Assembly (NCBI GenBank): GCA_031288185.1
Contig: JAITRZ010000048.1
Span: 31,307 to 95,306, forward strand
From: Coriobacteriales bacterium
GTDB lineage: Bacteria > Actinomycetota > Coriobacteriia > Coriobacteriales > UBA8131
Direction: 5' to 3'
DNA: 64,000 nucleotides
The notes under the pieces are model-generated. The model made no database searches, was not told the origin of the DNA, and saw nothing but the letters and a program-made list of their open reading frames with translations. Position 1 is the stretch's first letter, and each line of letters starts with the position of its first letter. Below are positions 1-64,000 of this stretch, in pieces. A program made the position numbers and the translations under genes.

Positions 1-453
1 GTGGTGGGTGGCGCTACCCGCAGGGCACTTGGCGTTCCGGAGACGGCATTCGTTGACTTCGCGCAGACTACCCTGAGCACCACAGCGCAGACACTACCGT
101 GTGGGACTTTCTATGGCAGTGACGTGTTCTTTTTGCTTGGAGCCGGCCAACTCGCCTTTGGCTCACACATCGAAAATACTCATTTTGAGCTTTGCGGAAC
201 CTATGTAGTGAATCATGGCTTCGCGGCCAATGACATCGTAGAGGTAGATATAATGCGCACCAGCCCAGGAGTCTCCGAGGGTGTGTACAGGCGCATCTAC
301 CTGAAGGCCATCAACGCGCAGCTGGAGCAGTGGCCATCGTCTTACACCTTATACTCGCCAACGGGTGCCACATGGCGCGTCACAGCGCGCAACACAACCG
401 CAGCGCGAGGGATAATTGGGCTCACGTTTTTGCTCAAAGAAATACGATTATAG
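1..453 (+). CDS. Phage protein, C-terminal fragment (function unknown, possibly tail/structural)
   Basis: Open frame running in from the window edge, directly upstream of the lysis cassette. I recognise no motif. Confidence 0.4.
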   Translation: MVGGATRRALGVPETAFVDFAQTTLSTTAQTLPCGTFYGSDVFFLLGAGQLAFGSHIENTHFELCGTYVVNHGFAANDIVEVDIMRTSPGVSEGVYRRIYLKAINAQLEQWPSSYTLYSPTGATWRVTARNTTAARGIIGLTFLLKEIRL

Positions 454-466
454 GAAGGGAATCATT

Positions 467-712
467 ATGTGGACGAAAGAAAACTGGAAAGCAATCGCAG
501 AGCGCGCAATCAGCACGTTTGCCGAATCGCTGGTAATCGCCATAGGCGCTGGGCAAGTCGGGCTGCTGGATATAGACTGGCCGGCAGCCCTTGGCCTGGC
601 GGGCACTATGACGCTGCTATCTGTGCTCAAAAACCTCATCATCAAGCCCCCAGAGGTCACGGCACAGGCCGAGCTTGACACCTATAAAGCCCAGCGCGCT
701 AAGGAGGACTGA
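467..712 (+). CDS. Phage holin-like small membrane protein
   Basis: 81 aa from the ATG at 467, preceded by GGAAGGGA. Two hydrophobic helices (AESLVIAIGAGQVGLL, ALGLAGTMTLLSVL) and a charged C-terminal tail. Sits upstream of the endolysin. Confidence 0.6.
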   Translation: MWTKENWKAIAERAISTFAESLVIAIGAGQVGLLDIDWPAALGLAGTMTLLSVLKNLIIKPPEVTAQAELDTYKAQRAKED

Positions 713-1032
713 TGGATATTGATAGCGTGATGGGCGTTTTGGACAAACTCGAAGTAGTGGTGATATTTGCTATTCTCACTGCTTGTCTTGCCCTCAAAAA
801 ACACCTTGTTGCTTGGCTTAAAGCGGCCTTGTGCATCGACCAGCTAAGAGCAGAGACACTGCGCAACACCATCCTCATTAACATCCACAACACGCCAAAA
901 AAAGCTGAGGTCATCGAGGACGATTACACCGCGTACAAAGCCCTTGGCGGCAATGGATATCTGGATGGCGTAATCGCCGAGTGGCGCGAACACTGCGAAG
1001 GCGACCTAATTGCAAAGAGGATAGGCAAATAA
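712..1032 (+). CDS. Phage hypothetical membrane protein
   Basis: The ATG overlaps the holin TGA (TGATG), with AAGGAGG upstream. One TM helix (VVVIFAILTACLAL). Confidence 0.45.
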   Translation: MDIDSVMGVLDKLEVVVIFAILTACLALKKHLVAWLKAALCIDQLRAETLRNTILINIHNTPKKAEVIEDDYTAYKALGGNGYLDGVIAEWREHCEGDLIAKRIGK

Positions 1033-1048
1033 CCGAAAGGAGCATGAA

Positions 1049-1834
1049 ATGGGCAAAAGAGAAAAAATGGTGCAGTATGTAATTGACGCTTGCAACGATG
1101 CGAGCGTAGGCTACAGCCAGGTGCGCCGCTGGCGAGATCCTGACGTGGACTGCTCAAGTCTGATGTATCTGGCTGCCCATGCAGCGGGATACGCCATACC
1201 CCGGGCCATTGGCTCTGGATACACCGGCACCATGCGGCAAGACTTTGAGGCAGCTGGCTTTGTCTGGTACCCCTTTAATGGCCAGGTAAACGACTCTGAC
1301 CCCGGCGAAATCTACCTTAACACGCAAAACCACACCGAAATGTATGTCGGCAACGGGAAATTTGGCGGCGCGCACATCGACGAAAACGGCGGTGTCACAG
1401 GCGCCAGGGGTGGCGATCAGACCGGAAACGAGGTCTCGATGGTAAATGCTTACATCTACTCGCGAGGCTGGGATGGTGTCTTGGTGCCTCCAGACAGCGG
1501 CGGAGAATCCTCCGTGCCTTCTGCGCCTGCAAAGACCATAGACACTTTGGCCAAAGAAGTCATTGGGGGCCTTTGGGGCACAGGAGCCGAGCGTCGCCAG
1601 CGCCTGATTGATGCCGGATATGACTACGAGGCTGTGCAACGGCGTGTAAACGAAATCATCGCGGGCAGTAACGAGAGCGCCGGTAACGTCACACCAGCCC
1701 CTGATATAGATAGCATAGCCTGGGCAGTCATTAGGGGCGAGTATGGCAATGGCCAGTCGCGCATAGACGCTCTTGTATCGGCGGGATATGACGCCAGTGC
1801 CGTGCAGGCCAGCGTAAATGAGCTCCTGTCATGA
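1049..1834 (+). CDS. Phage endolysin: Pal-like (Amidase_5-type) Cys/His amidase domain plus two CW_7 (Cpl-7-type) cell-wall-binding repeats
   Basis: VGYSQVRRWRDPDVDCSSLMY ... NHTEMYVG resembles the Dp-1 Pal amidase N-terminal domain (recalled from memory). There are two C-terminal repeats: GGLWGTGAERRQRLIDAGYDYEAVQRRVNEI and RGEYGNGQSRIDALVSAGYDASAVQASVNEL. Confidence 0.85.
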   Translation: MGKREKMVQYVIDACNDASVGYSQVRRWRDPDVDCSSLMYLAAHAAGYAIPRAIGSGYTGTMRQDFEAAGFVWYPFNGQVNDSDPGEIYLNTQNHTEMYVGNGKFGGAHIDENGGVTGARGGDQTGNEVSMVNAYIYSRGWDGVLVPPDSGGESSVPSAPAKTIDTLAKEVIGGLWGTGAERRQRLIDAGYDYEAVQRRVNEIIAGSNESAGNVTPAPDIDSIAWAVIRGEYGNGQSRIDALVSAGYDASAVQASVNELLS

Positions 1835-2046
1835 AAAAGGGCACTTGGGCCTGGGCAGCGATGTTATCTATCGCACTACTTGTAGCAACTCTCACCTGCG
1901 CAATCATCATGTGCGCGAAAAAGAGCGAAGCCCAGCAACGCGTGATACAGGAGCAGGAGGCTAGACTGGACAACCTGAACGACACCCTCAAGTATGCCCT
2001 TGAGGCAGGTGATATACAGCGTCTCAGGCAGCAGATGATTGAATAG
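1831..2046 (+). CDS. Small phage membrane/coiled-coil protein
   Basis: Overlaps the endolysin stop (ATGA). N-terminal TM helix, then a charged helical tail. Confidence 0.4.
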   Translation: MKKGTWAWAAMLSIALLVATLTCAIIMCAKKSEAQQRVIQEQEARLDNLNDTLKYALEAGDIQRLRQQMIE

Positions 2047-2058
2047 AAAGGGAGCATA

Positions 2059-2292
2059 ATGGTACAGTCCACAACAGGCAAGGTAAACAAGGCCGGGCGA
2101 GGTTACATCACTGTTGCGACCTCAGACCCAACAAGAAGGCTTAATGTACGCTCGTCTCCGGAGGTGCCCGGAGGCGGCACCGACAATGTCGTGACTACGC
2201 TTGCTCACGGCACCCGCCGGCAGGTAAAGGACTATATAGAGGGCTGGGTGCGCATAAGAGAAGGCTGGGTAAGAGCCAGGTACGTGAAGTAG
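2059..2292 (+). CDS. Small SH3b-like domain protein (phage)
   Basis: GGAG upstream. The pattern LNVRSSP ... GWVRIREGWVRARYV is typical of bacterial SH3 domains. Confidence 0.45.
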   Translation: MVQSTTGKVNKAGRGYITVATSDPTRRLNVRSSPEVPGGGTDNVVTTLAHGTRRQVKDYIEGWVRIREGWVRARYVK

Positions 2293-2430
2293 CCATATCA
2301 ACGTCCGCAGGGCGCGCCAAACTCCTCCTCGTTGCGCCTAACAACAACCTCCTTGCGCCCTGTAGGACGAGATTAGCACATTATACACTCAGAGCAATTA
2401 GAGCGATATTGCTACTTTTTCGCCTTTTTC

Positions 2431-2480
2431 GTGTGCCATTGTGTGCCATTCGGTATCCAGATGTGCCATTGTGTGCCATT
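2431..2480. repeat. Four copies of (G/A)TGTGCCATT in two tandem pairs; candidate arm-type integrase/Xis sites at attR
   Basis: gtgtgccatt at 2431 and 2441, atgtgccatt at 2461, gtgtgccatt at 2471. They lie 85-130 bp from the tRNA-Lys 3' end. Confidence 0.6.
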
Positions 2481-2562
2481 TTTGAGGGGTATTATGTGGG
2501 ATTATATGCAAGTTTAAGGATCAATCTACCTGCAGAAACGTCGAAAATACCTGCAAAAACTA

Positions 2563-2638
<76 letters not shown>

Positions 2639-2726
2639 AATCAACACGCCTGGTTAGGCGCAAAGCACTTGTGCGACTGCTCCCTCCAAGGCGCAGTGTA
2701 TCTTAGCATAAGGTTCTCTCCTCTGG

Positions 2727-3392
2727 CTAAATCACGTCCAGCAGGCGGCGGTTTTGGCGCAGCCAAAGTTTGCGTTGGCGATAATCAGGCATCACAGCCG
2801 CCACGGCATCCCAAAAGCGCGCGCTGTGATTCTTCTGAAGAACATGACAAAGCTCGTGTACCACTACATAGTCAATTATCTCAGGGGGACAGAGCACCAG
2901 GCGCCAGGAAAAGTTAAGGGTATTGTTTGCGCCGCATGAACCCCAGCGCCTCCGGGCATGAGAAACGCGCACCGAGGTATAGCACACGCCCATAACACAG
3001 GCAAAGTGCTTAACGCGCTTGGTAATAACCGTTACAAAACGCCGCTGGAGCCAGGAGGCAAAATCCCCCAGGGTCATCTGGTAAGGCACAGACAGCTCAC
3101 CGTCCGCCACGTGTACGGTAGCGACATCTCTGTGCCGCACCACATACAAACGCCCCAGATAGGAAACCGTTTCACCTTCACAAAGCAATACCTCAGTGTA
3201 GCGAGAAGCGCTGCGGGCGATCTCCCCCTGCTTTGCGGCTATCCAGTGCCGTTTCTGACGGATGAAGTCGCCGATAGCCTGTTCACCCATGCCCAGCGGC
3301 GCGCGCGCTATCAGCCTGCCCTGATTATCTATGGTCAGCGCCAGCGTTCTTCGTCGGCTGCGCACCAACGTAAAATCTGTCTTGTCTATCAC
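2727..3392 (-). CDS. YgjP-like (DUF45/M48 superfamily) metal-dependent hydrolase
   Basis: Zinc motif VVHELCHVLQKNHSARFW near the C-terminus. The length (221 aa) is typical. Confidence 0.8.
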   Translation of the reverse strand: MIDKTDFTLVRSRRRTLALTIDNQGRLIARAPLGMGEQAIGDFIRQKRHWIAAKQGEIARSASRYTEVLLCEGETVSYLGRLYVVRHRDVATVHVADGELSVPYQMTLGDFASWLQRRFVTVITKRVKHFACVMGVCYTSVRVSHARRRWGSCGANNTLNFSWRLVLCPPEIIDYVVVHELCHVLQKNHSARFWDAVAAVMPDYRQRKLWLRQNRRLLDVI

Positions 3393-3650
3393 TGTCGCAC
3401 TGTCCCTATCTCTGCCTGCAGGGTTCTTCAGGCCCAGGTAGGCGTATCAGCAAACTTCTATCAAAATCCAGGCCCCCGCACATTAGCAAACATCCATCAA
3501 AGCCAGTGAGCCTGTGAACTTTTCTGTGTCCTTGCCGCACGCAACCTGCGTGGCTTGAATAGCTTGGTGAGGGAAAGCGCCACGTACAGGCATCTGCGCG
3601 CAGGGTGTGGCGCGCAGATGCCATTCTCATTATAAGGGATGCAAGAGCGC

Positions 3651-4331
3651 TTAGGAAGAAAAACGTGCCCGCTTAAGCGGCACGCTTTCTACGGGCAGCT
3701 GTCGAGACAGCAGGGGAAGCAGGACAAGAGAACACATCAGCACACAAAGCAGCGAAGGGCCAAGGTAGGCAAAATTGTACAACAATGAGTACAGCCAGAC
3801 ATTCTGATCGCCGGCATATTCAGCAAAGAAAATCACGCCAGAAAAAACATGGGTCAGATAACGAACAAAGCCAGCAAGCAGCACGGCGATAACTATCCAT
3901 GCCGAGCCACCAACCAAGCTACTGGCAAGTTCGGTGGCCCGGCCTGAGCCCGGCCTGTTGGTCGCGGCACTCTGGGCGGTGTCCGGGACGGCCTTTCGCA
4001 AGGCCCAGCGCTGGGTGCGTTGATACACAGGGGCAAACAATCCACACACAATACCAAACAGCAGATAGGGTACCGGATAGTCCAGCAGTACCTGGGTTGG
4101 AACCAAAATGACCGGCTCCATCAGCAGGTCAAAACAGCCAAAGAGAAGGCCAGCGATCGCAGCAGCGACCGCACCGCGGCGCAGGGCCACCACTGCGATG
4201 GGAAGCATGGTTAGGGATATGGATCCACCCGCCACATTGATGGGCAGTCGTAGTGCCATTAAATTTAGCACTACAGACAGGGCAACCGCCAAGGCTATGT
4301 CAGTGATTACCCTGGTTCTTTGGTCACGCAC
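3651..4331 (-). CDS. thiT: Energy-coupling-factor thiamine transporter S component ThiT
   Basis: LPIAVVALRRGAVAAAIAGLLFG, LDYPVPYLLFGIVCGLF and YLTHVFSGVIFFAEYA parallel L. lactis ThiT (recalled). The start is taken as the GTG at 4331, with GAGGAG 8 nt upstream. The longer ORF to 4535 would overlap the riboswitch. Confidence 0.75.
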   Translation of the reverse strand: MRDQRTRVITDIALAVALSVVLNLMALRLPINVAGGSISLTMLPIAVVALRRGAVAAAIAGLLFGCFDLLMEPVILVPTQVLLDYPVPYLLFGIVCGLFAPVYQRTQRWALRKAVPDTAQSAATNRPGSGRATELASSLVGGSAWIVIAVLLAGFVRYLTHVFSGVIFFAEYAGDQNVWLYSLLYNFAYLGPSLLCVLMCSLVLLPLLSRQLPVESVPLKRARFSS

Positions 4332-4384
4332 AGTGAAGCTCCTCTCAGAGATGAGAGCCGTCACACTATAGATTGCGGATGAAA

Positions 4385-4475
4385 GAACTCGCTTGGTGCC
4401 CCGCATTACCGGAACACTCCTGTCGGTCGCGAACGAATCGCCTCTCAGCCATAATGACAGCTCCCGATGGGATAT
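4385..4475 (-). promoter_or_regulatory. TPP (THI-box) riboswitch upstream of thiT
   Basis: The minus strand reads CGGGAGCTGTCATTATGGCTGAGAGGCG ... GTGTTCCGGTAATGCGGGGCAC. The conserved GGCUGAGA element and a UAAUG-loop helix (GUGUUCC/GGGGCAC) are present. A thiamine transporter lies immediately downstream. Confidence 0.55.
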
Positions 4476-4631
4476 ATGCGCCGTTTCCGCGCGTGTGTTT
4501 TGAAACACGCGTGGCAGGCGTCCTGTTAAGGGCATGATAACACAGGTTTTGCGCGTGGGAGCAGGAGCATTTTGGGGCTTTCCGGCCAGGGTATCTAAAA
4601 CAGACCTCCAAATGAGGTGGCTTCAGGTCAG

Positions 4632-5252
4632 TTAACTGCTCATAAGGTGATACACCACGTAACCCGCATTTGGATCGAGCGTGCTTGTCCCATCTATCTT
4701 GATGGCATCATGCAGATCCTGGGTATACACGAGCCCACCCACACGGCTCAACCCGTAGGTCACCACAACCGTGGGATCTCCCGGTTTGCGACCTTCAGGA
4801 TAGACCATAAATGCGTCAGCGGTTAGCGCAGTCACATCCGAGCCAAGAGGGGCCACAAAGTGGACATGGAAGCGCATGTTGGTGGCTCCAAGCCCTATGA
4901 CATCGTTCATGAAAGTTCTCGAATACCCGGTAGCTAAGGTCGAAAGATCGGCGAGACTAAAGCGTTTTACAACAAACGCGGTGATGTCTGTCATCCCAGG
5001 CGCCCACCCGGTTGTGAAGTATCCTGCAGCATCCCCTGAACTGAATTTTCCGGCAGCATAGGCTTCATCAAGTACGGAGCGAGTTGCCTGCACAATGTCT
5101 CTAGCCTCGGCGATGTACTGCTCATCCTGCGCCTTCGCTATATAGCCCGTAAGCGCGGGGATGGCTATGGCGAGCAGTATGCCCAGGATAACAATAACAA
5201 CGATAAGCTCTACCAGGGTAAAACCGGTGCGTCTTTGTGAGGTTCCTCGCAC
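4632..5252 (-). CDS. Prepilin-type N-terminal cleavage/methylation-domain protein (pilin-like), locus 1
   Basis: Class III signal MRGTSQRRTG|FTLVELIVVIVILGILLAIAIPALTGYI (G-1, F+1, E+5). GTG at 5252 with GGGAGG 6 nt upstream. The frame stays open upstream to 5282 and, apart from one TGA, up to the ATG at 5606. Confidence 0.7.
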   Translation of the reverse strand: MRGTSQRRTGFTLVELIVVIVILGILLAIAIPALTGYIAKAQDEQYIAEARDIVQATRSVLDEAYAAGKFSSGDAAGYFTTGWAPGMTDITAFVVKRFSLADLSTLATGYSRTFMNDVIGLGATNMRFHVHFVAPLGSDVTALTADAFMVYPEGRKPGDPTVVVTYGLSRVGGLVYTQDLHDAIKIDGTSTLDPNAGYVVYHLMSS

Positions 5253-5369
5253 AGGGAGCCTCCCGTGAGCTCCGCAGAGCAAGGCACCCTGGTGAGGGGA
5301 TGCAGGGGAATCAACATTACTGAGGCGAGGAGGTCGAGGACTGTCTGAGCCGGCACCCCCTGTGCGAGG
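5245..5369. repeat. Perfect 12-bp inverted repeat, CCTCGCACAGGG (5245-5256) / CCCTGTGCGAGG (5358-5369), locus 1
   Basis: Read directly from the sequence. The arms are 101 bp apart. The pilin-proximal arm contains the GTG start candidate. Confidence 0.9.
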
Positions 5370-5372
5370 GGT

Positions 5373-5606
5373 TCAAGCTAAGACAGTGCGGCTTAAACCG
5401 TCACCAGGGGCAGTGCCCTCTGTGCGCGATGCCCACGCAGCCGGTGCTTCTTGTGTTCGAATTTGTGCTATCTCAGATAACAAAAAACCGCTGGGCGCAT
5501 AAGCCTGGGCGGCGTCTTTGGCGCGTACACTCGCGCCCTCATAGATGTTGGTGGATGGGAGAAGAGCTAAGCTACGAGCCCCCCCCCCCGGCGAAATTTG
5601 TGACAT
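5373..5606 (-). CDS. Leader ORF (77 codons) containing a G11 tract, upstream of pilin-like locus 1
   Basis: AAAGGAG-N6-ATG, then TCA CAA ATT TCG CC + G11. It translates as MSQISPGGGARSLALL...SRTVLA and ends at a TGA 3 nt before the inverted-repeat arm. Whether it is translated is unproven. Confidence 0.4.
   Translation of the reverse strand: MSQISPGGGARSLALLPSTNIYEGASVRAKDAAQAYAPSGFLLSEIAQIRTQEAPAAWASRTEGTAPGDGLSRTVLA
5579..5589 (-). repeat. Homopolymer tract, 11 C on plus strand (G11 on the coding strand), locus 1
   Basis: Counted directly: cc at 5579-5580 plus nine c at 5581-5589. Confidence 0.95.
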
Positions 5607-6010
5607 GTTTTACTCCTTTCAGATTGCCTGTTGTGGTGCCTGTCTTGGTGGTGCTTTGTCTTGATGCCTGCCTTACCTGCTTTTTCTGACAGCGCGTAGT
5701 GTAGCACAAGCGCAGGAGTGTGTCACCAGAGGTGTGTCACGCCTGTGCGTGGGTGGAGGCACATGGCGGATATATGCTACACTGGCGCTTTGTGTTGCTG
5801 AACTCTTAAGTGGTAGAACTGGCTTTGGCCTGGGGCCGCCTTATTGGCTGTTTCCCGTTTTTATGTTACAACGTTGCACAGGGCAGGAAGGCGCCACTGG
5901 TATCCTCTGACCATCGGGTGCCTCTCACCAAGGCCGTTGGTTGTGCCCGTTGCATCATGCTGGCCGCACCACAGTTTAAGACCAGGAAGAAATAGAGAAG
6001 GCACAGCATA

Positions 6011-6628
6011 ATGCTTAGGGAGTTCTTTTTGAATATGCGCAGACCCAGGGGCTGGGGCGGCAGGTTGATGCTCTGGAGCATGGACACCGTTCACGGCGCG
6101 CTGGCTCAGTGGGGCTTGGGTTTTTTGATGATCCGGCCCAACAACCGCATCCTGGATATTGGCTGTGGCAGCGGGAAAACCATCGCCCGGATGTTGGTAG
6201 CCGCACCACAGGGCTGTGTCTGTGGATTGGATCCCGCCCCGCTCAGCGTCGGAAAATCCATAGAGCGCAATCTCACCGCTGTGCACCATGGTCGGTGTGA
6301 GATCAAGCAGGGCGATGTCTCCAAGATTCCCTGGCCAGATAGCAGTTTTGACCTTATCACCGCCTTTGAGACAATCTACTTTTGGCCAGATCTAACCACT
6401 GACCTGCTTGAAATCAGGCGGGCGCTGAAACCGGGTGGCACGGTTATGATCTGCAATGGGATGATGCGAGCTGAAGACAGCGCCTCACCCGTCCCCCGTT
6501 TTGAGCGAATGCTAGACATGCGAATTTATTCAGTCCACGAACTCAGGCTGGCCCTGGGTGCCTCCGGCTTTTTTGATCCCCACGTGGTAACCAAAGGCGG
6601 CTGGCTGTGCATAACAGCGATGGCCTGA
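6011..6628 (+). CDS. Class I SAM-dependent methyltransferase
   Basis: Motif I ILDIGCGSGKT and post-I/II elements (LKPGG). Confidence 0.8.
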   Translation: MLREFFLNMRRPRGWGGRLMLWSMDTVHGALAQWGLGFLMIRPNNRILDIGCGSGKTIARMLVAAPQGCVCGLDPAPLSVGKSIERNLTAVHHGRCEIKQGDVSKIPWPDSSFDLITAFETIYFWPDLTTDLLEIRRALKPGGTVMICNGMMRAEDSASPVPRFERMLDMRIYSVHELRLALGASGFFDPHVVTKGGWLCITAMA

Positions 6629-6675
6629 CAAGAACAGGCGGGTACGCTGAGGCGATGTTTGCCCTCTCAGGCAAT

Positions 6676-6701
6676 AAGCCCCGGCGGAAAGGCCGGGGCT
6701 T
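6676..6701. terminator. GC-rich hairpin between the convergent methyltransferase and era genes
   Basis: aagccccggc-ggaaag-gccggggctt forms a perfect 10-bp stem. There is no clear U-tract on either side. Confidence 0.4.
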
Positions 6702-7049
6702 AATCGCAACGTGTAACAATATGCCGAGTAGTAAAGGGTTTGCTGGAGCGCCAGTGGAAGGCAGCAGTGGGTAGGTGGTAAATCGGCTAAGGAGAGAAAA
6801 GGAAGGAGAAAAAGAAGAGCTGAATTTACAGAAAGGTTTCCTGCCTTCCACCACGGCTCCAACGCTATGAGATACCGGGGTCTGCTTGGTATCTATATCA
6901 ATGAGTATAGGTGGCTGATGTCCGGCAGCAGTAAGGCAGGTGTCAGGAAATTGCAAGAAAAAGGCAACGTCCTGATTACACGTCCTCATTACATCTTCAA
7001 CCCTACTACATACGCCTCCTGGTTCCTTGCCCGTGTCGCAGGGGGTTTT

Positions 7050-7985
7050 CTAGCCACCGTAGCCCAAGCGACGCAACTGGTTTTCATCTCGGCGCCAGTT
7101 TTTACGGAGCTTAACTCTGAGATCCAAAAAAATCCGCGCGTCTAACAGGCGCTCCATTTCCTGGCGAGCCTGACTGCCGATAGCTTTGATCATCGCGCCG
7201 TCTTTTCCCACCACGATGCCCTTTTGCGACATACGATCCACATATATCAGCGCGCTGATGTGATACCGGTTTGCACCTGCATCATAGTCCAACTGCTCAA
7301 GCTGCACGGCCACCGCATGGGGTAATTCTGCAAAACAGGTATGAAGAACCTGCTCACGGATAAGCTCCACTACCCAAACCTCCAAGGATTGATCCGTGCG
7401 CTGGTCTGGCCCAAACCACAGCGGTCCGGGGCCTAAAAGCCTGAAACAGGCCTGTACAAACACCTCGGCATCAGACTCTTCCAACACGCTCAGCACAATT
7501 TTCTCACTAAAGTCCAAACGTTGCTCGGCCGCCTGCAGCTGTGCTTTAATCTGGCTTTCCTGAGCCAACTTGGCTTTACTGCATACCAATATACAAGGCG
7601 CCGACAAGCGCTTAAGCTGTGTTAGTATCCATTCATCGCCCACACCCAAAGGACGTGTGGCATCCAGCACAAAGGCGATGGCATCGGCATCTGCCAATTC
7701 CAGCAGGGTCGTCTGGTTCAGGCACCTGCCCAAGGCATCTTTGGGCTTATGCAGCCCAGGGGTGTCAACCAAAACCAACTGTCCATCAGGACGATTGATA
7801 ACAGCGCGAATGCGTTGGCGCGTTGTCTGGACAACGGGAGACGTAATCGCCAGCTTTTTGCCCGCCGCAGCGTTAAGCAATGTGGATTTGCCCCCGTTTG
7901 GCCGTCCAACCAGAGCCACAAAGCCACTTTTGAAACCGTCGGGAGGCGTGCCGGTAGTCGCGGGCAAACCGGGCCGGGCCATCAT
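7050..7985 (-). CDS. era: GTPase Era
   Basis: G1 motif GRPNGGKSTLLN, DTPG, and a C-terminal KH domain. The ATG at 7985 overlaps the dgkA stop (ATGA). The longer ORF to 8432 is overlapped by dgkA in another frame. Confidence 0.9.
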   Translation of the reverse strand: MMARPGLPATTGTPPDGFKSGFVALVGRPNGGKSTLLNAAAGKKLAITSPVVQTTRQRIRAVINRPDGQLVLVDTPGLHKPKDALGRCLNQTTLLELADADAIAFVLDATRPLGVGDEWILTQLKRLSAPCILVCSKAKLAQESQIKAQLQAAEQRLDFSEKIVLSVLEESDAEVFVQACFRLLGPGPLWFGPDQRTDQSLEVWVVELIREQVLHTCFAELPHAVAVQLEQLDYDAGANRYHISALIYVDRMSQKGIVVGKDGAMIKAIGSQARQEMERLLDARIFLDLRVKLRKNWRRDENQLRRLGYGG

Positions 7986-8356
7986 GCGCGGCTTACCAAG
8001 CGCAGCAGGGCTGGAATGAAAATTATCAGGCCCACCACAACTGAAACAAACGCTGCCAGGAGCACCGCCCCCGCTGCCGTGTCCTTGGCCTTTTGGGCTA
8101 ACGGGCTCAATTGAGGACTGACCATATCCACCAGGGTTTCGATGGCGCAGTTGCATAACTCTGCTCCCATGACCAATGCTATCATGGTAAGCACCGCTAC
8201 CCAGCCCATAGCGCCCACATCCAACACGGCTGCGGCAAGCAGCGCGCACAACGCACAACCTGCCTCGATCTTCAAATTGCGTTCTGCGCGCACCGCCCCA
8301 ACAATCCCTCTGAGGGCACAGACAAAAGCCATACGCAGGGTGGTTGTGTTTCGCAT
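7982..8356 (-). CDS. dgkA: Diacylglycerol/undecaprenol kinase family protein
   Basis: 124 aa with three TM helices. The motif GAELCNCAIETLVD is typical of DgkA. It sits in the conserved phoH-ybeY-dgkA-era order. Confidence 0.85.
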   Translation of the reverse strand: MRNTTTLRMAFVCALRGIVGAVRAERNLKIEAGCALCALLAAAVLDVGAMGWVAVLTMIALVMGAELCNCAIETLVDMVSPQLSPLAQKAKDTAAGAVLLAAFVSVVVGLIIFIPALLRLVSRA

Positions 8357-9165
8357 CAGGTGCTTTCTGTTTGCTGGTTGACCGATGATCCGGCATCAGG
8401 AGCGTCATCGGCCAAGGGCGCTTTGTCGTCATCAGTTAACTCAGGAGTTGCGCCGGCCCCACTGGTGGCAGACACCCCGTCATCGGCAGGTAGGCCACAA
8501 CCGCCAACAGCTGCCACGTTACCGGCAGGTAGGCCACAACATGCTTCCTGTTCGCGCAGACGCAACGCGCGCCACTGCATAAGCAAACGATCCTCACGCG
8601 TTTCCATCACTTTGGCCGCAGCCTCATTGTCATGGTCATAGCCTAAGAGATGCAGGATACCATGTACGGTAAGCAGCCGCACCTCCTCTGCAAAATCTGT
8701 GTTGAGCTCCTCCGCCCGCTTTAATGCCTGCTTAGGGCAAAGTACCACATCGCCAAGCAACGGCGGGTCGCACTCAAAGGAGAGTACGTCAGTTGGACGG
8801 CTGATACCTCTATAACATCTATTTAGTGTAGCAATTTCTGCCTCATTCACGAGCGACAGCGAGAGTTCAAGGTCTAAGTCAACCTGCTCCTGCCCAAGTA
8901 CAAAGTGGGCAAGCGCAAGTACCTCTTGTTCGCTGGCTCCCGTTTGCTGCGGTAGAGGCGTGTCTCCTGACCCATTTGGCTTGCCTGGCTGATTGTCCAA
9001 GGCATCCGACAGCAGAGGTGGCACAGCAGTGCCTTGGGCCAACACGGGGGCACCAGCAGCGGCTGTACTGTCCTCTGCCAGCTCCCCCTGTCCACAGCCA
9101 GGCAGCAAACACGTACCATCAGAGGTAAAAACCCCGCTTGAGCGATTATCAAGTAAAACCGGCAT
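8356..9165 (-). CDS. ybeY: rRNA maturation endoribonuclease YbeY with low-complexity N- and C-terminal extensions
   Basis: Zinc motif HGILHLLGYDHD. The start overlaps the phoH stop (TGATG); a GTG at 9168 is also possible. Confidence 0.85.
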   Translation of the reverse strand: MPVLLDNRSSGVFTSDGTCLLPGCGQGELAEDSTAAAGAPVLAQGTAVPPLLSDALDNQPGKPNGSGDTPLPQQTGASEQEVLALAHFVLGQEQVDLDLELSLSLVNEAEIATLNRCYRGISRPTDVLSFECDPPLLGDVVLCPKQALKRAEELNTDFAEEVRLLTVHGILHLLGYDHDNEAAAKVMETREDRLLMQWRALRLREQEACCGLPAGNVAAVGGCGLPADDGVSATSGAGATPELTDDDKAPLADDAPDAGSSVNQQTEST

Positions 9166-10136
9166 CACGTATCCTGTTTTGGCCGCGTTGAGCGCTCCGC
9201 CGCATCATACGCCTCGACTATGCGCTGCACAAGGCTATGGCGCACAACATCCTTGCCGCTCAAGTCAACAAAGGCGATATCCTTGATGCCCTCAAGCACC
9301 CTGCGCACCGTTTTCAGGCCACTGGCACGCTCCGGCAGATCCAACTGGGTAACATCGCCGGTCACCACCATACGCGAGCCAAATCCCAAGCGGGTCAGAA
9401 ACATCTTCATTTGATCAGGGGTAGTGTTTTGGGCCTCATCCAAAATGATGAAACTGTCATTGAGGCTACGGCCGCGCATAAAGGCCAGGGGCGCGATTTC
9501 TATGACACCCTGTTCAATCAGTTGGTGGCCGCGCTCCATCTCGGTCATATCAAACAGCGCGTCATACAGTGGGCGTACGTAAGGGTCAAGCTTTTCAGTT
9601 AAGGTACCGGGCAGGTATCCCAGCGACTCGCCAGCTTCTACCGCCGGTCGGGTTAGGATTATCCTCCCCACCTCTTTATTTTTAAGGGCCGCCACGGCCA
9701 TCGCCATCGCCAGATAGGTCTTGCCGGTGCCGGCCGGGCCAATACCAAAGCTGACCGTATGGGTGCGAATGGCATCAACATAGCGTTTTTGGCCGGCGGT
9801 TTTTGCGCGGATCGACTTGCCTCTATAGGTCAAGAGGATATCGTCACGCAAAAGGGAAGGCACAAATTCTCCGCCACGGATAAGATCGATGGTTAGCGCC
9901 AAGCTCTCAAGCGTAATAGTGTCGCCATCCTCCGCCATTTTGATCATGTCCGCAAACACAGCCGTGAGTATCTGTATCTCCCGCGCTGTGCCAACAAGGT
10001 CAATGCGATTGCCGCGAAAGGTGATCCGCGCCTCAAACTGCTGCTCAATGGCACGCAGGAGGGCATCATTGACCCCGGTGATCAGGGCCGGATCCACTGA
10101 GTCGGGCACCGTTATCGAGATGTGAGCCTGTTCCAA
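9165..10136 (-). CDS. phoH: PhoH-like ATPase (YbeZ)
   Basis: Walker A GPAGTGKTYLAMA, plus full-length similarity to the PhoH family. Confidence 0.9.
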   Translation of the reverse strand: MEQAHISITVPDSVDPALITGVNDALLRAIEQQFEARITFRGNRIDLVGTAREIQILTAVFADMIKMAEDGDTITLESLALTIDLIRGGEFVPSLLRDDILLTYRGKSIRAKTAGQKRYVDAIRTHTVSFGIGPAGTGKTYLAMAMAVAALKNKEVGRIILTRPAVEAGESLGYLPGTLTEKLDPYVRPLYDALFDMTEMERGHQLIEQGVIEIAPLAFMRGRSLNDSFIILDEAQNTTPDQMKMFLTRLGFGSRMVVTGDVTQLDLPERASGLKTVRRVLEGIKDIAFVDLSGKDVVRHSLVQRIVEAYDAAERSTRPKQDT

Positions 10137-10187
10137 AGATTCTCCTTTACCGGCTGGTTGGGGCGGGGCCGGATTGTACAGGGATTT

Positions 10188-11615
10188 TCAAAAACCACCG
10201 GTGGGGGCGTTAGCTGGTGGCCTGCTTGTTGGGTTACGGTCACCGGCAGCCGAGGGAACCTGCGCGGTAGCAAGCAGCTTACCATTCCTGTAGCCAGAAA
10301 AACGCAGAAAATACAATCTGCCGGGCTGGAGTGTGGAGCGCAACGACACAGCCAGCTCCACCTCATGGTAACTGTCTGAGCGTCCAAGGCCGTCAGTACC
10401 CACCAAAACCCACTCGGAGCTCCCTATCCGTCGCGCGGCATCGGCGGCAGCCAGTTCTCCCGTTAGTGTGCGCAACACGCGCGAACGATACCGCATCGTC
10501 TGGCTGTCTATCTGTCCGGGCAGTTCGCTGGCTGGGGTCAAGGGGCGCCGTGAATAACGAAAAGCGTGAACGCGGCAAAACCCTAACTGGCGACAGAGCG
10601 CCAGGCTTTGCTCAAAATCAGCATCCGTCTCTCCCGGAAAGCCAACAATAACATCGGTACTCAGTGCCAGTTGGGGCACAAGACGGCGGGCAAACAACAG
10701 GCGCTCGGTATACTGATCCAGGCTGTAGCCTCGACACATGGCCGCAAGGACGCTCTTTGAGCCAGACTGCAATGGTACATGGAGATGAGCGCAAAGTCGG
10801 CCGGGATGGGCAACCATCAATGCCAGTAGCGCGTCGCTGATACTCAACGGCTCAAGGGACGAAAGGCGAACGCGAAAGTCCAAAGCTGGCTGTTCTGACG
10901 GCGCGCATAGGGTGCCAGCCACCTGTTTTGACGGCGCGCATAGGGAACCAACCAACGGGCGTGAGGCAGCAACGATTTTTTTCCCGGCCGCAAACAGGTG
11001 TAGCAACAAAGCAGGCAGATCCAGACCTTCGGCATGATAGGCACCTAGATCAATGCCACTGAGCACAAGCTCACGACAACCGGCGGCCAGGGCCTGTTCA
11101 AACTGGGCCAGGATGTCTGCTGGCGGCAGACTGCGTGCCGGGCCCCGAGCCTGCGGCACCACACAATAACTACAGGTCTTATTGCAGCCATCCTGAACCA
11201 ATATGGAAGCCCTGGTGTTAAATCCCGCGCCAAAGCGGCTGGCAAGCGGGCTGTTGTTGGATGGTGCCGCCAGATTTAGGAGCGCAAGCGATTCCTTAAG
11301 GGCCTGGGCCTTGTCAGGCAGCAATCTGACACGCTGACTGATGCCTCTAAACTGACTATCATCGAGCGCTACCGCACAGCCAGTGACAATGACCCAAGGT
11401 CTGGCAGGTGCATGAGCGGCACGGCGCACGGCTTTGCGAGACTTGGCATCAGCCGCTGAGGTGACCGTACAGGTAGTTACAACTACCAGGTCAGCCTCCT
11501 TCAAACCAGCGCGCTCGGCGCCATGCGCCACGAGAGCGGCCGTTATGCTGTCGGCCTCGGCGCGATTAACCTTACATCCTAGGTTCATCACACAAAAACG
11601 CTGGACTGCGCTCAA
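10188..11615 (-). CDS. mtaB: Radical-SAM methylthiotransferase, MtaB-type (tRNA t6A37)
   Basis: N-terminal LGCKVNRAE, radical-SAM CNKTCSYC, and a C-terminal TRAM-like end. It sits in the conserved dnaJ-rsmE-mtaB order. The start is uncertain: TTG at 11615, ATG at 11588, or ORF start at 11723. Confidence 0.8.
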   Translation of the reverse strand: MSAVQRFCVMNLGCKVNRAEADSITAALVAHGAERAGLKEADLVVVTTCTVTSAADAKSRKAVRRAAHAPARPWVIVTGCAVALDDSQFRGISQRVRLLPDKAQALKESLALLNLAAPSNNSPLASRFGAGFNTRASILVQDGCNKTCSYCVVPQARGPARSLPPADILAQFEQALAAGCRELVLSGIDLGAYHAEGLDLPALLLHLFAAGKKIVAASRPLVGSLCAPSKQVAGTLCAPSEQPALDFRVRLSSLEPLSISDALLALMVAHPGRLCAHLHVPLQSGSKSVLAAMCRGYSLDQYTERLLFARRLVPQLALSTDVIVGFPGETDADFEQSLALCRQLGFCRVHAFRYSRRPLTPASELPGQIDSQTMRYRSRVLRTLTGELAAADAARRIGSSEWVLVGTDGLGRSDSYHEVELAVSLRSTLQPGRLYFLRFSGYRNGKLLATAQVPSAAGDRNPTSRPPANAPTGGF

Positions 11616-11667
11616 CCGCTTCTCACCGCTCGAAGCCGGCTGTGAGATAACGGTGCTGTTTTGTTCA

Positions 11668-12807
11668 CTAGATGCTCGCGCGCTGATTGCCCAATCCTCC
11701 CAACTGATACAGCAAAAGGGCACTGGCTACCACTGCCGCTGTTTCCACCCGCAGAATATGCGATCCCAGACTTAACAGTTGACAGCCAGTCGCTCGCATA
11801 CGCCTGACTTCAGACAAGGAAAAACCACCCACGGGGCCAATAAACAGGGCTGCGCCGGCAACCCCACGAGCGTTTGTGGTGGTAGCCGCCTGAGCCGCTG
11901 GACTTTCTTGTATGTTTGTAGGGGAGATCTCAACGCCAAAGTTAACAGCAGTGGTGAAGATGTCCGTAAGCGATGCAGGCAGATGGGCCTCCTCCCAGGC
12001 GCACATCCTGGGCTGGCAATCGCTCACGAGCTCAAGGGCCGCGTCAAGGGAGGAGAGAGGCTCCAGCACCGGCAGCCAGGCCCGTTGGGATTGTTCAGCA
12101 GCAGCCAGGGCCACACGTTGCCAACGCTGAAGACGCTGGACGGCTTGCTCAGAATGCGGGAGCGTGGAAGCGCGTTCTGAGAGGAGGGGGATAATACGCC
12201 AGATGCCTAATTCTGTGGCCTGACGGATGATTTGATCCATGCGATTGTTGGTGACCAGACCTTGAACCAAGGTAAGGCGGGGGGCAGAAGCGGGCCTGTG
12301 ACGGCCAAGGAGTCGCACCTCAAGATGCCCGGCCCGCGCATCATCCTGCTGGCGACTGCCAGTCACGGCCAGACGCGCGTTGTCTATCTGCACCAACTGC
12401 AACAGCCAGAAGGTACCCCGGCCGTTGCCCAGGATAAAGCGCTGTCCCGGTTGCAGACGGGATGCGCGCATATGCTTGAGAATGCGCGGCTCCAGGCGCA
12501 GTTCCAGCACGGGCCCCGTGGCCTGCTGCAAGGTCTCTTGCTGTCTCGCTTGCTGAGCTTCACTGCCATTCGCATCCGCACGGTCCCACCCGGATAGGCG
12601 GCCTGTTTCTTTGAGACTGCCTGCTGGGTCATCAGGTTTTCCTGCCGTGACATCCCTCCCTGCGGCACTCCCCTGCCCCAGCATGGCGCCGTTGAGCCGT
12701 TTGGCATATCTATCAGTACCCCCGCCTGCGCCCGTTAGCAGCTTATCCGCAGCGGTATCAAGCACAACTGAAGGGGCGTTAAGGGTAATGTAGTGGGGAA
12801 CAGACAA
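11668..12807 (-). CDS. rsmE: 16S rRNA (uracil1498-N3)-methyltransferase RsmE with a roughly 100-aa N-terminal insertion
   Basis: GPVGGFSLSEV ... LGSHILRVETAAV C-terminal SPOUT motifs. It lies downstream of dnaJ. Confidence 0.8.
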   Translation of the reverse strand: MSVPHYITLNAPSVVLDTAADKLLTGAGGGTDRYAKRLNGAMLGQGSAAGRDVTAGKPDDPAGSLKETGRLSGWDRADANGSEAQQARQQETLQQATGPVLELRLEPRILKHMRASRLQPGQRFILGNGRGTFWLLQLVQIDNARLAVTGSRQQDDARAGHLEVRLLGRHRPASAPRLTLVQGLVTNNRMDQIIRQATELGIWRIIPLLSERASTLPHSEQAVQRLQRWQRVALAAAEQSQRAWLPVLEPLSSLDAALELVSDCQPRMCAWEEAHLPASLTDIFTTAVNFGVEISPTNIQESPAAQAATTTNARGVAGAALFIGPVGGFSLSEVRRMRATGCQLLSLGSHILRVETAAVVASALLLYQLGGLGNQRASI

Positions 12808-12860
12808 AGGATCACGGGCAAAATTTGATGTGCCAGCCTAATGCTCTGACAAACGCCAGA

Positions 12861-13982
12861 TTAGGACAGCACTTCTTTGATGCGCTGAGAAACTGTTTTT
12901 TTACCAACAATATTGTCGCCAAACTCCTCGGCCAGCTCCTCTAACAATTCCTGTTGGCGTTTGCTTAATGAACGCGGAACAATAACCGTGACATGCACAA
13001 ACAGGTCGCCACGGCTCTCCTTCTTAAAGATCGTCAGTCCCTTGCCGCGCACCCGTACCATCTGGTCATTTTGGCAGCCAGTCGGTATCTTTACCTCAAC
13101 CTTTTCATGAGGCATGATGCCGTCAACCACCATCGTAGCGCCCAATGCGGCCTGAGTTATGGAGATGTCAACGCGGGTGTGCAGGTTGTCACCCTCACGT
13201 TGCAGGCGACTGTGCTGATCGATGCGCACGGTAACAATCAGGTCGCCGGCCAGAGCGCCGTGGATGCCCGCCTCACCAAAACCCTTTAGGCGCAACTGCT
13301 GTCCGTCGCGAATGCCGTGGGGTACATCAATGGAAATATGCTGACGATCCGGCAGACGGCCCTGGCCTTCACAATCCGGACAGGGGGTGTCGATGGTCTT
13401 GCCGGTGCCGTTACAAACATCACAGGTGGCCTGGGTTTGCATATCTCCCAGGAAGGTGCGCTGGATGGTGACAATCCGGCCGGTGCCATTGCAGCGTTTG
13501 CAATCCACAAAATGGCCGCCGGAACCCAGGCCACTCCCCTTGCAGCTTTCACAGGGAGCCAGGCGATCATAGACGATTTCCTTTTTAGTGCCGCTGGCCA
13601 CTTCTTCCAGGGTCAGGCGCAGGCCAACGCCCATGTCGCGCCCTTCCTGACGCACTGCGGCCCGCCCCTGAGCCACTCCGCCAAAGAAGGTGCTAAACAG
13701 GTCTCCCATACCAAAGCCGCCGCCAAACAGGTCGCCGATGTCCACATACTGATAGCCGCCGTTGCCTGAGGCCACCTTGCCAAACCGGTCATACTGGACG
13801 CGCTTGTTAGAATCACTAAGCACGTCATAAGCCTCATTGAGCTCCTTGAAGCGTTCTTCTGCATCAGCGGCCTTGTTGACATCGGGGTGCAGCTGACGGG
13901 CCTTCTTGTGAAACGCCCGCTTTATTTCAGAATCAGTGGCCTGGCGAGAAACGCCAAGTATCTGGTAGTAATCAGTAGTCAA
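12861..13982 (-). CDS. dnaJ: Molecular chaperone DnaJ
   Basis: J domain (DYYQILGV, HPD), G/F region and four CxxCxGxG zinc-finger repeats. Confidence 0.93.
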   Translation of the reverse strand: MTTDYYQILGVSRQATDSEIKRAFHKKARQLHPDVNKAADAEERFKELNEAYDVLSDSNKRVQYDRFGKVASGNGGYQYVDIGDLFGGGFGMGDLFSTFFGGVAQGRAAVRQEGRDMGVGLRLTLEEVASGTKKEIVYDRLAPCESCKGSGLGSGGHFVDCKRCNGTGRIVTIQRTFLGDMQTQATCDVCNGTGKTIDTPCPDCEGQGRLPDRQHISIDVPHGIRDGQQLRLKGFGEAGIHGALAGDLIVTVRIDQHSRLQREGDNLHTRVDISITQAALGATMVVDGIMPHEKVEVKIPTGCQNDQMVRVRGKGLTIFKKESRGDLFVHVTVIVPRSLSKRQQELLEELAEEFGDNIVGKKTVSQRIKEVLS

Positions 13983-13984
13983 TC

Positions 13985-14851
13985 TTATCCTTCCGCGTCT
14001 TCGACGATTGTAGAGAGGGCACTGATCGCCTTTTGGTAGTTCATCCGGGTGGGGCCAAACAGTGCCACCACACCAAAAAAGCTGCCGGGAGCACCCGTCT
14101 TGTCAGCCAGTGTTGGCACAACATGAGCTCGCGCAGTAGAAACGCCAGTTGTGCTGGTAAGAGCGCTGGCCTCAAACCGGAGAGCAAGCAGGGAAAACGG
14201 GTAAAGCTGGGCATCGCTGTTTTCCGCGCCAATGCGAATATGCAAACCACCACTTTTGGCAACGTTTTCTAGAATGGCCAAAAGCTCACCCTGGTTTTCC
14301 AGAAGCTGCATGATAGGCAGCGCCGCTGTAACGTTTGTAAACTCCGGCTGCCCCAAAAGCAGGGGCAGACCACGATGGAAAACGGTGGTGGAAATCTGCG
14401 GCAGCCAAAGCACCAACAGGTTATCAGTATAACCGGCAAAGAAGGCCAGTGTCTCGTTAATTTGCAGTATCTTGTCCTGCGGATTGGCCAAAGCCCTGAC
14501 AGTCGCCAGCGATGGAGCGCGCTGGCCGCCACAATCAACCGGCAGTACAACTCGCTGCGTGAAAAAACCGGGATGCAGCAAAAGGCTGTTCACAAAGGTG
14601 CGATAGCCTACGTTAGTGGGGATACGTCCAGCCGACGTATGCGGCGAACAGACATACCCCTGGTTTTCCAACCACATCAACTCATTGCGCACGGTCGCGG
14701 CTGAGATCAGGGGCAGGTAGGAACGCACCAGGGTATGGGAGCCCACAGGATGCGCGCTTTGCACGTATTCCTGAACTACAGATTCTAAAACACTGTGACG
14801 ACGTTGCGATAGCATCTGATTTTCATCCAAGGCTTTTTGACTCCAGGGCAA
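13985..14851 (-). CDS. hrcA: Heat-inducible transcription repressor HrcA
   Basis: N-terminal LSQRRHSVLESVVQEYVQSAHPVGS winged helix. It lies immediately upstream of dnaJ. An alternative start is the ATG at 14815. Confidence 0.85.
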   Translation of the reverse strand: MPWSQKALDENQMLSQRRHSVLESVVQEYVQSAHPVGSHTLVRSYLPLISAATVRNELMWLENQGYVCSPHTSAGRIPTNVGYRTFVNSLLLHPGFFTQRVVLPVDCGGQRAPSLATVRALANPQDKILQINETLAFFAGYTDNLLVLWLPQISTTVFHRGLPLLLGQPEFTNVTAALPIMQLLENQGELLAILENVAKSGGLHIRIGAENSDAQLYPFSLLALRFEASALTSTTGVSTARAHVVPTLADKTGAPGSFFGVVALFGPTRMNYQKAISALSTIVEDAEG

Positions 14852-14985
14852 AACTCCAAGACAGAGCGCCCAGCCAAACCAATAACATCATGCTGATAGT
14901 AGCAGGAAGTTTGCAGATGACGGGGCAGGGCCGATGTATCGTAACAAAACCGTAAATAGCGACAGGCTGGCTGGATGCTGGTGAG

Positions 14986-16233
14986 TTACCGAATGGAATG
15001 ACAGGTGCTGTTGTTGGCGGGAGCGCGCATGAGGACATCCGGCATAAGGCGCAGGAAGATTTCATTGCCAAGAAGCCAGCCACAGGTGCTGGGTACCAGT
15101 CGGTCGTCCTTGCGCTCAACCAATGCGAGGGCTTCTAGCTCCTGGATGGCTGCGTCAAGGCCGGGCAACAAGGTGGCCGCGTCATTGATCTGCTTCAGGC
15201 TCAGGCCGCGCATCATGCGCATTCCCAGCATCAGATCCTCAGCAAGGGCCTGTTTGCGGTTGAGCGCCTCGGTGTTGATGTTGGAAGGATTGTCGTTCGC
15301 CGGATGCAAGCGCAGCCTGCTTCCATCGCTCAGGTTAAACATGCTGGCTGCCCCAGCGCCTACGCCCAGATAAGCCTGACCCGTCCAATAGCAGATATTA
15401 TGCTGGCACTCTCTATCGCGGGTGGCATAGGAGGCTGTTTCGTAGCGGTGCAGGCCGGCTGCCTGCAACCTGTCGGCCGCGACAAGGAGCATGGTAGCCA
15501 CCTCATCCTCATCTGCCAGCACCAGATGACCGCTGCGTGCTTGAGCCTCCAGGACGGTATGCGGCTCAATTTGAAGTGGATAGACGCTGACATGCGACAC
15601 CTCGGCCGCCACAGCCGCCTCCAGGCTCTGCTGCCAACTGCTCAGGCTTTGGGTGGGAATGCCGCAGATGAGATCCAGGCTAATGTTGTCAAAGCGCAAA
15701 CGGGCCGCCTGCAGGGCACGTTGAATCTGCGCGGCATCATGTATGCGGCCGAGTGCGCGAAGCTCGCTGTCGTGAAAACTCTGCGCGCCCAGGGCCAGGC
15801 GGTTTACACCCAGAGCATAGAGATCCGCAACTAGGCGCGGGGTCAGAGACTCCGGGTTGGCTTCACAGGTAAACTCAACAACGCGCGTTAAGTCCAAAGA
15901 TAGCCCAAGAGTATAGGCTAGCTGCACCAATCGCCCGTGCCCAAAGTAGCTGGGTGTGCCACCGCCAATATAGATAGTTGTGATGTCCGCCAGCAGACCA
16001 CAGGCAGCGCTCCGGCGAATGGCCTGTATCACAGCCGCCAGGTGGGTATCCATAGCTGCCTCAGAGCCAGGGGCCTGGGCAAAGAAATCGCAATAATAAC
16101 AGCGACAGGCACAAAAGGGGATATGAATATACAGGCCAGAAATCCGCGCAAGACCGGAACCTCCGGCCTTCAGGTCACGGGCAAGGTGAACGGTATTCAC
16201 CTTGGCTCTTGAAGCGTCCTCAGAAATTGACAT
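14986..16233 (-). CDS. hemW: Radical-SAM heme chaperone HemW (HemN-like)
   Basis: LYIHIPFCACRCYYCDF radical-SAM motif. The ATG at 16233 lies 14 nt inside the end of dus. The longer ORF to 16404 overlaps dus. Confidence 0.85.
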   Translation of the reverse strand: MSISEDASRAKVNTVHLARDLKAGGSGLARISGLYIHIPFCACRCYYCDFFAQAPGSEAAMDTHLAAVIQAIRRSAACGLLADITTIYIGGGTPSYFGHGRLVQLAYTLGLSLDLTRVVEFTCEANPESLTPRLVADLYALGVNRLALGAQSFHDSELRALGRIHDAAQIQRALQAARLRFDNISLDLICGIPTQSLSSWQQSLEAAVAAEVSHVSVYPLQIEPHTVLEAQARSGHLVLADEDEVATMLLVAADRLQAAGLHRYETASYATRDRECQHNICYWTGQAYLGVGAGAASMFNLSDGSRLRLHPANDNPSNINTEALNRKQALAEDLMLGMRMMRGLSLKQINDAATLLPGLDAAIQELEALALVERKDDRLVPSTCGWLLGNEIFLRLMPDVLMRAPANNSTCHSIR

Positions 16234-17260
16234 ATTTAATAGCAGATTTGTAAGGCTGGTGGTAAAGCCGGTCGCCAGCGCGTGGCAGGTCGCGGCAGGT
16301 CTCCCCGACCAATTCCCTCTGCATACCGCGCAGGGTTTCAAGCAGGGACAGGTAATCATCGAGATGGGTACAGGCACAGACAAACCTGCGTGCGGCCGCA
16401 GCAACCGACGTTCCCTTGAAGTACCAGGCCAGGTGGCGACGCATGGTTACCAACCTCTGAGGCTGGAGAAGGTAAAGGCCCCGGATGTGTTCTTCAGATA
16501 GAGCGACACGCTCTTCAAAACTCACTTCCGACACGTGCATGGTTGGATCGCGCAGCAACGCCTGGGTCTGTTTGAATATCCAGGGGTTGCCTCTGGCCCC
16601 AGTCGCAAACATCACAGCAGCAGCACCAGAGTGCAGGTAGGCAAGAGCGTTGGCGGGTGTATGGACATCTCCGTTGGCAATCACGGGAATATCCAGGGCT
16701 TGGGCTAGCCGTCCCGGTAACTCTTTGTCCGCCTCTCCCCGATACAGCTGAGCCGCTGTGCGGCCATGCACCGCCACCGCCGCCACGCCGCTGGCTTGAG
16801 CCATCAGGGCAAACTCCAGGGCCGTGTTGTCAGAGGCGGCAAAACCCTTGCGAAACTTCACGGTTACGGGCAGGTTGACACTGGCGACTACCGCCTCAAT
16901 GACTTGTTGGGCCAGGCTGGGGTTTGCCATCAAAGCCGCACCGCTGCCAGAAGCCAGAATTTTTCTGGCGGGACAGCCCATGTTGATGTCGATATGCGCC
17001 AGGTCATCACCAAATCTGTGTTCCAAACGCCGCGCTTGTAGCGCCATTATTTTGGGTTCAGCGCCAAACAGTTGGATGGCAAAGGGTCTGTCCCTGGGCA
17101 GCGTTTCGAGCAGTTCCCAGGAACGAATATGGTCAGAGGCTAAAGCCCTGGCGCTGACCATTTCCGTACAGGTTAACTCTGCGCCCAGGCGGCGGCAGAT
17201 AGCGCGAAACACTGGATCGTTTACGCCCGCCATCGGCGCCAGTAACAGACGTCTCATCAC
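16220..17260 (-). CDS. dus: tRNA-dihydrouridine synthase
   Basis: LAPMAGVNDPVFRAICRRLGAELTCTEMVSA, plus an FMN-binding TIM-barrel pattern. Confidence 0.88.
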   Translation of the reverse strand: MMRRLLLAPMAGVNDPVFRAICRRLGAELTCTEMVSARALASDHIRSWELLETLPRDRPFAIQLFGAEPKIMALQARRLEHRFGDDLAHIDINMGCPARKILASGSGAALMANPSLAQQVIEAVVASVNLPVTVKFRKGFAASDNTALEFALMAQASGVAAVAVHGRTAAQLYRGEADKELPGRLAQALDIPVIANGDVHTPANALAYLHSGAAAVMFATGARGNPWIFKQTQALLRDPTMHVSEVSFEERVALSEEHIRGLYLLQPQRLVTMRRHLAWYFKGTSVAAAARRFVCACTHLDDYLSLLETLRGMQRELVGETCRDLPRAGDRLYHQPYKSAIKYVNF

Positions 17261-18225
17261 GGCGATGTATCGCTGGCCTGCCAGTTTTCGCTGGCGGCAC
17301 CGTCAGATTGATCGCTGGCCTGACAGTTTTTGCTGGCGGCACCGTCAACCAGTGTCTCGTTCATGCTGCCGCTGCGATAGCCGCACAGATCCAGGGCCAC
17401 GTATGTAAAGCCCAGGGCGCGCAGGCGCGCGCTAATCTGTTCGCGTAGCGCGGCATCTGAGAAAAGCGCAAATCCGTCGGCATCGGTTTCAATACGAGCC
17501 AGGGTTTCGTGGCTACGCACCCGAACCTGCCTACAGCCTGCGTCCAAAAGCAGTTGTTCAGCCTGCTCGACCATTGACAGGGCCTCCGGGCTGATCCTGG
17601 TGCCATAGGCAAAACGCGAAGCCAGGCAGGCAAACGACGGTTTATCATGGGTCGCCAAACCCAGGTGGCGGGACAGCGCGCGTACATCAGCCTTGGTAAG
17701 CCGCGCCGCGCAGAGCGGACTAAGCACGTCCTGCTCGCGCAGGGCCTGAAGCCCCGGGCGATAGTCACTTAGATCGTCCAGGTTAGAGCCCTCGATTACC
17801 TGGGCCAGACCGCGCTGGCGGGCAAACTGCCAAACTTGCGCAAACAGTTCACGCTTGCAGAGATAACAGCGATTTGGCGGGTTTTCCCTAAACTGCGCAT
17901 TATCCATCTCGGTGGTGTCCACACAGGCCAGTTCTATCCCTTCCTGCGTGCAAAAGGTTCGTGCTGCCTGCAGCTCACGCTCTGGAAAGGTCAGGGAACG
18001 AGCCACGACGGCAACAGCCATCCGGCCCAGCTCAAGGTATGCCACCTTAAGTAACAGGGTAGAGTCCACACCGGCAGAGAAAGCTACCGCCACGCTGCCT
18101 AGTTCAGACAGATAATCCCTAAGATTGCTATACTGCTTGGCTAATTTGACGGTTAGAGATGCGGTGCCTGCGGGATGCGCGCTGGTTTGCAGGGGCGACG
18201 TTTGAGAGCTGTCGTGTGGTCTCAT
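17257..18225 (-). CDS. larE: PP-loop ATP-utilising enzyme, LarE-like sulfur transferase
   Basis: PP-loop VAFSAGVDST and a LarE-like CxxC region. The start is uncertain: the ORF is open to a GTG at 18438 through a tandem-repeat segment. The C-terminus carries a 14-aa tandem repeat. Confidence 0.65.
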   Translation of the reverse strand: MRPHDSSQTSPLQTSAHPAGTASLTVKLAKQYSNLRDYLSELGSVAVAFSAGVDSTLLLKVAYLELGRMAVAVVARSLTFPERELQAARTFCTQEGIELACVDTTEMDNAQFRENPPNRCYLCKRELFAQVWQFARQRGLAQVIEGSNLDDLSDYRPGLQALREQDVLSPLCAARLTKADVRALSRHLGLATHDKPSFACLASRFAYGTRISPEALSMVEQAEQLLLDAGCRQVRVRSHETLARIETDADGFALFSDAALREQISARLRALGFTYVALDLCGYRSGSMNETLVDGAASKNCQASDQSDGAASENWQASDTSP

Positions 18226-18391
18226 CCGTACGGAATGTACGCCAGCCTGCACGGGCAACAAATCCGTAGCACAGGTATGACCTTCGCCAGCGGGCGCGTC
18301 AAGCTGGCCGGCGCACGTATCAAGATAGCCGCCAGCAGGCACGTCAAGCTGGCCGGCGCGCGTATCCGCATCCCAGCGCGGATTGCTACGG

Positions 18392-19030
18392 TCAAGTATC
18401 ACGGGTTGTCTCGCAGCAATTATCACAGGTTGCCTCACAGGCCCTAAGCGCCAAGATGGTCTGTTCTATCAGATAGTCCAGATCCCAGCCAAGCATTTTA
18501 GCGCCGCGCTCTATCACCGGCCGCGAACAGCCAGCGGCAAATCGGGCGTTTTTATACTTCTTGCGCACAGATTTAACTTCTATATCTTGTACGCTGCGCG
18601 ATGGCCGCATCAGGGCCACAGCGCCAATCAGCCCGGTTAATTCATCAACCGCATACAGCACCTTTTCCATTTCGTGCTCCGGCGCGATGTCCACCGTTAG
18701 CTGATAGCCATGTGAGGCACAGGCTCGAATTAGGCGCTCGCTCAGGCCCGCCCCTCGCATCAGTTCCTGCTGCTTGACACAATGTTCTTGGGGGTATAAC
18801 TCAAAATCCAGATCATGCAAGAGGCCAACCAAAGCCCAAAAGTCAGCTTCATCACCGTAGCCCAGCCGCTCGGCAAACCAGCGCATCGCACACTCCACCG
18901 TGTGAGCGTGGCTGATGTGAAAAGAAGCCCTGTTGTAGGTAAGAAGCAGCTCCAATGCCTGTTCCCTGCTGGGTAGGCCGTCTTCATGGGCGGCCATGCT
19001 GCTGCTATCGGTAATCACGGTTTTTTTCAC
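18392..19030 (-). CDS. HD-domain phosphohydrolase
   Basis: H...HD motif (LHDLDFELYPQEHC). The start is uncertain, with candidates at 19030 (GTG), 18997 and 19075 (ATG). Confidence 0.6.
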   Translation of the reverse strand: MKKTVITDSSSMAAHEDGLPSREQALELLLTYNRASFHISHAHTVECAMRWFAERLGYGDEADFWALVGLLHDLDFELYPQEHCVKQQELMRGAGLSERLIRACASHGYQLTVDIAPEHEMEKVLYAVDELTGLIGAVALMRPSRSVQDIEVKSVRKKYKNARFAAGCSRPVIERGAKMLGWDLDYLIEQTILALRACEATCDNCCETTRDT

Positions 19031-19052
19031 CCTCTTTTCCACCCTTCCCTTC

Positions 19053-21662
19053 CTAACATGGCTCCAATCCTTCATCTTTGTTCTGGGCAAAGAAGCGATT
19101 GGCGATGAGCACACCCTCCATGGCGTCGCGAGCATAAAAGTCAGCGCCAACCATCTGGGCATAGTCCTCATTTAAGACAGCGCCGCCTACAAAAAATGCG
19201 CAATCCAGATGGGCCTCGCGCACAGCCGTAATGGTTGCCTGCATACTCCTTACGGTGGTGGTCATCAGCGCGCTCAGGCCCACCAGACGGATGCCGTCTT
19301 TGCGCACCGCCTCTACAATGCGCGCCGCAGGTACATCCTTACCCAGGTCAATGACTTTATAGCCGTAATTTTCCAGCAACATTTTAACAATATTTTTGCC
19401 AATATCATGAATGTCACCCTCGACGGTGGCCAACAGGATAGTGCCCTTCGCCTGCAAGACTCCGTCAGAACAGGCACTTGCCTGGCTTAACACGGCAAAG
19501 CCGCTTTGCGCGCTTTGCGCCGCCTGCAGCAATTGAGGCAAGAATATCTCGCCGCTCTCATAGCGCTCCCCCACCCTGTTTAATGCCGGAATAAACGCAC
19601 GGTTGATAATCTGCAGGGGTTCGCTGTCCTTAAGCAGGTTCTCTGTCAGCTGGGCCGCCAGTTCACGCTGCCCCCGCTCAATGGCCAGGGATAGTGATTG
19701 CTCAGATGCCGTCTCTGCCTCATGGTGGCTGGCGATCTCGCCAGCCTGCTTAATGGGCTCAACGGATGGGTGGGCGAACAATGTGGCATCCGTCAGGGCT
19801 GTGGTGGCTATTGGAGCCATGTTGGTGCCTGTTGGGACTGTGGCATCCGTCAGGGCTGTGGTGGCTATTGAAGCTGTGCTGGCTACCAGGGCCACACTAG
19901 TTGCAGCCTGCGCCACGCTGCCAGCCCGCGCCTGGCGTTGTAGAAAGAGGCGGGCTCCCTTATCCTCACTGTTAAGCAGCCTGAACACCGCCAACACGTC
20001 CTGATAGCGCCAAGAAAGTGGGTTCAAAATAGCGGCGTCTAATCCCGCTCCCAGACAGGCCGCCAGAAACGTGGCATTTATCACCTCGCGCTCAGGCAGT
20101 CCGTAGGACACATTACTGATACCCAAAACCGTTTTGAGTCCAAGTTGGTCTTTAACCAGCGCCACGGCCTTTAGGGTCTCACGCACCTGTTCTTGCTGAG
20201 CGGAGGCTGTCAAAACCAGGCAGTCGATCAGCAGGTTTTCTCTGGCAATGCCGTATTCCTTGGCTGTTTCAAGGATACGTTGGGCGATGGCCAAACGACC
20301 TTCAGCACTTGATGGAATGCCGTTTTCATCCAAGGTAAGCCCTATCACTGCCGCCCCATAGCGCCTGACAATTGGAAAGATGGCGTCCATAACCTCCTGT
20401 TTGCCGTTAACGGAGTTTATCAATGGCTTACCGTTATAGATACGGGCGGCGGCCTCTATGGCTGCGGGATCGGCGCTGTCGATCTCAAGGGGCGTGGTCA
20501 CTACAGCTTGCAGCTCTCTGATGGCTGTGGGTAAAACTACGGACTCATCAATCTCAGGAATGCCAACATTAACGTCCAGTATCTGAGCGTTTGCCTCCTG
20601 TTGGCGCAACGCTTCATCCAAAAGATAGGAAAGAGTGCCCTCACGCAGGGCCTGCTGCATCCGCTTTTTGCCGGTAGGATTCAGCCGCTCGCCAATGGCT
20701 ACAATGCCTTCATCAAAAATAACACTTTTTGATCCGGAGCTGGCGGCGCACACCCGGAGAGGACGCGGCGGCCGGGGCTTAATGCCAGCCAGTCCTTCAC
20801 AAATCAATTGAATGTACGCCGGTGTAGTACCGCAGCAGCCGCCCACAATGCCTACCCCCTGATCAACAAGCTCTAGTACCTCGCGCGCGTACTGCTCAGG
20901 GCCGGTTGCATAGACAGTCTGGCCTTCGCGGATGACGGGCATACCAGCATTGGCCTGAAGTACAACGGGGAGTTGGCAATATTCCAGCATCACTTTGATA
21001 ATTGGCCTAAGAGCAGACGGACCCAAAGAACAATTTGCACCAAAGGCGGCAAGGCCCAATTCCTGTAGCGAGAGCACGGCCGTGCGCGCGTCACAACCCA
21101 CAAAGGTACGGCCATTGGCGTCAAAGGTCAGGGTGCAGATAATGGGCAGTTGGGTAGTTTCCCTGGCGGCCAAAATAGCGGCCTTGGCTTCGTAGGGGTC
21201 GGCGATGGTCTCAATGATTATCAAGTCGGCACCCGCTCGCTCACCAGCTTGCATCTGAACCTGAAAGGCCGCATAGGCCCGCTCAAAGCTCAGGCTGCCC
21301 ATAGGGGCAAGCAGCTGGCCCAAGGGGCCCACATCCAACGCCACATGGCGGGCGCCAGCCGCGCGCGCACAGCCCACTGCGGCTGCCACCACCTCATTAA
21401 CCAGGGCCTGGCTTCCCAGCTTATATTCATTTGCCTGGAAGGTATTGGTGGTAATGACGTTGGCTCCGGCCTTTAGGTAGGCAGCATGAATGGCGGTGAT
21501 GTCGTCTGGGGCGCTGAGGTTTAATAATTCCGGCAGTTCTCCAGGCTCAAGCCCACGCCGCTGAAGCATGGTGCCCATGGCACCGTCAAGCAGCAGGACG
21601 TTTTCTCTAACGAATGATCGGATGTCGAACATCGGCGGCCTTTTTGATAGATGTTTTGGCAT
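19053..21662 (-). CDS. metH: Cobalamin-dependent methionine synthase, short form (Hcy-binding, pterin-binding and B12-binding domains; no AdoMet reactivation domain)
   Basis: LLLDGAMGTMLQ, GGCCGTTP, pterin-binding barrel, and the B12 motif DIHDIGKNIV ... SALMTTT. At about 860 aa it is too short for the reactivation domain. Confidence 0.88.
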   Translation of the reverse strand: MPKHLSKRPPMFDIRSFVRENVLLLDGAMGTMLQRRGLEPGELPELLNLSAPDDITAIHAAYLKAGANVITTNTFQANEYKLGSQALVNEVVAAAVGCARAAGARHVALDVGPLGQLLAPMGSLSFERAYAAFQVQMQAGERAGADLIIIETIADPYEAKAAILAARETTQLPIICTLTFDANGRTFVGCDARTAVLSLQELGLAAFGANCSLGPSALRPIIKVMLEYCQLPVVLQANAGMPVIREGQTVYATGPEQYAREVLELVDQGVGIVGGCCGTTPAYIQLICEGLAGIKPRPPRPLRVCAASSGSKSVIFDEGIVAIGERLNPTGKKRMQQALREGTLSYLLDEALRQQEANAQILDVNVGIPEIDESVVLPTAIRELQAVVTTPLEIDSADPAAIEAAARIYNGKPLINSVNGKQEVMDAIFPIVRRYGAAVIGLTLDENGIPSSAEGRLAIAQRILETAKEYGIARENLLIDCLVLTASAQQEQVRETLKAVALVKDQLGLKTVLGISNVSYGLPEREVINATFLAACLGAGLDAAILNPLSWRYQDVLAVFRLLNSEDKGARLFLQRQARAGSVAQAATSVALVASTASIATTALTDATVPTGTNMAPIATTALTDATLFAHPSVEPIKQAGEIASHHEAETASEQSLSLAIERGQRELAAQLTENLLKDSEPLQIINRAFIPALNRVGERYESGEIFLPQLLQAAQSAQSGFAVLSQASACSDGVLQAKGTILLATVEGDIHDIGKNIVKMLLENYGYKVIDLGKDVPAARIVEAVRKDGIRLVGLSALMTTTVRSMQATITAVREAHLDCAFFVGGAVLNEDYAQMVGADFYARDAMEGVLIANRFFAQNKDEGLEPC

Positions 21663-21722
21663 AAAAGCGGCAGACCAGCGGCAGAAAACCGGGCAGAATG
21701 CGCCAAGGATAACGGAGTTTAC

Positions 21723-22169
21723 CTAAAGATTGCACATGAAAGCCAGATCGCTGTGCTGCTGCAGGGTCGCATCCAGCAGATCCTGTATGCTAACAGAGGA
21801 CAAACTATTCCTGATGCTTTGATCAAGACGATCCCAGACATTCTCTCTCAGCGCCCCCTCCAGCGCGGGGGCTCTCTCAGCAACGGTGGAATCAGCCCGT
21901 TCTAACAAGATGTTTTCCACTGCCGCCAACGCATCTAAAACGGTGATTGCGCGCGGTGAGCGAGCCAGCTTGTAGCCGCCCTTGGGCCCCTTGGTTGAAA
22001 GCAGGAGGCCAGCCTTTTTTAACTGGGCTATGGCCTGCTCCAAAAATATCTTGGAGATGCCCAGCCTGTCCGCAACATCAACAACTGAAACCGTTTCTTC
22101 GGCTCCCGACTGCGCGGCTATCTCAACTATCGCGGCCAGTGCGTAGCGTCCTTTGGCGGTAATGCGCAT
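21723..22169 (-). CDS. Rrf2-family transcriptional regulator (CymR/IscR-like)
   Basis: MRITAKGRYALAAIVEIA ... ISKIFLEQAIAQLKKAGLL. It is divergent from cysK. Confidence 0.85.
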   Translation of the reverse strand: MRITAKGRYALAAIVEIAAQSGAEETVSVVDVADRLGISKIFLEQAIAQLKKAGLLLSTKGPKGGYKLARSPRAITVLDALAAVENILLERADSTVAERAPALEGALRENVWDRLDQSIRNSLSSVSIQDLLDATLQQHSDLAFMCNL

Positions 22170-22248
22170 GGTTTGCTCCTAATCAGGTAAGACGGTGTAA
22201 CGCGTGGCCTTGATGGCAAGCGTACCTTACCTATCATAATAATCTGCC

Positions 22249-22277
22249 TTTACAAATTTGGTCAAGCGGTGTATGAT
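22249..22277 (+). promoter_or_regulatory. Candidate sigma-70-type promoter for cysK
   Basis: TTTACA (22249-22254), a 17-nt spacer, then TATGAT (22272-22277), about 55 nt upstream of the cysK ATG. Confidence 0.45.
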
Positions 22278-22330
22278 GGCATTTATTATCCTAGTTAGTT
22301 GCTATGTCTACTTATTTTGGAGGCCCTACC

Positions 22331-23263
22331 ATGACAAAAATTGCCAATAACCTTACCGAATTGATAGGTAAAACCCCTCTCCTCAACCTGCGCAAATACG
22401 CGGCAAAGCACAAGCTGAAGGCAGATGTGGTGGGTAAACTGGAATATTTCAATCCCGCCGGCAGCGTGAAGGATCGCATCGCGTTGGCAATGATCGATGA
22501 CGCTGAGCGCAGCGGTAAGTTGCAACCGGACTCGGTGATCATTGAGCCAACCAGCGGCAATACCGGTATTGGCCTAGCGGCTGTGGCGGCAGCGCGCGGC
22601 TATCGCGTCATCTTGACCATGCCGGAAACCATGAGCCTGGAACGTCGCAAACTGCTGGCCGCCTATGGTGCTGAACTGGTGCTCACCGAGGGCGCCAAGG
22701 GCATGAAGGGCGCTATCGCCAAGGCCGAAGAACTGGCCGCTGAAACACCCCGATCCTTCATTCCGGGACAATTTGTTAATCCAGCAAATCCTTTCATCCA
22801 CAAACAGACCACCGGACCGGAAATATGGGAGGACACCGGCGGCAAGATAGACATCTTTGTTTCTGGCATTGGCACCGGCGGCACCATCACCGGCGCAGGA
22901 GAATACCTAAAATCCAAAAACCCTGCGATACGTATCATAGCGGTGGAGCCTTTCGACTCGCCCGTGCTCTCTGAGGGCAGACCTGGCCCACACAAGATAC
23001 AGGGTATCGGCGCCGGATTTGTTCCCGATGTTTTGGACACCTCTATCTATGATGAGATACTAACGGTTAAAAACGAGGACGCCTTTGCCGCCGGACGCGA
23101 CATAGCAAAGGCGGAGGGACTGCTTGTGGGCATCTCTTCTGGCGCCGCTGTCTGGGCGGCGGCACAGATTGCCGCGCGGCCTGAAAATGACGGCAAGACC
23201 ATCGTTGTTATCCTGCCGGATACCGGTGAGCGCTATCTCTCTACCGCCCTGTTTGAGGTCTGA
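22331..23263 (+). CDS. cysK: Cysteine synthase A (O-acetylserine sulfhydrylase)
   Basis: PLP lysine motif [11 protein letters not shown] and the GTGGT loop. The ATG at 22331 is preceded by GGAGG. Confidence 0.92.
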
Positions 23264-23442
23264 TTGCTGAGGTCTTGTTTGACTATCCAAAGGCTCCTAT
23301 CTAAACGGGGGTGGGGCAAGGTAGGTACGGCTCATAGGCACATGGGCAAACAGGCGTGGGACAGGCGGACAAAAGGGGGCGAGAAGGGGGACTAGAGGGA
23401 CACGGTGATGCGCAACGTGTTCCTCTACAGCTCCCCTGTGCG

Positions 23443-23481
23443 CCTCCTGGGGCGGGCTTTAAGCCCGCCCCAGGAGGTTTT
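23443..23481. terminator. 17-bp perfect hairpin between the convergent cysK and pilin-like locus 2
   Basis: cctcctggggcgggctt / aagcccgccccaggagg, followed by tttt on the + strand. It begins 9 nt beyond the locus 2 stop on the minus strand. Confidence 0.55.
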
Positions 23482-23485
23482 GCAT

Positions 23486-25279
23486 CTATTGTTTCCAGTT
23501 AGCGTCAAGTGTACTCCAGTCTGCTCCGCTACTAAAGCTGGCGCCAAAGGTATCTTTATCGCTCGCAGGCACGTTATTGCCGTTGATGATACTTGTTGCC
23601 GTGCGGGTTTGTGCGGTGGCGATATCAAGGAAAGTGCCGGTGAAGACCGTCGCTTTATTGAGCTCAGTATCGCTCAGTTTTGGGAAGGTAAACACAGAAT
23701 TTACCTGAAAGATGAACACACCACTCATGGAACCCCGAGAAAACATCCGCTCACAAAAGTTGCTGTCTACGGTTGTTATGTTTTGGGGCAGGCTAAATAC
23801 ACTATTCATCGTAAAGGCAGTACCGTAGATATGAAACATGCCAAAGCAGAAGGTTTCTCCTGTAGACGTAATGCCCGAAGGGATAGTGAAAATTGAGTTC
23901 ATGTTAAAGGCGTCACCATCGGCATTGGAAAACATCATTGCGCAGAAACCACCTCCTACAGCACCTGTTATCTTTTGGGGCAGGTTAAAGATGCTATTCA
24001 TCGTAAAGGTGTCGCCCCACACGCCACGAAACATACCGCTGCAAAAATTTCCAGGTGCACCTGTTATCTTCTGGGGCAGGTTAAAGCTTGCACCCATGTT
24101 AAAAGCGGCTCCATTACATCCTAAAAACATATTGTTGCAAAAGTAAACTCCCACGGTATCTATGCTCTGGGGAATAGTAAAGGCATCTCCCATCGTAAAG
24201 AAGTTGCCGCCACAACCCCAAAACATCTCATTGGCGTAGTAGTTACCCGCGTTGTTTTCTGAGACATTCATACCCCTTTCAGGAAGGGGGCTTATAAGGG
24301 TGGCAACTTCAACGCTGGTGCCGGGTGTGTTCCGATACGCAAGGGCTCTAAGCCACTGATAGGTGTTTTCATCCCCTGTGACGTTTTCTTCTATCTTTAT
24401 GGTATGCTCACCGGGTGTGCCAACAGAAACAACAATGCCGGCGGTGTTATTGTTGCTCTGATAGGCGACGGGAAACCCGCTATCGACCGACACAAGCCAG
24501 TTGTATTTGCCTTCTGCACTCCCGCTACTAAATAAGCCGACTGTTGGTATGGTATGGGTGGTGCCCGCGGTCTGAACCATAAAGGAGAAAGACTCCAGAG
24601 TGGTGCCATAGGTTAGAGAGTCTTGTGAGGATTCATTTTTCAGGCGAAAACCGAGAAGTTTGTTGCTTTCATCAAAGCGTATGTCTACGATAGACCACTC
24701 AGTTGGGTCAAGATTGAGTTTGGCATATTCCTCTACAATCCCCAGCCAGGTTTCAGCAGTATAAGGAAAGAGGCTTGGTTTGTAAGGGGCAGGGGGATGG
24801 GTGAGGTTTTTGGCTGCGTCTGTGGCATTTGCTGGAGGTTTAACAAGGGCGCTGTTCCCTATAAGCCCATCAGCATATCTTTCTGTTGCCCAGGTTTGTA
24901 GCGCTTTTGCGATGGTGTCAGTGTAGGCTTGTTCTTTTATAGCTCCTGCCTTTTGTATATACCCTGTAAGCGCGGGTATGGCTATGGCGAGTAGGATGCC
25001 CAAAATGACAATGACAACTATCAGTTCTACGAGAGTAAAACCTTTAGGGTTAGTTTGTCTATGTATTTGTGGTGGGTCTTGTGCAGCGCCTCGCACAGGG
25101 GGCATCCGGTGAGTTCCACGGGCCGAGGAGCCCTGTTGATGGATCGAAGGGAATTTGCACGCAACGTTATCGAGGCAACGAGGACGAGGACTGTTTGAGC
25201 TGGCGTTCCCTGTGCGAGGTGCCCACGCGGCGACAGTCCCAGCGAGGTCGTTCTTTCCAAGAGATGAATCCGCATACAA
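23486..25279 (-). CDS. Pilin-like (class III signal) surface protein with a C-terminal array of roughly 26-residue repeats, locus 2
   Basis: NPKG|FTLVELIVVIVILGILLAIAIPALTGYI. About eight repeats of the form FCxxMFxGxxGxAFxMxSxFxLPQxITG span roughly 23644-24247. The open frame has no good start of its own at 25279. It joins the RBS-ATG at 25403 only if the G tract is 11, not 12. Confidence 0.75.
   Translation of the reverse strand: MYADSSLGKNDLAGTVAAWAPRTGNASSNSPRPRCLDNVACKFPSIHQQGSSARGTHRMPPVRGAAQDPPQIHRQTNPKGFTLVELIVVIVILGILLAIAIPALTGYIQKAGAIKEQAYTDTIAKALQTWATERYADGLIGNSALVKPPANATDAAKNLTHPPAPYKPSLFPYTAETWLGIVEEYAKLNLDPTEWSIVDIRFDESNKLLGFRLKNESSQDSLTYGTTLESFSFMVQTAGTTHTIPTVGLFSSGSAEGKYNWLVSVDSGFPVAYQSNNNTAGIVVSVGTPGEHTIKIEENVTGDENTYQWLRALAYRNTPGTSVEVATLISPLPERGMNVSENNAGNYYANEMFWGCGGNFFTMGDAFTIPQSIDTVGVYFCNNMFLGCNGAAFNMGASFNLPQKITGAPGNFCSGMFRGVWGDTFTMNSIFNLPQKITGAVGGGFCAMMFSNADGDAFNMNSIFTIPSGITSTGETFCFGMFHIYGTAFTMNSVFSLPQNITTVDSNFCERMFSRGSMSGVFIFQVNSVFTFPKLSDTELNKATVFTGTFLDIATAQTRTATSIINGNNVPASDKDTFGASFSSGADWSTLDANWKQ
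25089..25219. repeat. Perfect 12-bp inverted repeat, CCTCGCACAGGG (25089-25100) / CCCTGTGCGAGG (25208-25219), locus 2
   Basis: Read directly from the sequence. The arms are 107 bp apart. Confidence 0.9.
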
Positions 25280-25374
25280 AAAACCGCCTGGCGCACGGGC
25301 CTGGGCGGCATCTTTGGCGCGTACATTTGCGCCCTCATAGGTGCTGGTGGACTGAAGGAGAGCTAAGCTATGAG

Positions 25375-25386
25375 CCCCCCCCCCCC
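25375..25386 (-). repeat. Homopolymer tract, 12 C on plus strand (G12 coding strand), locus 2
   Basis: Counted directly: six c at 25375-25380 plus six c at 25381-25386. Confidence 0.95.
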
Positions 25387-25647
25387 GGCGAAATTTGTGA
25401 CATGTTTTACTCCTTTCAGATAGCCTGTCTTACCTGTCTTTTGTGATAGCACGTAGTATAGCACGCCGCAGGGAAGGGTGCATGCGGGACATTTTGTTTT
25501 AGCTTGGAGTATGTCACCTTGTAAATGGGGTACAGAAGAACCCATATTGCAGCACAAAAGAACCGACAGGCTGTGTCGCTGGTCGCTGCCGCGTCACCGT
25601 ACATGCTGTCTTTGCCTAGCGGCATAGGTGGGCGCTATAATGCGAGT

Positions 25648-25863
25648 ATGAATACAAATCAGATCATAGCCATGTGGGCAAGCAACATCATACTTGACTA
25701 TGCGGCGGACAAGGCGGTTCAGGTAGATGAACTGCCACAGCTTGTGGAGAAGCACAAACTCGCGGCTTTTTTGATTGATAACTACGAGTTGTTCCATCTG
25801 TACCCCGATGCAGCAGTGTTCGATGAAATCGATAAGGAAATTGCGAGAGCGGCCGATGGCTGA
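25648..25863 (+). CDS. DUF3791-like small helical protein
   Basis: MNTNQIIAMWASNIILDYAADK... It sits directly upstream of, and overlaps, a DUF3990-like gene, which is a commonly seen pairing (recalled). Confidence 0.6.
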   Translation: MNTNQIIAMWASNIILDYAADKAVQVDELPQLVEKHKLAAFLIDNYELFHLYPDAAVFDEIDKEIARAADG

Positions 25864-26362
25864 ACTGCTTTATCACGGTTCTACGGTTCTGGTAGAGCAT
25901 GCCAACTTATCATTGGCGAATCCTAAACGTGATTTTGGCGTGGGTTTTTATACCACCTCATCTTATGAGCAGGCAGTCCGTTTTAGTAAGATTGTGGCCA
26001 GAAGGTTAGGAAGTGCCCAGGGCGTGGTCAACAGGTATTCCTTTAGGGCGGTCAACGATCTCGTCGTCCTTCGGTTTGAGCGCGCAGATCAGGAGTGGTT
26101 AGACTTTGTACTTTCAAACCGTAGGCATACCGCCGGATCCAAAAACCCTCCAAATGGGGATCTGATTATCGGCCCAGTCGCAAATGACCAGGTGGGGCGC
26201 ACTTTGAATCTCTTGGCAACCGGCGCATACGGTGACCCAAATTCAAACAGGGCAAAAAGTTTCGCCTTGTCCCTACTGATGCCGGAGAATCTGACCGATC
26301 AGTGGGTATTCAAGACTGAAAAGGCCGTACAATGTCTCGAATTTTTGGGAGCTGATGAATAG
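25856..26362 (+). CDS. DUF3990-like protein with a PARP-like H-Y-type ADP-ribosyltransferase signature
   Basis: MAELLYHGS ... DFGVGFYTTSSYEQAVRFS parallels the PARP WHGS ... FGKGIYFAD block. The start overlaps the upstream stop. Confidence 0.65.
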   Translation: MAELLYHGSTVLVEHANLSLANPKRDFGVGFYTTSSYEQAVRFSKIVARRLGSAQGVVNRYSFRAVNDLVVLRFERADQEWLDFVLSNRRHTAGSKNPPNGDLIIGPVANDQVGRTLNLLATGAYGDPNSNRAKSFALSLLMPENLTDQWVFKTEKAVQCLEFLGADE

Positions 26363-26567
26363 GAACTCTGACAATCCCGCTCTTATCAGATTGCTGACCG
26401 CGAATATCATCGGATACCTGGCGGCCGAATATTCGCATGAGCACGGTCTGCGGCTGGCAGAAGGAATGCAGCATGTGCTGGATTCTCCACTCTACCCAAA
26501 GCTCATGGATTCGGCAAATGTCCTTTTCGAGGAAAGCCTGCCTTTGCTCTATGAGCAGATTTGCTAA
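26355..26567 (+). CDS. Second DUF3791-like small helical protein
   Basis: 70 aa. Overlaps the DUF3990-like gene's stop by 8 nt. Confidence 0.55.
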   Translation: MNRNSDNPALIRLLTANIIGYLAAEYSHEHGLRLAEGMQHVLDSPLYPKLMDSANVLFEESLPLLYEQIC

Positions 26568-26633
26568 GAAAGCACCGATGTACTCCCGTCGCGTCACGTG
26601 GAGAGGCAAAGGAAGGTTGTTTGTCCCGGCCCT

Positions 26634-28445
26634 TTAGTTGTCAATCCTCAAGAGAGCCATAAAGGCTTCCTGGGGCACCTCAACATTGCCAATACTTTTC
26701 ATGCGCTTTTTACCGGCTTTCTGCTTTTCCAACAGTTTGCGCTTGCGGGTGATGTCGCCACCATAACATTTGGCTAAAACATCCTTACGCCGGGCTTTGA
26801 CCGTCGTGCGAGCCAGTATGCGGCCACCCACCGCCGCCTGTATTGGCACCTCAAACAGCTGGCGAGGAATAATCTCCTTTAGCTTGGTGGTGAGCGCGTT
26901 GCCGCGCTCATACGCTTTTTCTCTGGGCAAAATGAAACTTAGGGCATCCACCGGCTTGCCGGCCAACAGGATGTCCAAACGCACCAGATCGGCGGGTTCA
27001 TAGCTGCTAAATTCGTAGTCGAGGGTAGCATATCCACGGGTGCGGCTCTTGAGTTGGTCAAAGAAGTCAAGGATCAGCTCGCTTAAGGGTATACGCCATT
27101 TCATTTCCACAGTTTTAGGCGAAAGATACTGCATGGTTTGAAAGACGCCACGACGAGAGATGCTTAACTCCATCACTGCGCCTACATAATCCGGAGGAAT
27201 CAGGATGGTCACGGCCAGGAACGGTTCTTCAATGCGATCAATGCTGCTTGTGTCTGGCAGATCCTGAGGAGTATGCAAAGAAAGCATCGGCCCCTGTGTG
27301 GTATAGACGTGATATTCCACGCTGGGAGAGGTGGCCAGAAGCTCCAGATTGAACTCCCGCTCCAGGCGCTCCTTAACCACCTCCAGGTGTAGAAGTCCCA
27401 GCAGGCCCACCCTAAAGCCAAATCCCAGGGCGTGACTGGTTTCCGGCTCGTAGACCAGCGCCGGATCGTTTAACGTCAACTTGGCCAGGGCCTCGCGCAG
27501 TGCTTCATATTGGTCGCCATCCAGGGGATACAGGCCGGTAAAAACCATCGGCTTGATGTCTCGGTAGCCAGGCAAGGGTTCTCTGGCACCATTTTTGGCC
27601 AGCGTCACGGTGTCGCCAACCTTAACAACGCGAGGATCCTTCAAGCCGGTGATCAAATAGCCAACCTCTCCGGCCGTCAGACTGTCCACAGCCTCATTGG
27701 CTGGACGACGCACTCCCACCTCTTCAACCTGGGTTAGGGCGCCCGTTGCCATCAAACTGGTGCGTTGGCCGCGCACGAGCCGTCCCTCAATCACCCTCAC
27801 CAGGGCTACCACACCACGGTAAGGATCAAAGTAGGAGTCAAAAATCAGAGCTCGTAGTGTCTGTTCAGCAGTACCAGCAGGCGGACGAACGCGCTGGATG
27901 ATCGCCTCCAGGAGTTCAGGAACACCCGCGCCAGTCTTGGCGGAGGCTAAGATGGCATCATCGGCTGGCAAAGCCAATCCTTCTTCAATCTCGGCGCGCG
28001 CCCGTTCTATATCGGCGGCAGGCAGATCAATTTTGTTAATAAGAGGGATAATATCCAGACCGGCGTTAATGGCCAGGGTAGCATTGGCGAGAGTCTGAGC
28101 CTCAACACCCTGGCTGGCATCTACCACCAACACCGCGCCCTCACAAGCAGCCAGCGACCGGGATACCTCGTAGGTAAAATCAACGTGGCCGGGCGTGTCA
28201 ATCAGATTAAGTTGGTAGGTTTGACCATCCAGCGCGGTGTAGAGCACACGCACTGCCTGGGCCTTGATGGTAATACCGCGTTCTCGCTCAATGTCCATGG
28301 AGTCCAGTACCTGTTCAACCATGTCGCGCTCGGACAGCGTATGGGTATATTCCAACACACGATCAGCAAGCGTTGACTTGCCATGGTCAATATGGGCGAT
28401 AATGCAGAAATTACGAATGTGTAAACGATCCACCAGCTGGGCCAA
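26634..28445 (-). CDS. lepA: Translation elongation factor 4 (LepA)
   Basis: [28 protein letters not shown], and the LepA-specific C-terminal domain. Confidence 0.95.
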
Positions 28446-28465
28446 ATTTCCTCAGCCCGTACCGC

Positions 28466-30097
28466 TCATTGTTGGTTAGCGACAGTTGCCTGGACATCTT
28501 GCGCTGCAGAAGGAGCAGGCGAAGCAGTATCAACGTGAGGATCCGTAGTGTCTGTGGACTCAGCGCTTTGATCAAGCGCACCGTCGCTGTGGGCAGCAGT
28601 CTCCGCCTTATCCGTGGCACTGACAGCTTCCTCATGCGCAGGAAGAGTGGCCTCGCCCTGCCCTTTCGCATCCTCAGCGAGCATTGGGCGAGAGCGGCTG
28701 CCCCTTCCGGCATCCGCAACCGCCGCCTCGTCCCTGTCTACGAACCCCTGGCTGGCCTGGGCTTCCTGAGCTGTGGCTTTCTCAGCAGGCTCTCTGTCAA
28801 GGGTTGCTGTAGCACTTTTGTCAACGCCCTCGGCTTCTGCTCCGCGTGCGGCTTCCTGAGTCTCGTGCTTTGCCCTGCCTCCCTTGCCGCCCTCATCCTT
28901 CTTTGTCGCGGCCTCGCCCGTCTGGTGCCCTTTCTTTTTGCCCTTGCCCGTTTTGATCATTGACGGCTCAATCTCAGCCACCGTTATCTCCAGGCCCAGA
29001 TCCTCTGCCGCCTGCTTCATAGACAACGACACCCGGCGTCTACCCGGATCAATATCAATCACCTTTACCTGCACAATATCGCCAACCTTCACAACCTGCG
29101 CCGGCGCCACAACATGCCGCTGCGCCATCTCAGAGATATGCACCAGCCCCTCAATGTTGGCACCCAACTCAACAAAGGCACCAAAGGTGACCAGCTTGGT
29201 AACTCGTCCCTCCAGAAGGGACGAAATGGGATAATTTTTGACAAGCGCTCGCCAGGGATCTTCGGTGGTCTGTTTCAAGCCAAGAGAAATGCGCTCACGA
29301 CTGAGATCGACATCCAATACCTCAACATCAACCTCATCGCCTACTTTAACGACCTCTGAAGGATGGTTAACGTGGTTCCAGGACAATTCTGAGATGTGCA
29401 CCAGGCCGTCGATGCCTCCCAGGTCAACAAAGGTACCAAAATCAACGATAGAGGATACCGTACCCTTCAGGCGCATCCCCTTGGTGAGTTTTTCGAGGAT
29501 CTCGGAACGCTCGTTTTTGCGCCCCTCTTCCAAAACCACCCGCCGTGAGAGCACGACATTATTGCGGTTACGATCCATCTCGATAACGCGAGCCTCAATC
29601 TGTTCGCCGGTAAAGGACTCCAGATCCTTGACCCGACGCAGGTCAACCAGCGAGGCAGGCAAAAAGCCGCGCAGGCCGATGTCCACAATTAAACCGCCCT
29701 TAACCACCTCTATGACCTCGCCCACGACACTTTCCGCCGCGTTGAACTTCTGCTCTACATCAATCCAGGCCCGCTCATACTCAGCGCGCCTCTTTGAGAG
29801 GATCAGTCGCCCGTCCTTGTCCTCCTTGAGCAACACCAGTGCCTCTATTTTATCACCTAAGGTAACAATATCGGCTGAGCCGGCATCTTTGCGTATTGAC
29901 AACTCGCGAAGCGGTATAACGCCTTCTGACTTAAAGCCGATGTCTACAAGCACCTCATCACGCTCTATATTGACAACCGTACCCTCAACCAGATCACCAT
30001 CGTCAAAATCAGTGATGGTGCTTTCGATCATTTCGCTGAAGGCAGCATCGTCAATGTCATCCAACTCGATAACTGACGTGTTTACAATCTCGCTCAA
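28466..30097 (-). CDS. rpsA: 30S ribosomal protein S1 with a roughly 170-aa low-complexity C-terminal tail
   Basis: Four S1 (OB-fold) repeats (GxVxxxxxxGxxVDxG patterns), followed by an A/E/K/T-rich tail. Confidence 0.9.
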   Translation of the reverse strand: MSEIVNTSVIELDDIDDAAFSEMIESTITDFDDGDLVEGTVVNIERDEVLVDIGFKSEGVIPLRELSIRKDAGSADIVTLGDKIEALVLLKEDKDGRLILSKRRAEYERAWIDVEQKFNAAESVVGEVIEVVKGGLIVDIGLRGFLPASLVDLRRVKDLESFTGEQIEARVIEMDRNRNNVVLSRRVVLEEGRKNERSEILEKLTKGMRLKGTVSSIVDFGTFVDLGGIDGLVHISELSWNHVNHPSEVVKVGDEVDVEVLDVDLSRERISLGLKQTTEDPWRALVKNYPISSLLEGRVTKLVTFGAFVELGANIEGLVHISEMAQRHVVAPAQVVKVGDIVQVKVIDIDPGRRRVSLSMKQAAEDLGLEITVAEIEPSMIKTGKGKKKGHQTGEAATKKDEGGKGGRAKHETQEAARGAEAEGVDKSATATLDREPAEKATAQEAQASQGFVDRDEAAVADAGRGSRSRPMLAEDAKGQGEATLPAHEEAVSATDKAETAAHSDGALDQSAESTDTTDPHVDTASPAPSAAQDVQATVANQQ

Positions 30098-30217
30098 GGG
30101 TAGCCCCTCTCAATGCCGGGGCCCCACGTCTCATGCTTCTTGTCTAGGTCTTGCGCTTTACAAACATGTCGGGGCCAATATGAACAGACGGTACGCCTTT
30201 TGCGCACACTTAAGAAG

Positions 30218-30246
30218 AGTATAGAGCTTGTGGCGTTTTAGTACAA
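30218..30246 (-). promoter_or_regulatory. Candidate rpsA promoter with an AT-rich upstream element
   Basis: The minus strand reads TTGTAC (30246-30241), a 17-nt spacer, then TATACT (30223-30218). An unusually AT-rich 50 bp lies just upstream (30250-30300). Confidence 0.45.
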
Positions 30247-30493
30247 GCAAATTTTCGAGAAATAGATATAGGTAAATAATTTAGCTATATTGAAGGAAAG
30301 AGCCTCGCTACATGACAAGAGGTTGTGAACAGACAGTGCGAAAACCAATTGTCAAATGCCGAACCGTCTGCCATCCCCTTGTGCCTTGGGGCCGATGAAA
30401 AGGTCAGTCGTGACGGTAGCGGCGCTTCCCTCCTTTCGCAGGAATCACGGGCGATGCAGGTGGGTGGGTGGTTTTGAGCCGCAGTTTTCCTAC

Positions 30494-32155
30494 CTATGAC
30501 AAATCCATGCGAAAAGCGGGGCGGACACCAAACCCGTTGAGCGCATTGTAGTTAGCGGCCAAGCCCGTAGTACCAAGAACCGCAATGACGCTGGAAGCGT
30601 CACCGCGCGGAGAGCGGAGCCAGTATTGAAAGAGAGTGTAAGGGTTTACCCCGGAGGTCTTTCGTGCGTTGGCATCAGCAAAGAGGACAACGCTTGAGCC
30701 GTAGAGGTTCTTGGTGAGATCCATGCTTGCGGCATCGGTGGCAGGGTAGTCCAGCGCGCGAAACACCTCTTCCTGGCTGAGAAAGAACAGCTTCTGGTTG
30801 GTGAGTTCATAGTAGCCGTTGTGTCCGCTGTCAGAGGCACCTCCTGTCTTATAGGGCGCTGTGCGTGCGTCACTAAAGCCTATTCTTGTATAGAGGGTGG
30901 TATCGAGTATCTTTGCCTTGATGTCTGTGAGGTTGTCATAGCTGTAGGCATAGGTGTTGCTATTGAGGGACGCTCTGAGCGTGCTGCCATCCCAGCGGAT
31001 GTCGGTATCCCAGTTGGTGCTGGGATAGTTGATTGATTTGGCATCTATGATGTGTTCTGCGATGACCAGGACATCAGCGTCGCTTTCCTTGTGTAAGATA
31101 CGCCAGTCATAGCCGTTGGCGGCAAAGGTGTCGCCACGCTTCAGGTTCTTGGAGGGCTGGCGGCTCGCCTGAACATCAAAGGTTATGGTGTAGGAATCTG
31201 CGGTGAGAGTGGCCATGCCGGTGGCGCCTGCCGGGATGGACACAGAGGCTGAGGCACCTGATGGTATCAGTGCAGCGCCGGTTGAGCCCGCGTTAAGCTG
31301 CCAGCCTCCTGCAGGAGGTTCACTGGCCGTGAAGTAGCGCACTGTCGGGTATCCCGCAGGGCTCGTGAGGCTGATAATATGGCTCAGGGAGGTCAGATTA
31401 GAGCCGCCTTCACTGTAGAAAAGGTCATAGGGCATCTCCCCGTAGTCTGCAAAGTCACTTATGTCCTTTGTGTTTATGATGCGCAGGCTCAAGAGTTTGT
31501 TTTTGCTATCAAAGGCAACATTCACCAGTCTCCAGTCACCCGTGCGCAGATCTAACTTTGAGTACGAGGCGACAATACCCTCCCAGCTCTCTTCATCTGT
31601 CGTACCACCGTAGGAGGCAGGGTCAACCGGGTCAGAGGCATTTTCCAAGGGGTCAGCGGCATCAGGAACTACTAGGGCTATCTGTCCTATGAGGTTTTGT
31701 GCCAGTCTCTCTGCGGCCCAGGTTTGGATGGCTTTAACAGAGGTGTTGAGGTCTGCTTCTTTTTTTACGCTTCCTGCTTTTCCTATGTATCCCGTAAGGG
31801 CAGGTATGGCTATAGCAAGGAGGATACCTAAGATAACTATCACTACGATAAGTTCTACTAAGGTAAAACCTTCAGGGTGAGCTATCCTGCGGGTGTATGG
31901 AGGGTCTTGTGTAGCCCCTCGCACAGGGAACGTCCGGTGAGTTCCGCAGACCGAGGAGCCAGGTTGTGGGGCCGCAGGATAGGTAGAGCTACCAAGGCGA
32001 CGAGGTCGCAGAGTGTTTGAGTCGGCATCCCCTGTGTGAGGAGCCCACGCTAAGACGGTGCGGCTTAAACCGGCACCAGGGGCAGTTCTCCCTGTGCGTG
32101 GGGCCCACGCGGCCAGTGCTTCTTGTGTTCCCATTTGTGCTATCTCAGATAACAA
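30494..32155 (-). CDS. Pilin-like (class III signal) surface protein with a DUF6273-like C-terminal domain, locus 3
   Basis: HPEG|FTLVELIVVIVILGILLAIAIPALTGYI. The N-terminal roughly 170 aa after the signal are homologous to locus 2. The C-terminus (WRILHKE...LFFLSQEEV...YWLRSPRG...GVRPAFRMDL) resembles DUF6273 (recalled). The open frame joins the RBS-ATG at 32279 only if the G tract is 11. Confidence 0.75.
   Translation of the reverse strand: MLSEIAQMGTQEALAAWAPRTGRTAPGAGLSRTVLAWAPHTGDADSNTLRPRRLGSSTYPAAPQPGSSVCGTHRTFPVRGATQDPPYTRRIAHPEGFTLVELIVVIVILGILLAIAIPALTGYIGKAGSVKKEADLNTSVKAIQTWAAERLAQNLIGQIALVVPDAADPLENASDPVDPASYGGTTDEESWEGIVASYSKLDLRTGDWRLVNVAFDSKNKLLSLRIINTKDISDFADYGEMPYDLFYSEGGSNLTSLSHIISLTSPAGYPTVRYFTASEPPAGGWQLNAGSTGAALIPSGASASVSIPAGATGMATLTADSYTITFDVQASRQPSKNLKRGDTFAANGYDWRILHKESDADVLVIAEHIIDAKSINYPSTNWDTDIRWDGSTLRASLNSNTYAYSYDNLTDIKAKILDTTLYTRIGFSDARTAPYKTGGASDSGHNGYYELTNQKLFFLSQEEVFRALDYPATDAASMDLTKNLYGSSVVLFADANARKTSGVNPYTLFQYWLRSPRGDASSVIAVLGTTGLAANYNALNGFGVRPAFRMDLS
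31917..32101. repeat. Inverted repeat set at locus 3: CCTCGCACAGGG (31917-31928) versus CCCTGTGTGAGG (32030-32041) and CCCTGTGCGTGG (32090-32101)
   Basis: Read directly from the sequence. Each distal arm has one mismatch, and the upstream unit is duplicated. Confidence 0.85.
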
Positions 32156-32250
32156 AAAACCGCCTGGCGCACGGGCCTGGGCGGCGTCTTTGGCGCGTAC
32201 ACTCGCGCCCTCATAGGTGTTAGTGGATGGGAGAAGAGCGAAGCTATGAG

Positions 32251-32262
32251 CCCCCCCCCCCC
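32251..32262 (-). repeat. Homopolymer tract, 12 C on plus strand (G12 coding strand), locus 3
   Basis: Counted directly: ten c at 32251-32260 plus two c at 32261-32262. Confidence 0.95.
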
Positions 32263-32686
32263 GGCGAAATTTGTGACATGATTTGCTCCTTTCAGATTAA
32301 CTGTTTTGATGTCTGTTTTGGTAATGCGTGTCTTAGTGGTGCCTGTCTTGGTGCCTATCTTGCCTGTCTTTTGCGGCAGCACGCAGTGTAGCACAGGCGT
32401 GGGCAAAAGGACACAAGCGCCTAGGGACGTGTCCCACGCGACACAAGGCAAAGAGATGCGCACAGGGAAGCGGCACACCGACGGGGAGAAGCATGCGAGG
32501 GGGGGGCGGTCGCCTGTGTTGCAAGGTTGTCAGCCCTGCCAGAGGAGCGCACGCCCTGTTTTTGATGATGCCAACAACAAGGGCCGGATACAGAGCGCCG
32601 CCTTGGGGAAGTTATTTTTAAGTACCATTCAAACGGGCCGGTTTTGCCCCTCGCGTGACAGTTCCCCAAGGCGACTGCGCGGCTAC

Positions 32687-34099
32687 TTAAATACCAAGCA
32701 CTCCTACAATGAAGGGAACCCAAAGGGCAATGAGTAGTATCAGCGCGGCGGCCGGCACAATGCCGGTCTTGAACATGTCGCCAAACCTATAATAGCCTTC
32801 CTGATAGGTCAGCATAACAACCGGGTTGACGGGCAATAGCATATTGCCAGCAACAACTATCGCCAAAGAGATGGTTGGCACGGCGGGCGAGACACCAAAG
32901 CCGGCGCAGAGGGTGATAAAGATAGGAATGAAGATGCCAAGGATCGCCACGCCTATCGGGCAGATGGTGTGCAGGATATAGACCAGGGTCATCAAAACAA
33001 TAACGGAGCCGACGAAGCCCAGTGAGGTCACGCCGCTGTCCATAAAGACATCGGCCATCCACTGCGCGCCGCCGGTTTCCTGCACCACATTGCCCAGCGT
33101 CATAATAGCTCCACACATAATGACGATGCCCCAGGGCACGGCGTTTTGGAATTCCTTCCAGGTGAGCAGGTCGATCCCCGGCAAAAACATCACCGTTAGA
33201 CCAAGGAGCGCCACGGCGCTGACATTTAACACGGGTATCCAGTTGCTCAGTATCCACAACACGATGAGCAAAACGATCATCAGCAGGGCCTTTATGTCGT
33301 AGACAGAAACCTTCTTTGCCGCTGAGGCTTCGGCGCGGATCTCCTCAAAACTGCTTTCCTTGATTGGCTCTGGTTTGAGTATTCTGGTGATGAAAAACCA
33401 GCTGATGGGCGTCAGGATAATCGCCACGGGCAGGCCGATGATCATCCAATCAAAAAAGCTGATGGTCTGTCCGGTTATCTGCTGCATAAGGTTCATCGCG
33501 ACAACGTTGAACGAGCTGCCAGCAGGCGTCGCTATGCCGCCAGTGACGGAGGCCACCGGGATGCCAATCATCAGGCATTTACCTAGATTGGAGTGTCCTG
33601 GCCTGGCATTGGACGCCTTGAGAATGGTCATGGCAAAGCCAAGAAAGAGCACAGTGGTGGGCGAGTCTGACATCACGGTGGACACCAGGGCGGTGGCCGC
33701 CATAAAGCCCAAAACCAGCCTGCGCGTGTTTGTTCCTGTCCAGGTAAGCAGCCGAGCTATTATGCGCACGCCCCATTGGGTCTTTTGCATGACTGCGGGC
33801 AATGCGAATATGGAGATGATAAAGAAGAGCGCGGGGCTGCTAAAGCCGCTAAATGCCGCTCCAAAACTTGTAACCACCCCCAAAAGCGGCAACAAAACAA
33901 GAATCAGCAACGCGATAGCACCAAGGGGCAGGGTGTTTGTCATCCAAAGCATGACCAGAGCAAGCAGCAGGCCCAGGGTCATAATGCCCGCATGACTCAA
34001 GGTCTCCGTTGCAGGTAAAAGCACGGAGGTGACGATGCAGAGCAGTGCCAACACAATTCCAACAAGTCGTTTTTGCGGGGAAACTTCTAACGATTCCAT
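32687..34099 (-). CDS. SLC13/DASS-family anion (di/tricarboxylate or sulfate) permease
   Basis: 470 aa and highly hydrophobic, with the two-fold repeat architecture and GIATPAGSSFN / hairpin-type motifs of the family. Confidence 0.8.
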   Translation of the reverse strand: MESLEVSPQKRLVGIVLALLCIVTSVLLPATETLSHAGIMTLGLLLALVMLWMTNTLPLGAIALLILVLLPLLGVVTSFGAAFSGFSSPALFFIISIFALPAVMQKTQWGVRIIARLLTWTGTNTRRLVLGFMAATALVSTVMSDSPTTVLFLGFAMTILKASNARPGHSNLGKCLMIGIPVASVTGGIATPAGSSFNVVAMNLMQQITGQTISFFDWMIIGLPVAIILTPISWFFITRILKPEPIKESSFEEIRAEASAAKKVSVYDIKALLMIVLLIVLWILSNWIPVLNVSAVALLGLTVMFLPGIDLLTWKEFQNAVPWGIVIMCGAIMTLGNVVQETGGAQWMADVFMDSGVTSLGFVGSVIVLMTLVYILHTICPIGVAILGIFIPIFITLCAGFGVSPAVPTISLAIVVAGNMLLPVNPVVMLTYQEGYYRFGDMFKTGIVPAAALILLIALWVPFIVGVLGI

Positions 34100-34200
34100 T
34101 TTTCCTCCTCATGACGGCATAAAACCGCCGGCGTAATCGGGACTCAAACCAAAGGGCACGGGCGGTCCCAAAGCAAGACCGCAGGCATACCCAACTTAGA

Positions 34201-34224
34201 CGTAAGGCCACGAGCGGCCTTACG
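34201..34224 (-). terminator. Hairpin downstream of the molybdoenzyme beta subunit
   Basis: cgtaaggcc-acgagc-ggccttacg forms a 9-bp stem. The U-tract is weak. Confidence 0.35.
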
Positions 34225-34401
34225 TAAGGAAACAGATAGGAGGGGGGCTCGGCGGGGGGTCGCAGAGGGGGTGTGCCAAAACGTCATCAAATCTTGAAGG
34301 CACGGTGGCCCACTTAAAGGGTGCGAGGGTCATAGTCATAATAACGGTTGTGGTACTGCGATCAAGCCGCAGGTTCAGTTCTTCCATGACCTGCCAGGAA
34401 A

Positions 34402-35217
34402 TCAGATGCTGGTAAGGGCGATGTCGCCCAGTGAGCGGTCGATATCCCGCAGGTCGGCTGTTAGCGTATGCTCCTGAAAGCCTTTGGCAGAGATGGTGAG
34501 CTGATACATGTCGGGCGCTATCTGGTCAAACTTGAAGTCACCAAGGTCATCGGTCATGAGCGTGAGCTCTGTGCCATCTGAGGCACGAGCCTTCACCTCG
34601 GCACCTATCAGCAGCTCGTCAGCCTTCAGATCGACCACAGAGCCAGCCATAAAGCGCCGGGGCAGATTGCGGTAATAGACCCTGGCACCACAGCCGTCCA
34701 TCGCCGGCAATGTCTCCGCGTCGCGCAAAAGATCGCCAAATTCACTTTCTTCCGCATAGCGAATAACCTCATGCGCGCAGGCATCAACGCAGCGCGGAAC
34801 CTCCCAACCGTTGTCAAGCAGATGGGCGCAGCCTGTGCATTTCTGGGCGATGTTCAGCTGCTCGTTAAAGTAGATGACGCCAAGCGGGCAGGCATCCAGA
34901 CAGTCCCTGCAGCCTGTGCATTTCTGCGGTGAGAGAACAATCAGGCCGTCGTCGCGCCGCTCAAACGCATTTGAGGAACACGCCGCCGCACAGGCAGGAT
35001 CAGCGCAATGAGAACAAAATATCGGTGTATGGGCCACGCGCACCCAGGGTACCTGTCCGCGCTCCTTTTCATCCAACCGCATCCAGAACTGCCCGGTATC
35101 GGGCTGGGCTGCGGCATAGGGCTGCCAGTCTTGTCCGCAATGCTCGTCTTTGCAGACAATCTGGCAGTTGTAACAACCGTTGCAGTGCGATAGGTCAACA
35201 AGAAATACCTTAGTCAT
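34402..35217 (-). CDS. 4Fe-4S cluster beta subunit with a C-terminal carboxypeptidase-regulatory-like beta-barrel (pyrogallol transhydroxylase BthL-like)
   Basis: Several Cys clusters (CNGCYNCQIVC, CSHCADPAC, CTGCRDCLDACP, CTGCAHL..C). The C-terminal region GSVVDLKADELLIGAEVKA...YQLTISAKGF is Ig-like. The gene is translationally adjacent to the alpha subunit. Confidence 0.8.
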   Translation of the reverse strand: MTKVFLVDLSHCNGCYNCQIVCKDEHCGQDWQPYAAAQPDTGQFWMRLDEKERGQVPWVRVAHTPIFCSHCADPACAAACSSNAFERRDDGLIVLSPQKCTGCRDCLDACPLGVIYFNEQLNIAQKCTGCAHLLDNGWEVPRCVDACAHEVIRYAEESEFGDLLRDAETLPAMDGCGARVYYRNLPRRFMAGSVVDLKADELLIGAEVKARASDGTELTLMTDDLGDFKFDQIAPDMYQLTISAKGFQEHTLTADLRDIDRSLGDIALTSI

Positions 35218-35219
35218 GG

Positions 35220-37820
35220 TTATACCTCCTCAACAATGCGTCCGGCGGCCGAGAGCCCGGTTTCGGGACAGTAGGGACGCGCGAAAGCTTCAGGATATTT
35301 TTGAGCGAGCTCGTCTAAATCGACCTTTTTAATGCCCACGAGAAAACCATTGGTAACCTCACCGGGAGCGTTTTTTGAGGTCGGAGCGGTGGGACAGATA
35401 AGGTTGTTGGCACCGCCGCGATCCAGTCCGCCAACGCCATACTCAAGAATGTCAGTACGCGCGCCATGATCCTGATACAACACGCCGGGCATGATACGCT
35501 CCGTTACCAACACCCCACCAAGAACCCGGCCACGTTCGTTGAACAGCTCGGCAATATCTCCGTCAACCAGACCGAGCTGTGCGGCATCCTGCGGATGCAC
35601 CCAGATTGGTTCATAGAGATAGCCGTCAGCCCCGCGCACCTTGCAGGTGCGTATCTCACGCGTCCAGGGAATGTCATCGTGCTGAGCGTGTACCCGCCAG
35701 CGCGGATGGTTGCTCATCAGCAGATAGGGGTACTTCTTTGCGCGCTCAGAGCTGATGCGCTCCTGGTGACCGTCCCCTTCCTCAATCCACTTGGGCACCG
35801 GCCCGCGAATTTTGTCTCCAGGGTAGTTTGCCGCCAGGCCGGTGGCATAAAACTCAAGTTTGCCCGTAGGGGTGTTAAGGGGAAAATCTTCAGGGTGCTC
35901 GTAGAATAGCTGCAGGCCAACAGGCTTCTCCTCCCAGTCCTTCTCGGTGGGAAAACAGATGAACTTTTGCTCCTGAAACAGCTCAAAGGGGTATTCATCA
36001 AGCGGGGCACCGCAGCGTTCATAGCCGTATTTGACGTCTTCTTCGGGCGTGCGGCCGCCGGTGTAGCGCTCGAAGAGTCCCGTGTAGGGGCCGCCGAGCA
36101 CTTCCAACTTCTTTGCCACCTCGCCTACCGCCTGATAGTCATCAAGCGACTCGACCACTGGCTCAATGGCCTGCTCCTCAATGGCGACCATGGTAAACTG
36201 ACCGTTATAGATGTCTGTGCAGACATCCATCGTCTCAAAAACAGTGGAGATGGGCAAAATGATGTCGGCCAGGAGTGTGTCGTTTTCCATCCAGGGGTGC
36301 TGCACCAGGTAAAACTCAATGCTGGAGTCCCGCACTGCGTCCTGATAGGCGTTGCCGCCGTTCCAACAGGTTTCCCAGCAGGGTGTATCGCTCCAGATCA
36401 TGTGAACGCGTGGGCCATCGCCCGGGTAAACGAAGGTTAGAAACTGGTCTTCTTTGGGCATCGAGCAAACCACATGACCGCTCCAGGAGACCGGCGGGTT
36501 GGTGATGGCTTCAGGCGTTAACGTCTTGGGAAAGAAGTAACGCGGCGCGCTCATCTTCCAGCCGTGAAAGATGTCAGCAAACATCGGATAGATCGATGAA
36601 CGCGGCACAGGGTTGATGTCGCGCAGCACCCATTCGATAAACTTGAACTGGTTGACACCCGGCTTGCCCAGGCCCTGCATACCCAGTAGACAGACCTCAA
36701 GGCGGGCGGGTTCGTGGGAAAAACAGGAGCGGATATAGCCGCCGCCGTTGCAGTGAGCGATGGTGATGGCGTGTTTGCCCCAGTAGCGCGCGAACGCCTT
36801 GATGCGGTAGGAGGGAACGCCGCACTTCTCTGCAGCCCATTCAGGAGTTTTGGGGATGCCGTCCTCATGACCCAATACGTAGTATTCAAACCAGTCAAAA
36901 CCCTCGACATGCGTAGCCACGTATTCCTTGTCGTAGAGATCCTCAGTCATCCAGACGTAAGCGATGGCCAGCTGAAACGCGGCATCGGTATTGGGCAGGA
37001 TGGGTATCCAGCGATCAGCGTGAACCGCATTGGTGTAGTTGACATCCGGCGCGATGTGTATCTGCTTGAGGCCGATGTCAGTAAACCAGAAGCAGAGCCG
37101 GCTGGGTTGCAGGCCGCCCCAGCCCCACGGAGTGGTCTCCGGGTCAGCTCCCCAAAAGAGCACTGCGTCGGAGTTTTGGGCGGCATCAAGTATCACGTTG
37201 TCCTGGGGATTTTGCTGACCGTGAAACTCACAGCCCCAGACATGCTTGGCACCCCAGTACCAGCCTTCCCAACTGTCGGGTTGGCGCGCCTGAACCGTAT
37301 AGTTGCCCGGCTCAGGACCGATGCAGTCGAGCATCATCGACTGGCAGCCATGGCCGCCGCTGATAACCTTGGTCTCGCCGTGGCCCTCACCCTGCACCAA
37401 TATCGCTCGGCCGCCGTATGTTTGGATGACGCGGTCGACCTCACTGGCGATGATGCTTGTTGCCTCGTCCCAACTGATGCGGACGTAATTGCTGATACCA
37501 CGATTTTGCGGATTGCGCTTGCCGTCTGGATCCCAATCCACGCGCTTCAGCGGATACGGCACGCGGTTGGGTGAGGATGCCCGCTTCTTGTAGGCCAGCG
37601 ACAACGGCGGCAACAGGCTCTTCAACTTGGGATCAAAGCGATGCCCGCGAACGTCAAAGCTCCAGGCGTTGAGGCTCTCCTCGGTATAAAACTCGCTGTA
37701 ATGCAGCGGCCTGATGCGGACTATCTTACCGTCCATGACATCGACATTGGCCAGATTGGTGCCATTGCCAAAGCCGTTACTGCTGAGATTTTGAATTACG
37801 GTTTTATCCTTGATTTTCAC
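35220..37820 (-). CDS. Bis-MGD molybdopterin oxidoreductase, pyrogallol-phloroglucinol transhydroxylase (AthL)-like alpha subunit, no Tat signal
   Basis: DSWEGWYWGAKHVWG resembles the P. acidigallici AthL DSWEGWHWGGMHMWG (recalled), with similarity continuing through YPLKRVDWDP, WIPILPNTDAA and ITERIMPGV. GTG at 37820 with GGAGG 6 nt upstream. There is no RR motif. Confidence 0.85.
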   Translation of the reverse strand: MKIKDKTVIQNLSSNGFGNGTNLANVDVMDGKIVRIRPLHYSEFYTEESLNAWSFDVRGHRFDPKLKSLLPPLSLAYKKRASSPNRVPYPLKRVDWDPDGKRNPQNRGISNYVRISWDEATSIIASEVDRVIQTYGGRAILVQGEGHGETKVISGGHGCQSMMLDCIGPEPGNYTVQARQPDSWEGWYWGAKHVWGCEFHGQQNPQDNVILDAAQNSDAVLFWGADPETTPWGWGGLQPSRLCFWFTDIGLKQIHIAPDVNYTNAVHADRWIPILPNTDAAFQLAIAYVWMTEDLYDKEYVATHVEGFDWFEYYVLGHEDGIPKTPEWAAEKCGVPSYRIKAFARYWGKHAITIAHCNGGGYIRSCFSHEPARLEVCLLGMQGLGKPGVNQFKFIEWVLRDINPVPRSSIYPMFADIFHGWKMSAPRYFFPKTLTPEAITNPPVSWSGHVVCSMPKEDQFLTFVYPGDGPRVHMIWSDTPCWETCWNGGNAYQDAVRDSSIEFYLVQHPWMENDTLLADIILPISTVFETMDVCTDIYNGQFTMVAIEEQAIEPVVESLDDYQAVGEVAKKLEVLGGPYTGLFERYTGGRTPEEDVKYGYERCGAPLDEYPFELFQEQKFICFPTEKDWEEKPVGLQLFYEHPEDFPLNTPTGKLEFYATGLAANYPGDKIRGPVPKWIEEGDGHQERISSERAKKYPYLLMSNHPRWRVHAQHDDIPWTREIRTCKVRGADGYLYEPIWVHPQDAAQLGLVDGDIAELFNERGRVLGGVLVTERIMPGVLYQDHGARTDILEYGVGGLDRGGANNLICPTAPTSKNAPGEVTNGFLVGIKKVDLDELAQKYPEAFARPYCPETGLSAAGRIVEEV

Positions 37821-37833
37821 CGCGTTCCTCCAA

Positions 37834-39234
37834 TCATTTGTTTTCTGCGGTTGCGCTGGCTTCTGCAACCGCCTTGCCACCCGCGATAGCCCTGTCGCCT
37901 GAGCGCGTCTTGTCACCCACCGCCATCTGATGGTCGGGTTTGGGGAAACGCACTACCAAGCTGGCGATAAGGCTAAGGGAGATAAAGCTGGCAGCGATAA
38001 TGAAGCCAAGGATGAGCGTGCCGTTGGCATCATAGACCGCGCCGGCCATGGCACCTGCCCAGGAGGTGATAAGACCACTAAACAGCATCGTTGTCCCCAG
38101 ATTCTTTGGGAAAGACGCGGGGCCAAAATAATTGGCAACGGCGGTTGGCAGGTTGGTCGAGATGCTGCCAAAGCAGACGCCAATGCAGATGTAGTAGAAG
38201 AAAATGACCCAGGTTGCATTCACAAAGGCCGCCGTGAGCAAGGCGATGATTATCAGCGTTAGGGCGGCAGTTATCAGGCGTATGGGCTCGATGCGATCAG
38301 AAAGCATGCCGATAAAAAACACGCCGACCATCAGGGCCAAGCCAAGAAGGGCCGTTGCGCTAACGATCAGTGCGGGGTCAAAACCTTGGGTAGTAAAGTG
38401 AAGCACACCGGCTGATGTGGTAAAGCCGTAGGAGAAAAATCCGCCGGAACCGGCAAAGGCGATAAGCCAGAAACAGGGGTTTTTGATCGCCTGCCTATAC
38501 GTGACCGATGTGGTGTTCTTAAACACCTTGGATTTCCTGGTGCCCGCAGGTTGCGCACCCGCCCCTGAGGTGGCGGCCGAAGCGCTATCTGCTGCGTTCC
38601 TTGCAGCCTCCTGCGGGGTGATTCCATCGGGATACTGCCCAAGATCCGCAGGCTTATTCTTTACAAACAGCAGTGCGAGAATGATAGAGAGCACGCCCAG
38701 GGCGGCCATCAGGTACCAACCGTTACGGTAATCGCCCAACGCCAGTGCCGTTCCAACGGCGATTGGGGCAATAAAGGCACCCAGACGACCGATGGCCATC
38801 GCAAGAGTCATGGCTTTGCCACGGTGCCGGTTAAACCAGATGCCCACCGTCGACTGAATGGTTATCTGCCCAACAAGAATGGTGGCGATGGATAAAAAGC
38901 AGCCAAAGAAGATAAAGTACCCTATCGTACCTCTGACAAAGAGCGCCAGAGCCAACGCACTGATAACGCCCAGGGTGCCCCCAATGACAACGGTCAGGCG
39001 GGCACCGAGCCTGGCGTTAAGCCAGCCGGCCAGAGGGCTTGCCAGACCCTGGAAGATAACAAAGACCGTAAAACCGGTACCCATGACCGTGCCAGTCATC
39101 TCCATTGCCGGATCCTTGAGCATCGCCGGATTGATGAGCTGGGCAGAACTGAGCACAGATCCTGATGAGCAGAGATAGAGAATGCCGCAGACTACCGCCA
39201 TTACCCATCCATAGAAGTGCTTCTTTCCTGTCAT
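37834..39234 (-). CDS. MFS transporter
   Basis: 12-TM profile. ATG at 39234 is preceded by GGAAAGGAA. The stop lies 13 nt before the alpha-subunit start. Confidence 0.85.
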   Translation of the reverse strand: MTGKKHFYGWVMAVVCGILYLCSSGSVLSSAQLINPAMLKDPAMEMTGTVMGTGFTVFVIFQGLASPLAGWLNARLGARLTVVIGGTLGVISALALALFVRGTIGYFIFFGCFLSIATILVGQITIQSTVGIWFNRHRGKAMTLAMAIGRLGAFIAPIAVGTALALGDYRNGWYLMAALGVLSIILALLFVKNKPADLGQYPDGITPQEAARNAADSASAATSGAGAQPAGTRKSKVFKNTTSVTYRQAIKNPCFWLIAFAGSGGFFSYGFTTSAGVLHFTTQGFDPALIVSATALLGLALMVGVFFIGMLSDRIEPIRLITAALTLIIIALLTAAFVNATWVIFFYYICIGVCFGSISTNLPTAVANYFGPASFPKNLGTTMLFSGLITSWAGAMAGAVYDANGTLILGFIIAASFISLSLIASLVVRFPKPDHQMAVGDKTRSGDRAIAGGKAVAEASATAENK

Positions 39235-39479
39235 TACATTTCCTTTCCCTAAAGGGTTACATACGTGCACGTACTTCCAAAAATCCCGTGCACGTTTTTT
39301 TCAGGCTACAGCGGCACACTGCCGCGTTGGTTCGCGCTAGTGTTACGACTCCCCTGGCCTATCCGGCAGCTGTTGTTTGCCTGGCCGGCATTTCTCGATA
39401 CACGCGATGTTCTCAAGAGGGCGTCGCGCTCAGCGCGTCTCGCAAAAGCGACGGGGTTCATCACCGTTTCTCTTGCCAA

Positions 39480-39818
39480 TTACCGCTGCCCTACACCCTG
39501 CAACAGCTGCGAGGGTTTTGCCGTCATCTGCTTTTGCAGCTCGTCAAGTTCGCCAAAGACAAGGCATTTGGCTTGGCAGTGCGCGACGCAATAGGGTTGA
39601 CCGGTAGCGGTCTCAAGGCCAGCGCAGCAGGTGCATTGTTCAGTGAAGAAAGGGACATTGGTAAAAATCCACTTATCATCTTCATACGGCCAGGGCCCAA
39701 GAATTGATAGCTTGACGCCAAATTGTCCCGGCGGAAAATCGTTGACCATCTGACAGGCCACCTCGCACGAATGGCAGCCGGTGCACCATTCGTAGTCGAT
39801 AAGAAACGCCTTGCTCAT
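39480..39818 (-). CDS. Small 4Fe-4S ferredoxin-type subunit
   Basis: CTGCHSCEVAC plus a second Cys cluster (CTCC...CVAHC...C). It lies 25 nt downstream of the second molybdoenzyme. Confidence 0.75.
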   Translation of the reverse strand: MSKAFLIDYEWCTGCHSCEVACQMVNDFPPGQFGVKLSILGPWPYEDDKWIFTNVPFFTEQCTCCAGLETATGQPYCVAHCQAKCLVFGELDELQKQMTAKPSQLLQGVGQR

Positions 39819-39843
39819 TTTTAACCTTCCTTCTGCTGACGCA

Positions 39844-42078
39844 CTAAGCCGTCACCTTGTAGATTTTGCAGAGCATCACCTTGTAATTTGCGCCAACGCC
39901 GATCTTTGACATGTCTTCCCAGGCGATAAGACTGTTGATGTTGAGCTCCCTGGTGTCATAGAGGCGCTCCGGCCCCGCCTCGGGATGTGACCAGCCGTGC
40001 GAGGTCGAGACAACACGCGGGTCAAGGCCCAGGTTAAGGGAGACGATACGCTTGGCGCGGCCCCGGTGTCCCTCTAGCCAGACCCACTCGCCCTCGGTTA
40101 GCCCGTACTTTTTAGCGGTGTCTGGATGCATCTCAACCACCGGTTCGGGACGTAGCGCGCGCAGGTGCTCCTGACGGCGATTCTCAGAATGAAAGTACAT
40201 CCAGTCCCTGGCACCCGTGATGATGATCAGCGGGTATTCCTCATACAGTTCCGGCGTTGAGTAAGGGCTGGGGGTGGGTTCGTAGAATTCAGGCAACGGA
40301 TCCAGGCCAAGGCGAGAATACATGGTCGAATACAGCTCAACTCTGCCCGTTAGGGTATTAAACCCAACCTGGCCGTCCCTGCGCAGCTTGCCGGTTTTGT
40401 ACTTGTGGTACTCGTAGGGCAAAAACACCGGCGCGGCCTCCTGCATCTCGGCAAAGCTCAGGCCTGAGTCGGTGAGGATGTAGGAATACATATCCTCGAC
40501 GGTTTCCCATGGCCAGGCCTCGGGATTAAAGCGTCTGCCCATCTCAAGCAGGATCTCCATGTCGGCCTTGCACTCCCCCGGATCAGCGGCCTGGTTTATC
40601 GTCTCGCCTCTCTGACAGCCATCACCAACGCGAATGCCGTTGCGCTCTGGATAAGTGGCGGCCGGCAAAAGCACATCGGCCAAAGCCATCATGGTGGCCG
40701 TCATAAAGAGATCGACTCCAACGATAAACTCCAGCTTCTCAAACGCCTCTTTCGCGCGCTGCGGGTCGGGGCCGGTTCCGGTAATGATGTCGGTGGTTTG
40801 AATCCAGGCAGCCTTCATTGGATAGGGCTCGCCCTTTTCGATAGCCTCAAGAACGGTTAGCGCTGCGGCACTGACTACGCCGGTGCGGTAAAACGAGTAT
40901 TTATCGATGCCCAGGCGCTTTTCTTCCTGTTCTTGTGGCAGGAACTCCTGGCCCCAACCGCCAAGATAGTTGAGAAGTTCAGGCGGTTTTATCATGCCGC
41001 CGGGGTTGTCGAGATTGCCGGTTATCATTATCAGGGCAGAGAGCGCCTGACATGCCGGCAGCGCCTCAGTGGTCTGATCCACTGCCACACCCCACTGCAG
41101 GGCAAAGCCGTCACTTGCGGCTATCATCCGGGCGGCCTGAACGATCTTTTCTGGCGGTATCCAGGTGATCTCCGAGGTCTTCTCCAACGTATAGGGAGAC
41201 ACGCGCTCTGAGAACTCATCAAAGCCGTAGCACCATAAGTCGACAAATTCCTTGTCGTAGATTTCTTCTTGGATCATATAGTTGGCCAGCCCCATGGCCA
41301 GCGCCGCATCAGTGCCCGGACGGATTTGCAGCCAGAGCGCAGACTTTGCCGCCAGCCAGGTACACTTTGGGTCAACAACCAGCAGATGCGAGCCACGCTT
41401 CATGCAGTCGATTATCCAATGACCATAGAGTCCATCGGAGTTTGAAATCAGGGGGTTATTGCCCCAGATGGCGATGGTTCCCGGCGGCTTCCACTGCGGG
41501 TTCTCATAGCGATCCGCAAACTGCTGCGAGTAGTCGCCAACCCAAAACGAGCCGCTCGTCGAAGCACAGCCAAACACTCGGGGCGCGTAACAGGCGATGC
41601 CATTTATCCCCGATGTCAGGTTGGGACTTCCGTATGACCAAGCAAAGCGCGATATGTAGGTAGCGATGTCGCGCCCGGTGCCGCGCCAGAAAACCACCGA
41701 CTCAGCACCAAAGTTATCCTTGTAATAACGGAGCTTTTCTTCGATAAAATCATAGGCCTCACTCCAGGTTATCCTCTCAAACGCCTCTGTTCCCCTCTTC
41801 TTTGGGTCGCGCTTCATCGGATAACGCAGTCTGTCCGGATGATTGACCGCCTCTGTCAGCGCAAGGCAACGCACGCAGAGACGACCCTGGTTATAGGGAT
41901 TTTCCGGATCACCCTCCACACGCACCAGTTTGTCCTCGGCATTGGTGTAGAGCAACACGCCACACCCATCGTGGCAACCCGGTCCCGACCATGAAGCGCC
42001 CCTCGTTACCTTTAGATCGCCTGACAGATAACGAAAGGGTTTTTCATGGGTAACCATCGTGTATCCCTCGTTTGGCAT
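39844..42078 (-). CDS. Bis-MGD molybdopterin oxidoreductase, acetylene-hydratase-like clade, cytoplasmic (no Tat signal)
   Basis: N-terminal FeS Cys group (GCHDGC...CVRC). VELYSTMYSRLGLDPLPEFYEP...EYPLIIITGAR...GEWVWLEGHRGR parallels P. acetylenicus acetylene hydratase (recalled). ATG at 42078 with GGGAGG 6 nt upstream; an ATG at 42057 is also possible. Confidence 0.85.
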   Translation of the reverse strand: MPNEGYTMVTHEKPFRYLSGDLKVTRGASWSGPGCHDGCGVLLYTNAEDKLVRVEGDPENPYNQGRLCVRCLALTEAVNHPDRLRYPMKRDPKKRGTEAFERITWSEAYDFIEEKLRYYKDNFGAESVVFWRGTGRDIATYISRFAWSYGSPNLTSGINGIACYAPRVFGCASTSGSFWVGDYSQQFADRYENPQWKPPGTIAIWGNNPLISNSDGLYGHWIIDCMKRGSHLLVVDPKCTWLAAKSALWLQIRPGTDAALAMGLANYMIQEEIYDKEFVDLWCYGFDEFSERVSPYTLEKTSEITWIPPEKIVQAARMIAASDGFALQWGVAVDQTTEALPACQALSALIMITGNLDNPGGMIKPPELLNYLGGWGQEFLPQEQEEKRLGIDKYSFYRTGVVSAAALTVLEAIEKGEPYPMKAAWIQTTDIITGTGPDPQRAKEAFEKLEFIVGVDLFMTATMMALADVLLPAATYPERNGIRVGDGCQRGETINQAADPGECKADMEILLEMGRRFNPEAWPWETVEDMYSYILTDSGLSFAEMQEAAPVFLPYEYHKYKTGKLRRDGQVGFNTLTGRVELYSTMYSRLGLDPLPEFYEPTPSPYSTPELYEEYPLIIITGARDWMYFHSENRRQEHLRALRPEPVVEMHPDTAKKYGLTEGEWVWLEGHRGRAKRIVSLNLGLDPRVVSTSHGWSHPEAGPERLYDTRELNINSLIAWEDMSKIGVGANYKVMLCKIYKVTA

Positions 42079-42346
42079 AACTGACCTCCCATCCTTACTG
42101 CTGTTGTCCATCATTTTTCTTAAGCAATCAGGCAAATGTCTTGACAGGCGCAGATGTCTTAAGCCCAGTAGCCGACAGCAACCGACGGCAACCCGACATA
42201 CGCCCTTCGCTCAAGCTTTTTGCCTTTGCTCAGGTTCTATAATAGGAAGCGTTCAAAAAAACGCTTCAAACTCTAAGTTAGAATCCGCCGTACTGCCCTC
42301 AACTTTCCTCCTACTTAGAGTTGTATCCTGGCAAAATGGAGCAACT

Positions 42347-44260
42347 ATGCCTCGAATCTCTGCCCTGTTGACCGCTGAAAAACGCTGTCTACTCGACCCC
42401 GCCACCGCTAAGCGCGTCGCCACCGCCGACCCGGCAGACACACGCGACACCGGCGACGACAGCGACGCGTCCGATGCCGCTGGCACCGCCGCAGACAGGG
42501 ACACATCGCACGCAACGGGCAACCTGGATGGTAGAGAGATTGGCAAACAGCCTCATGTAGGCAGGGGCGCATCACACGCAACGGGCAACGGCGCGCTTCA
42601 CGCGTCGATCTCAAGGGCGCTTGCAGGCAAGGGCGTGTCCCACGCTATAGGCAACGGTGCTCCTGTTGGCGCAGGCAACACAAACGAGGCTGACACCCTC
42701 ACCATCGCCTATCGCCTGGAGGCAACGGAGTCCAACGACACGGCGGACACTTCGCGCGTTGAGCACCTGCAATACCAGGGAATCCTCGCGACCATTGGGT
42801 TTGCGCTGTACTTTGCCTGGGAACTGTTGGGGATCTTTGGCATGCTCCTCCCCCTTGCCACCTACCTGCCCCTGCAGGAAGCCGTAATCGCCCGCATGAT
42901 TTTTCTTATCTGCATCGCCATCTCGCTAACCGCCGCGTATCTGCTGGCTGACCGGCTGCTCAAACGCTGTGATCTGCTGTTTTCTGTGGGCACACTGCTT
43001 TCTTGCGTTCCTATCATCATCGCTCTTGTCAGCTTCACCTCAGAAGTTAGGATACCCATCGGCATTGTAGCCTTCGGGTGGATCTGCCTGGGCATCTCCT
43101 TTAGCTCGCTGATGCTGTATTGGGGTAGTTTCTTTAGCCTTGTCCCCACGCGCTACACGCGCGTCGCCATCGTCTCCGCCTCCACCGGCGGAACCTTCCT
43201 CTTTATCATCGTCGCCTGTATAGCGTCTGAATCGATCTTTTTGCTCAGCTACGCTCTGCTCGCCGCACTGTCTTTGGCGCTCGCCTACTATCTGTCCCTT
43301 AAAATCAGGCCGCAGATGGAGCTTTCCAGCCAGCATTTCTGGCCCATACCCCCCACCACCTGGAAGCGCGGGCTTTCCATTGGCTCGCACAGCCTGGCGC
43401 ATGGTTTTGTGGTCACTGCGCTGTTTCATATGGGATTTGAGGCGGTCATCATCGGGTGCGCCAGCGGTTTGATTGGCGACGCGCTGTGCTTTGTTTGGCT
43501 GCGCAACAAGAAAATTGACGTTGATGTCAGTCTCTTTCAGCGCATCACCTTGCCTCTCATCCTCTTGGGACTGCTGCTCTTTCCCGTTGTCAGCGACACG
43601 GGGCGCCTGCTCCGTTGTTGTCTCATCAACATCTGCCTCGCACACTTTATCACGATGACCTGGGCAAATTCCGCCGTTGCCAACTCTGAGTTCAAGTTTC
43701 ACCCGCTCAAAGCCTTCGCCTCCAACCGCATCCCCAACATGCTCGGATTTCTGGTTGGCACGATATACGCGGTGGCCATTTTTTTCTACTTTAGTCTGGA
43801 TACTGGGCAGCTCTATCTGGCGATAGCGGGCATCGTGGTGTTGATAGTCTCCGTCTCCATGATCTATGGCATGGACGACTCCACCATCAAACGGCGACTC
43901 GCCAACCTTTTGACCTACGAGAACAAGGTGGGGATGGGAGTTGGTGATGCACGGGCGGGCGTTGATGGTGGCGGCGCTTCTGGCAGCGCGGAGACCGACG
44001 GTGCCCTCTCAGAAAGAAGAGTGGCCTGGTATCGAATGAAATGTGAGGCGATAGTTGAGCGCTATGACCTCTCGCCGCGCGAGGCGGAGGTGTTCATGCT
44101 GCTGGCGAAAGGTCGCACGGCGGACTATATCGGCTCCAAACTGGTTATCTCCAACTCAACAGCCAAGACGCACATCTATCACATCTACCAGAAATTGGGC
44201 ATTAACACTCAGCAGCGCCTGATGGATATTGTTGAGGATGATGCGGGCGCCGGCGGATGA
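42347..44260 (+). CDS. Membrane-embedded LuxR-family transcriptional regulator (about 10 TM helices plus a C-terminal HTH)
   Basis: C-terminus LSPREAEVFMLLAKGRTADYIGSKLVISNSTAKTHIYHIYQKLG, a long polytopic middle region, and an N-terminus with SHATGN repeats. ATG at 42347 with GGAG upstream. It is divergent from the molybdoenzyme operon. Confidence 0.8.
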   Translation: MPRISALLTAEKRCLLDPATAKRVATADPADTRDTGDDSDASDAAGTAADRDTSHATGNLDGREIGKQPHVGRGASHATGNGALHASISRALAGKGVSHAIGNGAPVGAGNTNEADTLTIAYRLEATESNDTADTSRVEHLQYQGILATIGFALYFAWELLGIFGMLLPLATYLPLQEAVIARMIFLICIAISLTAAYLLADRLLKRCDLLFSVGTLLSCVPIIIALVSFTSEVRIPIGIVAFGWICLGISFSSLMLYWGSFFSLVPTRYTRVAIVSASTGGTFLFIIVACIASESIFLLSYALLAALSLALAYYLSLKIRPQMELSSQHFWPIPPTTWKRGLSIGSHSLAHGFVVTALFHMGFEAVIIGCASGLIGDALCFVWLRNKKIDVDVSLFQRITLPLILLGLLLFPVVSDTGRLLRCCLINICLAHFITMTWANSAVANSEFKFHPLKAFASNRIPNMLGFLVGTIYAVAIFFYFSLDTGQLYLAIAGIVVLIVSVSMIYGMDDSTIKRRLANLLTYENKVGMGVGDARAGVDGGGASGSAETDGALSERRVAWYRMKCEAIVERYDLSPREAEVFMLLAKGRTADYIGSKLVISNSTAKTHIYHIYQKLGINTQQRLMDIVEDDAGAGG

Positions 44261-44308
44261 GAGATGGCGGCGGCCAAAGTGACGAGTGACGGCGCATGAG
44301 CCTTATGC

Positions 44309-45142
44309 TCAGGCGGTTGTACCCGCTTCCCGGTTGCGCGCGCGGGCCATGTAGGTGTTCCAGACCAGCAGAGAATCCGGGTGGATAAAGCGATGGCGCC
44401 GAATCAGATGTTCCAGGGTAGTTTGAAAGCACTTGAGAAACAAATCCTCCAGGGGCACCTTACCGGCAATAGAGCGCAGCGGCTGGAGGCTGGATTGAGA
44501 ACGTAGGGGCTCAATCATGTCAGCACTATAGATAATCATGTCCAGATCACTCATGTCCGGGGCAGCAGAGGTATGGCGGGCAATGGCCTGGATGATACAG
44601 GCGGGCAACTCAGGATACTCACGGGCTACGGCGCAGGCACCGGTTTGAGCATGAAGCAGGGCCGCCGTTGCTAGGTGCTGCTCAGGAAGCGTAATGCCAA
44701 AATCTGCAGCCCGCGCCAACAACTCGTCATCGGTGTAGTTTTTGTCCCAATCATGCAGGAGGCCGGCGATGCGGGCCTGCTCAAAATCAACGCCATAGAC
44801 GTTAGCCATCAAGGCGGCGATGTCAGAAACACTGATGGAATGCAGCAGGCGAAACCCCGTCAGGCGCTGCTCTAGCTTTTTGCGCGCGTCCCGATATACC
44901 GCCTCATAATCCACGTTGGATGGGGCATTGCCGCTCACCTGATGGATAACCGCCTGCTGGCTGCAGGTCTTGCTCCCTACGCTCGCCTGCTGGCTGCGGG
45001 CCTTGCTCTCTGTGGCCGCTTCGCGGTTGCAGGTCTTATTCCCTGCGGCCGTCTGACGGTTGCGGGTCTTAGGCTCTGCACTCGCTTGAGGGACGTTGGA
45101 TGGATGGTCTGTGGCAGGTGTGGAGTTACGAGAGCTTGGCAT
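44309..45142 (-). CDS. yqeK: HD-domain Ap4A hydrolase YqeK with a repetitive N-terminal extension
   Basis: HSISVSD...LLHDWDK HD motif. It lies immediately downstream of nadD, the conserved pairing. Confidence 0.8.
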   Translation of the reverse strand: MPSSRNSTPATDHPSNVPQASAEPKTRNRQTAAGNKTCNREAATESKARSQQASVGSKTCSQQAVIHQVSGNAPSNVDYEAVYRDARKKLEQRLTGFRLLHSISVSDIAALMANVYGVDFEQARIAGLLHDWDKNYTDDELLARAADFGITLPEQHLATAALLHAQTGACAVAREYPELPACIIQAIARHTSAAPDMSDLDMIIYSADMIEPLRSQSSLQPLRSIAGKVPLEDLFLKCFQTTLEHLIRRHRFIHPDSLLVWNTYMARARNREAGTTA

Positions 45143-45734
45143 ACAGACCCCGGCTTTGAATATAGGTCAAAACCGCCGCCGGCAGTTGACCTTCGACGGA
45201 GCGTCCGGTAGCCAAAGCCGTCCTAACAGAGCTGGATGAAAGGGGGTTTTCTGGCAGATGAAGCACGGCCATCATAAAGGCAGAGTTGGCCGGCTGAAAG
45301 CCCGCCCCCCCTCTGTGCGCGCCCAAGCGTGGCGCAACCAGCACGGTGGCCAGTTGCGCAATGCGTGTGGCTCCCTGCCAGGTTGGGAGATCGGCTGCAG
45401 CATCCTCGCCGCACAGTAAAATAAGCGCGGTATCAGGGCCGGTACGCATGGCAAGCTCTTCCAGGGTGTCTACGGTATAGCTGGGGCCGGGACGCCCTGT
45501 CTCTAAGGTCGAGACGGCAAATTCCTTTCTGCCGGCGATAGCCAAATGGAGCATTTCCAGTCTAGCGTCTGCCGATGCCAGGGTTCCATGGGGCTTGCGT
45601 ACAGGTTCACCGCTGGGCACAAAGAGCACTTCATCCAGAGCCTTTTGATCCAATGCCGCCTGCGCTATCGTCAGGTGGGCGTTGTGTACCGGGTCAAAGG
45701 CCCCACCAAATATGCCCAGACGCCGCACATTCAC
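45126..45734 (-). CDS. nadD: Nicotinate-nucleotide adenylyltransferase
   Basis: GIFGGAFDPVHNAHL (HxGH-type) and the SSSxVR motif. Confidence 0.9.
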   Translation of the reverse strand: MNVRRLGIFGGAFDPVHNAHLTIAQAALDQKALDEVLFVPSGEPVRKPHGTLASADARLEMLHLAIAGRKEFAVSTLETGRPGPSYTVDTLEELAMRTGPDTALILLCGEDAAADLPTWQGATRIAQLATVLVAPRLGAHRGGAGFQPANSAFMMAVLHLPENPLSSSSVRTALATGRSVEGQLPAAVLTYIQSRGLYAKLS

Positions 45735-47101
45735 CTAATCTGCCCTTCGCCTTCCAGAATAAATTTGCTTGAGGTTAAGGCCGTAAGTCCCATCGGACCC
45801 CGAGCGTGCAGTTTTTGGGTAGAGATACCAATTTCAGCCCCCAGGCCAAACTCTCCGCCGTCTGTAAAACGCGTCGAAGCGTTGGCATAGACGGCCGCTG
45901 AGTCTACGTCTCGCAAAAAACGGTTGACGGCCGCATAGTCCTGACTCAGGATGCTCTCGGAGTGATGGGTTGAATAGCGGTTGATGTGGGCAATGGCCTC
46001 ATCCAACCCTTCCACACACTTTACGGCTATCTCTAAAGCCAGATATTCCTGAGCCCAATCCGCCTCTGTGGCTTTCTCTAACAAGGCCGTGGGAGCGGGA
46101 AGGGCCGCCGCCAGGGCGTAAGTTGTTGGGTCAGCATGCACCTTGACCCCAGCCGCAAAGAGGGCCTCAAGCATCTGTGGCAAGCGCTCGGTGGCGATAG
46201 ACGCATCAATGAGCAGGGTCTCAATGGCATTGCAGACACCGGGACGCTGAGTCTTAGCATTGAGCATGATAGGAATGATTATCTCCGGATCAGCTGTATT
46301 GTGCACATACAAATGACAGTTTCCTTCCCCGGTCTCAATCACTGGCACCTTGGCCTCTTGCACCGTGGTTCTAATGAGAGAAGCTGAACCGCGCGGAATG
46401 AGCACATCGATGAGGCCGTGCAGCTGCATCAACTCAGTGGTGACGGCGCGATCCGTACTCTCAATGCATTGCAGCCAGCCTGTGGGCAAGCCATGGTCGA
46501 TGCCAGCCTGGGCCAAAACTGCGGTCATAGACAGGTTTGAATGCAAAGCCAACGAGCCGCCGCGCAACAGGCAGGCATTGGCGGTTTTTAGACAGAGACC
46601 AGCGGCATCAGCAGTAACATTGGGACGCGCCTCATAAATCATCGCCACAACGCCAAGGGGCACCCGCACGCGACGCAGACGAATGCCGTTGGCGAGAGTG
46701 TGGCCCTCCAGCACCGTACTGAGAGGATCGGGGCTGGCGGCCAGCTGACGCAGGGCCGTAGCGATGTCAGCAATGCGTTCTGACGTTAGCAGCAGTCTGT
46801 CTATCAACGGCTCAGCCACCCCCGTCTGCTGGGCCGCCTCGACATCTCGGCCGTTTTCGAGCAAGAGGTAATCCTGATGCTCAAGCAATGCCGTAGCCAG
46901 GGCCTCCAGGGCTATCTGGCGTTCCGTTGCAGAAGTGGTGGCCAGGGTTTGGGCCGCCTGCTGTGCCACCAGTGCTTTTTGATACGCCTCGCCTCCCTGA
47001 TGATTACCGGTCTGCCTGGCGGCCGTGCCGGCTGTGCCTTTTTCCTGTTGATCCTGGTTCATTATCGCTTGTCCTCCTAGCGTATTCATATCCTCTCCCA
47101 T
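45731..47101 (-). CDS. proA: Glutamate-5-semialdehyde dehydrogenase
   Basis: Aldehyde dehydrogenase fold with a catalytic Cys context (PGVCNAIETLL). Overlaps the nadD start and follows proB. Confidence 0.9.
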   Translation of the reverse strand: MGEDMNTLGGQAIMNQDQQEKGTAGTAARQTGNHQGGEAYQKALVAQQAAQTLATTSATERQIALEALATALLEHQDYLLLENGRDVEAAQQTGVAEPLIDRLLLTSERIADIATALRQLAASPDPLSTVLEGHTLANGIRLRRVRVPLGVVAMIYEARPNVTADAAGLCLKTANACLLRGGSLALHSNLSMTAVLAQAGIDHGLPTGWLQCIESTDRAVTTELMQLHGLIDVLIPRGSASLIRTTVQEAKVPVIETGEGNCHLYVHNTADPEIIIPIMLNAKTQRPGVCNAIETLLIDASIATERLPQMLEALFAAGVKVHADPTTYALAAALPAPTALLEKATEADWAQEYLALEIAVKCVEGLDEAIAHINRYSTHHSESILSQDYAAVNRFLRDVDSAAVYANASTRFTDGGEFGLGAEIGISTQKLHARGPMGLTALTSSKFILEGEGQIR

Positions 47102-47122
47102 CCTGCTTTCACTCCTCCCACG

Positions 47123-48271
47123 CTAAAAAACAACCATTTCATCGCGATGGATAACTATGGCCGTATCCTGATCATTAAGTAGTTTAGCATCGGTTAGACG
47201 GGTGCTGGTTAAACCGGCGGCACTGCGCAGGACAGCGCTGGAATAACTGCTCAGGCCACGGCCGATCAAAAGCCCTTCCGGGTTACGGATGTCAAGGGCG
47301 CTGCCGGGCGCGAACTCACCCTGCACCTCCCTAACACCCACCGCCAACAACGAGCCACCGCGTTCTCTCAACGCGCGCGCCGCCCCAGCGTCCACCTTGA
47401 CCGCGCCCTGAATAGGGCCTGCCAACGCCAACCAGAGCTTGCGCGCCCCGGCCTGGCGCCGGTCGCCATCGGTTAAAAAGCGCGTACCGCGCACCTCGCC
47501 GCGTGCGGCGCTGAGCAGAGCATTGGTAACGCGGCCAGAACAGATGACCGTGGGAATGGAAGCGGCCTTCAGCATCCGCGCGGCCTCAATCTTTGTAAAC
47601 ATGCCGCCACTGCCCTTTTCGGTGCCCGCTTCTCCGGCCGCGTCAACGATCTCAGCGCTAAATATTGCTACTTGTTCAAGCAATTCTGCATCGGCTTCAA
47701 GGCGCGGGTCAGCGCTATAAAGTCCCTCAATATCACTAAGCAACACCACCAGATCAGCTTTTACCATCATAGCCACCTGGGCCGCCAGACTGTCGTTGTC
47801 GCCAAAACGGATCTCATCAATGGCGACGGTGTCATTTTCATTGATAAGCGGGATCACTCCCAGGTTTAACAGTCGATACAGGGTGTCGCGGGCATGCAGG
47901 TATGATTGGCGGTTTTGGATGTCAGCCCTAGTTAGAAGGATCTGCGCTAGACGCAATTCCTGAAGTTCAAAGGATTGGGCATAGTGACGAGCCAGCTCAA
48001 TCTGACCAACAGCCGCCGCCGCCTGCAAAGTGGGCACATCATCCGGCCGTTTGGGCGGCATCGCCAGGGCCTCAAGCCCGGCGATGATGGCACCGGAGGA
48101 TACGATGAGCAACTCTACCTGCTCATCAACCAGTTGTCTTGCCTGCGCGGCAAGGTCATTGAGATAGCTTGCGTCCAACTGACCCGCAGCGTTGGTCAAC
48201 GTGGATGAACCAATTTTGACCACCAACCGCCTAACCTGCGCCTGGGCCGCACCGGCCCTCTCGGCGCTCAT
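47123..48271 (-). CDS. proB: Glutamate 5-kinase (with PUA domain)
   Basis: VVKIGSSTLT amino-acid kinase N-terminus and a C-terminal PUA domain. ATG at 48271 with AAGAGG 5 nt upstream. Confidence 0.9.
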   Translation of the reverse strand: MSAERAGAAQAQVRRLVVKIGSSTLTNAAGQLDASYLNDLAAQARQLVDEQVELLIVSSGAIIAGLEALAMPPKRPDDVPTLQAAAAVGQIELARHYAQSFELQELRLAQILLTRADIQNRQSYLHARDTLYRLLNLGVIPLINENDTVAIDEIRFGDNDSLAAQVAMMVKADLVVLLSDIEGLYSADPRLEADAELLEQVAIFSAEIVDAAGEAGTEKGSGGMFTKIEAARMLKAASIPTVICSGRVTNALLSAARGEVRGTRFLTDGDRRQAGARKLWLALAGPIQGAVKVDAGAARALRERGGSLLAVGVREVQGEFAPGSALDIRNPEGLLIGRGLSSYSSAVLRSAAGLTSTRLTDAKLLNDQDTAIVIHRDEMVVF

Positions 48272-48364
48272 GTGGGCCTCTTAGCCTGGGCCGCACCGGC
48301 CCTCTCGGCGCTCATGTGCACCGTGCTCGCTTTCTCATGTGAACTGCACCAGCTTTCTTGGCAC

Positions 48365-50008
<1,644 letters not shown>

Positions 50009-50039
50009 TCAAGAGATGTCCTTAAGAGACGTTTTTGCC

Positions 50040-50080
50040 AGAGAATACAAAGCCCTCTGCGAGGCGAGAGCAGAGGGCTT
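50040..50080 (-). terminator. Hairpin/attenuator between rpmA and obg
   Basis: The minus strand reads AAGCCCTCTGC-tctcgcctc-GCAGAGGGCTT, followed by TGTATTCTCT. Confidence 0.45.
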
Positions 50081-50106
50081 AAGACATACATTTTGGGCGA
50101 CGGTCC

Positions 50107-50355
50107 TCAGACCGCGCGCACATGCACCTTCCGCTTGGTGCCACGGGTAAATTCAAGCACACCATCGCTTAGCGCAAACAGAGTATCGTCACTGCCTCTG
50201 CCAACATTATCGCCGGGATGAATATGGGTGCCGCGCTGCCTGACGATGATATTGCCCGTTTTAACGCGCTGGCCAGCAAACATCTTGACGCCCAGTCGCT
50301 TGCCCCTGGAATCACGCCCATTGCGGCTAGAACCCAGACCTTTCTTATGTGCCAT
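50107..50355 (-). CDS. rpmA: 50S ribosomal protein L27
   Basis: [24 protein letters not shown]. Confidence 0.95.
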
Positions 50356-50397
50356 ATGCTACCTTACCTTTCTCAGTATCTGTTGTGCCGCGCTCAC

Positions 50398-51348
50398 TTA
50401 AGCGTCCTTGCGCGCGTCGTTTTCTTTTGCCTGAGCAGTCTTTGACTTTCTGGAAGCGGCGGTCGCTGAACCCTGTTCTTTGTCTGCGTCTAACTCAGAG
50501 CCATCCAAGGCGGTATCCTTGCCTGCGGCTTGGTCGGAAACAGACTTCCCGGCACGCTTGCGCGCAGGGAGCTCAGGGGAAGGGGCAGCGTCTGCGGCAT
50601 TCTCCGCTGGTGAGAGCGCTGGCTCACCATCACTGGCGGCGCCTTTGGACTGTCTGACGGCGGCAGAGCTTTTTCTTGCGCCGGCCCTGGTCTTGTGCGT
50701 GGCCTCGGTATCCGCAGCTTTAGGCCCAGACTTGGTGCCTTTGCTTTTGGCCGCAGGTTGCACGTTCGCATCCTTGCTGGTACCGTCGGCTTCACCGGTA
50801 CGAGCTGCGTCTGCCTGATCACTACCAGCCTTTGCGCGGGACTTTCTGGCTCCTTTGCCTTGTGCGGTGGCGCGCGCGGAGCCTTTTGGTGTGTCTTTGG
50901 AGGTCGAGCCGCCTGAGCCTTGCGCCGGGGATGTATCGGCAGTCACAGCGCTAGAAGCCTCATCCACCGTTTTGGCAGCAGAAGAAGCGGTAGCCTGCAG
51001 ATCGCCTGTGGCCTTTTTGCGAGGAAGGGGCGCCTTACCATCCAAACTGATGGATTCCACAACCAGCCGGGTTAGCTGTTGGCGATGGCCCTTGAGTCGC
51101 TTGTAGCCTTTACGCTTCCTAAACTTGAAGATTAGCTGCTTGTCGCCTTTGAACTGCTCGGTGATGGTGGCAAAAACCTTGGCCTCGCCCAGCTCGTCCG
51201 GGCTGCTAAGAATCCTGCTGCCGTCAGCGATGAAAACAACCTCCAATTCAGCTGATGCTCCAGCCTTGCCCGGCAGCTTCTCAACCTCAAGAGTAGTGCC
51301 CTGCTCAACGCGATATTGTTTGGCTCCCGTTACGACTATTGCGTACAT
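50398..51348 (-). CDS. rplU: 50S ribosomal protein L21 with a roughly 210-aa K/A/S/T-rich C-terminal extension
   Basis: MYAIVVTGAKQYRVEQG...FKFRKRKGYKRLKGHRQ is the canonical L21 core (about 100 aa). The frame then continues for about 210 further codons of low complexity. Confidence 0.85.
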   Translation of the reverse strand: MYAIVVTGAKQYRVEQGTTLEVEKLPGKAGASAELEVVFIADGSRILSSPDELGEAKVFATITEQFKGDKQLIFKFRKRKGYKRLKGHRQQLTRLVVESISLDGKAPLPRKKATGDLQATASSAAKTVDEASSAVTADTSPAQGSGGSTSKDTPKGSARATAQGKGARKSRAKAGSDQADAARTGEADGTSKDANVQPAAKSKGTKSGPKAADTEATHKTRAGARKSSAAVRQSKGAASDGEPALSPAENAADAAPSPELPARKRAGKSVSDQAAGKDTALDGSELDADKEQGSATAASRKSKTAQAKENDARKDA

Positions 51349-51429
51349 CTATTGCCTTTCATTTGCATGGCGCATCCGACGCTGCGCTATTGGCTATCAG
51401 ACCCTGCCCGTGGCAAGGTGACTACTGTC

Positions 51430-51504
51430 TGGCTCCCCGGGTAGGATTCGAACCTACAACCCATCGGTTAACAGCCGATTGCTCTGCCATTGAGCTACCG
51501 AGGA
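51430..51504 (-). tRNA. tRNA-Asn (anticodon GTT)
   Basis: TCCTCGGTAGCTCAATGGCAGAGCAATCGGCTGTTAACCGATGGGTTGTAGGTTCGAATCCTACCCGGGGAGCCA. It forms a cloverleaf with an ATCGG/CCGAT anticodon stem. Confidence 0.9.
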
Positions 51505-51601
51505 ATAAAGTCGCTTGAGCGCTAAGTATAACAAACTGCCCAACGCTTGACTGGCGATAGAAAAGAGGCAACTTGCCTGATAAACATGCCGCCTGGCTGT
51601 G

Positions 51602-51676
51602 TGGTGGGCCCTGCAGGATTCGAACCTGCAACCAAGGGATTATGAGTCCCCTGCTCCGCCATTGAGCTAAGGGCCC
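51602..51676 (-). tRNA. tRNA-Met, elongator type (anticodon CAT; an Ile2-lysidine tRNA cannot be excluded)
   Basis: GGGCCCTTAGCTCAATGGCGGAGCAGGGGACTCATAATCCCTTGGTTGCAGGTTCGAATCCTGCAGGGCCCACCA. The 1:72 pair is G-C, so it is not an initiator. Confidence 0.85.
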
Positions 51677-51751
51677 ACCGGCTAAAAAGCTCCCAGATTG
51701 TAGCATACCCTCAACACCAGAAGCTGTTTGGGCCAGGAAGAAAGAGCAGGG

Positions 51752-51814
51752 GGAAAGCAAAAGGCCAGCTCACCGTGCCGAGCGTATCAGCTCTGAGCGT
51801 GTCAGCTGGCCTTT
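51752..51814 (-). terminator. Candidate terminator after htrA
   Basis: 11-bp stem aaaggccagct / agctggccttt with a large loop, followed on the minus strand by TTTTGCTTT. Confidence 0.4.
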
Positions 51815-51893
51815 GAGCCAAAGAAAAATATAACAACGGCGTAGCTACTTGAAGGTAAGCAGGAAGCGCGCGTCTACAATGCGAGGCAAGCGT

Positions 51894-53648
51894 CTAACTG
51901 GAACCCAGGGTTACGCCAATACCCAGAGTCTCGTTGCCTCTGAGAACAGCCAGTCCAATCGTGTCGCCAACTTCATGGGTACGAATCTGAATGATCAATT
52001 CATCTGAGGTAGTCACCTTGATGCCGTCAATGGCCGTTATCACATCACCGGTCTTAATGCCGGCGGTGAAGGCAGGTGAACCGTCTACGACGCTGGCAAC
52101 ATAGGCTCCGCTGGTGGCACTGACGCCCAGGGTAGCGGCATTGCGAGAGGTCACCGTGCCTACCGTAACCCCTAAGGAGGGGTGCTCGACTTCCTCGCCC
52201 TGCATTATCTGCTGGGCCACCTTGATGACATAGTTACTTGGCAGGGCAAAGCCTACCCCAGCGCTGGAGCCAGAGGTGCTTTGGATAACGGTATTGATGC
52301 CTATCAATTTACCTTCATTATCAACCAGCGCACCGCCAGAATTGCCGGGATTGATGGCAGCGTCAGTTTGGATCATGTTGGCATAAACGCTGATGCCATC
52401 TGAAGATTGCATGGCAGTGGAGCGGTAGAGGGCTGAAACAATGCCGGTGGAAACAGATTTCTCCAACCCAAAGGGACTTCCCACAGCCATCACCCAGTCA
52501 CCAACCACTACCTTGTCAGAATCGGCTACCTCTATGGGGGTAAGTCCGGTGGCATTGACCTTGAGCACCGCCAGATCGCTGGATTCATCGGTACCAACCA
52601 GCGTGGCTTCCATCTGCTGGTCTCCCAGGCTCACTATGAACTGCTGGCCATCAGCGACCACATGAGCATTGGTAACAATATAGCCATCGGCGCTGATGAT
52701 AACCCCAGAACCCAGACTGGTCTTGTCCAGAGAACTGGCCTCATCACCACCGGGATAGTTATTGCCAAAAAAGGAATCAAAGGGGCTGGGAGAAGGCGCG
52801 GTGTAGACGTCTATATTGACCACTGAGGGCGTCACCTTGATGGCGACCACCTCAGCCAATTCACTGTCTTCATTGGGCGGCTGGATAGTCAGGCTGAAGG
52901 GATTTGTGCTATTAGAAAAAACAAAACCGTTGGTGGCATAATACAGGATACCAACGGCGAGCCCCGCCCCAACAAGTACGCCAAGCAGGCCCATCACAAA
53001 CGCCAGGCCATGACCACCTTTCTGCGGGGGCTCCTGACTATGATGATGGGGGGAGGCATAGGGATTGGAAGGAATCGAGGTGGGTGGAGCGCTGGCGGTA
53101 TACGGTGGCGTGTTGGCTGTTTCCGAGGCCGGTGAGTTTGCGCTGGGGGATGGCTGGCCAAAAGCTCCGGCAGCCGTGTAGGACGAAGAGGGATTTTGGC
53201 TGGTATAGCCCTGTTGCGCGGGGGCTCCTTCAGGGTTAGGATAAGCCGACGGTTGGGGCTGGGAAGGCGGTGGGTACACGGGGCTGGGGCTGGCATAGAC
53301 CGATGCCTGGGACTCTGGGGTGGTGAAGGCTGACGGCTGAGGAGAGGCCGATGGCGTAGGATAGGCCGCAGCAGACGACTGATACGGAGCTGATGGCTGA
53401 TACGGAGCCGATGGCTGCTCGCTCTCATACGGCTGGGGCGCCTGAGCGCTCGCGGAGGAGGCAGTAGCCGCCTGCTGCTCACCGGCGTAGGGCTGGGCGG
53501 AGGCCTGAACATACTGATCAGACGGAGCGTTGAGAGAGGCTGACGGCTGCGGAGAGGACGGTTCAGCCCCGAAGGGCTGGGCGTGTGGATCAGGCTGCTG
53601 AGTGGAGGATTCGCCTTGAGGTGGAAAATCTTGAGTTGCGTCCGACAT
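51894..53648 (-). CDS. htrA: HtrA/DegP-family serine protease with a PDZ domain and a long P/Q/S/A-rich N-terminal region
   Basis: Trypsin-like triad context (TNAHVV, DLAVLK, GNSGGALVD), a C-terminal PDZ domain, and one TM helix after about 210 low-complexity residues. Confidence 0.85.
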   Translation of the reverse strand: MSDATQDFPPQGESSTQQPDPHAQPFGAEPSSPQPSASLNAPSDQYVQASAQPYAGEQQAATASSASAQAPQPYESEQPSAPYQPSAPYQSSAAAYPTPSASPQPSAFTTPESQASVYASPSPVYPPPSQPQPSAYPNPEGAPAQQGYTSQNPSSSYTAAGAFGQPSPSANSPASETANTPPYTASAPPTSIPSNPYASPHHHSQEPPQKGGHGLAFVMGLLGVLVGAGLAVGILYYATNGFVFSNSTNPFSLTIQPPNEDSELAEVVAIKVTPSVVNIDVYTAPSPSPFDSFFGNNYPGGDEASSLDKTSLGSGVIISADGYIVTNAHVVADGQQFIVSLGDQQMEATLVGTDESSDLAVLKVNATGLTPIEVADSDKVVVGDWVMAVGSPFGLEKSVSTGIVSALYRSTAMQSSDGISVYANMIQTDAAINPGNSGGALVDNEGKLIGINTVIQSTSGSSAGVGFALPSNYVIKVAQQIMQGEEVEHPSLGVTVGTVTSRNAATLGVSATSGAYVASVVDGSPAFTAGIKTGDVITAIDGIKVTTSDELIIQIRTHEVGDTIGLAVLRGNETLGIGVTLGSS

Positions 53649-53855
53649 ATACCGGTACTCCTAATTGTTGGTTATCTGCGAAATTGCAGGTAGCTCAAGC
53701 GTCCCCGGCACTCCGTGGCAGCTGTTGAACTGAGACTGTCTCTAACCAAGCCGGCAAAACTCACCGTGTAGCGCGCCCGCGAAACAAACGCACCGCACCG
53801 GCGCACACAGGTGCCGACCGGTCGAGAAGGAATCTGCGACAGATATACTGATTGG

Positions 53856-54089
53856 TCAGAGAAATCTTTCAGTTAGGTAAGCGATAATAGCGTCAGATTC
53901 ATACAGGGGCTCACCGTCGATGAAAAGACAGGGGACCTGGTTTTTGCCACCGTGCTCTAAAAGATACTCCCGGTTTTCTGGCTCAGTAGTAGAATGCAGA
54001 TCAAGCACAATACCATTGTTCTCCAAAAAACCCAGAACTTTAAGTGAAAAAGGGCAGGTAGGCAGGTAATAGAGCTTCAGGTCGGGCAT
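53856..54089 (-). CDS. Glutaredoxin-like small thioredoxin-fold protein (CPFS motif)
   Basis: LYYLPTCPFSLKV ... VPCLFIDGEPLYESDAII. Confidence 0.75.
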   Translation of the reverse strand: MPDLKLYYLPTCPFSLKVLGFLENNGIVLDLHSTTEPENREYLLEHGGKNQVPCLFIDGEPLYESDAIIAYLTERFL

Positions 54090-54340
54090 AATGGCTCCCT
54101 TCGATGGGTCAATAGTAATGCCTATGATAGCAGTTCACGCTGAAAAATAGGTTACGAATGCCTGACATCTATACGGGCCTGCTCCCCTACCCGTCGGGTT
54201 GGGGTCTGTACCGTAACCCCCTACCCCTTTATCCCCTCGGCAAAAAGCGCCAACGTCATGGTGGGTTTTGTCCCCTACTGTCGCAATCAGGGTTTTTGCT
54301 ACTATTAACCAGACAGTTACGATAGTAAGGAGACAATACC

Positions 54341-54580
54341 ATGAGTGTTGATACACTAACGGCCATCAGAGACGTATTTGCGGACAAGTTGGGGGTGGAT
54401 CCGGCCGTTGTGGTTTTGGAGGCCGAGCTGGCCGGTGACCTGGGTGCAGATTCGCTGGATGCCATTGAGGTAATTATGGCTTTGGAAGAACTCTATGGGA
54501 TAGAGTTTGACGGTGAGCAGGTTGAGAATCTAAAGACGGTGGCCGATGTGGTAGAGCTGGTGGATACGCTCACCGCCTGA
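54341..54580 (+). CDS. acpP: Acyl carrier protein
   Basis: LGADSLDAIEVIMALEE phosphopantetheine-attachment motif. 79 aa, with AAGGAG upstream. Confidence 0.85.
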   Translation: MSVDTLTAIRDVFADKLGVDPAVVVLEAELAGDLGADSLDAIEVIMALEELYGIEFDGEQVENLKTVADVVELVDTLTA

Positions 54581-54621
54581 GATCTGTGCTGTGGGGTTGA
54601 AAGCACCGGAGAGGGGTACAC

Positions 54622-55905
54622 ATGGTCTCTGTCAGATTCGCTCGCGACGGGTGGCGGGCGGCGTTGGATAGTGCTGCGACCACTGCGGGAGCGCCCGATG
54701 TCAAACGCACGCGCGACGGGTGGCATCCAACGCGCGTGGTGCATTTGGCTGCGGGGGAGATAGTGGCAAAAACGTTTGTGATGTCACGGCATCTGACGCG
54801 CGTGGTGCATTTGGCTGCGGTAGCTTGCGTCACGCCTTTTCAGCCCGCTTCTTCCCTAGCTACATACTGGGTTGGCCACCTGCGCCAGACTGCTGCTCAG
54901 GCTGGCCGTTGGCTTTTTGCTCTGCTGCTTCTGTTAGTGGTGTGTGGCCCTTTGCTCTCTGGCTGCGGTGGCGGATTGGCTATTCCAAATGATGAAGCAT
55001 CAACCGATGGCAGACTCAAGGTGATCGCTTCCATCTTTGCTCCCTATGATTTTTGTCAACAGGTGACTAAAGATAAGGCTGACGTTTCGATGTTGGTGCC
55101 TCCTGGCATAGAGACGCATTCCTATGAACCAACTCCTGCGGACATCGTGGCCCTTGGTCAAGCTGACGTGTTTGTATACACCGGTGGTGAGTCCGATGCC
55201 TGGCTGGAGGATACGCTGGCTTCACTGGACAATGACAACCTGAAGCTGGTGCGCCTGATGGATAGTGTCCCTCTGTTGGAAGAGGTGCAACTGGAGGGGA
55301 TGCAGGAAGAAGTAGATGAGGCAGCGCCCACCAACAGCGAGGCTACCGACAAAAGGGAACCGGCCAAAGAGGACCCTGAGGCCGATGAGCATGTCTGGAC
55401 GAGCGTAGCTAACGCTGAGATAATCGTAAAACAGCTCTCTGGCATCCTTGGTTCCTTAGACCCGGCCAACGCCGAGGACTACCAGCACAACGCCCTGACA
55501 TATCTGGATGAACTCAAGCAGCTGGATGCCCGTTTTCGCGCGGTAGTTGACGGCGCGGCGCGCAAGACAGTTGTTTTTGCTGATCGTTTTCCCTTTCGCT
55601 ACCTTGCCCATGAATATGGCCTGGAGTGCTATGCGGCCTTTTCCGGCTGCTCCACCGCCGTGGACACCAATCCCCAGACCATTGCCTTTTTGATTGATCA
55701 GGTTAACGAGCGCAGGCTCCCATCCGTGTTCTATATCGAACTGTCCAGCCACAGGATAGCCGATACCGTTGCTGAGGCTACCGGCTGCGGCAAGCTGCTG
55801 CTTCATTCATGTCACAACATCAGCCAAAGCGACTTTGAAGCCGGCCTGGACTATCTAACGTTGATGTACAGAAATGCCAATAATCTCGAAGCGGCGCTCA
55901 GTTGA
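54622..55905 (+). CDS. znuA: Metal (Zn/Mn) ABC transporter substrate-binding lipoprotein, ZnuA/TroA family
   Basis: Lipobox LLSGC, cluster-9 SBP fold, and an acidic loop (EEVDEAAPTNSEATDKREPAKEDPEADEH). The start is uncertain: ATG at 54622 has GGAGAGGGG upstream, and ATG at 54781 is the alternative. The N-terminus contains a 66-bp repeat. Confidence 0.8.
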   Translation: MVSVRFARDGWRAALDSAATTAGAPDVKRTRDGWHPTRVVHLAAGEIVAKTFVMSRHLTRVVHLAAVACVTPFQPASSLATYWVGHLRQTAAQAGRWLFALLLLLVVCGPLLSGCGGGLAIPNDEASTDGRLKVIASIFAPYDFCQQVTKDKADVSMLVPPGIETHSYEPTPADIVALGQADVFVYTGGESDAWLEDTLASLDNDNLKLVRLMDSVPLLEEVQLEGMQEEVDEAAPTNSEATDKREPAKEDPEADEHVWTSVANAEIIVKQLSGILGSLDPANAEDYQHNALTYLDELKQLDARFRAVVDGAARKTVVFADRFPFRYLAHEYGLECYAAFSGCSTAVDTNPQTIAFLIDQVNERRLPSVFYIELSSHRIADTVAEATGCGKLLLHSCHNISQSDFEAGLDYLTLMYRNANNLEAALS

Positions 55906-55927
55906 GGCGACACGAAGGTGCTGACAT

Positions 55928-56689
55928 ATGAACAGTCTGATTGAATCAGACAACGCTGCCTTTGCCTATGCTGGTCGCACCGTGGTGAAGGGACTAAATT
56001 TCTGCCTGGAAACCGGTGACTACCTGTGTATCGTGGGCGAGAACGGTAGTGGCAAAACTACTCTGGTCGATGGCATTTTAGGGTTGAAGCAACCCTGTGC
56101 CGGCGCCATTCGCTACCGGCCCGATTTACGACGTTCAAGCATCGGCTTTCTTCCCCAGAGCCGCGACCTTGATCGCGACTTTCCCGCCAACGTCAGCGAA
56201 ATAGTGCTAAGCGGTCGCCTGGGACACAAAGGGTTGGCACCGTTTTATACCAGGGCTGATAGACGCGCTGCCGCAGAGGCCCTGATGATGTGCGGCATAA
56301 AAGACCAGAAGAAATGCTTCTTTGGCGCCCTGTCCGGCGGACAAAAACAGCGGGTGTTGCTGGCCCGGGCCCTGGCCACCGCCCCAGACGGGCTAAAATT
56401 GCTTATCCTGGATGAACCGATGAACAGTTTGGATCCGGCCGCCAAAAGCGACCTCTATGCCCTAATTGCTGAGTTAAACAGCTGCCGGCAGATTACCGTT
56501 ATCATGGTGACCCATGATGTCAACACAGCCCTGCATTATGCCAACAAGGTCCTGATGCTGGGCTCTGAACAGGTATTCTTTGGCACAAGTGCTGAGTTTT
56601 TGCAAACTGCCGGCGCCCGTGAACTGCTGCGTGATGCCTGCGCTGATAACTGCGCGGTCTGCGGCCTGGATCACCGGCCACAGGCTTAG
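55928..56689 (+). CDS. znuC: Metal ABC transporter ATP-binding protein
   Basis: Walker A GENGSGKTT, signature LSGGQKQR, Walker B LLILDEP. Confidence 0.88.
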   Translation: MNSLIESDNAAFAYAGRTVVKGLNFCLETGDYLCIVGENGSGKTTLVDGILGLKQPCAGAIRYRPDLRRSSIGFLPQSRDLDRDFPANVSEIVLSGRLGHKGLAPFYTRADRRAAAEALMMCGIKDQKKCFFGALSGGQKQRVLLARALATAPDGLKLLILDEPMNSLDPAAKSDLYALIAELNSCRQITVIMVTHDVNTALHYANKVLMLGSEQVFFGTSAEFLQTAGARELLRDACADNCAVCGLDHRPQA

Positions 56690-56842
56690 CGCTCTATCGA
56701 AGGAAAGATACTCCGGAGGGTTTTTGTTGCGCGATACACGATATAAGCTGTGCCCACAAAGCGAGGGCAAGACGGCGCGCCACCAGCAAAGACCCTCCTT
56801 ATCCCCTGGCAAACATCCTAGCGCAAGGAGAAACAGCGAGCG

Positions 56843-57658
56843 ATGCCGGAATTGCTAAATACGATTTTTTCCTACGAGTTTCTCACCAGGGCCTTGGGGG
56901 TGGGATTGCTGATTTCACTGTGTTCAGCATTGCTGGGGGTGAGTCTGGTGCTTAAACGCTTCGCGATGATTGGCGACGGGCTGGGACATGTTGGCTTTGG
57001 ATCCCTGGCGGTTGCCACAGCCCTCAACTGGGCTCCGCTGGCCCTATCCATGCCGGTTACGGTGGTGGCCGCTTTTTTCCTCCTGCGTATTTCAGCCAAC
57101 CGCCAGATCAGGGGTGACGCTGCCATCGCCCTGCTTTCGGCCAGCTCTTTGGCTATTGGCGTGTTTGTAATTTCTGCCACTACCGGTATGAACACTGACG
57201 TTGACAGTTACCTGTTTGGCTCCATTTTAACCCTCACCAGCGCCGACGTAGTGCTTGCTGTGGGGCTTTGTGTCCTGGTGTTAGGGCTGTTTGTAGTGTT
57301 TTATAACCGCATTTTTGCCATGACCTTTGACGAGCGTTTCGCCCAGGCCACCGGCGTGCCAACGGGCCTGTACAACAGTCTGCTGGCAGCACTGGTTGCC
57401 TTGACCATTGTTGTGGGAATGCGCATGATGGGGGCGCTGCTGATCTCATCGTTGATCATTTTTCCGGCGTTGAGCGCCATGCGGCACGGTCGCAGCTTCA
57501 AGACGGTAACCTGGCAGGCGGCGCTGATTTCAACGGCCTGTTTTCTGGTGGGCCTTTTGGCCTCAGTACACTTTGCCACTCCCACCGGCGCCAGTGTTGT
57601 GTTGATAAATCTGTTAGTTTTTCTGGCGCTTTCTATCAGCGCGCGAAGGCGCTTTTGA
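56843..57658 (+). CDS. znuB: Metal ABC transporter permease
   Basis: ABC-3 family polytopic membrane protein, 271 aa. Confidence 0.88.
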   Translation: MPELLNTIFSYEFLTRALGVGLLISLCSALLGVSLVLKRFAMIGDGLGHVGFGSLAVATALNWAPLALSMPVTVVAAFFLLRISANRQIRGDAAIALLSASSLAIGVFVISATTGMNTDVDSYLFGSILTLTSADVVLAVGLCVLVLGLFVVFYNRIFAMTFDERFAQATGVPTGLYNSLLAALVALTIVVGMRMMGALLISSLIIFPALSAMRHGRSFKTVTWQAALISTACFLVGLLASVHFATPTGASVVLINLLVFLALSISARRRF

Positions 57659-57869
57659 AGCTGCGCCTTGAGACTGCGCCCGACCCTAACCCATCGGATT
57701 GTTGCAAAAGCGGCTGGCGCCCGGTATACCAGGCGCCAGCCGCGCAGGTGACGGGCCGTGATGATGTCCTCAGGCGGCCAGTGAGCCTGAAGTTTGATGA
57801 GGCCCTAAGAAGGAACCTGACGCTGTCCGCTAACAGGGGCCGTGATGGTGTCCTGAGACGCCCGTAAGC

Positions 57870-58490
57870 CTAGAGCTTGACAAAGGCGCCAGAAGCGAAC
57901 ATCAAATCCAGGTAGGCTGGGCCCGTAGCGTTACGGTTCCAATCTCGTTGCAGCTCACAGAGTATTTGCGGTATGGTAACCAATTTGGCACCAGCCTGTT
58001 CCATGCGCCTTAACCCAGTCTTGTGCGCTAGATAGCTTGTTCCACCCACAGCATCAACCACGGGATAGACGTCGTAGCCATCCTTGATGGCATCCAGGGT
58101 TGGCAAGGTCAGACAAACTTCAGTCCACAGCGCGCAGATTATCAGTTTCTTGCGCCCGGTTTCCTTGACTGCTGCCAGATATTGAGCATCTTCCCAGGCA
58201 TTTATCGCGGTGCGGTCGTAAGAAGGCACACCCTGAAGCTGCTCCTTGATTGGCTCAATGGTGTCCTTATTGCGTCCGTTTTCGACATTTACCGTAGACA
58301 AAACAACAGGAAGTCCAAAGGCGTTGGCAATTTTGGCCACCAGAACGATATTTTCAACAAGCCGGTTGGTGCGCATAGAATTGATGGAGTGTATCTGGGT
58401 TGGCTGATAGTCAATGATGGTTAAAAGGGAATTTTGAGGTGTCAGCAGATGATCGGTTTTTGGATCGCGAATGGGTTGGATACTAGTCAT
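57870..58490 (-). CDS. Isochorismatase-family (YcaC-like) hydrolase, paralog 1
   Basis: 206 aa from the ATG at 58490. About 65 percent identical by eye to the 59979..60599 product. Contains CALWTEVC (the catalytic Cys context). Confidence 0.8.
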   Translation of the reverse strand: MTSIQPIRDPKTDHLLTPQNSLLTIIDYQPTQIHSINSMRTNRLVENIVLVAKIANAFGLPVVLSTVNVENGRNKDTIEPIKEQLQGVPSYDRTAINAWEDAQYLAAVKETGRKKLIICALWTEVCLTLPTLDAIKDGYDVYPVVDAVGGTSYLAHKTGLRRMEQAGAKLVTIPQILCELQRDWNRNATGPAYLDLMFASGAFVKL

Positions 58491-58688
58491 GTTAAGTACC
58501 TTTCTCAATAAGGCTGCCAGGTTCGGCAGTGGGAAGCGGCGATAAGGTACGTCCTTAAAATTTCCCCCCTCCCCTCGCCTGCTATGATACAACTCCCACC
58601 ACGCTCACACAAACGCCGGGGCATTCATCGACCGTTCACTGGCCGCTGAGCGTGTTAAGCCATGGAAACAGATGGGTGGTTGCCCAAT

Positions 58689-59933
58689 TTAAGAAGCTGC
58701 CGTTGCAACAAAACGTTCGGCCACGGTACGCTGTTTGAGAATCAGGTCTGCGGGAACCAACTGCTGTATCCTGATGGCCTTGTGCGCACAGGCCGCCGCG
58801 CAACGACCACACTGCACGCAGCGCCAGGGACGGATGTCCAGGCCCGTGACACGGGCACCAACCCGTACCTGGGTGATAGCCTGCATGGGACAAAGGGTAC
58901 TGCACACCTTGCATTTGACGCATTTTTGGGGGTTAACGTGGGGATAACCCCAGAGTCTGCTGGGCAGCTGTGCCGCAGATCCTTTGTTGGTATCACGGCC
59001 GCCTTCAGTATCGCAGCCCGTAGTATCGGCTGCGAGATCGACACAGGCTGCGGGATCGGCCGCAGCATCAAGTAGAGTCAACAGACAGCGCCGAGCCATT
59101 TCCTGACGAAAGGGCGGAGGCTGTGACTCAGGCGTCTGTTCAACCCTGGCAAGTGAAGCGCCCTGGCCCAGCGAGGCTTCCAGGAACTCTGAGGTAGCCT
59201 GGGTCGCCACACGACTGAAGATGCCCAGGGCCTGAGTCTTGAGAGCGCTAAAGGCTTCCCGCCGATCCACCTCACCCTCAGCAGAAACAACCGGGCTAGA
59301 TGACAGCGCACGAAGAGGTCGGCTACTGGCCAAGACAGGAAGAACCTCATTGAGGGTCTTGGCACTAACACGATGCGCCCGCACCGCTGCATTAACACCC
59401 AGCGCGTCAATGATTGCGGTGGTGTATTCGCAGATCAACTCTGACATGCCAAAATCGCATCCAATGGCGCAGGTAGAGCAGTTTTCTGTGACCAGGTCAA
59501 CCTGTCCGTCTCCCAAAACAAGCAGGTACAACAGCTGCGCCTCATCCAACCTGTCCAGACATTCCAGCACCGTTACCATCCCTTCGGGCTCAGCACCCGC
59601 TGTTTTCAGGCACTCGGCGGCAGGCTCACAAAGCAGCAGGGTGGAACCCCCCGCCAAACGGGCGTACAGGCGCTCATCGTCCAGCCAGTGCGAGCGCACC
59701 GCCTGCACAGGACAAACCGTGAGACAGGCGCCACAATGGCTGCACGCATCATGGTCAAGAGATATCTGGGTGCTTTTGTGAAACGTGATAGCCTGCTGGG
59801 GGCAGATGTCCGCGCACAGGCGACAATAGTTCCTGGTTCGATTGACGCCAATACACGCCGCGCGATCAATCTCAATATCGGTGCCACTATAGGCAGAAGG
59901 AACAACAGTTTCTATCAGCGAGATAATATCCAT
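58689..59933 (-). CDS. Multi-cluster 4Fe-4S ferredoxin-domain protein of unknown function
   Basis: Four CxxCxxCxxxCP-type motifs: two N-terminal (CRLCADICP, CSHCGACLTVCP) and two C-terminal (CVKCKVCSTLCP, CVQCGRCAAAC). Confidence 0.7.
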   Translation of the reverse strand: MDIISLIETVVPSAYSGTDIEIDRAACIGVNRTRNYCRLCADICPQQAITFHKSTQISLDHDACSHCGACLTVCPVQAVRSHWLDDERLYARLAGGSTLLLCEPAAECLKTAGAEPEGMVTVLECLDRLDEAQLLYLLVLGDGQVDLVTENCSTCAIGCDFGMSELICEYTTAIIDALGVNAAVRAHRVSAKTLNEVLPVLASSRPLRALSSSPVVSAEGEVDRREAFSALKTQALGIFSRVATQATSEFLEASLGQGASLARVEQTPESQPPPFRQEMARRCLLTLLDAAADPAACVDLAADTTGCDTEGGRDTNKGSAAQLPSRLWGYPHVNPQKCVKCKVCSTLCPMQAITQVRVGARVTGLDIRPWRCVQCGRCAAACAHKAIRIQQLVPADLILKQRTVAERFVATAAS

Positions 59934-59978
59934 AATGCGTGTTTCCTTGATGGCACTCTCATAGAGCCAAAACCTCGC

Positions 59979-60599
59979 CTACAGGCCAACAAAGGCTCCG
60001 TTGGCAAACATCAGGTCAAGAAAGTCGTTGACGGTGGCCTGGCGATTCCAGTCGCGCTGCAATTCGCATATGAGCTGGGGAATGGTTATAAGGCGCGCAC
60101 CGGCCTGTTGCAGGCGATCCAGCGCTGTTTCATGCGCGCGTTGGCTGGTGCCACCCACGGCATCCACCACTACAAACACCTCCAGACCCTCATGCAGGGC
60201 ATCCAGGGCCGGAAAGGTCAGGCAGGCTTCAGTCCACAGCGCGCACATGATCAGCTTTTTACGGTTAGTGTTGCGCACAGCGGCAAGAAACTGGGCATCT
60301 TCCCAGGCGTTGATGGAAGTGCGATCATAGGATGGAAGGTCGGCCAGCTCCTGCTTGAGCGGCGGGATGGTTTCCTGGTTGCGGGTGGTGGCGACATTGA
60401 CCGTTGAAAGCACGATGGGAAGGTTATAGGCTTTGGCCGCCTGAGCCACAATAACGATGTTGCGAATCAGCTCGCTGGTGTTGATGGAATTGACGGAATG
60501 TATCTGTGTTGGCTGATAGTCAATTATCACTACGGCGGCGTTTTCCGGCGTTAGAAGCCAGTCGGTCTTGGGGGAGCGGATGGGGGTGATACTGGTCAT
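59979..60599 (-). CDS. Isochorismatase-family (YcaC-like) hydrolase, paralog 2
   Basis: MTSITPIRSPKTDWLLTPENAAVVIIDYQPTQ ... CALWTEAC. Confidence 0.85.
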   Translation of the reverse strand: MTSITPIRSPKTDWLLTPENAAVVIIDYQPTQIHSVNSINTSELIRNIVIVAQAAKAYNLPIVLSTVNVATTRNQETIPPLKQELADLPSYDRTSINAWEDAQFLAAVRNTNRKKLIMCALWTEACLTFPALDALHEGLEVFVVVDAVGGTSQRAHETALDRLQQAGARLITIPQLICELQRDWNRQATVNDFLDLMFANGAFVGL

Positions 60600-60686
60600 G
60601 GGGTCTCCTCAGGATGGCGGGTAGCAGTGACAGGTGGTGGCGGGTGGTGGTGGCGACAGGTAGTGACGGGCAACGGGCGAGAATGC

Positions 60687-60872
60687 TTAGAACTGATTAT
60701 AAATGAACTCCGGCGGGCCGCTGTAGGGTGAAAATATGAAAAACCAAATCAGTATGACCGCGCCGCACAACATCGCCAGCCCGTACAGCACAACAAGCAG
60801 AAAGGGGCGCTTGTCCAAAAACCTTGCAATGGCAACGCGCAAGTCGATTGTTTTAGGAGCAGGTGGCATCAT
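60687..60872 (-). CDS. dltX: DltX-like small membrane protein (C-terminal FIYNQF)
   Basis: One TM helix and a C-terminal motif EFIYNQF that matches the DltX FxYxxF signature (recalled). It lies 12 nt downstream of dltD. Confidence 0.65.
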   Translation of the reverse strand: MMPPAPKTIDLRVAIARFLDKRPFLLVVLYGLAMLCGAVILIWFFIFSPYSGPPEFIYNQF

Positions 60873-60884
60873 GGTAGGTCACCT

Positions 60885-62042
60885 TCAGTCGCGCGCAAAA
60901 TCATACATCGCCTCTTCCAGGCGTGTCCAGCCTATCCAGCCCAGGTGCATGACATCGCGCAGGAAATAGGTCTCATATTCACTGGCTGAAAAGTCGACAG
61001 AGTTAACGTGGTGACTTTCGCAGAGCGCGCGGATCTGAGCGTAATACTGTTGGCGCATTGGTGCAGAAACGCCAGTGTAGTCATACCACGGGCCATTTAC
61101 CGGCACTATCGCTATCAGGGGCTCCAGGCCGCTTTGTTTGCAGACCTCCAAGAAGAGCTCCAGATCGCCGTATTCGCGTGAATGGAGAAATGAGGTGTCT
61201 GCGGCCGCGCCGGCGTACGTATCCAGGCTAGAGGCGATATAGTCGTTATAATAACTATTTAATATACCAAAATTATTGTTGGTGCTGGCCGCCTGTCCAT
61301 CACGCGCAGCCTGGGCCAGCCACTCAGACCAATCCGGTGCTGTATTGAGTGTAAGGTAGGTGTCTGCCGGTTCTTGTCCTTGTTCACGCACTACGGCCAG
61401 CCCCTGCCTGAGCTTGATATCCTCCAGTCCGCCGTAGAAAAAACCATCCAGGGCTTCGATGAGCCCTGAAGGATTGAGGGCCGCCAGATGGGCCGAGTCC
61501 ACCCCCAACTGAACAAGGCGAGCGCCTACCGCAGCCTGCAATTCAGAGGAAAGGGCGCTGTTAGCTAAAAACTGCTGGTAAACCTCCCATGAAAAACGTG
61601 ATCGAAAGGCGGCGGGCTCAATGTCTACGGTCTGAAACCACTGCGGTGAGAGAATCAGCACCACTTTACGCTGTTCAGGTCGCAGTTTATCAGCCAATGC
61701 GCCAGCGTACAGCGCAAATTGAAGTGACTGTGTATGAGCGCTGCCCACCATCATCGGTACAGAGCCAATGTTCTGCTCCCGAAAAAAGCGCAGGGGATGT
61801 GCGGCCATGTCGCCACCGGCGCTGAGTTCTGAAGATCCAAACAGTAAAAGCGACTGCGGACGCATGGCCGCAGCCAGGAAGGTGGCACTCTGCATCTTTT
61901 CTTCTGTCAACACCAGGTCATAGGAAAGTGCTGGGGGAGCCGCCGCGCTTTCCGGCAGGGTGTGCGTCCAGCTCGCAAGCCCACAGCCTGCCAGCAGCAG
62001 GGCAAGGAGCAGGGCAATCAAACGGTGGGCCGCCGCTTTCAT
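60885..62042 (-). CDS. dltD: D-alanyl-teichoic acid biosynthesis protein DltD
   Basis: N-terminal anchor/lipobox LLAGC, FGSSEL and DVMHLGWIGW motifs. Overlaps the dltC stop. Confidence 0.85.
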   Translation of the reverse strand: MKAAAHRLIALLLALLLAGCGLASWTHTLPESAAAPPALSYDLVLTEEKMQSATFLAAAMRPQSLLLFGSSELSAGGDMAAHPLRFFREQNIGSVPMMVGSAHTQSLQFALYAGALADKLRPEQRKVVLILSPQWFQTVDIEPAAFRSRFSWEVYQQFLANSALSSELQAAVGARLVQLGVDSAHLAALNPSGLIEALDGFFYGGLEDIKLRQGLAVVREQGQEPADTYLTLNTAPDWSEWLAQAARDGQAASTNNNFGILNSYYNDYIASSLDTYAGAAADTSFLHSREYGDLELFLEVCKQSGLEPLIAIVPVNGPWYDYTGVSAPMRQQYYAQIRALCESHHVNSVDFSASEYETYFLRDVMHLGWIGWTRLEEAMYDFARD

Positions 62043-62293
62043 ACCGTAAAACGCTCTATCTGTGTGACGATAGAATTGATGGTACGTATATCGTCACGTT
62101 CTACGGCTGTTGGCGGAATCTCCACGCTAAACTCGTCTTCCAACGCTACCAGCAGCTCTACCGCTGCCAGAGAATCCAAAAGCCCGCTGGCAAACAGATC
62201 GCTGTTGGGCTCTGTAGCTATCTGCGGCTCACCGGTCATATCCACAATAAGCGCTGTCACCCTGTCTACAATATCTGAACGTTGCATCCGCAT
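62039..62293 (-). CDS. dltC: D-alanyl carrier protein DltC
   Basis: LLDSLAAVELLVALEDEF (Ppant serine). About 80 aa; the second ATG at 62287 is also possible. Confidence 0.85.
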   Translation of the reverse strand: MRMQRSDIVDRVTALIVDMTGEPQIATEPNSDLFASGLLDSLAAVELLVALEDEFSVEIPPTAVERDDIRTINSIVTQIERFTV

Positions 62294-62494
62294 CCCTTTC
62301 TGGCGCCTCTTTGTGCGCTCGTTTCATGCACCTGGTGCCTGCACCTGTTGTGCGCATCTGCTACATGCGCCTGGTGCCTGCGCTGGTCGCCTGCCACCCG
62401 CGCTCGCCTCAGACTCCTGTTTCATAAGCCAGTTTTGTGCGCGCTTGTTCTCCCCAGAATGAAAGAACCCATTTTCTACAAAAAGACCCAGCAC

Positions 62495-63739
62495 CTAAGA
62501 CCCCAGCACCTGGCCTGAAAAGAGCGCAAAACCAAAGAATACCAGGTTGATAGTAATGGCCCAGGACAGTAGTTTATACCAACGCCTGTCGCGATAGCGC
62601 CTATAAAATTGAGATTTCTTTTGGTAAATTTCAGTGCCGGCCAAAAACAGGCCGTGAAACAGGCCATAAGCGATGTAGTCCAGGGTCAGACCATGCCAAA
62701 CACCCATCAACCCCATATTGAGCAGATAGCCCAGGCAGGCTGGTGTCAGACGCGAGGTAAACCACTTACGTCGCAACGCTATGCGTGTAAAGCGCATGAA
62801 CACAAAATCCCGCAGCCAAAACGACAGGCTGATATGCCAACGATTCCAAAAATCCTTAATGTCCACGGCTAAAAAAGGCGCGCGAAAATTGCGAGGTAGC
62901 CGGATGCCAAAACAAAAGCCTACCCCCATCGCCATCAATGAATATCCAGCAAAGTCAAAAAAGAGGTAGATCCCGTAACCATAGGTATCCTTCAAAAGCA
63001 AAATAAGGTCAAAGATGCCGGTCATCGTACGCGTTGGCTGCCATGAATAGGCTTCAAAAATGATCGCGGCCAACACCACCTTATACAGTAGGCCGGCTAA
63101 AAACAGCAGGAGACCCTTACCAAACATATCCAGATAGGTAGCGCGCGGCAGCGCCGTGGTTACCTCAGTAATAAAACGGCGCGAACGATCAATGGGCCCA
63201 GAGGTAAAGGGTGCGAAAAAGAGGAGAAAGTAGAGGTAGTCTGTCAGACGCATCGTTGTGATAAGGCCGTCTTTGCTTTCCAAAAAGACCTGAACAGTCT
63301 TAAAGGTCATGTAGGAGATACCAATGAATCCCAGAAAGTCAGCAGAGAAGGCCGTTGGCAAAAAGATGGTGAAGGGCAAACCTTCGGGCGGGAGGGTGAC
63401 GGCTGGAAAGTCTATCTCAGATGCCGCTAGGCTGCTACCCCAAAGGGCGCTTGTTAGTTTGTAGACGGCCAGCGGCAGAAGCAGGAGGAAGGGGCCAACG
63501 CGTCCCAGAAGCGGCGGGCGGGCGCGCAGATACACAAAGGTGATGGTGGTTGAGAAAAGCAGAAAGAATAGCAGAGCCACCAAACCGGGAACGTTGTGGG
63601 AAAAAAGCAGAAACAAAAATGCGAGGGAGACGGCAAATCCATAGGGTTTAATGCGCCTGCCGGTTGCACCCAGCACAAACGCCGGCACCACGGCCAGCGC
63701 TAAAAGCGCAAAAAATGCGGGCTGTGCGTAAAACTCCAA
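62495..63739 (-). CDS. dltB: MBOAT-family D-alanyl transfer protein DltB
   Basis: Polytopic protein containing FWNRWHISLSFWLRDFVF, the MBOAT catalytic His region. Confidence 0.9.
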   Translation of the reverse strand: MEFYAQPAFFALLALAVVPAFVLGATGRRIKPYGFAVSLAFLFLLFSHNVPGLVALLFFLLFSTTITFVYLRARPPLLGRVGPFLLLLPLAVYKLTSALWGSSLAASEIDFPAVTLPPEGLPFTIFLPTAFSADFLGFIGISYMTFKTVQVFLESKDGLITTMRLTDYLYFLLFFAPFTSGPIDRSRRFITEVTTALPRATYLDMFGKGLLLFLAGLLYKVVLAAIIFEAYSWQPTRTMTGIFDLILLLKDTYGYGIYLFFDFAGYSLMAMGVGFCFGIRLPRNFRAPFLAVDIKDFWNRWHISLSFWLRDFVFMRFTRIALRRKWFTSRLTPACLGYLLNMGLMGVWHGLTLDYIAYGLFHGLFLAGTEIYQKKSQFYRRYRDRRWYKLLSWAITINLVFFGFALFSGQVLGS

Positions 63740-63754
63740 ACCCGTCTGCCGGCT

Positions 63755-64000
63755 CTATGCCTCGATGATCCGGCTTAAAGCGGTGCGGTCAACCTTGCCG
63801 TTTCCCGTTAGCGGAAAGCTATCAAAAAATCGAAACAAACGGGGAAGCATATAGGCGGGCAGCGTCTGGCTCAATTGCGCTCTCAATGCTTGTGCGCGCT
63901 GGAGATTGGTGAGTGAAGGAGCAGAGGTGTCTGACCTCGCACTGATGACACAGGCGATCAGGTGCGTTATCTTGCCATCCTGGCCTGAAGCCGCAAGCAC
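63755..64000 (-). CDS. dltA: D-alanine--D-alanyl carrier protein ligase DltA, C-terminal fragment (continues beyond the window)
   Basis: Adenylation-domain C-terminus LPAYMLPRLFRFFDSFPLTGNGKVDRTAL. It sits upstream of dltB. Confidence 0.8.
   Translation of the reverse strand: MLAASGQDGKITHLIACVISARSDTSAPSLTNLQRAQALRAQLSQTLPAYMLPRLFRFFDSFPLTGNGKVDRTALSRIIEA

Follow-up and report, generated by a model that had tools for sequence, protein, structure and literature searches.

Phase-variable pilus loci that resemble the one considered here have been described in two other bacteria. In Bifidobacterium breve UCC2003, Penno et al., (2022, PMC9187656) described an intragenic G-tract that acts as a replication-slippage switch in the sortase-dependent pilus loci bbr_0113 and bbr_1889; bbr_0113a is an upstream ORF of 24 nt (7 codons) that ends just past the G-tract (PMC9187656). 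In Streptococcus gallolyticus, phase variation of pil1 was attributed by Danne et al., (2014, PMC3894217) to leader-peptide repeats acting with transcription attenuation. Type IV pilins provide a further point of reference, as PilB of Streptococcus sanguinis is a modular type IV pilin in which an N-terminal pilin module is joined to a large C-terminal functional module (PMC8179133). The leaders of prepilins in described systems are short and hydrophilic, at 6-26 aa, with none above 26 aa in the review by which we judge them (PMC4471445).

The locus described here, locus 3, lies in a 64-kb stretch of Coriobacteriales DNA (the window), together with two sister loci. We consider it probable that this genome has three or more copies of a phase-variation module governing modular type IV pilin-like adhesin genes, locus 3 among them. 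From 5' to 3' on the minus strand, the features of locus 3 are as follows.

32394-32385, minus: putative promoter with an extended -10 box, GTGCTACACT (TG-n-TACACT), about 105 nt 5' of the ATG
32384-32294, minus: 5' untranslated region rich in C and A; its short tandem repeats are imperfect and resemble AAGACAGGCACC
32293-32286, minus: Shine-Dalgarno (SD) sequence GAAAGGAG, 6 nt 5' of the ATG
32279-32277, minus: leader ATG
32279-32244, minus: short ORF as assembled (G12), ATG TCA CAA ATT TCG CCG GGG GGG GGG GGC TCA TAG, translated as MSQISPGGGGS and a stop
32262-32251, minus: poly-G tract, G12 (a C run on the plus strand), the proposed slipped-strand switch
32209-32192, minus: first hairpin, GGCGCG-AGTGTA-CGCGCC, from local folds
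32191-32154, minus: intrinsic-terminator-like element, AAAGAC-GCCGCC-CA-GGC-CCGTGC-GCC-A-GGCGG-TTTTTT, with A-tract, GC stem and T6
32153-31871, minus: spacer from the terminator-like element to the pilin motif, open in the pilin frame for 94 codons
31924-31922, minus: conserved in-frame GTG (PVRG), 19 codons 5' of G/F (the slash marks the cleavage site), which may act as a secondary start; its SD is weak
31870-30494, minus: mature pilin-like protein, 457 aa after the cleavage-site Gly, with Pfam N_methyl and DUF6273

An earlier note on this DNA had read the SD-ATG-G12 leader as out of frame with a pilin-like ORF of 553 codons, with G12 giving MSQISPGGGGS and a stop and G11 a fusion to that ORF, and had placed a conserved box at 32385-32394. 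The sequence agrees with the leader so placed, both readings were recovered on re-reading, and the box is present as GTGCTACACT. The 553-codon ORF also exists, but its TTG start sits inside the T-run of the terminator-like element, and some 95 of its codons belong to the leader and precede the mature pilin. Directly 5' of G12 stands TCACAAATTTCGCC, and the tract is reached five codons past the ATG. As assembled, the ORF stops at the TAG at 32246-32244, two codons past the tract, for a product of 11 aa, whereas with G11 the frame reads MSQISPGGGAHSFALLPSTNTYEGASVRAKDAAQARAPGGF... and is continuous with the ORF at 30494-32155, for a product of 594 aa. Tract lengths of 3n are OFF, and those of 3n+2 (G11, G14) are ON, the ATG then becoming the probable prepilin start. 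The 3n+1 phase gives a dead-end ORF of 45-46 codons that extends past the terminator-like element, so that the two wrong frames at locus 3 are not equivalent. The homopolymer is positioned as in a contingency locus, a change of 1 nt switching the full-length ORF on or off. The three module tracts are the only G/C homopolymers longer than 8 nt in the window, the next longest being 8 and 7 nt, and the 31-nt string of SD, ATG and leader occurs three times in the window at up to 2 mismatches, against 0 expected.

Upstream of the SD, the extended -10 box is kept at all three window loci and is found as TGTGCTACAAT and TGTGCTATCAT in two other MAGs; a search for a -35 element for the locus 3 box gave no match, and a simple sigma-70 scan returned nothing for it. 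The repeats of the 5' untranslated region, reported by TRF at 32325-32370, vary in copy number among the three window loci, the alignment being shorter by about 55 nt here at locus 2. The likeness to B. breve, also a member of the Actinomycetota, lies in a short ORF with a good promoter and SD, a pilin ORF in another frame without its own SD, an OFF phase in the reference state and a change in G number that fuses the two ORFs. The pilins themselves differ, as those of B. breve are LPXTG sortase substrates with a Sec signal, whereas locus 3 encodes a class III (type IV pilin) signal and an N_methyl domain. The Coriobacteriales loci also differ from those of B. breve in having 60-137 unconstrained codons between the start and the signal peptide.

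The G/FTLVE motif starts at 31870, and the mature N-terminus, G/FTLVELIVVIVILGILLAIAIPALTGYI, has the class III signal peptide and N-methylation motif of type IV pilins, with Gly at -1, Phe at +1, Glu at +5 and then about 21 hydrophobic residues. Pfam matches are to N_methyl (PF07963, 30.0 bits against a cut-off of 21.2) and, at residues 362-550 of the 553-aa ORF, to DUF6273 (PF19789, 56.4 bits against 23.5); the class III N-terminus and C-terminal DUF6273 together indicate a modular type IV pilin. No sortase-pilin domain of Pfam was matched in this protein. Homologues were found in Coriobacteriales MAGs. Gene callers handle these genes poorly, the start of locus 3 (P0001) being placed within the transmembrane helix and other copies being shortened or given spurious starts. 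The ORFs of the 64-kb window include no prepilin peptidase, assembly ATPase or platform gene, nor any other gene of the pilus machinery.

DUF6273 forms the C-terminal module of locus 3, and a repeat-rich domain that of locus 2. Fusion of a pilin module to a C-terminal module is what both loci share with S. sanguinis PilB, for which the abstract mentions no phase-variable leader (PMC8179133).

The two sister loci of the window, also on the minus strand, are laid out as follows.

25464-25278, minus: locus 2 control module (-10 box 25464-25455; ATG 25403; G12 25386-25375; terminator-like element 25315-25278)
25042 (G/FTLVE) to 23486 (stop), minus: locus 2 pilin
5707-5250, minus: locus 1 control module (-10 box 5707-5698; ATG 5606; G11 5589-5579; terminator-like element 5519-5482)

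Locus 2 is G12 and OFF as assembled, and locus 1 is G11 and in phase. At locus 1 an in-frame TGA (5375-5373) closes the leader ORF after 77 codons, matching the 77-aa gene call P0021, and a GGGAGG SD precedes a GTG (5252-5250) that lies 10 codons 5' of G/FTLVE (5225), the pilin ending at 4632. The in-frame TGA and the good internal SD-GTG imply that internal initiation is used at least sometimes. A poly-G switch is also known from Neisseria, where pilC varies in phase through a poly-G in its signal-peptide coding region, near the 5' end, and encodes a type IV pilus-associated adhesin; unlike the locus 3 product, PilC of this Proteobacterium carries a Sec signal and is no pilin, and its gene lacks both the long leader and the embedded terminator. 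The genes pgtA and lgt are among the other poly-G switches described in Neisseria.

The comparison of architecture covered nine complete pilin loci from three Coriobacteriales genomes, three in the window and six in two other MAGs. All nine share a common layout of extended -10 box, SD, ATG, 5-11 codons, G10-G15, stops, hairpin with T5-7, and pilin, a layout shared across genomes although the leader sequences have diverged. Both wrong frames end 1-10 codons past the tract at eight of the nine, the exception being the 3n+1 frame of locus 3, and the OFF-frame stop codons differ among loci (TAG, TAA). Among 99 GFTLxE pilin starts in 80 loci, a G run of at least 8 was found upstream of only the six in Coriobacteriales MAGs; G9 runs in two Firmicutes loci (L048, L066) were set aside as unrelated, lying 800-1800 nt from the pilin. 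Searches with the exact DNA pattern TATGAGGGCGCNNNNGTACGCGCCAAAGA gave no match in genome contigs or metagenome contigs, and leader-peptide alignment against metagenome contigs gave 125 pattern matches, of which 0 were confirmed. The earlier note had taken locus 3 for the second copy of an ON/OFF switch based on poly-G, set to OFF in the assembly, and the nine pilin loci in three genomes support this.

In the window the tracts measure 11, 12 and 12 nt, and in the two other MAGs 10, 11 and 15, all as read from metagenome assemblies, in which long G runs are error-prone. Two homologous tracts in leaders of the window type, of 13 (P0013) and 14 (P0026, MSQISPGGGGAHS... fused to pilin), were deduced from protein gene calls, as were the ON-phase fusions P0011, P0019 and P0020; L002b and L011 are in the ON phase as assembled. 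Could the tracts instead be stable and in frame in the cell, the G12 being a homopolymer miscall and the gene an always-ON long-leader pilin? Long G runs are difficult to sequence, the four complete Gx485 loci all have exactly G15, L005 begins with a C44+C11 artefact (gross poly-C junk) where its tract should be, and many of the homologous genes are cut short in the gene calls by the end of a contig, a sign that assemblies break around the repeated module. A fixed frame would nevertheless leave unexplained the wrong-frame stops (TAG, TAA) right after the tract at nearly all loci and the terminator that follows; in addition, homologous tracts vary by up to 3 nt among loci, the long G/C tracts of 64 kb are confined to these modules, and tracts of similar length slip in an actinobacterial pilin gene (PMC9187656). 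We regard an artefact as very unlikely.

Homopolymer runs of 9 or more can bring about transcriptional slippage. A related proposal is that the switch is not heritable at all, slippage of RNA polymerase, or of the ribosome by frameshifting, at the G run putting a fraction of transcripts or translation products back in frame and giving G12 constitutive low expression and no heritable OFF state. It gains from the position of the tract in a translated stretch, two codons ahead of a stop. Such recoding would make a switch at the DNA level leaky and not substitute for it, there is no sequence resembling a frameshift stimulator, the hairpins beginning about 40 nt past the tract, and expression from comparable B. 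breve tracts was attributed by the authors to replication slippage (PMC9187656). Recoding as the whole explanation also strikes us as very unlikely.

The terminator-like element sets these loci apart from those of B. breve, in which transcription falls past the stop codon of the upstream ORF and the polarity is dispersed, without a defined terminator, whereas the Coriobacteriales loci have a discrete conserved hairpin and T-run. At locus 3 the hairpins start about 40 nt 3' of the tract, the T6 run (32159-32154) lies 91 nt past it, and in the pilin frame the element translates as ...APGGFL. The fold energy is -18.6 kcal/mol over 48 nt and -26.7 with the first hairpin included, which is present at all three window loci, the locus 2 copy having one stem mismatch. 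None of 500 dinucleotide shuffles of the locus 3 leader gave an equally good hairpin and T-run. Equivalent hairpins and T-runs with differing stem sequences are present at 10 of 10 related loci; across loci the hairpins are of -9 to -14 kcal/mol, stand directly before T5-7 and are matched by 0-1.4% of shuffles, and in the six loci of the two other MAGs the hairpin and T5-7 lie 91-147 nt past the tract. The local hairpins alone are striking; folded in full, the leader RNA is unremarkable (z = -1.44). A terminator scan missed the element because its loop limit was 3-8 nt, and local folding with shuffles was used in its place; in RNAalifold on the ten terminators the stems were not lined up by the MAFFT alignment, and no formal covariation is claimed.

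The OFF-frame stop (32246-32244) precedes the terminator-like element by about 53 nt, and the same order of stop then terminator holds at nine of nine loci. In four Gx485 loci the T-run is only 25 nt from G/F, from which it follows that pilin transcripts must cross the element. The same 25 nt rule out a separate small gene followed by a downstream pilin promoter. A known riboswitch was also considered and is unsupported, since Rfam at gathering thresholds matched tRNAs alone in the whole window, with no family on the leader, and Rfam at E <= 10 over 31700-32700 gave two chance matches. The hairpin and T-run in the leader suggest that the switch may also act on transcription, with termination predicted from the folds.

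This arrangement is much like that of S. gallolyticus pil1, in which a leader ORF with its own RBS holds a variable repeat and is separated from the pilus gene by a stem-loop terminator of -18.7 kcal/mol (against the -18.6 of locus 3). In both, short leader frames end ahead of the hairpin, by 39 bp in S. gallolyticus and about 50 nt at locus 3, and long frames reach or pass it, which is proposed to block its formation. The systems differ in that the S. gallolyticus repeat is a pentanucleotide (GCAGA x 22) and the Coriobacteriales one a mononucleotide tract, and in that pilA has its own RBS and ATG, whereas the Coriobacteriales ON frame extends without a break into the pilin at eight of nine loci, locus 1 being the exception. 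The S. gallolyticus locus is moreover a sortase pilus operon of a Firmicute, whereas the Coriobacteriales module is multiplied before several dispersed single genes.

The pil1 precedent (PMC3894217) also raises the question of whether attenuation alone might be at work, the ORF from the ATG through poly-G being a regulatory leader peptide whose frame decides ribosome cover of the terminator, with the pilin starting internally at GTG 31924 behind a leader of about 19 aa and the upstream openness incidental. The conservation of the terminator-like element fits such a scheme, as do the canonical short leaders that the conserved GTG would give, MRGTSQRRTG/F at locus 1, MRGATQRRSG/F in P0013 and MRGALQGRSG/F in P0011. 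In the homologue P0005 a gene caller placed the start at this GTG (MRGTSQ...). Locus 1, with its leader stop and a strong SD (-10.3 kcal/mol) before the GTG, also fits, and the leader has a non-coding look. The spacer holds repeated GCGTGGGC.CC.CACAGGG blocks (AWAPRTG / AWAPHTG), and its amino-acid sequence is poorly constrained. Substitutions between paralogues at codon positions 1/2/3 number 19/19/26, 20/24/29 and 22/21/24, with hardly any third-position excess, so that this test brought out no coding-type constraint between the leaders of the window paralogues. GC by codon position is 0.65/0.67/0.51 in the leader against 0.64/0.40-0.48/0.60 in real genes here. By composition and substitution the leader therefore looks non-coding, and just its openness argues for translation.

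That openness is extensive. The pilin frame is open from tract to pilin at eight of nine loci. Over 744 leader codons it contains a single stop, the other two frames 27 and 39, and the probability that it would be open by chance is 0.016-0.38 per locus. Indels between paralogues in the leader add up to multiples of 3, and a 108-nt palindromic insertion at L009 preserves the frame. Attenuation alone needs no open frame, yet the frame is kept through these indels and this insertion. Initiation signals also bear on the choice. For the leader ATG, the duplex of the SD with the anti-SD is of -7.2 to -9.5 kcal/mol across all loci. At most of them no other start has a good SD, those of internal candidates being mostly weak. 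At locus 3 the values are -8.2 kcal/mol at the ATG against -4.1 at the sole internal candidate, the GTG, and at locus 2 the SD before the GTG is likewise weak (-3.3). L011 has no in-frame ATG, GTG or TTG between tract and G/F, and the sole internal candidate of the Gx485 loci is a TTG within the T-run of the terminator. We therefore consider attenuation alone unlikely, though less so than either artefact or recoding. For locus 3, the leader would be 137 aa from ATG 32279 and 19 aa from GTG 31924, and the comparative evidence favours the long form. The earlier note had put the length from ATG to G/FTLVE at about 137 aa, far more than the 6-30 aa that it gave for type IV prepilins; the count of 137 aa is correct and is far above the 6-26 aa known for prepilins (PMC4471445).

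The reading that we prefer, and hold to be probable, is that locus 3 has a slipped-strand phase switch, placed where a prepilin with a long leader really starts and reinforced by translation-dependent antitermination, and is OFF as assembled. Transcription would begin at the extended -10 promoter, and a strong SD and ATG open a frame that runs into poly-G after five codons. Slipped-strand mispairing in replication would alter the length of the tract, as the differences between loci and genomes suggest. With G11 or G14 the ribosome would read some 130 poorly constrained codons into G/FTLVE, giving a prepilin with a 137-aa cytoplasmic leader for prepilin peptidase to remove. In the assembled G12 phase translation would end two codons past the tract, and the hairpin and T6 would end transcription where no ribosome trails the polymerase, whereas ribosomes in the ON phase would override them. 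The OFF state would then be locked at transcription and translation alike.

A wider proposal, to which we give slightly less than even credence, is that type IV pilin-like adhesin precursors in this Coriobacteriales lineage carry translated leaders of 60-137 aa, whose sequence is irrelevant and which serve ribosome transit over the terminator. One slippage event would lock or unlock both transcription and translation, and independently switching copies, no two with the same C-terminal module, would vary the pilus-tip adhesins combinatorially. Such leaders, if true, would exceed every described class III signal peptide several-fold in length, and a long leader that is truly made and cleaved would alter the picture of the prepilin peptidase substrate.

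In practical terms, these modules are places where assemblies break or are mis-annotated, and gene decay should not be deduced from the tract lengths of MAGs. The module would join two mechanisms so far described apart, the G-tract mini-ORF fusion of Bifidobacterium and the leader-translation-dependent antitermination of S. gallolyticus, and a whole gene family would share one portable control module. Homopolymer phase variation of pili would thereby reach uncultured Coriobacteriales and type IV pilin-like modular adhesins.

At locus 3, one of three pilin-like genes of the window that are each preceded by an ATG and poly-G leader module, the earlier note had described a ribosome-binding site, ATG and G12 leader out of frame with the pilin ORF, and this arrangement was found as described. 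The Shine–Dalgarno (SD) sequence, start codon and tract listed here were read in the sequence, and a promoter-like box stands where a conserved box had been claimed.

32394-32385, minus strand: promoter-like box GTGCTACACT
32293-32286, minus strand: SD sequence GAAAGGAG
32279-32277, minus strand: leader ATG
32262-32251, minus strand: G12, preceded by TCACAAATTTCGCC after the ATG and followed by CTCATAG

As assembled, the leader reads MSQISPGGGGS and stops at TAG (32246-32244), and with G11 it reads MSQISPGGGAHSFALLPSTNTYEGASVRAKDAAQARAPGGFLLSEIAQMGTQEALAAWAPRTG..., continuous with the ORF 30494-32155; both products had been predicted and both were reproduced. The G11 frame reaches G|FTLVELIVVIVILGILLAIAIPALTGYI, the predicted prepilin cleavage site, at 31870, 137 residues after the ATG, matching the claimed leader of about 137 aa to G|FTLVE; the class III leaders described to date span 6-26 aa (PMC4471445). 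The proposal that this is a copy of a poly-G switch, OFF here, is supported and extended by sequence comparison, the same module being present at related loci, and we consider it probable that a heritable poly-G switch sits at the genuine translation start of a long-leader prepilin and is reinforced by a translation-sensitive terminator.

The 31-nt SD–ATG–leader string occurs three times in the window at no more than two mismatches, against zero expected; the copies at loci 1 and 2 precede tracts of G11 (5589-5579) and G12 (25386-25375), respectively. These tracts are the only G/C homopolymers longer than 8 nt in the 64 kb; the sole further one of at least 8 is a G8 run on the plus strand (C8 on minus) at 32499-32506, some 105 nt upstream of the -10 box of locus 3. 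The alignment of the three loci extends from the -10 box as far as the pilin N-terminus; CTCATAGCTTAG stands directly after the tract, and loci 1 and 2 have a TAG in each wrong frame. Locus 3 has lost the second of these stops (GCT TCG versus GCT TAG at the others; 32230-32240, minus strand), and its 3n+1 phase therefore opens an ORF of 45-46 codons, which crosses the terminator and closes 12 nt past the T-run; this phase might allow transcription without a fused product. Between -10 box and SD, the 5' UTRs carry C/A-rich imperfect tandem units, AAGACAGGCACC-like with periods of 9-15 (minus strand; 32294-32384, 5620-5697 and 25418-25454), which differ in copy number among the loci, the locus 2 5' UTR being shorter by about 55 nt; they may serve as an array that binds protein or RNA, or may simply be prone to slippage.

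Species-representative genomes were scanned with an alignment of pilin N-termini, giving 80 loci, six of them from two further Coriobacteriales MAGs, Nm470_bin152 and Gx485_bin20. Among the scanned loci, only these six carry a long run of G ahead of the pilin, the other 93 GFTLxE starts having no G run of more than 5 within 450 nt, and DNA pattern scans of genome and metagenome contigs for the closest homologues gave no match. The six share the layout of the window loci in different sequence.

Module layout across related loci
Promoter-like box: TGTGCTACAAT or TGTGCTATCAT
5' UTR: about 60-110 nt
Pairing energy of SD and anti-SD: -7.2 to -9.5 kcal/mol
Codons between ATG and tract: 5-11
Tract length: G10-G15
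Stops in the wrong frames: TAG or TAA within 1-10 codons
Hairpin and T5-7: 91-147 nt past the tract
Distance between T-run and G|FTLVE: 25-283 nt

Any two frames can be joined in one phase of a tract, and fusability alone is therefore trivial. The pilin frame is open from tract to G|F in 8/9 loci, with one stop in 744 leader codons, against 27 and 39 stops when the remaining two frames are read; in dinucleotide shuffles the frame is open with a probability of 0.016-0.38 per locus, which for one locus per lineage comes to about 5e-5 to 2e-3 jointly. The frame is kept across a net difference of -48 nt between loci 2 and 3 and across a 108-nt palindromic insertion in L009, a pilin locus from another Coriobacteriales MAG. 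This near-perfect palindrome (2385-2495; GGTGGGACAGGAGGGACGGGGCTGG...CCAGCCCCGTCCCTCCTGTCCCACC), between terminator and pilin motif, resembles a small mobile element or a REP-like one. ON-phase fusions also occur among homologous gene calls, namely P0026 (MSQISPGGGGAHS..., with a 51-aa leader and four Gly, and therefore G14 as inferred from the protein call), P0011, P0019 and P0020 (MPGGG(G)AHS...), while P0013 implies a putative G13, and loci L002b and L011 are in ON phase as assembled. Non-heritable recoding at the tract is the least probable reading.

A possible but unlikely alternative is that the module acts by attenuation only, the pilin being made from an internal start. Leader composition and substitution pattern resemble non-coding DNA and count against translation: substitutions between paralogues are spread nearly evenly over codon positions (19/19/26, 20/24/29, 22/21/24), unlike the pilin N-terminus, where changes fall mostly at third positions. 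A conserved GTG (PVRG) also lies 10-19 codons ahead of G|F in the window loci. A consistently good SD is found only at the leader ATG, internal candidates being weak at loci 2 and 3 (-3.3 and -4.1 kcal/mol), and L011 has no in-frame ATG, GTG or TTG between tract and G|F. Our reading is that the leader is probably translated, its amino-acid sequence being free of selection. Locus 1 is in phase (G11), but an in-frame TGA at 5375-5373 ends its leader ORF, and no other locus has so strong an SD, GGGAGG (-10.3 kcal/mol), 6 nt ahead of the conserved GTG (5252-5250, minus strand); it looks like a move to internal initiation once the fusion frame was lost, an exception that fits a translated leader. 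In the locus 3 spacer (31922-32120, minus strand), GCGTGGGC(N)CC(N)C(N)CACAGGG occurs twice, translated as AWAPRTG and AWAPHTG, each copy with hairpin potential (GCGTGGG/CCCACGC); WAPRTG or WAPRTE recurs in homologous leaders of other MAGs (P0006, P0013, P0022-P0024), with variants in others.

After the tract, the window loci have a first hairpin, GGCGCG-AGTGTA-CGCGCC, and then AAAGAC-GCCGCC..GGCGG-TTTTTT, an element shaped like an intrinsic terminator, with a folding energy of -18.6 kcal/mol at both locus 2 and locus 3 and of -15.3 kcal/mol at locus 1. A hairpin directly abuts T5-7 in 10/10 loci, and when each leader was shuffled an equally good combination arose in 0-1.4% of shuffles. Stem sequences differ by lineage (GCCGCCCAGGCCCGTGCGCCAGGCGG; GCCGCAGGTCTGAGGCCGGCGG; CCGCCGCTGTTCATTCTGAACAGGCGG). 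At four Gx485 loci only 25 nt separate T-run from G|F, too short for a separate promoter, and the pilin mRNA must therefore pass the hairpin. In OFF phases the ribosome would leave the mRNA about 50 nt ahead of the predicted hairpin, and in the ON phase it would translate across it; the same leader-translation/terminator logic was experimentally shown for S. gallolyticus pil1 (PMC3894217), whereas here it is predicted from sequence.

Every tract length was taken from metagenome assemblies, and in L005 a C44 and a C11 run stand at the contig start (125-184), where tract and upstream module are expected; these are probably assembly or sequencing artefacts at a homopolymer, and a warning on tract lengths in these MAGs. 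The complete Gx485 loci have G15 in 4/4. That the tract lengths are an assembly artefact is considered improbable.

The window is ordinary core chromosome, with era, ybeY, phoH, rsmE, dnaJ, hrcA, hemN, dus, metH, lepA, rpsA, obg and L21, a radical-SAM methylthiotransferase-like gene (Radical_SAM and UPF0004), several molybdopterin oxidoreductases and transporters. The pilin-like genes are single insertions among core genes, all on the minus strand, and no pilus machinery genes were found among the genes of the 64-kb window. A DUF3990 protein gene (25775-26362, plus strand), between the locus 2 module and lepA on the opposite strand, is a lone non-housekeeping gene adjoining the locus 2 insertion. 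The locus 3 protein scores 30.0 bits for the N-methylation motif and 56.4 bits for a DUF6273 domain at its C-terminus; the locus 1 product is a short pilin. Unlike locus 3, locus 2 (23486-25042, minus strand) is repeat-rich at its C-terminus, where a unit of 25-30 aa (F-C-x-x-M-F ... F-N-M-N-S-x-F-x-x-P-Q-x-I-T) recurs about eight times; this region resembles leucine-rich-repeat surface proteins and matched no Pfam family at E <= 0.01. Almost all homologues come from MAGs labelled Coriobacteriales bacterium; a Clostridiales MAG has one DUF6273 match, which is weaker. P0002, on the same 99,636-nt contig, points to a fourth DUF6273 pilin gene outside the window. Partial calls at contig ends are frequent among the homologues and suggest breakage of assemblies at the repeated pilin module; P0019, P0020 and P0022-P0025 end just past the conserved N-terminal helix.

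In B. breve UCC2003, G-tracts separate a mini-ORF that carries promoter and SD (bbr_0113a, 24 nt) from a pilin ORF that lacks expression signals of its own; the reference genome is OFF, slippage turns it ON, and transcription drops past the mini-ORF stop (PMC9187656). The S. gallolyticus system shares the leader and terminator design of the present module and differs in its pentanucleotide repeat and in the separate start of pilA; type IV pilins are involved in neither system. The present module, which has multiple copies across the genome, would combine the B. breve and S. gallolyticus designs ahead of type IV pilin-like modular adhesins.
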